Assembly (NCBI GenBank): GCA_002269645.1
Contig: NIVC01003251.1
Coordinates: 45,098 to 109,097 of the forward strand
Source: Macrostomum lignano
Taxonomy: Eukaryota
Reading direction: 5' to 3'
Length of the DNA stretch: 64,000 nt
The position numbers and the translations under genes were made by a program. Below, in pieces: positions 1 through 64,000 of the stretch; positions within the stretch are counted from its first letter, which is position 1; each line of letters starts with the position of its first letter. Under the pieces are notes generated by a model, which did not search any database, was not told where the DNA came from, and saw only the letters and a program-made list of their open reading frames with translations.

Positions 1-97
1 ATGCTGTAAATTAATTTGCAGACAGAATGTCGCTCCTTTGGCAGCGTGGAGCTTAGTCATACTGTATTAAATGCAATGTCTGGCTAGAGCCCAGGGC

Positions 98-2121
98 CAT
101 CAAGGAGACTTGGACAACAGATCGTCCTCGTCCCAGGCCGCTGGGGCTTGACTGGGAGATGGGAGTTGGTCGACGTCCATGGCCTCCTCACCCCCACCGG
201 CCACCCCAGCAGAGTCCTCAGGCTCCGATGACAGGATGGAGGAAGCTTCCTTACCTGCATCTTTACCTTCAGACCCCACCAGGGTGGCCGAGGAGAGCTC
301 GGATTCCGAAGACCCGGCCTCGTCCTCAACTCCTTCTCCGACTAGCAGGTTTGGTTCCCGGGGCTTGGCCGGAGCCGTTACCGCGGTCGCCGAACTGCTG
401 CTAGCAGAGGGGCGAGACGCAGCTTTGGCTTTGGGATCGGCTTGCGCCTTTCCTTGGGTCTTAGACTGCGCCCCGCTCTTGCCGGAGATGCCGGGGTTGG
501 CAGTAGCCTTCCCTTTGGCAGACTTTCCTCGGCGCATCTTGAGCTTGAGGGCATCCAGCTGGAAAGAGGATCCATTAGGGTACCGACTCGCCCAAGTGCT
601 GGAAAGGCCGAGGACAATTGAGTTGCCCGTCTCCCCCCTGCGGACTTGGCGGTGATACACCAGTCCACTAGCAGGGAGGTCGGGGTTCAGACGCAGTAGG
701 ACCCGGCGGATAACGTCTGGTCCAGCTGCGGTGCTCTTAGCAGGGACGAAAACCATAGGGTATCGTCTTTGGACGCTGGCCCTCGCGAAGAAAAAGAGCT
801 CCGCCAAGGTCAGCATCCAAGGAGACCGTCGGTAGCCGCTGGAGCAGCTGCCGAGCGTCCTCCTCGCTGCTAGGAGCAATAAGAACGAATGTGCTTCGCA
901 GCACCATCCGCTCAATGCCGATGGAGATTCCCTCCTCGACAGTCAGCTCAATCAGATAGGAGTCAACAGCACTCCACACTTTTTGAAGCTGATCAGTGGT
1001 CCAGTCCTGGTCGCGACCTTGGATGATCACTCCCGGGATTTTGGCCTTGGCCTTCGCCGCAAAGGTAGCTCCCGAAGGAACCTCCTTGTTGGCAGTGGCC
1101 ATTTGCTGCGCCGTGGTTTCGGCCTCAGCAGCCGCAGCAGCATCTCCAGGGAGCGCCGCCGCTGAACTACTGGAGCTTCCACCGGCCGGCCCGCCTGGTT
1201 GCCTTGGGACTCCAGTCGCTTCAGCATCCATGGTGGACGCCGCCGCTTTGGCCCCCGCAGCTCCCTGCTTGGCCTGCCTTTTGGCGCGTTGTTTAGCGCG
1301 TTTGCGCTCAAGCCGAGCCCGCTGAGCTTCATCGGATCTGCCAGATTTGGCCGGTCCTTTAGGCTCAGAGCTCGCGGTTCCCTTAGATCCACCAGCGGAG
1401 CTGGAAGGTCTTTGGGCATTTTGAGTTTGGTAGCTCTGGTCGGATCTGCCAGCAGAGCCAGCCGGTCCTTCCTTTGCCACAGTTGAATCAGTCGGTTGGG
1501 ATCTGCCAGCAGGGCCGGCCGGTCCTTCGGACTGAGGTTGGGGTTTAGAAGGGTCCCCGTCCCTAGAAAAAGCTTGGTTATCCATAGTCGGCTCGAAGGC
1601 CATGATAAAAGGTTGTTGGGCTACCCTCAAAGGGGCGCGGTACCCACCCGGCCGCTCCACCTGACCGGGCAGTAGGCCAATAGAACCCTCAAGGCTGGCC
1701 CGACACCAGGAGGGGGACCGCTTGCGACCGGACTACTCCCCGGCCTTCCAGCCCATCGGCACGGTCAACACCTTAGGCATTTGAGAGTACGTTGAGCAGT
1801 ACCACGGCCTGCAGGTTGGCGAGCCAGACCCGCATACCCAAATTCGGCCGAAGCCACTGGATAGGGTCGCCAGCGCCGGAGCCCAGTCTGTCCAGCAGCC
1901 CTAGGGTCTGCCTTGAACACACGCGGGGACGAGTACCCTGGGTCGACTTGCGAGACAGCGTGGGGGGGGGTCTGCGGCTGCCAGAGGCAAGTAGAGGGTG
2001 CAGACCTCCCACCGGCCTTGACCTGCCAAAGATAGGGGCAGGCGTGAAGCATCGCAGACCGTAGCCCATAGGCCTAGTCTGTCTCATACTTCACTGGCGT
2101 GCTGAATACACCTTCGCGTGC
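98..2121 (-). mobile_element. 5' part of a non-LTR retrotransposon (LOA/R1-like): structured 5' UTR plus gag-like ORF1, cut off just after the ORF2 start
   Basis: ORFs 737..1660 and 100..915 join by a frameshift near 750-800 into a low-complexity gag-like ORF1. The likely ATG is at about 1603 (MAFEPT), matching ATGGCC at 19914 in the second copy. 1690-2110 is homologous to 19995-20400, which is physically linked to RT, zinc-knuckle and tail fragments. The ORF1 stop overlaps an ATG (TGATG, 102-98). Confidence 0.75.
1836..2121 (-). ncRNA. Candidate HDV-like self-cleaving ribozyme, copy 1
   Basis: Minus strand: P1 GCACGCG (2121-2115) pairs with CGCGUGU (1925-1919), with a G.U first pair. P3 GGG/CCC encloses L3 UACUCGU (1935-1929). 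The GU after P1 (1918-1917) pairs with L3 AC. Candidate J4/2 CGAA (1846-1843) is followed by UUUGGGU, complementary to ACCCAGG, but that strand overlaps P3 by two G. Confidence 0.65.
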
Positions 2122-3151
2122 AACGTAGGTGTGAGTAAAGCGAATTTATAAATTTTTGTCAATGAAACAAATGTAGCTGGTATAAATTCGATTGACTCAC
2201 ACCATTAATTTCAGTTAGGATGGAGGTGAATGGGGGGAACCCTCAAAAAGTGACAGGTGCAGCCATTAATCATCAAATTTCAATACATTTTTTAAATGAG
2301 TTTTAACAATGCTAAGTAAAAAAATTAGCATGAAATCTCATAGAATTCACTTCATGGAAATCTCATGTGAGTTATCGCAAGCCAGCATACCAGATGGCCG
2401 ATTAATACCTTGACGTCTGGTGATTTGGTGGTATGGAAAAGAAAAAAACCATGAAAGAGAGAGCAATACTAATATGAAAGACAAAGGGTACAAAGGAGGT
2501 AATAAAAAAGAGGAAATGAAAGAATGGGAACGATAGGGAAGTGTTGTGATTTACAATGCTTGCGCAATGAATTGACCACTGACAATTAACTATTGACCTT
2601 ATTGAATGCGTGGGCGTATACTATACTCAGACTAGAATGTGTAGGTGATTGCGTATCGATTTGGCAATGCAACGTGCAAGTAGTTTCATCTCTATAAATA
2701 TATTGTGAGCGAGATGTGTATCTCTGAACTCAAAAGCTTCAATCAAAGAAACTCTCTGTGTTAATTAGAACACAACAGGAAGATTATAATCCCAACTGGC
2801 CATAGTGAGTACACAACAGAGGAAAGAGCTCATGTGCCGTCATACCAGTGCGAGGGCTGTCCGAGTACTGGATACTCAGAAGTCCCAGGTCGTTTCCCCT
2901 TGACTCATCAAATGATTCATTCCACCCCATCATTGCTTGTTCACCTTCGCGTTACTTCCTCAGGCTCTTCCTCACGTTTTAAACCTCGTATCTCCCAAAG
3001 CTATTTTGCTTCTTTCGCGTGACCTATTGCGCAACCCTCGGATTTTATAGGTCGTCTACGCACATGACGTCACTTGGCTGCCAAACGACGCCATTCAAGG
3101 AATGGTCAAGGCCACTTTGTTCTCATATCATGCCTGTGATTTTTTATTAAA

Positions 3152-3385
3152 GACAGTGGCTGTGTGCACCCTGGCGCACTTTAAGCGACATTGTCACACA
3201 ACCGGCGAGAGGCATTGCTGCCCATTCCGCCGACTCCCCTGAGCAGGCACACAAGCGCAAGGATACGAACGCAGTCATACGCACAGGCACACACTCACAC
3301 AGGAGTGTACAGCGGCCCTAACTTTACTTTATTTATCGTCAGGCATGTACACTGTGCCTTGGAGGTTGGCCCCTCAAGGGCATTA
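3152..3385 (+). repeat. Dispersed repeat (SINE- or Helitron-like) ending in a hairpin motif
   Basis: Near-identical inverted copy at about 52125-52352. The terminal motif AGGCATG...CCTTGGRGGTTGGC recurs at about 8977, 21917 and 25934. Confidence 0.7.
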
Positions 3386-3557
3386 CAAGCAGATCCAAGC
3401 TGAGATTTGCAACGAAGTTTTGGTTGGTTATTCCCGCAGCCAATCGCTTTGTCATGAAAGAATTTTCATAAATCAATAAATAATGAAGATTGCTTCTGAG
3501 CCCTAGGTTTCCACAGCTACCCGAGACAGAAGCAGTTGCCCAAATCCAGCCTCCAGC

Positions 3558-4354
3558 ATGCATTGCCAAACTGTTGAGCACTTTCTACCCCTGCTGCTGC
3601 TGCTGCTGACTGCCAGTCCACCAGCGGCTGGCTTCACCTTTGAAATCGTGGGATCCGAGAGCTCATCAGCCCCTGCCAGCATGAAGTCTGTGGCTGGCAG
3701 AAGCACCTTGGACTGCTCGGTGAAGTGTGCTCAAACAGCCGGCTGCATCGGATTCTCCTGGCTGCAGAGTCTGTGCCAGCTGTTCGACTTGAGCGCCTTC
3801 TCTGGCACCTGGCTGAGCTCGCCACCCTGCGAGGTGTTCAAGCTGATAGAAGAGCCGGCAGCTGCTGCCAGTAAGGAACGAAACGTCACATGCGCATACA
3901 GTTTTATTTTAGTCTGGTAAACCCTGAAGCTCATTCACAACTCTGGCTACTCGTTCCCGCAGGTGCTTCGCCCGCCAACATAAAAAAGTTGAACATTTCC
4001 AGCTGCCAGCACAGCAATACCTACCTGAGCTACCACTGCACAATCTCTATGGATGGCAACAGGGACCAGACCGTCTACAGCGCCACTGTAAAAAACATCG
4101 GCGAATGGTGGGAGGCGCGGCTGGCCGCTCCAGCTTTCGCGGCCTACATCACCATCTACAACCGGCTTTCCAGTGCTAGTTGGCTCAACAAGTTCAACTT
4201 GGTGGTTGATGGCATTGAGTGCAACCGAGTGGACCTGACAGAGCCGTTCTCCATCGCCAACTTCACCTGCAACGCTTTCGGCAGCGCAGTTCGAGTTGTC
4301 ACCCAGCTGAGCAATCATCTCGTTATCTGCGAAGTTGAGATCTACGGTTACTGA
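3558..4354 (+). CDS. Secreted protein: signal peptide + PAN/apple-like domain + F-type-lectin/galactose-binding-like domain; exons 3558-3870, 3963-4354
   Basis: Hydrophobic N-terminus, CSVKCAQTAGCIGFSW..LCQLF PAN-like cysteine pattern, and a phase-1 intron (GTAAGG 3871, CAG 3962) that joins in frame. The C-terminal domain has WW...L, ITIYNR and LVICEVEIYG motifs typical of F-type lectin folds. Confidence 0.8.
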
Positions 4355-5299
4355 GACGTCAAGGTCGTGTCAAATGAATAGCGGATCAAATTTATCCCTA
4401 AGCTGCAAAATCTTACTTTTTTATACAACTATAAAACTGACATAAATTAGATTTTTTACTCTTTAACAACTCTTTGAAGATGAATTTGAAATTTAGGACT
4501 TGTAGAAAAGTAGATAAGTAGAAACTCCTAGCGACTCAGAAAAAATAAACGCTGGAAATACCTTTCTTGTTGAGCCGCATCAAATCAATCAAATTTGAGT
4601 AATTAATGCTGTTTTCGAACCCACCGCCGACCACAAAGACTCCATGGCTACTCCAGCCCTGTATTCGCTCTCCAGTTTCCAGTAAAAAGTGAAAATCTAT
4701 TCACAACAACAAAAATGTTTGCTGGGTTTGGGAAATTCAAGCTAAGAACGACACTGTGGAGAGAATTGCAGAGGTTCCGCCTCTTGACTGGTCGGTTTCC
4801 TGTTGCTAGAGCCTTACTTTCGAAGAAAGAACTACAATGAAGGGCAGGAAAAGTGGATTGAAATACTTTCAGTGGCGATCAAACCTGTTAAAAGTTCTCT
4901 ATAGGCACTTAGACTGGAAATTTTTCGGGGTCTGCTTTTGTTTCAATCCACAGGAATCTAGTTGCTTTTAGAGTTATTAGCTCAGCGAGATTGGCACGGC
5001 TTTTAGTCATGAGTAGCCTTCGCTTAACCCCCAGTTCTGAGCTGCAGCTCCCCACCTGCCCGTGCCCGGTTGCCTGTGCCTTTAGTCTCCGTCTCCTCAG
5101 AGTCCGCTCCGTCTGCTCCTTGTTCTCGACATTCATTCGTATTTTTTCCTCACATGACCAGCTCAGGCTTGTCCAGTCTGCGAGTGCAATAAAACATGTT
5201 TACCAAACTTCCTTGGTCGCGTGTATTTTTTACATGTCTGTGCCAAGGACCTAAGTATCGCGACTTCTTGCTTCTGGTTCAAGGATTCAAAAAACACCA

Positions 5300-5478
5300 G
5301 ATATGTCAACTCTAGCATATTGGTTTCGCGTGAAGATTGTTCCATTAGGCTGATATAAGTTTTGTCTCTGCTCTGGCTTGATGGAGCTCTGGAGCTCTGG
5401 AGCTTCAGCCCCAAGAAGAACCCCAATCCTCCTGATCACTCGCTGTTCAGAGACTAATAGCGTTCTGTTCAGCCCACC
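5300..5478. repeat. Dispersed repeat, copy 1 (copy 2 at about 21215-21390)
   Basis: Near-identical block CATTAGGCTGATATAAGTTTTGTCTCTGCTCTGG...CCCACCT in the same orientation at both sites. Confidence 0.8.
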
Positions 5479-6161
5479 TTAACCATGAGCGGGCGGATGG
5501 CCCGAGTTCGGGTCATCCCACCAGCACCGAAGCGAACGGCTGCGCGTTTGTAAAAGTCTATGGCAAATCAATCATCATCTCAGCACTCCCGTTCCCGACG
5601 GGAATGGCCCAATTTCGGGTCAGTGTCTAAGAAGGTTGCAAATAGTAGATGACGCAAAAATGAGAATTATTAGCTTAGATATGTCACACCTGTAATTTTA
5701 ATAACTCGTTTATAATAAAACTACTGTGGAAGTTTTTTAACAAAACTGTAAAAATTTATTGTACGAAGTAAGCTTGTTCCCAATGAAGCCGGAATAGTCT
5801 AATTACATGACTTATAAGGGACAATTTCCAAGTAGGAAAAGATGTAAACACTGGAGCATCTGTAAGACACGAGTAAGCAGGATGGTACAATGAGTAGGTA
5901 GGTAGGTAGTTAGGTAGGTGGTTAGGTACATGTGGGTAGGTGATGAAAGGGAACGGCCAGTTAAGGGATTGTGCCTGAATAGGAGACTCAGAACTGTGGT
6001 ACATGCACTTGCACGGGACTGCAATAGAGCCGAAAAATTCATACACGAATAATGCAACGCATAACAATTCAGTGAATAACGAACATTAACATCAACAAAA
6101 ATTCGAATACGTAATAACGGTTTTGATTCATCTAATGGTTTGAAGGTAATAAAGCTAATAG

Positions 6162-7622
6162 CTAATAGTTAGTGCGAGAGTGCCAGTGTGAAAAACAGGC
6201 ACCTAGGCAAAGGGCTGGAACTCCCGGGCAGGCTTCGCAAACGAATGTAGTCTTCTTGACCTGGCCAGCTGCATAGCACACACGACATCTTTTGCGTGGT
6301 CGGACCTGGTCTTCCGATTCTTGGAGCCTTGCTTGGTGAATGGGCGTCAGCACCATCTCCTCCGCCAATAGCAAGAGCGCCAGCACCACCTGGTGTAGGT
6401 CCACGTCTCCTGGCAACCCCAGCGTCCTCCACAAGTCTCTTTATTGCCAGCCTCAGAAACTGCAGAAAGGTCTTGGTGCCACCTGACTGTCGGTAGATCA
6501 TCCACGAGTTCTGCACAAGCATCGCAAGAAGATGAAATCCCATATTGTGGAACCAGCGCATGCTCTTTCGGTTCGCGAGGTACGGGTGCATTGAGGCATC
6601 CAAATGGTCAATCCCGCCCATACTGGAAGAATAGGCAAGCACGCTAGCAGGCTTTTGCACTACCGCGACGGTTGCGTTGAACCTGAATGCATTCTGCCTT
6701 GCCCGCCGTGTCCAGCAAATACAGGGTCTTGGTGCCGCTTTGCTTCCTGTCGACAAATTTACACGCTAAGAGGTCACCTGAACGTGCGAATGCAGATGAA
6801 GTTGGGTGGATGTTGACAGCCTGCAAATCAGCGGGAATGCCGCGATCCTTTCGCACCGTCCCAGCCAGCAGCGTATCGTGTTGCAGCAACCAATCGACCA
6901 GCCGGCGTGATGTAAACCAACTATCAGTGAACACATGATGTCCGAGATGGAGGAGACCGCGGCACAGCTCTGCCACAACTCTCACGCTCATACTCATGCC
7001 TTGACATCCGAGTCGTTCACCAAACTGTTGATTAACCTCAGGAGACGTGTGGATGACGAAGTTCCATAAATGACACAACGGAGACACGACAGGAGCTGCT
7101 TAAATCGGTCTCTTGATAGAGAGAAAGGCTTGGAAAGAAACGGGCAGTGAAAGATCAGGTCGGTTGACCAGTAGCTGGCTATTTCTGGCTTCTTGTCGAC
7201 TCCCATGAGCAGCACAATGCCCACCAACTTTCGAGCTTCATTAGTGGAGCAATCACGCCAGTTTAACACCAGCTTCGGTACAGCATCCTGAGTCTCTGCC
7301 TCCTGAAAGATCTTCCAGGCTTTTGCGTTGGTCCATCGGCTAATATCTTCAAACAGTTGATCCGTCAGAAATAGCTTCAGGAAAGCTTCTTCGTTTCCAT
7401 CCGCAGCATGTGGAGAATGCCAATCAGGTCGTGCACCGGGCTACCGAGGAATTCAGGCAAGGCTGATGGTCGATTATCAGTGTCAGCTTGAACCATGTGC
7501 CACTCACCAACGTGTTCGACTCCTGGGTTCTCTACCTTATCTTCAAACTCATCAACGGCCTCGTCAGCAGTTGAGTAATAGCTGGACGAATCAGCTGAAT
7601 CCGAACTCGCACCAGAATCCAT
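6162..7622 (-). pseudogene. Decayed piggyBac-family transposase
   Basis: Frameshifted pieces: acidic N-terminus, LFLTD..., SRDRFKQLL, HVFTDSWFTS, GTVRKDR, YSSSMGGID and a C-terminal cysteine-rich domain (RCRVC...CEAC...LC...CF..WH). The segment that normally carries the first catalytic Asp appears deleted. Termini not resolved; possible terminal motifs near 5480-5620 and 7755-7785. Confidence 0.9.
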
Positions 7623-7784
7623 GGTTTGTTGATAAACGATTAGTTTGAATGGATCTTGGAAACTCTATGCCAGAACTCTATGAAATGAATTTGACTTTAA
7701 CAGCTCCCGACGTCTACGGGTGTGAAAGTTAGACTAAGAAAATTTGTCTAATTTGTCTATGGCCCGATTTCGGAGCCGTCGGGA

Positions 7785-8028
7785 CTATGGCACATTATGT
7801 TACTTATGGCACACTATGGCACATTATGTTACTTATGGCACACTATGGCACATTATGTTACTTATGGCACACTATGGCACATTATGTTACTTATGGCACA
7901 CTATGGCACACTATGGCACACTATGGTACACTATGGCACAGTATGGCACACTATGGCACACTATGGCATACTATGGCACACTATGGCACACTTTGGCACA
8001 CTATCGCACTCTGGCACAATATGGCATA
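7785..8028. repeat. Tandem repeat, 10-bp unit CTATGGCACA with a 30-bp higher-order variant
   Basis: Directly visible array. Confidence 0.95.
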
Positions 8029-9826
8029 CAAAGCAAATTTTCTGACTGTGGTAGCTTGTAACAGAAAGACATCAACACACACTGTATGGCCTGAGCCACT
8101 ACATTCGAAAATTACAGATTTATAATCTGAAACTGTAACACTGAAACACTATCGCAGGAAAATGATCTTCGCTATCTATTGTCAACAAATGCACAGAGAG
8201 GGCAGATAGATGGTTGGTTTGAGGTTAGAATGTACGAGGATTCCTGGGCCCGCTTCGCTTAGGGTTGTCTAACGCATACCGTTCGTGCCCGCCTGCGCCA
8301 TCTTTTTAACTGGCCGGACCAATCCACTCTGCTTAGTCTACTTTAAGTGCTGAGCTGGGTGGGGCCTTTTAAGCTAAAGTTCTTCGACTTTGACCTCATT
8401 GTAAGCAATAGTTTAAATGGACATAGTGCTATAGGCGCCAGCACCAAGGAGACGTGGAGACGAAGCCCTAGTTTGTACGAGCGTATCTTCGTTTCGTCGA
8501 CTTTTGCCAAGCCTAAATGTGCGCACCTTGAAGTAAGCGTTCCTTACAGAGAAGCTTGACTTTACAGTTCAACAGTCGACATATCGTGCGTAAATGAAAA
8601 GTAGCTTGTAATTACAGCACAAACAAATTATTTACTTTAAAAAATATCCTTACGATGCATTGCTCTTCTCTGATTGGACTATGCGGAATACAACTGGAAG
8701 TCACCGCGCTGGCATCGTGGAGCATCAGAAGTGACTCACCCGTGCAAAATTCCGTCGTCCGCCGATGTATCTGACATACGCGACGTCGGACACGTCGACT
8801 GAATCTCGGCGTAATTTAAAAGTGCTTGTTGGCCATCAAGCTTGTTGGGCTTGTTGGACAGTGGCTGCCTCGATAGGTGACCCAAGCCGAAATCAGTTGT
8901 GGAGCTGCATGTACTTACCACAGCAAACAAAGCTTAGCTTTGTATTTTTTAATCATTTTTATCGTTTATTCATCGTTAGGCATGCAAATTCAACTGTCTT
9001 GGGGGTTGGCCTTCAAGGGCGTTAATTACAGAGCCAAGCCGAGATACCAAACTAGCTATAGTCTCAAATTAATGTGACTGCACTTGAAATCGAGCCTTGG
9101 CCAACCACTGGACTACGGCCCCATCGGGCCCCAATTACGGCCCCAAATTTTACATTCCTTACAGAACCAAATTACCTGCTTATAATAGTTGCACGCAAAG
9201 ATACAGAAGATTACTCTTCTGGCTATTCTTCAGATAATCGCACTCAGTGATCCATTGAAAAGCGTTAATTATTTGTTTTTACCTTCAAAGTACATTCGCG
9301 AACTTTTCGACATGGAAAGCGTCAGTTTATTTCATGAGAACTTTAAACTGAATAACGAATATTTTACGCAATTTTAAGGGATTCACAGTGTTGTGTCAAA
9401 CTTTCTGGTTAGCAAAATATAGCTATACTATACTAAATATACCTGTTAATTCATTGTCTCTTCTTATATGCAATTGTCAGATAGTAGCTATAGCCGTAAA
9501 TAGAACTGGATAAACGTACCAACATACAATATTAATTAGAACAATTCATTAAAAAGTGTACATATAGTAGGTACTGATAATAAAAAATAGTTAAAACAAA
9601 CTTGTTTAACACTGGATAATTACAACCTATAGTAAAATCTTTTAGCAATATAAGTACGTAAAAACAATCAAGTTACAGAGAACTGACCTCTCAACCAAAG
9701 CTTAAGTTACTAATTTTTTAGGACGCATTAAATAAAAGTACATGTTTTTTAAAAAGGTCTTGCGTAGTTTACCTGATTAAATGTTTTTACCGTGATTATA
9801 AATAAGTAATCGATTTACACGTGATA

Positions 9827-12800
9827 TCAACGCCTCTCAACAAGTTGAATCAACCGATCCAACTTTGCTTCAACGTCGTTGATCTGCTTGCGTCGACGTT
9901 TTGACTGCAGCTTCAGGTTGACGAGCTTTGCTTCGATGCCGGTCGAGTCCGACCGCTTTGAAGTTGCCGCCGATCGAGTCCGGCCCAGCGAATCGATGCC
10001 TCGCTTTACAGCCGCGAAGTTGTTGTCGGCGCGAGCCTGCACTCCGTCCGGGTCGCTGTCGGCGTCCACAATCCCACGAGTCAGATATCTTCGACCGAAC
10101 CGTCGGAACTGCTTGGCTTGAAACTTCAGGAACTGGGTGTACACTTTCGGATAATCAGTCTGACTGTACCACCAGTTCTGCAAGGCAAGGGCCAACATTT
10201 AAGTTAAACAGGCTAAATGCATCTTAATTAATAGTGTGTGCTCAAACGTTCATTTAGTATGCAGCAGAGAGAAACAGAGAGCGGATAAACAATAGCTTTC
10301 AAATAGTTTAAAAAGCTCTTCTTACCTGTTTAAGAGCAATCCATAGTTTACATATTAGCTACAATAGAATCTTGCGCTGCTACGTATGCAGAGAAAATTT
10401 TGTATTACCACTTCAAAAGTCTCTTGCTTCTCTTGAAGATGACAATATCAGACACGCGTCTACTGGTTTGTGGAAAGTATATATCGGCAATGCAAAAAGC
10501 TTGCACGCGGCAGGTAAAGGAAGTATAGCATAGAATTTCTGCTCAGCCTAGCTAATGGGTGTATTTTAGCCTTAAGGCAAGCCAATTGAAGAAGTCTAGG
10601 TGTCAGAGACCCGTCCTGGCAACATCATCTGGGTTCGAGTTCACTTTTGACAGCGGAAAACAAAGTTGAGTTTGGAGGTGTTAGAGAGTGTTAAAGGATG
10701 AATATACATTTTAAATGCTTTAAAAAGCGACTGACACTTACCGTGCTCTTACTGTAATGCTCGACATTTTGTAGTGCATCGCGAAATGACCAGTAAATGT
10801 AGAAAAGTCCGACGAAAGTCGCATAAATCACATAGATTGGTGACGGGACGGCGCACATCCGGTTGCACTCAACCAGCATGTCGAAGTACATTCTTCTCCA
10901 GACTATCTTGGACTTGCTGGCAATTTTGCTCACTCTCAGGCTGAACAATGCAATCAGCAGATTAACCATGACGATGTTAACCAGCAGAAGGAATACAAAC
11001 ATGAAGCAGTTGTAGAACGCATCACTGCCTTGGTCATAGGCCATGGAGCCGATTTCATACCCAGTAAGGTTGGTACTGTTCACGCTATTAAATTTAATCT
11101 CGTCGAAATTTGTGAACATTAGCTTCAAGGGAAGCGTAAACACCTGGACAAGCGACAGCCAGTAGTTCGCTCCCGCTGGAACAGGGAACAGCAAGTGAAA
11201 GAAGAAAATCCCGAAGGAATATATCACAATCAGAATTATTGACAGAAACGGTAGCAGGTCCAGAAGTAGCAGTTGAACCAGCATCATAACCATGGGCCCC
11301 GTCTTCTCAAAGAATGTCAAAAGTGAAATCAGACGAATTCCCCAAATTAGGAAGCTGGCAGCTGTGAGCATTCTACCGGAGTAGTCTTTATAAAGCAGAA
11401 CGCCTAGAAAACCAACAAAAAAAGAGGCCGCACTGGCCAATTCTAGCCAAGAGAGTGCTCTGTTGGTGCTCGAGAAGGGCAGGGAAGACCTGAATATTAC
11501 ACGAAAAGCCAACTTGAAATGATTTGAAATTCCATAGACAGCGAAGGCTGACTTTGACTTAGCTGCAGGGCTGTCCCGGAGGGGACACAGCGGGAAGGCG
11601 CGGGCGCCCATTCCGCTAGTCCCTGAAGACAGCGAAGGCATACATCAAAACTTGATCGTAAATATACGTATTACTAGACAATGAATAAGCTTCATTCCGT
11701 ATCGGAATTCCAATACTAAATAAAGACAGCAAGATTAAAGCTAACACATCAGACGCGCAGTACGAATAAAACTTTGCACGTGGTGAAGCGGCTGGATATC
11801 TCTCTAGCCAAATAATACCGACACCACTCTTAACGTCTTCATCGTTGGGCAGCAGATCCCTAGTCAGACTGCTGTGCCGGTTCTTCCATTCCGTGTCGGC
11901 CAGCTTGGTCATGCACTCACTGACAAACAGCTCATCACAATCAGCTTCCAGCAGCAGTCGCACAGTTGTGCACGGCTCAATAGCATCCTTCTTAGTCTCG
12001 TCAAGCATGCCCGACGTCGGGTGCACACAGGTGAACTGCGGGCCGCTACTTTTTGGCTCCATCCGGCCACAAATATAGTCGAAGAGCAGTTGCTGCTCAT
12101 AGGCGCTGGCATTGCGAAACATTTCATCAAGAGCGTTGAATGCAATGCATTTGAGCTTCTGTCTCAGTTCCTTAATCTCCTCGCGCTGCTCAGGAATCTC
12201 CTTCAACTTTCGCTTGAGCTCAGTTAGTACTTTCAGGCATGTAGGAATTAGCTCGAACTGTCTCGTGAGCACTAGGTCCGGTATGATCTTGAATTTATTG
12301 AGAAACAACGCTGTCTCAATGATGGACATCTCTGTTGCCTGAGTAAGATTTTCAGGATGTAAAATCGATGCAGCCAAGTACTCAGTTTCCAGGCTGATGA
12401 AGCCCATGCTTATTGCACTACGCAGAATCTCAGGCGCGTCAAGTTCAATAGAAGTGACAAGAAGGTTTACACCTGAGAGTGCTCTCTGATGTTGCTTAGG
12501 GACACTCGCTGATACACTGACGGAGCTCAGAACTCTGTTGGCCGTCTCCCTATCAGGCAGATCCAATGCTCGCTTCGGCAAGTCCAGAAGTCTCAGCAGG
12601 TTTGTCTTTCTCCCGCCACTGCTCAGAAATGCTTTCTCAACTGCGCCATCCTTTCCACTGTTGCAGGCAAAGTCGATCGGTGTGAGTCCGTCATGGGTCG
12701 GTGAGGACAGCGACAAGCCCTTTTCAATGAGAAACTTGATGTTGCCCTCATGACCTGCTTGACACGCAAAGTGAAGACAAGAAGCTCCTCTGTGAGTTCC

Positions 12801-15155
12801 TGACGAGACTGTCAGTGACAGCAGTTGGGATGCTTCGATGCCAGATAAGCAGGCAAGTGGCTCAACAAAGTCTTTCAAGCGGTACCTGGTGGCAGCGAGA
12901 TGAACCGCATGCGTCCCACTTGAGCTGTGAAGCATTGCCTTGATCAGCTTTCAAACATTGTTGGTGTCCACGGCCGCTTCTAAAATTTGCTTCAACAAGT
13001 TCTCTCGAATTTTGCACACTTGGAGACAAGTCTTACCAATGCTGTTCTCAGTTCCCGGATTTACTCCGGCTTTGGCAATGAGCTTCAGCGATTTGATGAA
13101 GGCTTCTATGCCGCTAGTTGCCGTAGTGTTCATGAAGAGTGCGTGCATCAGGGTGTTGCCGTCAGCGTCAACGCGAGTCATTTCATCGCTTGTTTTGAAA
13201 GGCTCGAGTGCAGCCACGTTCCAGTTGAAGCTCGCATAGAAAAGCGGGTTTCTCCCTGATGCGTCCAAGGATTTCAAGGACTTATCGAGTTCGCCAGGGA
13301 AATTTTCCTTCAAGAAATTGTAAGACTTGACGTTCGCAAAAGCAAGGTGCACCACTGTTTGTTGTTTGTTATTTCGCCAGAAGATGCAGTCACTCGCGAG
13401 CTTCTTCACAGCGGCATCAGTGAAAGTGAGCATGCCCCGGGAGATAGCGAGATGCAATACTGTGTTGCCTGCGTCATCTGCGGCTTTGAGAACAGCAACC
13501 CTGGCAGCTGGTAGCAGCTCCAATAGAGTGGCCTCATCTTCACGGTGTGCCAAGCAATGCAGCACTGTCTGACCCAGTTTGTTCTGCTTCAACAGGCCTT
13601 CTGAGCCAGAAATCCTGAGTGCAGTGAGAAGTGCTTCTGAACAGTCTGTCCTATGGGCCATGTAGTGCATGCACGTGTTTCCAGAAGTGTCCTGCAAGCT
13701 GACGCATGCGGTATTCATTGCATTCAGCAGTCGCAACAGCACGCTTGGCTGGCAGTGCACCGACGCCAGATGTAATGCCGTCTCTGACTTGTTGTTTAAC
13801 CAGCAGGGGCATCTGAGATTTCTCAGCAGTGCTGCTTTATGCTTATCTAACATGGCGTTTTTCATAGCCTGCCTCTCAGCGTACTCAAGGACAGCTAACA
13901 TTGCGTTATCATTATTTTCGTTCATAGCGGCATAGTGCATCCACGTGTTTCCATCCCAATCAACCAGGCCAAACCTTTGGGCAACTTCCGGGTTTAAAGG
14001 CAACTCTGAAGACAACCTGAGCATTTGTTTTATGGTATCTACTCTGCAGTTTTGAAGCACCAGCTGCAACACCGATTGATTTTTGTTATTTTTCCACCGA
14101 AAACTCTTTGGAAAAAACTCAACAGCCCGAAGTACAGCCTCGTCTGCACCTCGCATGGCAGCATAGTGAATGCTGGAGTTTCCCTGTTGGTCTTTCGTTT
14201 TAAGATGCTTCGTGAGACAGCCACTGCGTGTGTGACCAATCTCTAATAAAGCCGGTATTCTCTCTGGACTGAACTTCTCAATCGACATGTGCAGCATTGT
14301 TTGTCCAGCGGAGTTCGGAGCAAACAGATCACTGCAACTGGTGGGTGTTGAGTCAACCAGCAGACTCAGCACGTCCTGGTGCTCTATGTTTGAGGCGGCA
14401 TAGTGCGCTATGGTGTTTCTGCGTGACGTCTTCAGCATCTTGAGCAGTTTGGAAACCATTTCACCACCATCTATGATGTCAGAGAGGATTTTTCTCACGG
14501 TGCCAGTAGAATGGCAACCAAGCGAGAGGTGGAGCGGCGTGACCGCCTTGTAGTCGTCTTTGAGCAGAGCTTGAGACCCGAACAGCCCCAGAATGTGCAG
14601 CAATGTGGACTCTCCATCGGTGCTCATCGCTGCATAGTGAGCTGCAGTTCGTCTGCTTTTATCGTGAACATGCTGACCCGAAAAGTCATTGGGTATTTGC
14701 ATGAGCAGTTCATTGGCTTCTGAGAATCTACCAACTTTTGTCAAACGAATAATTCTTCTCATAAAGTCCTTCTCTGCACACTCTTTGAGCACCTCTACGG
14801 CCTTGTGCGAAGTGTCTGTTGAATCTTGATAGTCGCTTGAAGAATCCTCACGACAATTCATAGTAGTGCCATCTTCTTGGTCCAACTCGGCTTCTGAGTC
14901 GCTACTGTCGCAGTCCAGTTGAAGGACGGCATCGGATTTTACATGCAGACCAGATTGATGAAGTTCAGTGGGTTTCGGCAGCTGTGCTTCATCATCTTCA
15001 CCGTCTCGCTGATGGAACTGGGCTGACGACTTTTTTTCAGCGAGGCTTTGCTCGGTAGAGCTGCCGCCAACGAAGCTCGCATCGACGTCTACAATTGTCA
15101 ACTCCCTGACGTTGTGGCTGCCGTCACTGCTTCCACTTGATATCTCATCCGTCAT
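9827..15155 (-). pseudogene. Ankyrin-repeat TRP-type cation channel, disrupted; exons 15155-10742 and 10177-9827
   Basis: About 18 ankyrin-like T..H.A motifs, then six TM segments with GPMVMML..DL..F (S4-S5), LVNIVMVNLLIALFS (S6), a TRP-box-like W plus VPSP, and a coiled-coil last exon joined by a phase-0 GTAAGT/CAG intron. Lesions: in-frame TGA at 12951-12953 and a 91-bp frameshifting insertion at 11536-11639. Removing the insertion gives one frame of about 1557 codons. Confidence 0.85.
11549..11626 (-). mobile_element. 78-bp 5'-truncated LINE 3' end with 13-bp target-site duplication
   Basis: AGACAGCGAAGGC at 11536-11548 and 11627-11639. The insert ends CTGCAGCTAAGTCAAAGTCA, like the LINE tails at 19070 and 49600. 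Confidence 0.9.
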
Positions 15156-15710
15156 CCTTTGTTAATGGTGGGACGGCTCTCTGCGACGATCTGTCAATTC
15201 AAGGTTTTATAAAATTTTCATTGGCTTTTTACGATACAGACATATATAACCTTGCTTACCATGTCATTCCATAAAGGAAGATACTACAGACAGGCTAAAA
15301 AATTTCGGGAAAACTTAAATTAAGCCCACAATACTTCAAAGTAGTCCATGCAGCATTTATGCCGATGGTGAACTTACGATGGTGAACTTAACGGATGACG
15401 ACGTTATACTGTACGTCGGCCAAACGTCGGTGTGGTGTAAAATTTGCCATTTCCAGCGACGTTGATAGACGTCAGATTGCTGAACGAGAATGATCTTGTT
15501 TTAATGTTTCTATTACTGCCACAAGTGCTATCTTTAAAATGACAATTAAATCCGTAGAATAGTGTGTCTGCCCCCCCCCCTTTTAATAGAAGGCGTGGCT
15601 GTCACATGAGTTCAAAGCACATTTTTGAAGTTTAACGTGTCACCTAAGAACTGTTTTGAGCAGAAAGTAAAGAATACTAGCATTTTAAACAGTGCTGTAT
15701 ATTTGTGTTG

Positions 15711-17926
15711 TGATGTAACCACGCTCTGGTCGCGGGATAGGGCATGGGAACTTTTTCGAAAGTGCCTCCTATCCCGTGCACCCTCTGCACAGAGCTGTCG
15801 AGACTCGGCCAGGTCTCCGACCGGGCCTGGAGACTCCCGCTCTGCTGCACCCCTCCTGCTGCCTTGGTCCCGTCTCTCCTGCCGCCACACCTGCCTTTCC
15901 GGAGCCCCTACCCCTTTCTGTACCTCCCCCTCTACCCTATCTCTTCTGTTCCCGCCCTATTCTTCCTGTACTTTCTCTACCTCCTCCCTTTTTTTGTCTC
16001 CCTCTGCACTCTTTTCCTGCGCTGTCCCCTCTTTCCCTGTGTCTACTTACAGTACTTTGTGTGCTCACCGTCTCCCCATCCCCTCTCAAACTCCCAAACG
16101 GTGACGCAAGTCGTGTGACCCCTTCTCCCCCTCGGTGACTCATCGATGACTCATCCCCCTCTCTTGCGCAACCTTTTCTCACGCTATTGTTCTCCTTCCC
16201 AAATTTCTCATGTGACACCCACCCCACCTCCGCTTCTATTGTTCTCGTTTTTGCTTCTTTTGTTCTCTCGACCCCCACCAATTATCACATTTTCTCCGAT
16301 TTTCTCTTTCTTTTGTTCTCGTTTTCGCACCTAATTATCACCTTTTCTCCAATGTTTACTTTTCCATTGTTCTCAGTTTTCCCCAATTATCCCCGATTTC
16401 CAATTCCTTTGTTCTCGACCCCAGCCCTATTGTTCTCAATGTTTGCTTGCGCAACACTTTCGCGACCACCCGCTGCGCCAATTATCCCCCCACCCCACCT
16501 CCGGATTGCGCAATTTCCCGATTTCTCATGTTGCTATGCCGGTCTCATGCTTCTCATCATGACTCATTCTGACGTCATTCTGCCGGCAGCCAATCAGAGA
16601 GAGGGAGCCATGGTAACGACCTTGAGGAGGCGGCTGTGAGGTCTATAAAAGGAAGCGATTTCGGCATGAGAATACTCAACTGAGTTTATCTCTGTTCCTC
16701 TCCTCGTCCTTCTTGGACTTGCTGTCAGATTGAGTTCTGACCCATTCGTCTATAAGACGAATCCCTGCCGGCCCGCGGTCTGTTACCGCCAAGTTATCCT
16801 TAGCTCCCCAAGTGAGCTCGCCTATCGGCCAGCGGTCTGATACCGCCCAGCATCATCAGCATCGCCTGATCTACATCAGCGCCTCGTCGCTCCAGCGCAT
16901 CGCCGCTTCACCGTCTGCCTGACTGCAGCCTACAGCCGCCCTCGGTCACTCCGTCTCTCTCTCTCTCTGTGCAGCTGCCGGTAAGTTCCTGCTACTAATT
17001 TGTGCTCTAATTGCCTTTGCTTATCCGGGGTTTGCCTATTTTCCATTGTCTGATTAGAGAGCTGAGCCAATTGTGATACCGTATCTTTTGCTGTATTTTA
17101 CTCAATAGTGAAGCTGCCTAATTGCCTGCTTATTTGCCTAAGGGCCTAATTATTAACTATTAACTAACTTCATCATTATTCAATCTTTCACCATCATTTC
17201 ACTCATGGCTTGCTAAGCCTTTCTCCCGGGTGGCAAAGCATAAGGAAGTTTGGGTAAGCTAATGGCCTCTCCCCGTGCACAGCCCGCCTGTGAGTGCGTG
17301 CTGCGGGGCCGCGTGTGCGTGCAGTAGAGGGATTAGCGAGTCTTGGCACAGAATGGCAGTAGGAAGGTTGCAACCCCATGCTAACGCGTCCCTTCGCCCT
17401 GAGCAATCTAAACTGTAGACAGTACATGTTCGCCTCATACTACTCTTAGTAATCAAAGTCGCAAGTCAGCCTCGCTCACAGCCACAAAGGATCCCCTGCT
17501 GAGAAATCCTCCAGGATTGAGCCCAGAGTTCCCGATCATGCCCCAAGCAGAGTCCCTGTACTCGGCTGCATGCGTCTCCCCTGTCAGCCTAAATCCCCTG
17601 GTAACCAATCCAGGCGGGGCTCTAGCCTCGAGAGGTCTGGTAGAAAGATCCAGGTGCGCCAGGTCACATAGAGTGGTGGCAGCCACTCGGTCATACTATG
17701 ACCGAGTGACCAACTATTGCACCTTGGCTACAGGTGGGGTCCATGTGGGTCCTTGGCCCTCTGGTCACGAAGCGCTACCAAAGCTACTAATCATGTGGGC
17801 GGGACAGTCTGGTGCTGGAGGTCCGTCAGGTCATTGCCCGGTCATAGGCAGCCTACGGTCATTGCCCCCTCTAGCCACGCGTTCGTCTCTCTACGGAGCG
17901 GACAGGCGACAAGGGCGGTTACATCA
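15711..17926 (+). mobile_element. Solo LTR (Ty3/gypsy-like), 2216 bp
   Basis: Ends TGATGTAACC...GGTTACATCA (perfect 10-bp inverted repeat, TG..CA), flanked by a GTTG 4-bp duplication (15707-15710, 17927-17930). Internal TATAAAAG at about 16643 and a GTAAGT donor-like site at about 16981. No gag/pol coding. Confidence 0.75.
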
Positions 17927-19069
17927 GTTGTAACAAGGACCACTTTAGTAGAAGGGCAGTGGTCCTTGTGTTGTACATGTGTGCATGAAAGCTATTTGGC
18001 ATCATTTGCACTCGCATATGTTCTTCAGCATTATTTTAGAGGTTACATACAGTAACTGCGTGGCTTACTTAATGCTCATAAACTTTTTTTTAAGTCACAG
18101 AACTATACCTGTTGCGAACCGAGTCAAATTAGCTCGTAATAAGCACCCCGGGCTACAAAGCTTGCGACTAAACTAATCCCCATGCACAAAGCCACACGCT
18201 AGCAACCAGAACCGTAAGCACGTATAAAACGGTAGTTTATTTCAAAACCATTATACGTAATCTTACCGGAAGTTTATCGTAGTTCTTGTACTCGTAAAGT
18301 GAGTTAAATGCCCCCTAAAAAGAGTGATTGAAAGAGAAATCTTGCGCACCGACTGTTGTGCTTTTGTTTTTGCTCCAAAAGCTAGCTAAGGACAAGTGTG
18401 ATATGCAGTGCTTATTTTATGCAGATGCACTGAATGCAGAATATCAGATAGCTTCTATTTTTACTGCCAAACTGAAACTGCAGCGATGCAGTGTTTTGGG
18501 GTTGCAGTGCTGATGGAGAGAGATTTTTTTAGTTGCATAGTGCAGCCCTTCATCAGTAAAGCATCAACCTGTTTATCTTATTATGCTCAACTGCATGAAT
18601 GAGTCCTTTTTTCATTGCATTGTACACTTCTAGATTCGAAAAACACTTGATACGCCGTACGCGCAGCAGTACAGCAGTTCTGTACTCTCCACTTTCAGAT
18701 GCATTCTCACGGCTCAATTCCATGCTTATCATAGTAGCGGAGGAATAAATTGGTATAAGATTATTTAGTGTGGATTCGCACTTGCGCAATAAACCTGTCT
18801 GAATTTCTACAAGAGCCAAAGTGCAACAGAGTGGCACGGCTGTGGCGACTGGCAAGCTTAAACATTTATTCGACAACCTTCTGTACTTTAGCAGAGAGGT
18901 GCCCAACCTTCTAGTTTGTTCGGAGATTATGCTACGACCTCCCGATGACCCGGTAGTCTTTGATGAAGATGATTCTAGTTAGCCGGAATGAGTTTTGTAT
19001 ACCAGGTGTTTTGAGATCTCCATTATTCACCATAATGTCAAAATACCGCATACTGTCATCATGTGCCTG

Positions 19070-20409
19070 CTTGACTTACTTGACTTAGCTGCAGGTCGAT
19101 TCGAAGACGCAGCGGGGAGGCGAGCGTCGACTATTCCGCTAATCCCTGAAGAGCCCGCATAGACTAGGGCGCGGGGTCGGTCCGATCTGTAGCGTTGTCT
19201 TCGGTGGGGAAGACGGAGGCTCGTTAGGTAGCCCGGAGGAACTGGATGAGCCGTGGAATATTCTCGGGTCGGCAGGCGTCGTCCAGGAACGGGTTGGGCC
19301 CGAGGTAGTGGAGCCGGTCTCGGTTGAAGGCCGGACAGTAGCAGTTGAAGGGCTTAGCATCTTCATTTTCAGGGTTGCAAAAGGGGCAGAGTTCGCGTCG
19401 GCGGACGCCTCGGAGGAAACAGTGCCTGGTAAAGCAACCGTGACCTGTGAAGGTCATAATGAGAACGCGGATATCTTTTTCGATTTTAAGTAAAGTTACG
19501 TAACGGATCTCACCCGTAAGTAACGGCCGGTCGGACCATTGCGGGGTAGATCCACCAGAGCCGCTTCGGGGTGAGATCCAAGGTGGTGCCGACGGCTCTG
19601 TGCAACAGCGCCAGAATTTCGAGGGCTTTTTGGTTTTGGCCTGAACGTGGATAGACCAGCTCAGCCTGTGGTCCAGCGGACGCAGCAGCAGTCCGCTTCT
19701 CATGCCGCTTGAGGTTGCGGCGGATGTTGCGCTGGCACCGAGCCTCGGCCGTGCGCGATCGGCTAGACTGGTGGCCAGAGCGATCGGCGTCACTGGCTGG
19801 CCCGGTTGGACCAGGTTGAGCGTTGGAGCTACCGTTGGTAGCTGCCGGAGCGGCTAATCCCGGTGGGCCAGTGGCGACCGGGTCAGTTTCATTAAAATTG
19901 GTTTTTGTGGCCATAGCTGAAAAGCGGGGGAGGGCTACTCGTTACGCGAGTTGAGTACCCAACTGGCCGACACCTCAAGCCAGCCGGTTTGAAAAAAGGG
20001 GACCGCTAGCGACCGGACTACTCCCCAGCCTTACAGCATATCGGCAAGGTCAACACCTTAGGCATTTGAGGGTACGTGAAGCAGTACCACGGCCTGCAGG
20101 CTGGCGAGCCAGACCCGCATATCCAAGTTTGGCCGAAGCCACTGGATGGGTCACCAGCGTCGGAGCCCAGTCTGTCCAGCAGCCCTAGGGTCTGCCTTGA
20201 ACACTCACTGGGACGTGCACCCACCCCTGGGTCGACTTGCGAGACAGCGTGGCGGAGTCTGTGGCTGCCAGAGGCAAATAGATGGTGCAGACTTCCCACC
20301 AGCCTAAACCTGCTGGAGAAAGGGGCAGGCGTGAAGCATCGGAGACCTTTAGCCCATAGGCGTAGTCTGTCTCATACTTAACTGGCATGCTGAATGCGCT
20401 TTCGTAAGC
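19070..20409 (-). mobile_element. Internally deleted LINE derivative keeping both ends (1.34 kb)
   Basis: 5' UTR homologous to 1690-2110, ORF1 N-terminus (19914), RT C-terminal piece (LTPKRLWWIYPAMVRPAVTYG), zinc knuckle (LCPFC..ED..F.C.CPAF), 3' UTR and TAAGTCAAG tandem tail. Flanks CATGTGCCTG (19060-19069) and CATGATCCTG (20410-20419) may be a degenerate TSD. Confidence 0.85.
20121..20409 (-). ncRNA. Candidate HDV-like self-cleaving ribozyme, copy 2
   Basis: P1 GCUUAC(G) (20409-20403) pairs with (A)GUGAGU (20209-20203). P3 GGG/CCC encloses L3 UGCACGU (20219-20213), followed by GU (20202-20201). Candidate J4/2 CAAA (20131-20128) is followed by CUUGGAU, which pairs with ACCCAGG with one mismatch. 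G1 coincides with the inferred element end. Confidence 0.65.
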
Positions 20410-21214
20410 CATGATCCTGCACGAAAAAGTTATTTTCTGAGTATGGATTCCCCAGCAAGATTCCTACCGACCAAGGAAAGCATTGACGCGAGGGCTTTAC
20501 CACAAAACACCGTAAAAATAAAGCTAAAACGGCCAGGGGGATAACTTTAAAAAGCAGTGGAATAATTTTTACATCGTATTAATTATTTCACAAGAAAATA
20601 CCGGATGCCAATAGACAATACTAAATCAGCCGAACTGCAATCAACTCAAACAAGCTCCCTCAACAATCCTGCTTAGATCCAAGCTGGGAAGCTCCAAAAC
20701 AGATCGCTCAAAGCAGTTTACGAAATTTCTTCAGAAGATTGCTGAAAGTTCATGCAAGTTTTGTTCCTGTTTTGGGATTTCACGAACTCGAAAGGATTTT
20801 ATTCTACTAGTTCATCGGTGGAATCATCTGAACGTGTTTCAAGGAGAGTACGGTACATCCGGAAGAGCCATCAGGACTTCGTAGAGTGTTGTACTGGATG
20901 GTTGCCTCTTGGTGTCTTTGAGGTCTTGAGGCCCGAGGAATACGACGAGACTGAGGCCCAGATTCAAGGTTGGCTCGATGAAACATGCTCCTCGCGCCGA
21001 TTCGTTTATCTTATCAGAGCTGGCAGAGATAGGTGTCACCCGGATAGGTTAGTACTCAAATCTAAGGGCAAAACATACGTCAATCGTAATCACCTCGTCT
21101 TAAATCTCAATCTTTTTTGCCGAAATGGTCAACGCGATTTTTCTATTGTATTTGGTCAAGGGAGGAGTTTGAGACACCGTTGTGAGTAAGGACCCAGCCT
21201 AACTTGTAGTTAAC

Positions 21215-21390
21215 TACAACTCTAGCATTTCTAGCGGTTTCGTCTCAAGATCGTTCCATTAGGCTGATATAAGTTTTGTCTCTGCTCTGGCTTGATGGAG
21301 CTCTGGAGCTCTGGAGCTTCAGCCCCAAGAAGAACCCCAATCCTCCCCAATCGCTGTTCAGAGACTAACAGCGTTCTGTTCAACCCACCT
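21215..21390. repeat. Dispersed repeat, copy 2 (see 5300-5478)
   Basis: Direct sequence identity with the 5300 copy. Confidence 0.8.
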
Positions 21391-23317
21391 TGAGACCTTC
21401 TGACGACATGTAGCTACATGTGTATTTTAGTAAGACGACATGAATATCTAGATCTAACCATCCGTTTAAATTTGATGCAATTTCATACCGTGTCTTGCGT
21501 AAATTGCTTAATTAAGGCGTATAACACTACCAACAGCAGCGAATCCGATTATGAGGCTGAAGTGCGCCGAGCTTTACCCGCTGAGGTCGGCCTGTTTCGG
21601 CTTCAGCTTGCTGCGGAGTCTGTGCCGGCTGTTCAACTTGACGGCTTTCTAAACATCTGACGACTGAGAGAGCGTGGAGCCGGAGATGTTTGCATACGAC
21701 AGCTTGAAGGTTGCTAAGAGGCCGTACGCTAATATTTTGTGTATTAGGTGCCAATCTGTCATAACTAATTGATGCAATCGAAGTCCTCTGCCGTAACTCA
21801 AGTTGATAAAGTTGACCAGCACCGCTGACCCCTGAGCTCTTAGCTCAAACACACACACACACACACACACACACAGATCACAAGTGTACAGCAACCCTGA
21901 CTTTTCTAATCGCCATAGGCATGTACAATCTCTTCGTGCCTTGGAGGTTGGCCCTCATTAGCCTAAGTGGCCAACTTTCGTGCAAAAGCCACTTATAAAT
22001 CGAACCCGGGTACTCAGACACGTTGGGGCTTAGCCACTCTGTAGCACCGCCTGCAGGATCAGTGTCGTACGCAGAGGCCGGGGGGGGGGGCAAGGGGGCC
22101 GCTCCTACTTTTCGAATTGCATTTATCCAAAACAAATGCGAGATGATGCGGTCTCTGAAGTTCGAGTTAGTCTATTATCAGCGTAATTTGTAGACTACCG
22201 CTTCTCATCTTTCAATTTACTTTGCTTTGGTTCGGCTACACTTCGAGGAGTTGATAGGAACTTCTCTCGCAGATCGGCCCTCGACATCTTGCAGCATCAA
22301 CAGTTCACTCCTTTGTTGTGTCTGCCCGATCTGAGCATCTGTAGCCTTTTCTGGTAGATAGATAGGTAGATAGTTGTCTGCTACGTGTTTGCAAAGGCTT
22401 TCTGGCGTATAGGGTCTCGCTTAAAGCTGGAACGCTCTTGGCGAGGCCATCACGCGTCTGTTTAGCATGGAGCGACGATTGCGTTAGACTGCAGCTTTCA
22501 TGTTTATTGCAATGTCAATTCCATATCATGATCCTATTTTCACAATTTCCTGATTTTACTTTCCTCCATTTTTCTTCATTTTCTAGGAGCCATTTTCGCT
22601 ATTTTCTAGGACATACCGGTAGTGGTAGTGTACTTCTTAGGGATTTATTTTTGCAAAGTTGTTTACGCCTAGAGGTCAACCTGTTAGGGCCGATTTTTTT
22701 CGATGATCTCTGCATTACTGACACTAAGTGCAGCAGCAGCACTCTGGTTCTAGCTGTCTCGGTCACTGTGGACTTCCTGGTCACCTGCAGGCTTAATACT
22801 CTGATTGGTTCGATGAGATGCGTTTTCACCTTTGATGCAAGTGCGAGTTGAATTTTGTAAGTTTTCTTTCTTTTCCACCAGGCTGACTAGGATGAGTGGC
22901 TAAATTATTTAGTGAAGAGTCGCAGTGGACCGAAGGCAATGCAATTCCTGGTCAATCGCAACTATAACTTCATTCAGAAAACGTCCATCATATTCGTATC
23001 AAACATTGGTAATCCAGTGTTTTACTAAACAGCTAGCCTATTCTGTACGCAGTGTTTGCGTACGCAAGTTCTAAAACGTCACGTTCAGCGCACACTCTTT
23101 TACAGCCAATGGGCGATTCAGTATGTGTTCTAGCTCAGTTAGCGTCTGCAATGCGTTTTCCAATTTACACTGCTTGCCAGCCAACCAAACCCAACGGGGG
23201 GCCCTGCAGTGCCTATTTAAGCTGCAGCCGTTTACTCCAAAATTGACACAGCCTAAAGCTCTTCAAAATCCAGCTGTCTCGATAGTAAAAGCATTCGCAC
23301 AGCCATAATCTCGCATA

Positions 23318-23886
23318 ATGAGCAAGGTGAAGCACGCCGGACACAAGGGCATCGAGATCTGCGTCAGCTGGCAGCCTGCCAAAGACGGTCACATCCCGCC
23401 AAACGCCATCGAGGCTGCCCCGGGCTGCTTCGTCGGCCGAGCCAAACACGAGGACTGCTGGATCCCGGCAAAGGTGGCCGAAGGCCACACCAATGCCTAC
23501 GTGCCCTACGATGGAAAAGAGCACTCCATCCCGGAGTACGAGGTGCTGGTCTGCTCAGAAATCGGATGCTACGGCAAAGGCTACAAGTGGGTGAGGAAGG
23601 ACAGCGGCGACGTACCGAAGAAGGCGCTGGTGGCTGGCCGAGAGAAGAATGACGAACCGCTGTACGTCGCTCGTGGAGAGGTAATTTCTGTAAACTTGTG
23701 TGACAATATACAGCTACTGCAGGTATACTTTACCCTGCTCACCTGATAAACAATGTTTTCCAATCTCCAGGTCGACGGCGAAATGTGCGTGGGCAAGGTG
23801 CACAAGAACCATCATTGCGCCTACTTTCCGTACGGCGGAACGAGCACAGAAGCGAAGAATACGAGGTTCTGGTGCTGGGCGAGTGA
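23318..23886 (+). CDS. DM9-repeat (DUF3421/natterin-like) protein; exons 23318-23680, 23771-23886; apparent 1-nt frameshift near 23839
   Basis: Repeated P..A...G...LYVAR, IPAKV...AYVPYDGKEH...YEVLV pattern and a phase-0 intron GTAATT/CTCCAG. The second repeat ends GG-(N)EHRSEEYEVLVLGE* only if one base is added at GGAACGAG. Confidence 0.85.
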
Positions 23887-25309
23887 ACGGATCTGCACTA
23901 AAGCAGCTATGGCAGATTTTTTCAACAGCCAAATGACAAACTGGAACTGATAATATGCACCCAATTTTTCTAAGAAAGTATGACTGGTATAAAATTGCTC
24001 TCAATGGTGAAATATTTTATCGGTTGTAACACGATTTAATCAAACGTACTAACCATACGATTATAATACTCAAGCTACTATTGTTCTGAAGGAATATAAT
24101 CGTCATTGGACGAAGATATTACTATAAAATTCACCTAAAAGCTTCTCCGTTTATGCTAATAGTGAATTAGCTCTCTGGCACTGAGGGGCTGAGAGAGTTC
24201 AGGCAAGCAAATACACAGGACGCATTGGTATGAAAAACTAAAATAGCCTGCAGGCAGAATGTACAAACACACACGTGAGCGCGCATACACGCAGCGACAG
24301 CTGCAAAGCAAAGGTTTCCTGCGCATCAGTGTCCACAAATTGCATTGAATTCTTTTGGCTTCGCAAATACGTAGCTAACAGGCAGCAGTGAGTGCCAATA
24401 CGACAATGCTACGTTATGGACTTGGCTGCATGGCTATGTAGGAATTCCGCTGCAATAATTTCCTTTTGGAGACTAATCTGCTGCGCATTATTGAAAGAGA
24501 ATAAAGGTATAAGAGAAGTCAAAGCTTAAGTTACAGAAGGGAGCAGAAGCAGTGCCTTCATTGAGTAGAATATCCGATATAGTCGATATTGTCGCCATAA
24601 TTAATCAATACTCGCTGGAATATTGGAATGCGCCGAATTAAATGTCGGTAACTTTTTCGCTATAGCTGAGACAGTCCAGTGCAAAACTGGTTTGAACCAA
24701 ATTAAGAAACCGGCACTCTAGCTACTCAAAAGAACCTCTAAGCAAGTAACCTAGCGAGCTCTGTGTAAACTGTGTACTCTTTGCCGAATAAAATGAAGCA
24801 CTCAGCCTCTATACAACAAAGCTTGTAAGCAAAGCTCAACTTTCAATTGAGTAATTCACTAAAACCGCACAATGTAGTGCAGTGTAAACAGTGCCATGCA
24901 GGAATGTCAGCATCTATTTGCTCGGGGCGTGTGTACACTAATTGGCTTTGCAATATGAAGACGATATTGTTGAGAAAACGTACGTGGTTTGAATAAACGG
25001 CTTTTTTTGCACCGGATTTAGAGTGAATTAGCATAAGCTCTTCACAACTGAATCCTCAGAAACAATTGTAGAGGCGAGATAATTCAACGAAAATCTTTTT
25101 TCGATATGAACTACTAATAAGTAGCAAGGATAGCATCAGTTCACAAACTGAAAAATATCCTTGTAGTAGTTCAAACCCAATTGATGATTTTTTGCGGAGC
25201 GTTTGCATTTCTCTAAAATTTCATATCTACGAAAGCAAAATTTCATATTTCGACACTTCATATCAAAAAGCTGAACCGTAAACCTATAATCCCTAACGGA
25301 GATATGAGC

Positions 25310-25470
25310 TGTCGGAGATATGAAGTGTCGGAGATATGAAGTGTCAGGGATATGAAGTGTCGGTGATATGAAGGTCGGTGATATGAAGTCGGTGATATGA
25401 AGTGTCGGTGATATGAAGGTCGGTGATATGAAGTCGGTGATACGCTCGTAGTTGAAGTATGAAGTGTCGG
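25310..25470. repeat. Tandem repeat, 14-16-bp unit GTCGGTGATATGAA(GT)
   Basis: Directly visible array. Confidence 0.9.
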
Positions 25471-25575
25471 AGTTGTGAAAGAGACTGGCTGCTTTTAGGA
25501 GACATGAAACCCTAGTTTTGAGCGTTCGTTTTGGCGGCTCTTACATCTTAGTGTTTAGTTATATAGATTTGGTTC

Positions 25576-25835
25576 TTACACTAGCTCGGCGGGGGAAGGA
25601 CACAGGGGACAGCCGGGGGCGTTAGACCATCTCTCCTGTGCTTTGAAGCCACCCACTGGTTGATCCGTGTGGTGACAACGGCGGTGGGGTGGGGAACACG
25701 GGCAGGGGACCACCAGTAAAAGAACCGATCGAGCCAGCCTTGGCCAAGCGATCGGCCAGCTCGTTGCCGGGGGTGGCCCGAGTGCCCGGGAATCCACCTT
25801 AGGGACACCTTGTTGGAGGCGCCTAAGCGGCTAAG
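25576..25835 (-). mobile_element. LINE pol fragment, RNase H C-terminal part
   Basis: KVSLRWIPGHSGH-GNELADRLAKAG across a 1-nt frameshift, then TRINQWVASKH. Confidence 0.85.
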
Positions 25836-26376
25836 TCAAGGACTGTACGCGAGCAGGTGGTGGTGCAGTCAGGGGCGTGGACAGACACATGCTCACACGT
25901 GGTTTACAGTGGCCATGTCGTTCTCATCACGTCAGGCATGTTACCCTCTACTCTCTATACCTTGAGGGTTGGCATACAATTTTTGCTTTGTAATCTCTAG
26001 CGATTCAAATATAAACTCCAACACTACTTGTACATCACCAGTTTCTTCTTTAGTAGATTAACGTTTTTTGCTTTAATTACGTTTTTAGCAGCTTCTTCTT
26101 GACCGAAGATGTCGATGACGAAACCCCATTCAGTGCTCTGCGTTCTCCAGAGCATAGCATGCCAGCGATTACAACAAACAGAAAGCTCATTTTTAAGAAA
26201 TCGACTACAGCGTCATTCTGCGTCAATTGTCCATGGTAAAAAATCGTATATGTCTACCTTAATTTCAGTTGTCAATATTTTTCTCGGCACAAAATCTATA
26301 CCAGTATAGTCATGCGATCCTACTTTAAGCAGTGTATAGAGAATAATAGTTACTTTTTTTATTACACCTGCTCTAA

Positions 26377-26628
26377 TGGGCAGATGTGCAACCAACAGCT
26401 CAGCCGCAGCTATTGCGCGGCGCATCTGAAGGCTGCGTACGGCTGTTTAGTCCAAGGACTGGGGGGTCGCCACACACAGCCTTAATTACCCCAGCTAATG
26501 ATGGCACCCATTTTACAGCTGGGTGAACGAAAGCAATAATGCAGAATTAAGTGTCTTGCTCAAGGACACAGATTGTTCCTTTTTAGTCGTGAGTCAGACG
26601 CCCTAAACACACTAGGCTACAACCCCTT
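26377..26628 (-). mobile_element. tRNA-derived CORE-like SINE, decayed copy
   Basis: Reverse complement of 62951-63240, including TGTGTCCTTGAGCAAGACACTTAA and CCCAGCTGTAAAATGGG. Confidence 0.8.
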
Positions 26629-26683
26629 AATAGGCAATGAAATAATAGAAGTCCATCACTTTAGTGACCATAATATTGTCAAA

Positions 26684-27703
26684 TCACTTTTTTGCGTCAT
26701 TGTACACAACTCCAGCGTACTTGGCAGCCTCTGATGGCAGCTGCAGCTCGATCTTAGACCGCCACTGCTCCGCCAGCTGCTTGATGTCGGCGCCGGTTCC
26801 TCCATACTCGGCAGGTAAAATCCTGGCCGGGATCTCCGACTGCAGCGACTCTTTCGAGCTCTTGTGAACTCGGACCAGCTCCTTGACCGACTTGCTCATG
26901 AACATCTTGAGCAGTTCGTACAGTGCGTTGAACACAGTGGATGTGTTGAAATAGTTGACATGTTTCAGCTTCACTGGATAAGCTTCTTGAATGGCTGACA
27001 GCTTCTTGGTTGAGTCGAGGCTCCAGTGGGTCAGATGACGCATCTCGAAGCCCTTAATTATGATTCGTAATAAATGATTTTAATTGCTATGTTAGATAAC
27101 GTTACGAATTGAACGTGGTTACATTTGTCCTGTATTGTTGCAATATTCCTTTTTTGTAGTGGCAGTTGCTTAAATGTGCCTGTCGAGCACAGCTGTCACA
27201 TTCACATACGAAGTCTCAGTTCTGAGGCACCGCATCCAGCCTCATCAGCTCAAGCTGCTCACCTGGAAGTCCACCATGGTGACGAGTCCGGCAGTCCTGG
27301 TTGCCGGATCAGCGCACAGCACATCGTAGCACATGTTCATGTAGCGGGACATGTCCTCAAAGCTGACCCTGTCGGGCTGCCACAGTCCGCTGCGGAACAG
27401 CACCACGGCTGCTCCGTTGTCATCGTAGCCCAGCTGCACCACGTAGCCGACAGACAGGAGCTCCTGGACCGGCTCGGAGCTCACATCCGGGTACTCGAAC
27501 CAGTCAGCGGCGCCCTTGGTCTTGGACGCTCGAACTCGACAGAAGTCCGCGAGGCGGCGTCTGGCTGCTTCGACTCTGCTGTCGTCCGCGGTGGCCACCT
27601 CCAGGAACTTGGCGAGCACCTCGTCAGGCAGGCTGAGGCCCTTCAGCGTGTCCTGGGACTCCGCCCAGCAGCGTAGGTCGGCGATCTCTGCTTCTGAGGC
27701 CAT
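26684..27703 (-). CDS. CRAL-TRIO (alpha-tocopherol transfer/clavesin-like) lipid-binding protein, copy A; exons 27703-27263, 27052-26684 (269 aa)
   Basis: DEVLAKFL, G..VVLFR, GLVTMVDF.G, QEAYPVKLK.V, LPAEYGGT motifs. Phase-0 GTGAGC/AAG intron. Confidence 0.9.
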
Positions 27704-28249
27704 GTGCTCTGGCTGTTGCCTGTTTAGACTTCCCGATTCTGTGTAGCTTGCAGTTTGCGATGCAAAGCTCGATTAGTGCGCAGTTTCCCGATGGCATGCA
27801 GGGCCAAGTCTAAAGTATATATAACTCTTCAAGCATATGGTTTCTCTGCAGCCATTGGCTAACCAATGTTGAAAAACATTATTAGCTAGCCATAAAGAAA
27901 ATTGCGCCACAAGGAAAGCAACGCAGGCTAGCAGGCGGTCGGGGTTTCCCTTGCTACGACCTCCGTCAAGTCGATCCTCCATCAAAACTGTCTGCCTCGA
28001 TGCGGGAGGCTGATCGTGACGGATAGAAAACAGATGACGCAGGGATTCTGAGAGAGCTTGGAAATGCAAAATGCAGATCTGTTTGGACACAGTACTCTGC
28101 AGTTTGTAAATTCTTGTTTATAGTGGCAGACTTTCGATTTGGGATAGGAAAAGAGCCGAAAGTACGCCGGAATGACTTAGAGCCGAGTTTTGGCGCGGAG
28201 TCATTCACAGTGAAATGCTTTAAATGTACTTCTCTACATTAAAGCATGA

Positions 28250-28500
28250 AACTCTGACATAACAATAACACTCTCTGACAACTGAAATGACACCTCTGAC
28301 ACAACAAGTAGACTCCTGACAACTGAAATGACACCTCTGACACAACAACTACACTCCCTGACAACTTAAATGACACCTCTGACACAACAAGTAGACTCCC
28401 TGACAACTTTAATGACACCTCTGACACAACAAGTAGACTCCCTGACAACTTAAATGACACCTCTGACACAAAAAGTACACTCCTGACAACTTAAATGGCA
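28250..28500. repeat. Minisatellite, unit of about 40 bp (CTCTGACACAACAAGTAGACTCCCTGACAACTTAAATGACAC)
   Basis: Directly visible array. Confidence 0.9.
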
Positions 28501-29064
28501 TCCCTGACGCATAAATATACGTCTGACAAACAGCATTGAAGCTCTGACACATTCTAAGAAAAAGAATCAGTTGAAATATTAAACACTTGAATCGTTACAA
28601 TTGGCTTCACAAGTTGTGTTTCACAGTCCCCCAGAGTATACAAAGCACTCTAGATTCGTCTCTCAAATAGTATAAATTTCGCGGACCATGCGCTGGAAGT
28701 CAGAGACCCTGATCAGCAGAACTGCCCGCTTCCATATAATACCCCCTCCCCTGTCCATTAATGGTTCCATAAACCAGTGGGCTACATAGCAAAAACTTTC
28801 ACCGCACCCCCCAACAAGATAGAGGAGGTTGGCGAAGCCTTTGCTAGAAATTCTTTCGGCACTTTCGTCTAATTAGGGCTGGCTGCACACCGGGTGAACC
28901 CCAATGATTGGTGAGGTGCAACGGCGTCAGTCTGTTTTGGTTCATTTATATTTTGCTTCTGTTGTTCATTAGTGGCGCATAAAAAATTGATGCCAAATTG
29001 GCAAGAGATTCATTTGGGCGACAGTGAGATAGAGAAACTGGTGAAATATTGAGATACAGAGATG

Positions 29065-29600
29065 AGTGAGAATGAGATTGTGAGATTGAGAGAGGGGTGA
29101 GATTCAGGGAGGTAAGATTGAGAGAGGTGAGATTGAGAGAGGGGTGAGATTGAGAGAGGGGTGAGATTGAGAGAGAGGTGAGATTGAGAGAGGGGTGAGA
29201 CTGAAACAGGGGTGAGATTGAGAGAGAGATAAGACTGCGAGAAGTGAGATTGAGAGAGGGGTGAGATTGAAAGAGAGATAAGACTGAGAGGTGAGATTGA
29301 GAGAGGGGTTAGATTGAGAGAGGGGTGAGATTGAAAAGAGAGATGAGACTGAGAGGTGAGATTGAGAGAGGGGTTAGATTGAAAGAGAGATGAGACTGAG
29401 AGGTGAGATTAAGAGAGGGGTGAGATTGAAAGAGAAATAAGACTGAGAGGTGAGATTGAGAGAGGGGTGAGATTGAAAGAGAAATAAGACTGAGAGGTGA
29501 GATTGAGAGAGGGGTGAGATTGAAAGAGAGATGAGACTGAAAGAAGGGTGAGATTGAGAGAGGAGTGAGATTGAGAAAAAGGCGAGATTGGTGAATGTGA
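29065..29600. repeat. Purine-rich tandem repeat (GAGAGAGGGGTGAGATT variants)
   Basis: Directly visible array. Confidence 0.9.
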
Positions 29601-30559
29601 TTCAGGTGAGAAGGAGATTCAGGAAAATGAGATTGCAACGAATAGGTCAACAATATGAAAATGTTTCCAATGCAATTTGCAAGTTCGGAGTCAAAGTCCC
29701 AATTATTTCAGGCAACAATGATTCACGCAGTGGAAAATGCATTTCTCTTACTATTAGTAGAGCAAATTAGATTTGAAAAAAAACAATATTATTATAACAA
29801 GTTAGAGAGCCATTTGCAATGCTTTTAAATATTCTAATCGATACTATCATTACCTACGCATTAACTATTAATGCTCGAGAAAAGCTTTCAGAGATGCAGA
29901 TTGAATCTGAGTAGACTCAAGAACTGATTTTATGGACACCGGAGACATAAAAAATACATTTATTCCGTTTTTGCAGTTAAATAATTTATATCATGGTATA
30001 AAACCCGGTTTTATGACTGGAAATATCCATATCTTCTGAGTCGACTTTGCTTGCTGTCTTGATCTTAATTAGGTCATTAGTCGAATGCATTAGGGAATTA
30101 GATAAAAGTACAAGTATTCTACCCCATACACATATATAACGCTGTCTGCAAAGCAATATTTTCAGCTCGGGGCCAGGACAAGACGTTCTCAAATCGAACC
30201 AGCTGAGACTAAATCCGGCTCTCTCGGGAAATATAACAAATTAAATTTTTCGAGCAGTTCTATTCGTTGAAAAAGTATCGATATCCTTTGCCGCTTCAAA
30301 GTGTTGCAGTAAAACAAATTTGTTGGAAATTCAAATTGTAAAAATTTTAGTGCAACGTATTTGGCCTGATTAAAATTGGAGTTAATACGACTTTGTTTGG
30401 AAAATTTAAACAAATTTGGAAAGACAGAAGCTAATGTACTAATGTAAATCATTTTTAGGACGCAAAATTGATATTGGATAAGAGTTTTATTGATTGATGA
30501 TTGATGTCCGTCAGACGACAACTCTTTAAATGTCTCACACGACAGATCTATTGATGAGT

Positions 30560-31070
30560 CACATGACGGTTCCATTAGCTGTATGTGACATATTATGTGT
30601 ATCACGTATACTACGTGATGGTTCTAGATACGTTACATGCATATTTATAGATATGTCACGTCAGTTTCTTAGATGCATCACATGTCAGTTTTATAGATAT
30701 GTCACATGTCAGTTTTTAGATATGGCACATGTCAGTTTCATAGATGCATCACAAGTCAGTTTCATAGATGTCTCACATGTCAGCTTCATGCATGTCACAT
30801 GTCAGTTTTATAGATGTGTCACATGTCAGTTTCAAAGATGCATCACGTCAGTTTTAAATATATGTCACATGTCATTTTCATACATACGTAACATGTCAGT
30901 TTCATAGATGTGCCACATGTCATTTTCATAGATGTGCCACATGTCAGTTTCATAGATGTGTCACATGTCAGTTTCATAGATGTGTCACATGTCAGTTTCA
31001 TAGATACATGTATGTCACATGTCAGTTGCATTGCATAGATGTGTCACATATCCCTTTCATAGATATGTCA
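30560..31070. repeat. Minisatellite, unit of about 23 bp (GTCACATGTCAGTTTCATAGAT)
   Basis: Directly visible array. Confidence 0.9.
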
Positions 31071-32159
31071 TTTGCCAAGCGCGATGCAATTTAAGCGTGG
31101 GCGGTAAAGTTCTAAAGTTCATTCAGAAACGCTAGCAAATGGTGCCCTCCGATCAACTTTCACGAGTCAGATGCATAACGATTAAACTTTTTACTCTGCA
31201 GTAAATTGGATAAATTGTCCCCCGAATCGAAACCGGATGCACAGAAATTTGTTCCAACTCTTAATTGACCTTCCACAGAACAGCTTGATTACTTGATAGT
31301 TCGATATTTTAATGATCGATTGAGCTTATGCGAGGCGCATTATAACAGCTTAACAAGTAATGTGGCGCCAAAGGATTATTAAAAAAACTAGTGACCTCAT
31401 TTCGTACGGAAAGTACCCCGCGACAACGCCTTCTCGGGGTCTGACTTGGCCCACACTTTCGAGTCGTTAGATATGTACATTGTGAGCCAAAAGAACGGAA
31501 TAGAACCATGAGTCGTGGCGCAAAAATAAGACGCGCTAAACACTGAGCTGCTCCAGCAGCCCCTTCTAATATCTGCTGGTACCTTTGACATCTTCATTCC
31601 ATATTCTATGCTCGCCAAAAAGGGCTTCCTTCACGACTGTAAGTCTACCAGAGCTGCAACAAACAATTCGATCCCAGATGTTTGTTGTCGGATCTCGAAA
31701 TCTGAGTAACTCGTATTTCAAATTTTTTAGCAGATGTGACACTTCAAATGCGTCAAGGACAGACGGAGAAGCATAACTGAAGCAGCTCAGCCGGTTTGCA
31801 TCCGGGAGAAGAAATGGGAAGCCTGCCATACCGGCTCTGCAGAATCAGTTTTCCCAAAAAATGGATTCCCCTCGCAGTGACGCTCTCAATCAGAATTGCC
31901 AATCTACCAGCGCAGGAATGAGTGGGAAGGCAATTCCAGGAAATCCGCAATAATGGTCGCCATTTATGAAAGGAATGGGAAAGTCCAAGGCTACTCATAC
32001 AGCTCAACCAATGAGAACGCAGAGACGCCTCTTGGAGAGTTGGAATGCCATTTCTTCCCAAATATATGCAGAAGCAGTGCTCCCGGTTTCGTTGGCATTC
32101 CAGTCTACGCAGTGACAACTTCAAATTCATCAAGTCTAAACAGGCAACAGCCAGAGCAC

Positions 32160-33347
32160 ATGGCCTCAGAAGCAGAGATCGCCGACCTGCGCTGCTGGGC
32201 GGAGTCCCAGGAGACGCTGAAGGGCCTCAGCCTGCCTGACGAGGTGCTCGCCAAGTTCCTGGAGGTGGCCACCGCGGACGACAGCAGAGTCGAAGCGGCC
32301 AGACGCCGCCTCGCGGACTTCTGTCGAGTTCGAGCATCCAAGACCAAGGGCGCCGCTGACTGGTTCGAGTACCCGGATGTGAGCTCCGAGCCGATCCAGG
32401 AGCTCCTGTCTGTCGGCTACGTGGTGCAGCTGGGCTACGATGACAACGGAGCAGCCGTGGTGCTGTTCCGCAGCGGACTGTGGCAGCCCGACAGGGTCAG
32501 CTTTGAGGACATGTCCCGCTACATGAACATGTGCTACGATGTGCTGTGCGCTGATCCGGCAACCAGGACTGCCGGACTCGTCACCATGGTGGACTTCCAG
32601 GTGAGCAGCTTGAGCTGATGAGGCTGGATGCGGTGCCTCAGAACTGAGACTCGCGTGTGTGAAGGTGGCAGCTGTGCTCAAGTGTGACGGCTGTGCTCAA
32701 GTGTGACAGCTGTGCTCAAGTGTGACAGCTGTGCTCAAGTGTGACGGCTGTGCTCAAGTGTGACGGCTGTGCTCAAGTCTGAAAGTTGTGTTCAAATGTG
32801 ACAGCTGTGCTCAAGTGTGACGGCTGTGCTCAAGTGTGTCATATGTACTCGACTGTGACAGCTTTGCCTTGAATGACGTTTTACCTAGACATAAGGACAC
32901 CTTAAAAAATGCTTCAAAGTTGAGCTGCATGCATATGATACAGATCGATCGTTCTTCTCTTACACCGCGCAGGGTTTTGAGATGCGACATTTAAGCTACT
33001 GGAGCAGGGACGCGACCAAGAAGCTGTCGGCTATTCAGGACGCCTATCCAGTGAAGCTGAAACATGTCAACTATTTCAACACATCCACTGTGTTCAACGC
33101 ACTGTACGAACTGCTCAAGATGTTCATGAGCAAGTCGGTCAAGGAGCTGGTCCGAGTTCACAAGAGCTCGAAAGAGTCGCTGCAGTCGGAGATCCCGGCC
33201 AGGATTTTACCTGCCGAGTATGGAGGAACCGGCGCCGACATCAAGCAGCTGGCGGAGCAGTGGCGGTCCAAGATCGAGCTGCAGCTGCCCTCGGAGGCTG
33301 CCAAGTACGCTGGAGTTGTGTACAACGACACAGCAGATGCCGAATAA
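32160..33347 (+). CDS. CRAL-TRIO lipid-binding protein, copy B; exons 32160-32600, 32973-33347 (271 aa)
   Basis: Inverted paralog of 26684-27703 with the same intron position (GTGAGC 32601, CAG 32972). Confidence 0.9.
32655..32840. repeat. Intronic 20-bp tandem repeat (CTGTGCTCAAGTGTGACRG)
   Basis: Directly visible; absent from the paralogous intron. Confidence 0.9.
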
Positions 33348-34809
33348 GAAGAGATGCAATCAACAGTGAAGACAATAAAGATCAGAGCAAATTCACTATT
33401 ATAATATATCTTATATGCTTCTATCTAAGCTTGAAAACTGACACCCTTAGCAAAGTATTAAAATCAAACTTTAATAAAATTACAGGATATTCTAACTGTC
33501 ACTAAAAAGTTTTAACAATATAGAATGTTATAACTAGCTTAATACTGCTAATTGCTAAGCTTAATAACTAAAACTAATTTTACTGAAATAAATAAGAAAC
33601 CCTAACGAGTATTCACTCGAACATTTTATCAACCAAAGAGCTTCCAGGCAAAAAATAAGTACCATGTATGTATTTACTGCTATCAAATTTCCTTCGTTAA
33701 CTTGGTCACACCAAAATTTAACAATACGATTAAAAATTAATAAACACAAGCTAAAAGAAGCGCAAAAATAATGATTTATTAATTGCGCCAACAGCTCTGC
33801 AACATAGTGCGAATTTAAACAAACAGATGGATGGATGCAATAATGCAATTATAGCAACAACAAAAAAACCAATAAAAGTCTTAACTTTAACAAAACTTTT
33901 TAGCTTCCTTCTGTCGCAACAATTAGATGCTACTAACATACTACTTATAGTAGCACGAATACATGGCAAAATGTTTTTTGCGATTTTAATTTTACGCGTA
34001 GTTTATTTAACGACGCTTCCAAATATTTCTACTAGAAGTAGCGCACCAAACGCATTATCCTGTTTTTCTATTACAAGCTGCCAAATTTGGCAAACCAGTC
34101 CATATGAATTAATTGCTAGGAGCAATTTTATTAAACAAAGCACTTCTATAAGTTCGTGTAAAGCCACAACAACAAGGCAACTTGGGTAACTCGGTAATTC
34201 CGAGTCTTTTAGTACAAAATAAATTTATGATTATTAATTAATATTCACTAATCCAAATATGCCAGGCACTGTGAAACTGACACATGACAAAAAACATTCG
34301 AACATGAGAAGAAAAAATCTGCTTCACTTGTGCATACTAAATTGTACACTTAGTATTTTTGTTATAATAATTATTTAATATCCTAAGTAACTGACATTGA
34401 AAAGCCAATACAATGTCTAACAGTAAGTATATGCAATATTTTATTTTAATAATCTATTAACTACTAAATTAGCCACCCTAAAAGTATAGAAGAAATGACC
34501 AATGAATTAAGCATAATAAAGGTATTACACAGTAATACAATAGGTGAGGAATAGAAAAGAGATATAAAAAGCGATAGACAGAGAGAGATAGAAATAATGT
34601 AAAATGTTAATATAGAAATAGAATGAAGAAAATTAGGAAGATAAGAGACGATCGATGGACAAATAAAGAAAGAAAAAGGATATAGAATAGATGTCCTATA
34701 GGGATAACGCATAAAAAACATAGAAACAGACGATTAAGACACTACTAATAGTAGCTAGGAGATATCAGAAGAGACGTACACACACAAAATGCCAATTAGT
34801 TTTTTTAAT

Positions 34810-34905
34810 CTAAAAGAGAGACAGACAGCACTAAAAGAGAGACAGACAGACAGACAGACAGACAGCACTAAAAGACAGACAGACAGACAGACAGACAGCA
34901 CTAAA

Positions 34906-34966
<61 letters not shown>

Positions 34967-35015
34967 GCACTAAAAGAGAGACAGACAGAAAGACAGACAG
35001 ACGACAGACAGACAC

Positions 35016-35054
<39 letters not shown>

Positions 35055-35095
35055 CACACACAGACAGACAGACAGACAGACAGACAGACCGACAG
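34810..35095. repeat. Compound (GACA)n microsatellite with GCACTAAAA interruptions
   Basis: Directly visible. Confidence 0.95.
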
Positions 35096-35210
35096 TGTAA
35101 AAGTCAGAAAAGACGCCTCACACAGTATAATGAATGTATAATTAGACATTATAAAATTCAGAATAATTTTGCTAGCATCGTGTTGAGCAGACAATCAGGG
35201 CTGGAAAATG

Positions 35211-38200
35211 TCAGAAGGCCTGGTGCATGCCGGCAGCCAATGAAGGCATTCGCAGGCCCATATCTCGGGCCAGTTGCAGTTGCACATCGGCAGCCTCCCG
35301 CAGCGCCCACAGGTGAGCCAACTCAGCCTCAGTCTTAGTCAGAGCGATAGCCCGATCAAACAGGCCGATGGCGGCGTCCAAGTTGCCACGCTGGACTTCG
35401 ATAGTGGCCAAAGTTTCTAGGGCGAATTCACAGCGAGGTTCCACTTCTAGGGCGCGTTGGATTAGGGCTACACCGCCTTCGGTGTCGTTGTGAGCCTGCA
35501 GTCTCAGCAGGCCCTGGTGTACGTACGCTGTGCCCGAATCCGGCTCGAGCTGTGATTATGGGGAAGCATGGAGCAGTCAGATGCTTCAACAATGCTCAGT
35601 TCTTGCTGAAACTCATGAGCACGCTCACACAAGGTGTACAACAGCCCTGATACAGAGACTCTGCCTTAGGGAGGCCGACCCAGCAACTGGGGATCTATCT
35701 GGGAGGCTGGTGACCCAGCAACTGGGGATCTATCTGGGAGGCTGGTGACCAGTGGTGTGATTGGAAAGTTTGCCACATTTCGCGCCGACTGAAAATTTTC
35801 GCGCCATGCCAATGATATTCTACTGACAGCCAAATAAGTCAATTGATGACACTTTTGAAGATGCGTCTGCATACATGCGCAACTGCTGGCCGACCTGGCC
35901 GATCTGGCCACTGTAAATTGTGGTGGACCAGGGGTAAGTCGCAAAAATGCCCACCCCAAAGAAGACATAGTACTAATTAGATGACGAGACATTTAGCCCT
36001 TATAAGAGAGTCACAGTTACTCCTGCCGTTTACCCAAAATTGCGTTAATGTTGCCCTAGGGTTTCTTTTGCAGGTAAGTCGCATTTTTGGTCAAAAAGTA
36101 AGTCGCATGGCCAGTGTAAATCAGGGGGTTGCGCATGTATGTGCGTCTGGCTACCAATTAGCATGTCTCTCAAGTCCCAGCCGTGTCCCGCCTGAACTTC
36201 TTGTTGGCGATGCTGGGTGGAATCTTTGAATCTGGGCAAATGGCCATCAGATCCTCGGCAAAGGTCCTCTTTTGATTCGAAGCTGCGATTCTTCAGTGCA
36301 ATCCTGACAACACATCTGATCTCTGCCACCCTTGCAGGCGTAGCAGCCACATCTTCAGTGTCACTTTGCTTCTTTGCGACCACGAAAGTCTCCACGAATC
36401 TCGAAATTCTCGAGATTAATCTCCTAAGCTATGACATTCTTGTATTTCATACTGTCTGACAAGAGAATAAGTGTAAAAAGCAGAAAATAAGAATGCAATT
36501 TTCGCGCCCATGGTTCCACAAAATTTCGCGCCAGACCCCCAGGATTCGCGCATTCGCGCCATTTTCGCGCCTGGCGCGAATTCGCGCCTGAATCACACCA
36601 CTGCTGGTGACCCAGCAACTGGGGATCTATCTGGGAGGCTGGTGACCCAGCAACTGGGGATCTATCTGGGAGGCTGGTGACCCAGCAACAGAGGATCTGG
36701 GAGGCTGGTGACCCAGCAGCTGAGGATCTGGGAGTCTGGTGACCCAGCAACTGGGGATTTGAGAGTCTGGTTACCCAGCAACTGAGGAATTTGGGAGTCT
36801 GGTGACCCAGCTGTCCCAGCAACTGGGGATTTGGGAGTCTGGTGACCCAGCAAACTGGAGATCTATCTGGGAGACTGTTGACCCAGCAACTGTGGATCTG
36901 GAAGGCTGGTGACCCAGCAACTGGGGATTTGGGAGTCTGGTGACCCAGCAACTGGGGATTTGGGAGTCTGGTGACCCAGCAACTGAGGATCTGGGAGGCT
37001 GGTGACCCAGCAACTGGGGATCTGGGAGTCTGGTGACCCAGCAACTGGGGATCTGGGATTCTGGTGACCCAGCAACTGGTGATCTGGGAGACTGGTGACC
37101 CAGCAACTGGTGATCTGGGAGACTGGTGACCCAGCAACTGGTGATCTGGGAGACTGGTGACCCAGCAACTGGTGATCTGGGAGACTGGTGACCCAGCAAC
37201 TGGGGATCTGGGAGGCTGGTGACCCAGTAACTGAGGATCTGGGAGGCTGGTGACCCAGCAACTGGGGATCTGGGAGGCTGGTGACCCAGCAACTGTGGAT
37301 CTGGGACACAGTGTATAAAACGGCCCTGATACAGCCACTCTGCCTCAGGGAGGCCGGCCCTCATGGCTGTGAATTTCACGAAAAACAGGCCAGTCAGTAA
37401 GAGTCGGTACAAACCTCAGTAACCCGTTTAAACGCTTTCTCCGCCTCGTCAAACTGTTGCGTCTCTAGCAGGGCCTGGGCGTAGAGCGAATGCGCTTCAC
37501 CGCAACGGCGATGCTTCTCGGTTAAACGGCGAAGCTGGTCGAGTGCGTTGGCGCCCGACCCGGTTCGGTGGGAGGCGTAGGCGCGCTGCACCGCGGGAAT
37601 TGGATTGGCTGGGGCACCCTGCGGCGAGTTTTTAGGGAAGAATTTTTAGTATGTATGATTTTTTGGTAAAGTGCAAGGATTCATATATTGGGAAATCGGG
37701 ATGTAAAATGGGGATTTCGATAATGGGGAATGGGGATCTAAACGCGGATTCCGATGGTGGAGAATGGGGTTTCTAGCAAGGTCTAGCGAGAGTTCCAAGC
37801 TTATTGTTGCACTTTTTATGATCTGTCGGCTGTCTGCTTTCTGGCAATGTTTTGTTTAAATGCGGATTTTGATGGTGGAGAATAGGGATCTAAAATGGGG
37901 ACTTCGATGGTGGAGAATAGGGATCTAAAATGGGGACTTCGATGGTGGAGAATAGGGATCTAAAATGGGGACTTCGATGGTGGAGAATAGGGATCTAAAA
38001 TGGGGACTTCGATGGTGGAGAATAGGGATCTAAAATGGGGACTTCGATGGTGGAGAATAGGGATCTAAAATGGGGACTTCGATGGTGGAGAATAGGGATC
38101 TAAAATGGGGACTTCGATGGTGGAGAATAGGGATCTAAAATGGGGACTTCGATGGTGAAGAATGGGGATCTAAAATGGGGATTTCGATGGTGGAGAATAG

Positions 38201-41200
38201 GGATCTAAAATGGGGATTTCGATGGTGGAGAATAGGGATCTAAAATGGGGATTTCGATGGTGGAGAATAGGGATCTAAAATGGGGATTTTGATGGTGGGG
38301 AAGGGGGATCTAAAAAGGGGACTTCGATGGTGGGGAATCGGGATCTCTAAAATGGGGATTTCGATGGTGGGGAGTTGGGATTCAAATTTGGGATTTTGAT
38401 GGTGGGGAATCGGCAGTTGAAGAGGCGAGCCTAATATTCAAAGAAGGAAAAAAAACCTAAACAGTCAAATACAAACTAACCTCGCAAGCTTTAGTAAGAT
38501 GCACCAAAGCTTCGTCCAGCCGGTCGGTGAGCAGCAGCATCTGGCCCCGATGATGATGAGCGTCAGGATGATCCGGGCACAGCTGCAGCGCTCGATCGAA
38601 ATGGCCCAGCACGCTATCAGTTAGCACATCAGTTTGGCCTGGCATCGCCGCCTGCATAGCAAGGGACGCCAGCTTAATGAGAGCGTTGGCCCTGACGGAC
38701 CGGTCAACGTCATTGGAGTTGGCCAGGCTCTTCAACGTGGGCTCGGCTGACAGGGGCTGGCCGGACAGCAGCTGCAGGGTGGCCAGTAGCAGGCGGCAGA
38801 GATCTCTGCGATACGGAGTGAGATAGGATTGCTTCTCGGCTGCCTGTTGTTCCTGTTGCTGCTCCTGCGGCTGCGGCTCGTCACCGGATTCACCTGCAGC
38901 TTGGCTTGCCTCAGCTGATGCTGTTGGCGAGGGCGTCTGCGCGGAGCCTGCGATGGAAATAATGGTTAATATGGTGGCCTAGCAGCTGGGGATCCGGGAG
39001 GCTGGTGACCCAGCAACTGGGGATCCGGGAGGCTGATGATCCAGCAACTGGGGATCTGGGAGGCTGGTGACCCAGTAACTGAGGATCTGAGAGGCTGGTG
39101 ACCCAGCAACTGGTGATCTGAGAGGCTGGTGACCCAGCAACTGGGGATCCGGGAGGCTGATGATCCAGCAACTGGGGATCTGGGAGGCTGGTGACCCAGT
39201 AACTGAGGATCTGAGAGGCTGGTGACCCAGCAACTGGTGATCTGAGAGGCTGGTGACCCAGCAACTGGGGATCCGGGAGACTGGTGACCCAGAAACTGGG
39301 GATCCGGGAGGCGGATGATCCAGCAACTGGGGATCTAGGAGGCTGGTGACCAAGCAACTGGGGATCTGAGAGGCTGGTGACCCAGCAACTGGGGATCCGG
39401 GAGGCTGATGATCCAGCAACTGGGGATCCGGGAGGCTGATGATCCAGCAACTGGGGATCCGGGAGGCTGATGATCCAGCAACTGGGGATCCGGGAGGCTG
39501 ATGATCCAGCAATTGTGGATCTGGGAGGCTGATGACCCAGCAACTGGGGATCTGGGAGGCTGGTGACCCAGCAACTGGGGATCTGAGAGGCTGGTGACCT
39601 AGCAACTGGGGATCTGGGAGGCTGATGACCCAGAAACTGGGGATCTGAGAGGCTGATGACCCAGCAACTGGCGATCCGGGAGGCTGGTGACCCAGCAACT
39701 GGGGATCTGAGAGGCTGGTGACCCAGCAACTGGGGATCCGGGAGGTTGATGACCCAGAAACTGGGGATCCGGGAGACTGGTGACCCAGAAACTGGGGATC
39801 CGGGAGGCTGATGACCCAGCAACTGGGGATCTGGGAGGCTGGCCCAGCAACTAAAGATCTGAGAGGCTGATGACCAAGCAACTGGGGATCTGGGAGGCTG
39901 GTGACCCAGCAACTGGGGATCTGAGAGGCTGGTGACCCAGCAACTGGGGATCTGAGAGGCTGATGACCCAGCAACTGGGGATCCGGGAGGATGGTGACCC
40001 AGAAACTGGGGATCTGAAAGGCTGATGACCCAGCAACTGGGGATCCGGGAGGCTGGCCCAGCAACTGAAGATCTGGAAGAGAATCTGTGCGAACATGTAA
40101 AAACCAGATTGCTAAGAATTAGCGGCACTAATTACAGCCTCAGCAACCGTACCGTTAGAGTGCACCGGAGCTTTCAACGCCTCCTCGCACAGGCCAATCA
40201 GCTGATCGAATTTGCCATCGCTCAGAGCCTGCAGAGCGGCACTGAACGGGTCGGAGCCGATGGGCTCTCGCTGCACAGGGTCCTCGGAGAACGACATGAA
40301 AAAAGAGCGCAGAAACGCCTTGCTAGGCAACGAGGGAACAATGCGACTGGCGGATTCTTTAGCTAATTGACGACCGCGACTTTTTAGAACCTGAAATATA
40401 GATGGAAGGTGAGACCCTACATGTGTGAGGTTAGGAAAGGTCGAAAGTTCATATTTCAGTATTAAGGTCACAGGATCAAAGGTTATAAACACACACTAAG
40501 ACCAAGGTCACAGGGTCAAAGGTCATAAACACACACTAAGGCCAAGGTCACAGGGTCAAAGGTTATAAATACACGCTAAAGCCAAGGTCACAGGGTCAAA
40601 GGTTATAAACACACCCTAAGGCCAAGGTCACAGGGTAAAGGTTATAAACACACCCTAAGGCCAAGGTCACAGGGCCAAAGGTTATAAACATACACTAAGG
40701 CCAAGGTCACAGGGTCAAAGGTTTCAAGCACAATAAGGCCAAGGTCACAGGGTCAAAGGTTATAAACACACACTAAGGCCAAGGTTACAGGGTCAAAGGT
40801 TATAAACACACACTAAGGCCAAGGTCACAGGGTCAAAGGTTATAAACACACACTAAGGCCAAGGTCACAGGGTCAAAGGTTATAAACATACACTAAGGCC
40901 AAGGTCACAGGGTCAAAGGTTGCAAGCACAATAAGGCCAAGGTCACAGGGTCAAAGGTTATAAACACACCCTAAGGCCAAGGTCACAGGGTCAAAGGTTG
41001 CAAACATACACACTAAGGCCAAGGTCACGGTCAAAGGTTATAAACACACCCTAAGGCCAAGGTCACAGGGTCAAAGGTTGCAAACACACCCTAAGGCCAA
41101 GGTCACAGGGTCAAAGGTTGCAAACATACACACTAAGGCCAAGGTCACAGGGTCAAAGGTTACCTGCTCAGCCCTAGTCAAGCTGTCCGAGTTGCTGAAG

Positions 41201-42442
41201 CTCTCCAGAATGCACACAGCGGTAATATCAACCAGAGCTCCGCGAAGTTCGCCTAAGCGTTCACGAACTTTAGCCCTACGAGCCAGAGCTTTAGTGTAGC
41301 GAGGACTGTGCTCCAGGGCGCTAGTGCAATCCCGCTCGACATCGTCCCATTTGCCCAGCGACTCCAGGGCCGCGGCGCGATTCTGATAGAATGTTGACAG
41401 GGTGTCGGATTGGTCTGGCGGGCACAGATCGATAGCTTCAGAGTAGCATTCGATTGCTTTGTCGTAGCGACCGCCTCGATAGTATTTATTGCCGCGCTCT
41501 TTCACCTGCAGTGCGGCTTCTAGCGGAGTTGCTGGCTGCTGCTGCTGTTGCTGCGATGGCGGCGGAGACGCTTCTTGAGAAGATTGTCCTGTCGATTCTT
41601 CGACGCTCTGGTTCAGGACAAGAAAGGTCAAGAGAGCTTAACTGCTAAGGGTCAAGTAAGGTCACATACTGAATTTTTAAGGGTCAAGTAAGGTCACATA
41701 CTGAATTTTTAAGGGTCAAGTAAGGTCCCATACTGAATTTTTAAAGGTCAAGTAAGGTCACATACTGAATTTTTGAGGGTCAAGTAAGGTCACATACTGA
41801 ATTTTTAAGGGTCAAGTAAGGTCACATACTGAATTTTTAAGGGTCAAGTAAGGTCACATACTGAATTTTTAAGGGTCAAGTAAGGTCAAATACTGAATTT
41901 TTAAAGGTCAAGTAAGGTCACATACTGAATTTTTAAGGGTCAAGTAAGGTCACATACTGAATTTTTAAGGGTCAAGTCAGGTCACTAACTTGAACGATAT
42001 AATGATATCAAGTAAGGTGGGTGATACAGGGTCAAACCAGGTGATGAATAAGGTCAAGTCAGGTCACGAAATGGATGATAAAGGCTAATACAGGTAAAAT
42101 AACGAATTCATGATATTAAATCAACTAAACCATTAAGGGTCAAATTAAGTCATAGGCTCACAACTTAGTGTCATAGTTTCAAATCATATTATATAACATC
42201 AATTGAAAGTGTTGTTATTAAGCTAAATACTTGTAAAAGCCAATATTTGACTCAGGATAAATTTACAGATTCACTGCATCAAGACTAACCTTTTTCTTTT
42301 TCCCCTTTTCAGCATTCTGAGAGCGCCGATGGTAGAAATAGTAATAAGCCACTCCAAGGCCAAGCCCGGCTACTGGCACAGACACCAACGCAATGGTCTT
42401 CCAGTCCCATTTGCTGGAGTTGGATGCTGTACCACCGCCCAT
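35211..42442 (-). CDS. TOMM70: Mitochondrial import receptor TOM70; exons 42442-42290, 41607-41164, 40390-40153, 38947-38481, 37618-37415, 35549-35211 (614 aa)
   Basis: N-terminal anchor (IALVSVPVAGLGLGVAYYY) followed by a basic patch, TPR clamp KERGNKYYRGGRYDKAIECYSEAI...FYQNRAA, the LPSKAFLRSFFMSFSEDP linker and a C-terminal TPR ending RCEFALETLATIEVQRGN. All five introns are GT-AG with compatible phases. Confidence 0.93.
35750..36603 (-). mobile_element. Non-autonomous hAT-type DNA transposon, 854 bp
   Basis: TIR CAGTGGTGTGATT at both ends, 8-bp TSD CTGGTGAC (35742-35749, 36604-36611), subterminal TTCGCGCC repeats and a transposase-like remnant (36045..36395). Confidence 0.85.
36604..37305. 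repeat. TOM70 intron 5 minisatellite, about 31 bp (GGGAGGCTGGTGACCCAGCAACTGGGGATCT), continuing at 35660-35749
   Basis: Directly visible; split by the hAT element. Confidence 0.95.
37860..38410. repeat. TOM70 intron 4 minisatellite, about 35 bp (GATGGTGGAGAATAGGGATCTAAAATGGGGACTTC)
   Basis: Directly visible. Confidence 0.95.
38985..40075. repeat. TOM70 intron 3 minisatellite, same 31-bp family as intron 5
   Basis: Directly visible. Confidence 0.95.
40465..41163. repeat. TOM70 intron 2 minisatellite, about 40 bp (AGGCCAAGGTCACAGGGTCAAAGGTTATAAACACACACTA)
   Basis: Directly visible; the array begins at the splice donor. Confidence 0.95.
41646..41985. repeat. TOM70 intron 1 minisatellite, about 32 bp (AAGGGTCAAGTAAGGTCACATACTGAATTTTT)
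   Basis: Directly visible. Confidence 0.95.
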
Positions 42443-45400
42443 TCAGAAATCCATTCAGACATTTGATTTAGTTATTATAATGAGTCTAATTTTGTCGAGT
42501 CTTGAGACTAAATATTAATAGCAATAAGTTAATTTTAACTGACTTGCTTTTAAATCTTCAGATCCTGATTTCTTTAAGAAAATCCTATCCTGTTTTAATA
42601 ATTAACATTTATATATGCTTAATACATTAGAAAATGATCCCAAAACATTCTCTATCCTCAAATCCTAGGAATCAGGTAGGATCCCAACACTGATTCCATG
42701 CTGTCTGTAAGATACTGCTTTATTGCAGATAGTATAGAAAGACTTTTGCTCTGAGTTTGCATATATTGGAATGTACAAGCTATGACTAATCCCCTCCCCT
42801 CTCTATTTTCCATGTTTCTATATTTTCTTTTAACAGGGCTAGGAATAATTCTATATATTAAAAGTTATTGCCAAACTAAAGGCAATAAAGTAGCAAGTCT
42901 GCTAAAAAATAATTCAATAAAGTTAGTAAATATTAAAAACTGTTTTAATGTATAATCAGCACTGCTTATAAGAAACTTGTTTTATAGAAACATGTGCCTT
43001 TATTTTAAATATAATCTAACAAAACATGTATACTATTCATTCATTATACAATATATAATGAATGTATCATTATACAATTATTGAATAGTTATTTAACTAT
43101 ATCAATGCCACCTATAAAACAAAAAGCATCAAAATAAATTAAGCTATAATAAGCTAAGCTTATAATATTCTAGTATATAATACAACTAGGCACAAAGGTG
43201 CCATAGTCCTCATCATGGCAGTACTAGATTATAGTCATTTTAGTGACGATATTTTGGTGCATCATTTCAATGAAAAGAAAAAAAACTATTTTGGTGACAG
43301 CCATTGTGGTTTCAATTCAAGCAAAAAATATCTTGCCAATCTTAAGTGCAATGAAATATAAAATTTAGAGGCTTGTAAAATGGTAGTGTTGTTTAATTCA
43401 GTTTTGCTTATTTACTATAAATTAGCAAACTTGCAATATTTTGTTTGTAACTTGTACACTTTTCAAATTTGGCAAATATTTTTTTAGCTTTAGTTGAAGT
43501 TGAAAGTGAAGTACTTAGGGTTGTCTCGGGGTGGCCTGGTAGGTATTTGAATCCCATTGCTGCCACCAATGTTGTACCTGTACTTTTCTTGCTATCTAGC
43601 ATAGTGATTTGGGCTCTCTGTCTTCTCAACCGGAAGCCTTCTATTAGCTCTTAGTAGCCTAGGTAGTGCTGTCACTAGTTCCTTCAGGAATCAGGTCTTT
43701 GCCTTTGGTGAGGTGAGTTTCCTGTTGGAATGAAATAAACAAGTCAATGAACTCAGCATAGCATGCAGATTTGCAGATTAATGAACAAGGTGTCCTGGTC
43801 AGCAGATCTTGCTAGGATCAAAGGGTGGCTAGGAAGGCAGTATTAGCCTCCCTTAGTCTTTGGCATCTAAGTTTAGTCAGGCCAATTATAGATAGCTCAA
43901 ATGGGCAGCTGAACGAAGTCTGGAAAACTAGACTAAAGAAGAACAACAATAACAATCATTGACTGAACCAAAGAAGGCATATATTTATAGGCAAGGAATC
44001 CCCACTGCGCCAGTGTGCACCAGACCTTGTGACTATTTTATTTTTAGAACTGATGTCAGCCTCCACTACAAAGAAGGCAGGGTCTGCACATAAAGTACAT
44101 AGGGATGCTTGACTCAGTATCTATTTTTAGAAAAATGAGTCACCTATTACCTTAGAGAAGGCAAGGGGCCTAAAGCATGTGATTCCTCCTATAAATATAG
44201 GCCAACAAGTATAGCCAACATGTTTACTGTAGTTTAAGACTTTGAGAAAACAAGACTTGTCAAGTGACTTGCTTACATGACAAAGGAAATAGGCCACTAG
44301 CATGACTTCAGGATAGGAATGAAATGCAGAGCAGGCCATAGCAGAGAAGCTCATGGCTACAAGCAAGAGCACAGAGAAGAAGAGAAGATAGAGAATAGGT
44401 AGTAAAAGGAGAGGAAGGCTGCTTAGTGGCAGACAGCAACCCAGGGCAAGGGCCAAGGTGAAAGAAGCTGCTAATAATAGTGCAATGTCTAACATCAAAC
44501 TAGTGGATCATTACAAAAGGCATTTTATGAGGATGATTGTCTATTTTTTGTCTGGATATTGTGGGACTAATTTACCATGACCTGCACAATTTTTTTTCCT
44601 AAAAATATACATGTGTATATTAATCTTTTGACAGAAGTTTAGAAACTTACAAGATATAAATCTTAGCAAAATAACTATAAACTGATATTATGGAATGTCT
44701 CATATTACTAAAATGACCAACTTACAAAAAACTTTTTTTCTTAAAAGTGAACTATGTTTGTCACAGAAGCAACTTGTCACTGGAATGGCTATTAGTCACC
44801 AGAATGTCTTATTATCTAAATGACCAACATATTGGCTGCACCCATAGAACCAAATCAATATATAATTCCCTTTGTTAACAATTGTTTTAGATTATTAAAT
44901 ATTGAATGAAAAAACTTAGAAGTTTCTAGTTTTATTAAAAGATCTGCTCAAATGATAAAGTAGGCTTAATGTTTGATTTAATTTTGTTTAAACCTTTTAT
45001 TAAAAGTTAAAATGAAGGTATTGCAATCTTGGGCAAATTCCTAGTTTTGCACGTTTAATTTCTATTTGAAATCGTGTTTATATGACATAGTCATGCTAAA
45101 GTGACGTGGCATATAGTCTATTGTCCTTGTAGTTGATAGTCTATGGAATAAAGGTCTGGGGGTGATAAGAGTAAAGGCAATGGCAAAGGGAAAGGCTTAG
45201 CTGCAAATATTGAAGCTGCAAACTCAAGGTAGCCATTTAGTTGACAGTGTTGCCTGGGCTTGCCTCTTTGTGAAAAGTGCAGGGTCTAGGCCTTTATTTG
45301 CAAGGGGTCATTTTTTTAGGCTAGCCATTTTAGCCTGATATAGCTGATCAACCTAATCTATTGGTGGGCTAAAGAAGCGAAAGGGATAACCATCAAGCGG

Positions 45401-47158
45401 CAATGTAGGGTGGCCAAATAGACTGTCACTGACTGGCAAAACTTTATGCATGATATCTGCTCCAGTATCTAGAAGACCACCTTAATGTAGCTTAGAGGCC
45501 CTGAAGTTGACGTTGAGATCAATAAGTCATATTTTTTTTTCTATTGAAAATATCATTAGGAAGCCTACTAGCCCAGTAAGTGGGTTCTAGGCTTAGGCAT
45601 AGCAGAGTATGGGTTGACTCGCTGCATGATGGTCACTATCCCTAACCAAAACCAAACTTTTATTGATATTTAACTAGGCTACCAGTTTTTAACTTGTTCT
45701 GCTGCTTATTTCAAACTAATGTTTGGAAAATGCGATTTCAAACAGAAAATATTTAAATTTGTAAAACTAGAAATTGCCTAATCTTGTTCTTGTTAAGTTG
45801 ATATCTCCCATAAATATTTTTAATTCTATGATTTTTGTGCAAAGTTAGGCCTAATGATAAAAATCGCCTTGGCCTAAGTATCTAGGCCTAATCTATATAA
45901 TAAAATAAAGCAACATGTCAATTTATTTTTTATCAATATCAGTTATTATTATTTTAATAACAATTGTCTAATAGCTTGTTCAATAGGGCCTAAGACCTAT
46001 TTATTTGGCCTATGCTATAATTTAGTCCCAATGTCATGAGATAAGTCCAGTTTAGCCTAATAAATCTTTTGCCAAAATTTTTGAAATATACAAATACAAA
46101 ATATAAATGTCACAATCACAAAAATGTCACATGGGCCAGGTCAGTGCAATTTCAGAAGTCAAAGTCAGACTTGTGAAAAATAGCTTTGATTATGTAGACG
46201 TGGTAGGCGACATGGTGCTGCAGCCCCCTGTTGGAGTCACTAATGTTGACGCTTCGATGGGTGTCATGTTTAGCGACAACAATTTCACATGCACCTTCTA
46301 CAATGGAACTCTGTATGATGTGCAACTAGGGGCCTAATCACGTACGTAGGAATAGGCCTATTGGTAGGCCTACCCTTAATTTACAACCCATTTTTGAATC
46401 TATCTTCTGCAATCAGAGTAAAGTTGAAATGCTGCTCTTGCAATATAGCTCAATACATTAAGTAAATAACGCTTTTTGGAGTGGAAGCTTAACCACACTG
46501 GCGTGAGTGGCGTTAGGCGTCAGTGGAAAACTCAGTCTCAAAATCCATAATCGAGCATCGACCATCGAGAAATAACAAAGGACAAACTGCGACTGCGATG
46601 AGCTGGCTAGGCCTACACAGGATTGACCCGGCCCCACTGACTACGGAGAGAGCTGGGCCTACTGCAAGGCAGTCTGAAAACGGGGCGAGCGCAGCATATT
46701 CCGCTAGCGTAGCGTAGAGAGCTAAAGTTCTGATTGATGATGTATCTAGTATGTAGTGTACATTAGAATTAATTTATTGCGTTCGAAATAGGCGCGAAGT
46801 TTAACATGAAACATTTATCGATTTAAACAAATCATCAAGGTAGAGACTTCTGCTAATGACTTTTTCGGGTTGCGCTTGTCCGTGAAAATTCAGGAGGTCC
46901 TAACTTTAGTTTTCTTGTCACAAAAATATTAACTACTGTGCTTTGGAAATAAAGTCACTGGAAACCACATTTAATAAAAGCAGGTACACTGTACTTCTTG
47001 TAAAGCTCAAAAAAGGCATCAAAATTAAGCAAAACCTTTATTGCATGGTGTTAATTAGGAATATTACGTATGCTTTGCATTAAGTGCTGCTTTGCATTCA
47101 CATGCAGCACTGCATGAGGGCCGCGCGCGTAAAGGGGTCGCCACACAGGATTCTATAG

Positions 47159-47587
47159 GTGAACCGACAACCAATTCGGCGACAAGTCAATTCGGCGACA
47201 GTCAGTTCAACGACATATGAGGGGCGGTTAAAACAGGGCGGTAATTTGTAATCCATTGCGTTGAGTTCGCATGTTTACTCCGATTCTAAAATAATACAAA
47301 GTGGTAATTCCTTTGCTGCGAAAGTGTAGGATGTGCTGCATGTATGCATTGTATATCATATGTACATGTACATGCAAAATGAACTGCGTTCCATCCAAAG
47401 ACTCATTCACTACGCAGCTATCAAATAAAGCTAAAGTCACACGACAGCATATATATATACTTCAGCATACTTTAGCTAGCTTTCTATATACTTCAGCATT
47501 CGCCGAATTGCAGGCTGTCGCCGAACTGACTTGTCGCCGTATCGGTTGCCGCCGAATTAGCAATTGTCGCCGAATTAACTGGAAGCC
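47159..47587. mobile_element. MITE-like element with inverted subterminal AATTCGGCGACA repeats
   Basis: TTCGGCGACA repeats on the left and TGTCGCCGAA repeats on the right; flanked by a TTCTATAG direct repeat (47151-47158, 47588-47595). Appears nested in an older element ending GGCGACGCCCCTG at 47883. Confidence 0.6.
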
Positions 47588-49189
47588 TTCTATAGTGGGG
47601 GGGAAGACAAAGCCAAGAATTCTTACGTGTACGTGTATATGACTAAATTCCTGATTGTAATTTTTTTGAATATTTTATTGTTTTCAGCGCTCATTCTGAG
47701 GCCACAGGCACTCATTTTAGCGCCGCAGGCGCTATATATGTATATCGTCGCCCTAAAGGAAAATTATTAATTTCCATGAACGGATCACGGGTGGGGGGAC
47801 AAAGCATGGCATGGCATGTCCCCTATAGCAATAACTCAGGGGGGCATGTCCCCCCTGCTGTCCCCCCGGTGGCGACGCCCCTGCTAGAGCAAATAAAAAT
47901 TCACGTTAATGTAGAAGAGACTCCCAATTGACGCCCTATGTTCTATCGACTGATATAAGTATTTAAATATATACACGTGAGGGGTCAAATTATACTTTGG
48001 CTTTATTATAGGCCATTAATCGGAGGCTTTATCGGGCCTCAGAGAGATGCTTAAATGAAACACTGAGCACTCTGCTGGCCTCGATCACTCATGTCAGATG
48101 ATCAGCCACCGACGTAGTTTCCCGGAAGAGTGGTTCCGGGAAAACAAGCTACTACATGTACTTTTAGTATTAAACGTTAAAAGCTACATAAACACAGGGA
48201 AAGATAATTAGATCGAGCTCGAAGGTAAAGCACGTTCCAATTCAAATAGCTTTAATTCTAACCCCAGCCAATCAGATAGATGCTCAGGCTGACGATAGCT
48301 CAGGAATCCTTAGACCATGCAAGCACCAACTCTCAATGATTTTAATAATAAGCCGTTGAAGCCGAAGATGAAAACTTTTAAATGTACTGGCGATGTCACT
48401 CGATGGGGATGATGTCGCAATGTAGGAGAATGGCAAAAATCAGGATGCCAGGGCCGTTAATATACATGTACAGCTCTCGATCCTCAAGGTCGTCGCTCGT
48501 GGAAAACCGAAACGCGTTTCCAGAAGGTTCCATAAATAAAGTTGCCTGATTTCCATAGCAGTTTAGAATTTATAGCATCCAAACTGCATGACACGTGATT
48601 TGTTATACCGGAATCACATTTGTTCTGATTAGCCCCAGGCTGATGATCCCACTGCTCTCTCTCCATCATCCCCGATATAATCAGAGAGGTATATTTTGAT
48701 GACGATTTAGGACTCCCATCAAAATTTGATGATTTATGGCCGCGCCCTGTCATTCTGAGCTGATTCCTCGGCAAGAATTGAGTCGAATTAAAACGAATAT
48801 ACGAGTATATTTTTAGCGGTTAAGGTCGCAGCTGTCAACATTTCGATCCATTCGAAGAACCAGTCCAGCTGACACAATGGACCGAAACCTCATAAGATTC
48901 ATGCCAGTTGTGAAGAGATTTATTAATTATTGTTGTGCCGGCGTGCACTTGCACTGTTGAGCGATATATTCAGCTTTCAGTGCGGGTGCACCTGTCATTG
49001 CACCTTTCTTCACGTCAGCTGCCACCCCCAGCTTTGTCTGAAGATGAAGACTTTACGAGCACCGCCCCACCCCTCCCCCTGCGTGATTGGCTGAGCTGCC
49101 CGCCTAGCGTCCCCCATTACTCAGTTGTGATTGGTTCTTTGTGTACGTGCTCTTGCCAGCCAATCGGCAGCCGAGAAATGGCTGTGGGT

Positions 49190-49621
49190 CCAAACCCCAA
49201 ACCCTAGAGGTTTGGGGTGGGGTTGTGGGTGGCATCGTCACCTCCAGGGGAAAATCCGCAGTGAGGAATGCCCATTCTGCCTCTCCGGTGTCGAGAATGC
49301 GGAGCACTTCATCTGTGAATGCCCCGCCTTTACTCAGGACAGGCTCACCTACCTCGGCCCAAACCCGGACCTCTCCGACGTTTTCAGGCCCTAGAATCTC
49401 TGCCAGCTCGTCCGCTACCTAAGGGCTACCGGGCGAGCGACAATCCACCTCCTGGACTCTCGGAGGGGGACCGCGCTGCGGACACCGGCACCACCGGAAC
49501 TCCCTGCGCGACACCGCAGCACTAGCTGCCCGTGGTCGCCAGGGGCTAGCGAAATGGGCGGCAACGCCTCCTCGCTGTTTCCGGACGCACGGAGCCCCCT
49601 GCAGCTAAGTCAGGTCAAAGT
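49190..49621 (+). mobile_element. 5'-truncated LINE: zinc knuckle, 3' UTR and tail
   Basis: ECPFCLSGVENAEHFICECPAFTQDRLTYLGPNP matches the 19224 ORF end; tail CTGCAGCTAAGTCAGGTCAAAGT. Confidence 0.9.
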
Positions 49622-51390
49622 GGGTGGTAAATATAACTATGTGTTGGAATGTGGCTCGAGGGAGAACGCGTCGGTTGAACCTGCCTTGACAAGTCACATG
49701 TCAACTCTTAAGTACACAATACTAACTCTAGTAAACCCTCGGCCGCTCTGCCGCGCTCCTTTTAGAAGTAAGTTGCCTCCGCTTAAATTTCTAGGGAACA
49801 CCGCCTTCGGGAACTTTCGAGTTGTGGGGACGGGACCGACTCAGTGTTCGACGCAATCTCTCGCTCGACTATCATATACATGTACATGTATAACACATTG
49901 TAAAGACCACTGCAGATTATTAAAATATTTTTTTATCGGATATCAGCCATAATTCTTGTAGATACTACATGTTATAATTAAGTCTATGCGCCAATTCTTG
50001 CCAAACTATTTTTTAACGTGGTGTGACGTTGTCAGTTTAAGGTGGTCCCGAAAAGGGCCGCTGGACTATATTTTCCCTTGTAATTTCTCATATTAATTTC
50101 TCCAATAGTTTATTTTAACGTTTACTTATAGTAGAGCCCAACGATTTTGTGGCAATTTCTAATTCACTGTATATTTTGCTATCCTCTCTCGCGACCGTAT
50201 AAAATTGGCACGATCGATAATTTTAAGTTCTCTCGCCAGCCAATGAAAACCACTCGTGCTTCGCGCTACCCCCCTCTGCGCTCCTTTATTAAACCCCCCG
50301 CCTGGCGGCGGCACTCCTCACTCCCGTCCTTGTCTGTGCTTCTCTCTTCCTCCCGGCCTGTCCTCGGCCTTGTTTTCCTTCTCTCTGTCTGGACCAGCCT
50401 GTTTACACTGCCTGCCACTGTCTGCCACGGCTAACGCCAATCTCACTACTACGCATCTGCCACTGTTGTGCTCATCGCCGTTACTCACCACGTTGCATCG
50501 TCTTGCATCACTCGCCTACCACTCAACTACAATCTCTAACTCACCTTCAAGTCAAAACCATTGTTGCAGCCGCCAGTGCCCCAAAAGCGCAATAAGTTCT
50601 ATATTGATATTAACCGCATCGAATATTGATCTCAACAATAATAACCAACTACGGCCAGTTTCCGGCCTTGTATGCCAAGTGCTCCGCTACGCAAATCCGC
50701 TATCAAGACTTGACTCGATTCATTTGGGACTAAAACGGCCCTATTAAGGGTCACGGACAACATCAAATAACGTGACAGTGGCATCGTTTATTTCTGACTT
50801 CCAATAGTAATAACGTTTATTTACTATTTATACTGCAATCACAACGCTCATGCAATATTGTACAAGAACCAATCTTCTATATCAGTTGCCACAATGTCCA
50901 TGACATCAAATACAAATCGAATCGCGCTCGATGAGAAAATTTTAATAGGACACAAAAATTTTTAATAAGATGTGCCAGATATGACTTTAGAAATGCGGGG
51001 TGCGTTTCGTACAAATTTTTGGAGAAAAAAAGTAACAATTTGTGCCATCAAAGTAGTTATGCAACACGGACTATAATCTCTAATATGTATAAAAATAAAT
51101 TTGTAAAAGTCTTTCACATGTGCGGCAATAGATTGAATTTCTATGAAAAAAATTTTCCGGAATCACAGTTATGTTAACATGTAGAAAATTATAACTTTGA
51201 ATTTTTACATAAACAGTTTTTTCGCCACACAACAGTGTTGAAAACTGTTTACAAATTTCTATAAAATATAAGCATTTTATATTAAAAATAATAATGGAAA
51301 GAGAGTCAGTTAAAATTATCGAAATTTGTAGGCAACACGTAACGGTTACATGTAGCTATGTTTTACAACTGGCTACAAATAGAATAAAAA

Positions 51391-62123
<10,733 letters not shown>

Positions 62124-62950
62124 ATTTAGTTCTGTGAAATTTGCAGGATTGACTTTAGTTTGCCATTCAGTCCTAGCTATAGTTTAATCAATAAGTTTCT
62201 TCATTTTTCTCTGGGATGTCATATTTCTTCTCCTCCTCCAGGTGCACAAGGAAAGAGCATACACAGCTCTCATTGGCCCAGCAGGAAGTGGGAGAAGAGT
62301 AGAGAGGACTGAGCAACTCAGACCATCTTACTCTCTTAGAGACGAGCTTTTTTAGTGTACAGTTTTATGAAATCTATGCGAAGAAAGTCGTAAAAAGTAT
62401 TTTGAATAGGATTGAAAATTGTCGCAAATTGAGGGCAGTGGCAAAAATTAACTCTGCTTAGTGGATTTTAAACTCAAAATACGAACGACTAAGATACGCG
62501 CGTATTAGGACCGACTTAAGAATCTATTGGTCGTAAAAAACGCGCGTTGCATGTAAATAAAAAATGCGTTTGCAATTTCAATAAGTGCTCAACTCTCATG
62601 TCTCTCTCTGGACCGTGAGACTCGTCACCTTCACCTGGCATAAGTTCCGCCTTGCTGCATCGATAAAATAAATACAGAGCCTAAGGATTCCGAGTGGCGC
62701 ATGGTTTTGTTTGCTCAACCCATCGATCGATTCAGCAGAGAATTCGCGTTCTTCATCAGAGCCCGCAGCTGTTTGGTTCTCTGAAGGAACTTATTATCGA
62801 GTGCTCGAAGCTTTTCATGCACTTTTCTGGCTAAACTATTGCACAACAAAACTATTGTACATAGACGCTAAAAGCCGCTAAAATCTCAAAGCAATAAATT
62901 GTTGTTTATTAATTGTTGAAAATGCTTGTTACTCGTTGAGGGCTGTACAT

Positions 62951-63265
62951 GTAGCTCGTAGCCCAGTGGTTAGAGCGTCGGACTCACGACTGATAGGTCG
63001 GGGGTTCGATTCCCGAACCACTCGTAACAATTTGTGTCCTTGAACAAAACACTTAACTTTACATTGCTTCAGTTCACCCAGCTGTAAAATTGGTGCCAGC
63101 ATTAGCTGGGATAATTGAGGATGTGTGTGGCGACCCCCCAATACTTGGACTGAACAGCCGTACGCAGCCTTCAGATGCGCCGCGCAATAGCTGCGGCTGA
63201 GCTGTCGGTTGCACATCTGGCCCAATTGGGGCAGGTCCAATCAATTATTATTATATTATTATTAT
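62951..63265 (+). mobile_element. tRNA-derived SINE with CORE-like central domain and (TTA)n tail
   Basis: A box TAGCCCAGTGG and B box GGTTCGATTCC, then TGTGTCCTTGAACAAAACACTTAACTT...CTTCAGTTCACCCAGCTGTAAAATTGG resembling the MIR/CORE domain. Other copies at 26377 and 59860. Confidence 0.8.
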
Positions 63266-64000
63266 TGTGAAAATGGATGCCTCTTTTAGCTGGGAAACTC
63301 ATTTCTACTGGAAATAAATATTCAATAACTGCTTTAAGTAGGTAATGTAAATAGAAACATCTCTAAGTTAAAAAAATTGCATGTAAAATATCCAAGAGTA
63401 AACGTCACTGGTGGTTTTTGTTGCTATGGCTATCTGATATTAGTAAGTCTCTCAATCGTTCCACCCCGAGACTAACAGTCATGTTCCTAGGTACGCTTTG
63501 AAAGCAGTTGTACACAAGAATAAGCGCATTGTATCTAATTAAAGTGACAACAAATTTTAAATGAATTGCTAAAGTTTTGGTCACAGTCAAAATAGTTTCA
63601 CATGTACGAAAATAAATTGCAGATCCATGCGAACAAATCGGCTCTGCTCACGGCTTCTGACAGCAAGCTGGGCAATTAACAGCTGCCCACAAATTTTAAT
63701 ACACATTATAAGCTTAATTTGGCTCATCTGCTGAATCGACATTTCTTGCCAAATGTGCCCGAGGCAGTTGTCAACCCTGGCTCAGCTTCAACAGAATTAT
63801 TGTTTACATGACTATGCCAGTTTTCACACGGCACAGCAAGCCAAGCGTCACTCTGCAGCGGAAGAGATCGGATCAGTCTGATTAGCCGGTTGTTTCCAAC
63901 AGAATTATGGTGGGCTAGTGCGCAGATGGAATTTATTAAATGTGCGTTTAAAACTGGCAGAACAAGCTTAATATCTGATTATAGCCAGGCACAGAATAGC

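What the first reader, a model, noticed from the sequence alone, without database searches (positions are those of the whole stretch)
1836..2121. Candidate HDV-like self-cleaving ribozyme at the 5' end of a LINE, with covarying helices in two copies
Seen: on the minus strand both LINE 5' ends begin with a G-led 7-mer that pairs about 195 nt downstream. Copy 1 has GCACGCG/CGCGUGU and copy 2 (20409) has GCUUACG/AGUGAGU. The sequences differ but pairing is kept (7/7 and 6/7), with a G.U first pair. In both, the partner strand follows GGG-L3-CCC, with L3 UACUCGU or UGCACGU keeping the U20, C22 and G25 positions, and the next GU pairs with L3 (AC or GC). Downstream, C(G/A)AA precedes a strand complementary to ACCCAGG. 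Known: this is the nested double-pseudoknot layout of HDV/CPEB3 ribozymes, which process the 5' ends of R2, RTE, L1Tc and baggins elements and tolerate a long J1/2. Inference: this family cleaves itself out of host transcripts. I do not know whether this family's ribozyme has been described. Caveat: the P2-P3 junction is 2 G short in copy 1 and 3 nt long in copy 2.
Basis: partly seen in the sequence, partly recalled or inferred. Interest (0 to 1): 0.88.

Follow-up and report, generated by a model that had tools for sequence, protein, structure and literature searches.

The report
Probable self-cutting RNA heading a LINE
The first ~290 bases of a flatworm (Macrostomum) LINE retrotransposon can fold like the hepatitis-delta-type self-cutting RNAs that other LINEs use to trim their own 5' ends: a new example of a known trick, well supported by sequence analysis but not tested at the bench.

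Summary
On the minus strand, two copies of a ~410-nt 5' module (starting at G2121 and G20409) have a G-led 7-mer. It pairs ~195 nt downstream, right after a GGG-7 nt-CCC hairpin and right before GU. A C(G/A)AA motif plus a strand complementary to ACCCAGG follows. Only P1 truly covaries: two pairs changed on both sides, one wobble change, one break. It is the only one of 480 candidate helices to do so. The two P1 neighbourhoods are the least conserved parts of the module. A target-site duplication next to an independently confirmed 3' end puts copy 2's 5' end at this G (±1 nt). A generic HDV-like descriptor hits only these two loci in 128 kb. The element is a real LINE of Macrostomum lignano or a close relative; relatives of its C-terminal domain have APE-RT-RNase H proteins. 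Weak points: P2, P3 and P4 do not covary; the P2-P3 junction length differs in every copy; J1.1/4 is 10 nt; competing helices exist; there is no Rfam hit; cleavage is untested. Verdict: probably an HDV-like 5'-processing ribozyme with a long structured J1/2, as in silkmoth R2. It is a new member of a known kind, of moderate interest.

The parts
2115..2121 (-). Copy 1, P1 5' strand GCACGCG. The predicted cleavage site is 5' of G2121 (RNA nt 1-7).
   Evidence: Pairs 7/7 with 1919-1925. Homology with copy 2 starts here.
1944..2114 (-). Copy 1, J1/2 peripheral domain (nt 8-178).
   Evidence: Folded alone, it forms a closed multibranch domain in both copies. The closing stems are 11-13/170-172 and 18-21/163-166. 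One compensatory pair lies in the internal helix 116/153.
1936..1943 (-). Copy 1, P2 5' strand ACCCA (nt 179-183) followed by P3 5' strand GGG (nt 184-186). The first two G could instead extend P2.
1926..1935 (-). Copy 1, L3 UACUCGU (nt 187-193) and P3 3' strand CCC (nt 194-196).
   Evidence: L3 positions 1, 3, 5, 6 and 7 are identical in copy 2. Only positions 2 and 4 differ.
1917..1925 (-). Copy 1, P1 3' strand CGCGUGU (nt 197-203) and P1.1 GU (nt 204-205).
   Evidence: The same amino-acid-level sequence occurs in two further M. lignano copies (P0002, P0032).
1848..1916 (-). Copy 1, J1.1/4 (nt 206-215) and the P4 domain. The main stem is 221-231/261-271, with 216-217/273-274 at its base.
   Evidence: Local MFE and suboptimal folds. 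Nt 211-240 are 100% identical between the copies.
1836..1847 (-). Copy 1, J4/2 with candidate catalytic C276 (window 1846) in CGAA, then UU, then P2 3' strand UGGGU (nt 282-286).
   Evidence: A third copy (P0002) back-translates to C-G/U-N-A followed by CYUGNGU. That fits CUUGGGU, a 7/7 complement of ACCCAGG.
1712..1835 (-). Copy 1, rest of the shared 5' module (nt 287 to about 410). It includes the 3' strand of a competing helix (nt 291-300, which pairs with 209-218).
   Evidence: Identity with copy 2 is about 0.9 up to nt ~390, falls to 0.70 over nt 391-420, and is lost after nt ~420. The competing helix appears in constrained folds.
740..1603 (-). Copy 1, ORF1 (ATG at 1603). It is frameshifted into the 100-915 frame, and the element runs off the window start.
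   Evidence: UniRef M. lignano protein P0001 reads through both frames.
20121..20409 (-). Copy 2 ribozyme candidate (RNA nt 1-289).
- P1: 20403-20409 with 20203-20209 (6/7).
- P2 5' strand: 20226-20232.
- Bulge GGU: 20223-20225.
- P3/L3/P3': 20210-20222.
- P1.1: 20201-20202.
- P4: 20133-20190.
- Candidate catalytic C: 20131.
- P2 3' strand: 20121-20127, with a C x A mismatch.
19071..20409 (-). Copy 2, the whole element. It is a 1.34-kb internally deleted LINE derivative that keeps the 5' module, an ORF1 start (ATG 19914), pieces of the ORF2 C-terminus, the 3'UTR and the terminal ...CTGCAGCTAAGTCAAGTAAGTCAA.
   Evidence: The C-terminal domain matches APE-RT-RNase H proteins. The same 3' terminus occurs in environmental contigs L015-L018.
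20410..20420 (-). Copy 2, 5' copy of the target-site duplication, GCAGGATCATG.
   Evidence: Matches 9/11 with 19060-19070. Random 11-mer pairs reach this at 3.6e-4.
19060..19070 (-). Copy 2, 3' copy of the target-site duplication, GCAGGCACATG. It lies immediately after the element's conserved 3' terminus.

Best explanation
The first ~290 nt of this LINE family's RNA form an HDV-like (nested double-pseudoknot) self-cleaving ribozyme.

Proposed mechanism:
- The element is transcribed as part of a longer read-through or host transcript.
- Nt 1-7 pair with the 7 nt that follow the P3/L3 hairpin (P1).
- The 171-nt J1/2 folds on its own into a closed domain that brings P1 and P2 together.
- P2 (ACCCA(GG) with (CU)UGGGU), P1.1 and P4 complete the fold.
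- The C of the C(G/A)AA junction (window C1846 / C20131) catalyses cleavage 5' of G1.
- The product is an element RNA that begins exactly at G2121/G20409 with a 5'-OH, and this RNA is then reverse-transcribed.

Shown: the complementarities, the P1 covariation, the conservation pattern of the core, the 5' boundary and the LINE identity.

Inferred: folding into the pseudoknot, catalysis, co-transcription with upstream sequence, and any role in translation.

Copy 2 is probably impaired. It has a P1 top mismatch, a P2 mismatch, a 3-nt bulge, and a fold about 12 kcal/mol above its MFE. Copy 1 may be competent.
For: 1. P1 is 7/7 in copy 1 and 6/7 in copy 2. The changes are A-U to U-A, G-C to A-U and C-G to U.G. 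It is the only helix of 480 with two double changes, with p about 0.005 by column shuffling.
2. Nt 1-30 and 181-210, which hold the two P1 strands, are the least conserved blocks inside an otherwise ~90% identical module, at 0.73 and 0.71. This is as expected if P1 and P1' co-evolve. Extensive compensatory change in P1 is reported for Drosophila R2 ribozymes (PMC3774820).
3. P1' is flanked exactly as in HDV-like ribozymes: a 3-bp G-C P3, a 7-nt L3 with U, C and G at positions 1, 3 and 6, no spacer, then G. That motif occurs at about 6e-5 per position.
4. Substitutions between the copies fall on L3 positions 2 and 4 and on J4/2 position 2. L3 U1/C3/C5/G6, the junction C and the two A are kept.
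5. The first P1 pair is G.U in both copies.
6. A third copy, read through a chimeric UniProt gene model (P0002), has C-G/U-N-A followed by CYUGNGU, which fits CUUGGGU. That gives a 7/7 P2, so copy 2's mismatch and copy 1's U280 are private.
7. The descriptor hits only these loci in 128 kb against 0.41 expected. Only 9 of 5000 local shuffles hit, and none with P1 at nt 1.
8. A TSD next to a 3' terminus confirmed in four environmental contigs places copy 2's 5' end at G20409 (or G20410).
9. The internally deleted copy 2 keeps the 5' module. The module is also shared by two subfamilies whose sequences lose similarity after nt ~420, including the start of ORF1.
10. Long J1/2 loops and structured, activating J1/2 domains are documented (PMC3774820, PMC4908430).
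11. For copy 1, the nested part of the fold (-118.2) plus P2 (-5.8) lies within about 4 kcal/mol of the MFE of -128.1.
Against: - Only two DNA copies were available, so P2, P3 and P4 have no covariation support.
- The P2-P3 junction differs in each copy: GG in P0002, GGG in copy 1 and P0032, GGGGUGGG in copy 2. No copy has the canonical contiguous 7-bp P2 plus 3-bp P3 with a 4-nt J4/2.
- J1.1/4 is 10 nt, against 0-2 nt in R2 ribozymes (PMC3774820).
- Several helices compete with the fold: 13-18/184-189 (one compensatory change; excludes P3), 209-218/291-300, and a C(UUCG)G hairpin 267-276 that would sequester the candidate catalytic C.
- The best-conserved stretch is P4 and the region downstream of it, not the catalytic core.
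- No HDV-family Rfam hit appears even at E<=10.
- MFE z-scores of -0.9 and +0.7 show no unusual stability.
- The one distant relative with a 5'UTR (L001) has no descriptor or Rfam hit.
- My descriptor's slack was set after seeing the candidate.
- No biochemical data exist.
Confidence: 0.65

Rival explanations
1. This is a non-catalytic structured 5'UTR. The 5' terminus is clamped to nt ~184-203 by a long-range stem (P1 plus the extension 13-18/184-189) that closes a ~170-nt domain. The stem would serve RNA stability, ORF protein binding, translation or promoter function. The HDV-like details around it would be coincidence.
For: - P1 is the only helix with solid covariation.
- The extension GUAUUC/GGGUAC changes to GCAUUC/GGGUGC, one compensatory change with no break.
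- This fold (-119.5 in copy 1, -97.8 in copy 2) is at least as stable as the nested part of the HDV fold (-118.2, -92.0).
- P2 and P3 have no covariation, and their junction is irregular.
- The best-conserved part, nt 206-305, lies outside the catalytic core.
Against: - It does not explain why P1' is preceded by a P3/L3 hairpin with the right length and the U/C/G pattern, and followed by G. That motif occurs at about 6e-5 per position.
- It does not explain why C(G/A)AA plus a complement of the strand just upstream of P3 lies downstream.
- It does not explain why the substitutions avoid exactly the positions that matter in HDV-like cores.
- It does not explain why the first pair is G.U at the element's first nucleotide.
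Confidence: 0.2
2. This is a dead relic. The family (or the donor of its 5' module) once had an active HDV-like ribozyme. The current subfamilies, including both window copies, have lost activity and now depend on an internal promoter in the same module.
For: - Both copies are defective elements. Copy 1's ORF is frameshifted, and copy 2 is internally deleted with frameshifts.
- Every readable copy has a non-canonical P2-P3 junction.
- Copy 2's fold is energetically poor.
- Nt 206-305 are more conserved than the core, which hints at another function.
Against: - P1 and P1' have co-evolved between the two subfamilies, which requires selection for pairing after they split.
- The core positions and the junction C/A/A are intact in all readable copies.
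- ORF1 of another M. lignano copy (within P0001) is nearly identical at the protein level to copy 1's, differing at only a few residues, so the family is young.
Confidence: 0.12
3. This is a chance resemblance. The complementarities arise at random in a GC-rich repeat and have no function.
For: - Loose HDV-like descriptors do hit by chance. Shuffles give 0.41 hits per 128 kb.
- A full descriptor hit lies inside a kinase-like coding sequence of a GC-rich metagenome contig, L003.
- MFE z-scores are unremarkable.
Against: - P1 shows compensatory changes (p about 0.005 anywhere in the alignment, far lower at nt 1).
- No local shuffle out of 5000 puts P1 at nt 1.
- The 5' end is supported by a TSD.
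- The conservation pattern of the core matches the ribozyme model.
Confidence: 0.03

Closest known systems
R2 retrotransposon HDV-like ribozymes, especially the silkmoth R2 ribozymes (Eickbush, Burke & Eickbush 2013, PMC3774820)
   Same: - The ribozyme sits at the 5' end of a non-LTR element.
- P1' immediately follows P3/L3.
- J1/2 is very long: 216-498 nt in silkmoths, and P1-P1' separation runs from 23 to over 700 nt, against 171 nt here.
- P1 is the fast-evolving, compensating helix where cleavage is at the element's own 5' end.
- P2 can be as short as 5 bp and can carry mismatches.
- Internally deleted derivatives keep the ribozyme (PMC3414825).
   Different: - R2 is site-specific in 28S rDNA, has a restriction-like endonuclease, and is co-transcribed by Pol I. 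This element is dispersed, and relatives of its C-terminal domain are of the APE-RT-RNase H type.
- R2 J1/4 is 0-2 nt, against 10 nt here.
- Silkmoth R2 lacks P4, whereas here P4 is large and highly conserved.
- R2 activity has been shown in vitro; here it is untested.
drz-Agam-2 family of large HDV-like ribozymes (Webb et al. 2016, PMC4908430)
   Same: A structured J1/2 peripheral domain (P1.2) is closed near P1 and P2 by short linkers. Here the linkers are 3 nt and 6 nt around the closing stems 11-13/170-172 and 18-21/163-166.
   Different: - Agam-2 has a single P1.2 helix and an extended 12-bp P2. Here J1/2 is a 171-nt multibranch domain and P2 is only 5-7 bp.
- The 'pinch' effect is unproven here.
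L1Tc (ingi clade) and baggins (LOA clade) 5' HDV-like ribozymes (PMC3185411, PMC4035085; baggins and RTE from Ruminski et al. 2011, which I could not read here)
   Same: These are dispersed APE-type LINEs whose RNA starts at the ribozyme cleavage site. To my knowledge they belong to the RNase H-bearing lineages of non-LTR elements, as the relatives of this element do.
   Different: - L1Tc's ribozyme is compact (first 77 nt) and doubles as an internal promoter. Here the fold spans ~290 nt.
- There is no sequence homology.
- The clade of the Macrostomum element was not resolved.
Twister-variant ribozymes of Schistosoma mansoni non-LTR retrotransposons (PMC8501958)
   Same: A flatworm LINE uses a small self-cleaving ribozyme in retrotransposition. 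That paper states that none of the 17 known S. mansoni non-LTR elements had been linked to a ribozyme before.
   Different: It is a different ribozyme class (twister). No twister or hammerhead match occurs in either copy at E<=10.
Mammalian CPEB3 intronic ribozyme and the hepatitis delta virus ribozymes (the founding members)
   Different: Those are compact, about 68-85 nt, with a short J1/2 and contiguous P2-P3. Here there is a 171-nt J1/2, a roughly 60-nt P4 domain preceded by a 10-nt J1.1/4, and an irregular P2-P3 junction.

Membership tests
HDV-like self-cleaving ribozymes | Nested double-pseudoknot order: P1 - J1/2 - P2 - P3 - L3 - P3' - P1' - P1.1 - P4 - J4/2 - P2'. | tested here: met
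   All complementary segments are present in this order in both copies. A generic descriptor finds only these two loci in 128 kb. Formation of the pseudoknot itself is not testable with nested-fold programs.
HDV-like self-cleaving ribozymes | P1 of 6-7 bp that starts at the cleavage-site G with a G.U wobble, with P1' directly after P3'. | tested here: met
   7/7 and 6/7 pairs, G.U first pair in both copies, no spacer. Two compensatory double changes.
HDV-like self-cleaving ribozymes | A 3-bp P3 closing a 7-8-nt L3 with the conserved U, C and G positions. | tested here: met
   GGG/CCC with UACUCGU or UGCACGU. Only L3 positions 2 and 4 differ. P3 itself never varies, so there is no covariation.
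HDV-like self-cleaving ribozymes | P1.1: the 1-2 nt after P1' pair with L3. | tested here: met
   G-C plus U-A in copy 1, and G-C plus U.G in copy 2: a one-sided compatible change.
HDV-like self-cleaving ribozymes | A catalytic C in J4/2 followed by two or three nt (the conserved A's), then P2' pairing with the strand contiguous with P3. P2 of at least 5 bp. | tested here: inconclusive
   C-G/A-A-A is present in all readable copies, and P2 is 5-7 bp. The register is irregular, however. Copy 1 needs a 6-nt J4/2 or shares two G between P2 and P3. Copy 2 has a 3-nt bulge and a C x A mismatch. P0002's copy has one G fewer still. There is no covariation in P2.
HDV-like self-cleaving ribozymes | P4 stacked under P1.1 with a short J1.1/4 (0-2 nt in R2; PMC3774820). 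| tested here: not met
   The best local folds leave 10 nt unpaired (nt 206-215) before P4. An alternative 4-bp base, 209-212/268-271, would give a 3-nt J1.1/4 but costs 2.8 kcal/mol. P4 is dispensable in some members, so this lowers the membership claim but does not exclude it.
HDV-like self-cleaving ribozymes | Match to curated covariance models (Rfam HDV, CPEB3 and drz families). | tested here: not met
   No hit at gathering score in the window and none at E<=10 in either 600-nt region. This was expected with a 171-nt insertion in J1/2 and a large P4, so it carries little diagnostic weight.
HDV-like self-cleaving ribozymes | Site-specific, divalent-ion-dependent self-scission giving 2',3'-cyclic phosphate and 5'-OH ends, abolished by mutating the junction C. 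| not testable with these tools
   Needs in vitro transcription and cleavage assays.
Non-LTR (LINE) retrotransposon, APE-RT-RNase H type | ORF2 with APE endonuclease, reverse transcriptase and RNase H, plus a C-terminal Cys/His domain. | tested here: met
   The window holds only the C-terminal domain (copy 2, 19227-19511) and ORF1 (copy 1). The C-terminal domain matches 109 representative proteins (best E=4e-67). Four of the seven tested carry RVT_1 and Exo_endo_phos_2, and RNase_H was found in four of the seven. Two of the seven are chimeric gene models with no LINE domain hit. Membership is therefore met through relatives. RT and APE of this very element lie outside the window or are deleted.
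Non-LTR (LINE) retrotransposon, APE-RT-RNase H type | A defined 3' terminus, a target-site duplication and variable 5' truncation or deletion. | tested here: met
   The 3' end ...CTGCAGCTAAGTCAAGTAAGTCAA is shared with L015-L018 from environmental assemblies. The 11-bp TSD matches 9/11.

The most novel reading that the evidence does not exclude
This is not just another HDV-like ribozyme but a regulated, modular variant. Three features would together make self-cleavage conditional, for example on co-transcriptional folding order or on ORF1 protein binding:
- two G's that can belong either to P2 or to P3;
- the competing 13-18/184-189 and 209-218/291-300 helices;
- the C(UUCG)G hairpin over the catalytic C.

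The whole 410-nt module would be a portable 5' cassette exchanged between LINE subfamilies that lose similarity after nt ~420, including the start of ORF1.
Probability: 0.15. Interest if true: 0.6.

Novelty: new member of a known kind. Interest (0 to 1): 0.4.

Why it matters
If active, this would extend HDV-like 5' processing to a free-living flatworm and to another LINE lineage whose relatives are of the APE-RT-RNase H type. I found no paper in the held library that reports HDV-like ribozymes in Platyhelminthes. The one flatworm case described uses twister variants instead (PMC8501958).

It would give a natural example of a large multibranch J1/2 domain with which to test the 'pinch' activation model.

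It would also explain how this abundant Macrostomum repeat gets a defined 5' end without a promoter of its own. That matters for annotating a genome in which LINE 5'UTR pieces are currently translated into chimeric gene models (P0001-P0004, P0032).

It does not open a new class of mechanism.

Tried and rejected
1. Rfam at gathering score on the window, and at E<=10 on both 600-nt regions, gave no ribozyme family of any class.
2. More copies in the window: BLASTN with words of 7 found only the two. An nhmmer run failed on a format option and was not repeated.
3. More copies elsewhere:
   - An exact 25-mer in viral contigs and a 23-mer in metagenome contigs gave nothing.
   - A degenerate core pattern in metagenome contigs gave 12 hits, all chance matches. 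Eleven lie in GC-rich (0.63-0.65) contigs, several visibly coding, and L009 (GC 0.49) also lacks any homology beyond the pattern. One is a full descriptor hit inside a kinase-like ORF.
4. An ORF1 protein search found only one UniRef chimera, with no DNA on record.
5. A stitched ORF2 C-terminus found nothing in the word-indexed search.
6. Concatenated pseudo-ORFs of the 5'UTR found P0002 and P0003. A local BLASTX against all fetched proteins added P0032 and P0004. These are useful only at the amino-acid level. None covers nt 1-7, so they add nothing on P1 covariation.
7. Contigs of relatives of the C-terminal domain (L001, L002, L015-L019) were examined:
   - Only L001 (34% identity) has a 5'UTR, and it shows no HDV-like descriptor or Rfam hit.
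   - L002 begins inside ORF1, and L015-L019 are 3' fragments.
   - P0015's contig could not be read.
8. Thermodynamics does not discriminate between the models.
9. I considered a local alternative P1 5' strand, CACGC at nt 160-164. It pairs 5 bp in copy 1, but it is invariant while P1' changes in copy 2, so I rejected it.
10. I considered an alternative P2'/J4/2 downstream of the 209-218/291-300 helix (CCAA + CCUG). It gives only 4 bp and loses an A in copy 2, so I rejected it.
Full report
**What is there**

On the minus strand, two sequences share a ~410-nt block. Copy 1 starts at G2121 and copy 2 at G20409. Identity is about 88% over 410 nt and is lost after nt ~420. No further copy is in the window.

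I number the RNA from the first G, so copy 1 nt i = window 2122-i and copy 2 nt i = 20410-i.

**Is it a LINE, and where does it begin?**

Copy 1:
- It continues into an ORF1 (ATG at 1603), which is frameshifted into a second frame.
- It then leaves the window.
- A UniRef Macrostomum lignano protein (P0001) reads through both frames at near identity. The window is therefore M. lignano or a very close relative, and the family is young.

Copy 2:
- It is only 1.34 kb long.
- It holds the 5' module, a different ORF1 start (ATG 19914), a post-RT fragment, a C-terminal Cys/His domain, a 3'UTR and the terminus ...CTGCAGCTAAGTCAAGTAAGTCAA.
- The C-terminal domain matches 109 representative proteins (best E=4e-67).
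- Of seven scanned with Pfam, four carry RVT_1 and Exo_endo_phos_2, and RNase_H was found in four. Two are chimeric gene models with no LINE domain hit.
- The same 3' terminus ends related elements on four environmental contigs, L015-L018, with unrelated sequence after it.
- Immediately after that terminus lies GCAGGCACATG. Immediately before G20409 lies GCAGGATCATG. They match 9/11, and random 11-mer pairs reach this at 3.6e-4.

So copy 2 is a 5'-complete insertion whose first base is G20409. It could be G20410, because that G may belong to either the duplication or the element. This is the position at which an HDV-like ribozyme with this P1 would cut.

**The helix that is really supported**

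P1 is nt 1-7 with 197-203 in copy 1 and with 201-207 in copy 2. It pairs 7/7 and 6/7, and the first pair is G.U in both. Between the copies:
- A-U becomes U-A;
- G-C becomes A-U;
- C-G becomes U.G;
- the top pair G-C is broken.

In an unbiased list of all 480 helices of at least 5 bp in copy 1, this is the only one with two double changes. Only 0.5% of column-shuffled alignments contain any such 7-bp helix.

The two blocks that hold the P1 strands (nt 1-30 and 181-210) are the least conserved parts of the module, at 0.73 and 0.71 against about 0.9 elsewhere. A nearer alternative 5' strand (CACGC, nt 160-164) does not change when P1' changes, so the distal strand is the partner.

**Why HDV-like rather than just a long-range stem**

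- P1' is preceded without a spacer by a 3-bp G-C helix closing a 7-nt loop with U, C and G at loop positions 1, 3 and 6. It is followed by G. In the 128 kb of both strands this composite motif occurs 8 times, the two copies included, or about 6e-5 per position.
- The two differences in L3 fall on positions 2 and 4. The single difference in C(G/A)AA falls on its second base. The loop U/C/C/G, the junction C and both A are unchanged.
- The GU after P1' can pair with L3 positions 3 and 2: G-C plus U-A in copy 1, and G-C plus U.G in copy 2.
- My own descriptor asks for P1 of at least 6/7 starting with G, J1/2 up to 260 nt, the P3/L3 core, the P1.1 G, C-N-A-A, and P2 of at least 5 bp with small slack. 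It hits only these two loci in the window.
- Dinucleotide shuffles of the window give 0.41 hits per 128 kb. Only 9 of 5000 shuffles of the 450-nt 5'UTR hit at all, and none with P1 at nt 1.
- I set the slack after seeing the candidate, so these numbers flatter it somewhat.

**The long J1/2**

- Folded alone, nt 8-178 gives the same closed multibranch domain in both copies.
- Its ends are brought together by stems 11-13/170-172 (U.G becomes C-G) and 18-21/163-166. This leaves 3-nt and 6-nt linkers to P1 and P2.
- The literature covers this. R2 ribozymes have J1/2 loops of 216-498 nt in silkmoths, and P1-P1' separations range from 23 to over 700 nt. Part of the silkmoth loop is required for activity (PMC3774820).

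**Extra copies read through proteins**

No DNA of other copies could be fetched. A search with concatenated pseudo-ORFs of the 5'UTR found chimeric UniProt gene models of M. lignano that translate parts of it. A local BLASTX added two more. Back-translation shows the following.
- P0002's copy (antisense frame) has P1' and L3 as in copy 1. Its J4/2 is C-G/U-N-A and its P2' is CYUGNGU, which fits CUUGGGU, a 7/7 complement of ACCCAGG.
- Copy 2's C x A mismatch and copy 1's U280 are therefore private changes.
- P0032 and P0003 (sense frame) agree with copy 1.
- P0004 links the copy-2-type 5'UTR to the copy-2-type ORF1, and P0032 links copy-1 type to copy-1 type.
- The two P1 versions therefore belong to two subfamilies.
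- None of these proteins covers nt 1-7.

**What does not fit**

1. P2, P3 and P4 never vary compensatorily.
2. The run of G between P2 and P3 is GG (P0002), GGG (copy 1, P0032) or GGGGUGGG (copy 2).
   - In the majority form, P2 is 5 bp with a 6-nt J4/2, or else P2 and P3 compete for two G.
   - In copy 2, everything is canonical except a 3-nt bulge between P2 and P3.
   - Homopolymer errors in the underlying assemblies may contribute. That is a conjecture.
3. The best P4 folds leave 10 nt (206-215) between P1.1 and P4. R2 ribozymes have 0-2 nt.
4. Competing helices exist:
   - 13-18/184-189 (one compensatory change; excludes P3);
   - 209-218/291-300 (7 Watson-Crick pairs, both strands invariant);
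   - a C(UUCG)G hairpin, 267-276, that would bury C276.
5. Nt 211-240 are 100% identical, and nt 206-305 about 95% identical. This is better than the core, which suggests a second function in this stretch.
6. Energetics are neutral for copy 1: MFE -128.1, against -118.2 for the nested part of the HDV fold plus -5.8 for P2. They are unfavourable for copy 2: -109.2 against -92.0 plus -5.5. MFE z-scores are -0.9 and +0.7.
7. No Rfam family matches. This is expected for such an expanded member.
8. The only relative with a readable 5'UTR, L001 (34% identity, unknown organism), shows nothing.

**Conclusion**

The most economical reading is that the family carries an HDV-like 5'-processing ribozyme with a large structured J1/2. 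P1 co-evolves with the element's 5' end. I give this 0.65.

The main rival is a non-catalytic 5' clamp (0.2). It explains P1 but none of the flanking detail.

Catalysis, co-transcription with upstream sequence and any role in translation are inferred from what is established for R2, L1Tc and related elements (PMC3774820, PMC3185411).

In kind this is known biology. The new points are the host (a free-living flatworm, whereas the described flatworm LINE ribozymes are twister variants; PMC8501958), the element lineage, and some unusual anatomy.

My comparison with the hepatitis delta virus ribozymes uses position names only. I did not fetch or write their sequences.

Noticed in passing
window 2128-2203: A ~76-nt inverted repeat (GGTGTGAGT...ACTCACACC) forms a long hairpin ending 6 nt upstream of copy 1's first base. 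It is absent upstream of copy 2, so it is flank and perhaps another small repeat. It produced weak miRNA-precursor-like Rfam hits (E 0.4-2).
   Followed up: partly
window 19071-20409 (minus): Copy 2 is a 1.34-kb internally deleted derivative that keeps exactly the 5' module and the 3' end. This resembles the R2-derived non-autonomous 'SIDE' elements (PMC3414825). Whether it is a propagating non-autonomous family could not be checked.
   Followed up: partly
window 1712-2121 and 19998-20409; ORF1 starts at 1603 and 19914: The 410-nt 5' module is ~88% identical between the two elements, but similarity is lost after nt ~420 (identity 0.37-0.58), including the starts of their ORF1s. P0032 and P0004 show that each module type stays with its own ORF1 type. 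This points to two subfamilies, or to modular exchange of the 5' end.
   Followed up: partly
L015 1630-1661, L016 2431-2509, L017 ~860-877, L018 ~820-844: Environmental metagenome contigs (JGI 3300022723 and 3300038379; ENA ERZ28573545 and ERZ27299524) carry related LINE 3' ends. They have an intact C-terminal Cys/His domain and the same terminal CTGCAG(C/T)TAAGTCAAG... motif. Relatives of this flatworm LINE are therefore present in environmental assemblies.
   Followed up: partly
proteins P0001-P0004, P0032 (UniProt, Macrostomum lignano): Several UniProt gene models of M. lignano are chimeras. They fuse host domains (UBC9-like, LIM, PGA_cap and others) to translated pieces of this LINE's ORF1 or even of its 5'UTR, in sense or antisense. 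These are annotation artefacts.
   Followed up: yes
window 1846-1855 (RNA nt 267-276) and the same in copy 2: GGC-UUCG-GCC can form a C(UUCG)G tetraloop hairpin that would pair the candidate catalytic C. It is invariant in both copies. It may be an inactive alternative conformer.
   Followed up: no
window 10691-15155 (minus): Three consecutive long ORFs (734, 439 and 316 aa) lie about 4 kb downstream of copy 2 on the same strand. The first two have ankyrin repeats, so this is probably a host gene.
   Followed up: no
window 36603-37306, 37858-38410, 38972-40076, 40464-41162, 52893-54073 and others: The window is dense in mini- and microsatellites. These include a 31-nt unit in two arrays, 35-nt and 40-nt units, and about 1.2 kb of (GACA)n. 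They account for the long spurious ORFs and the strong GC/AT skews there.
   Followed up: partly
L003 2965-2992: A complete HDV-like descriptor hit (core, 7/7 P1, 7-bp P2) lies inside a kinase-like coding sequence of a GC-rich metagenome contig. It is a reminder that loose descriptors hit by chance in large databases.
   Followed up: partly
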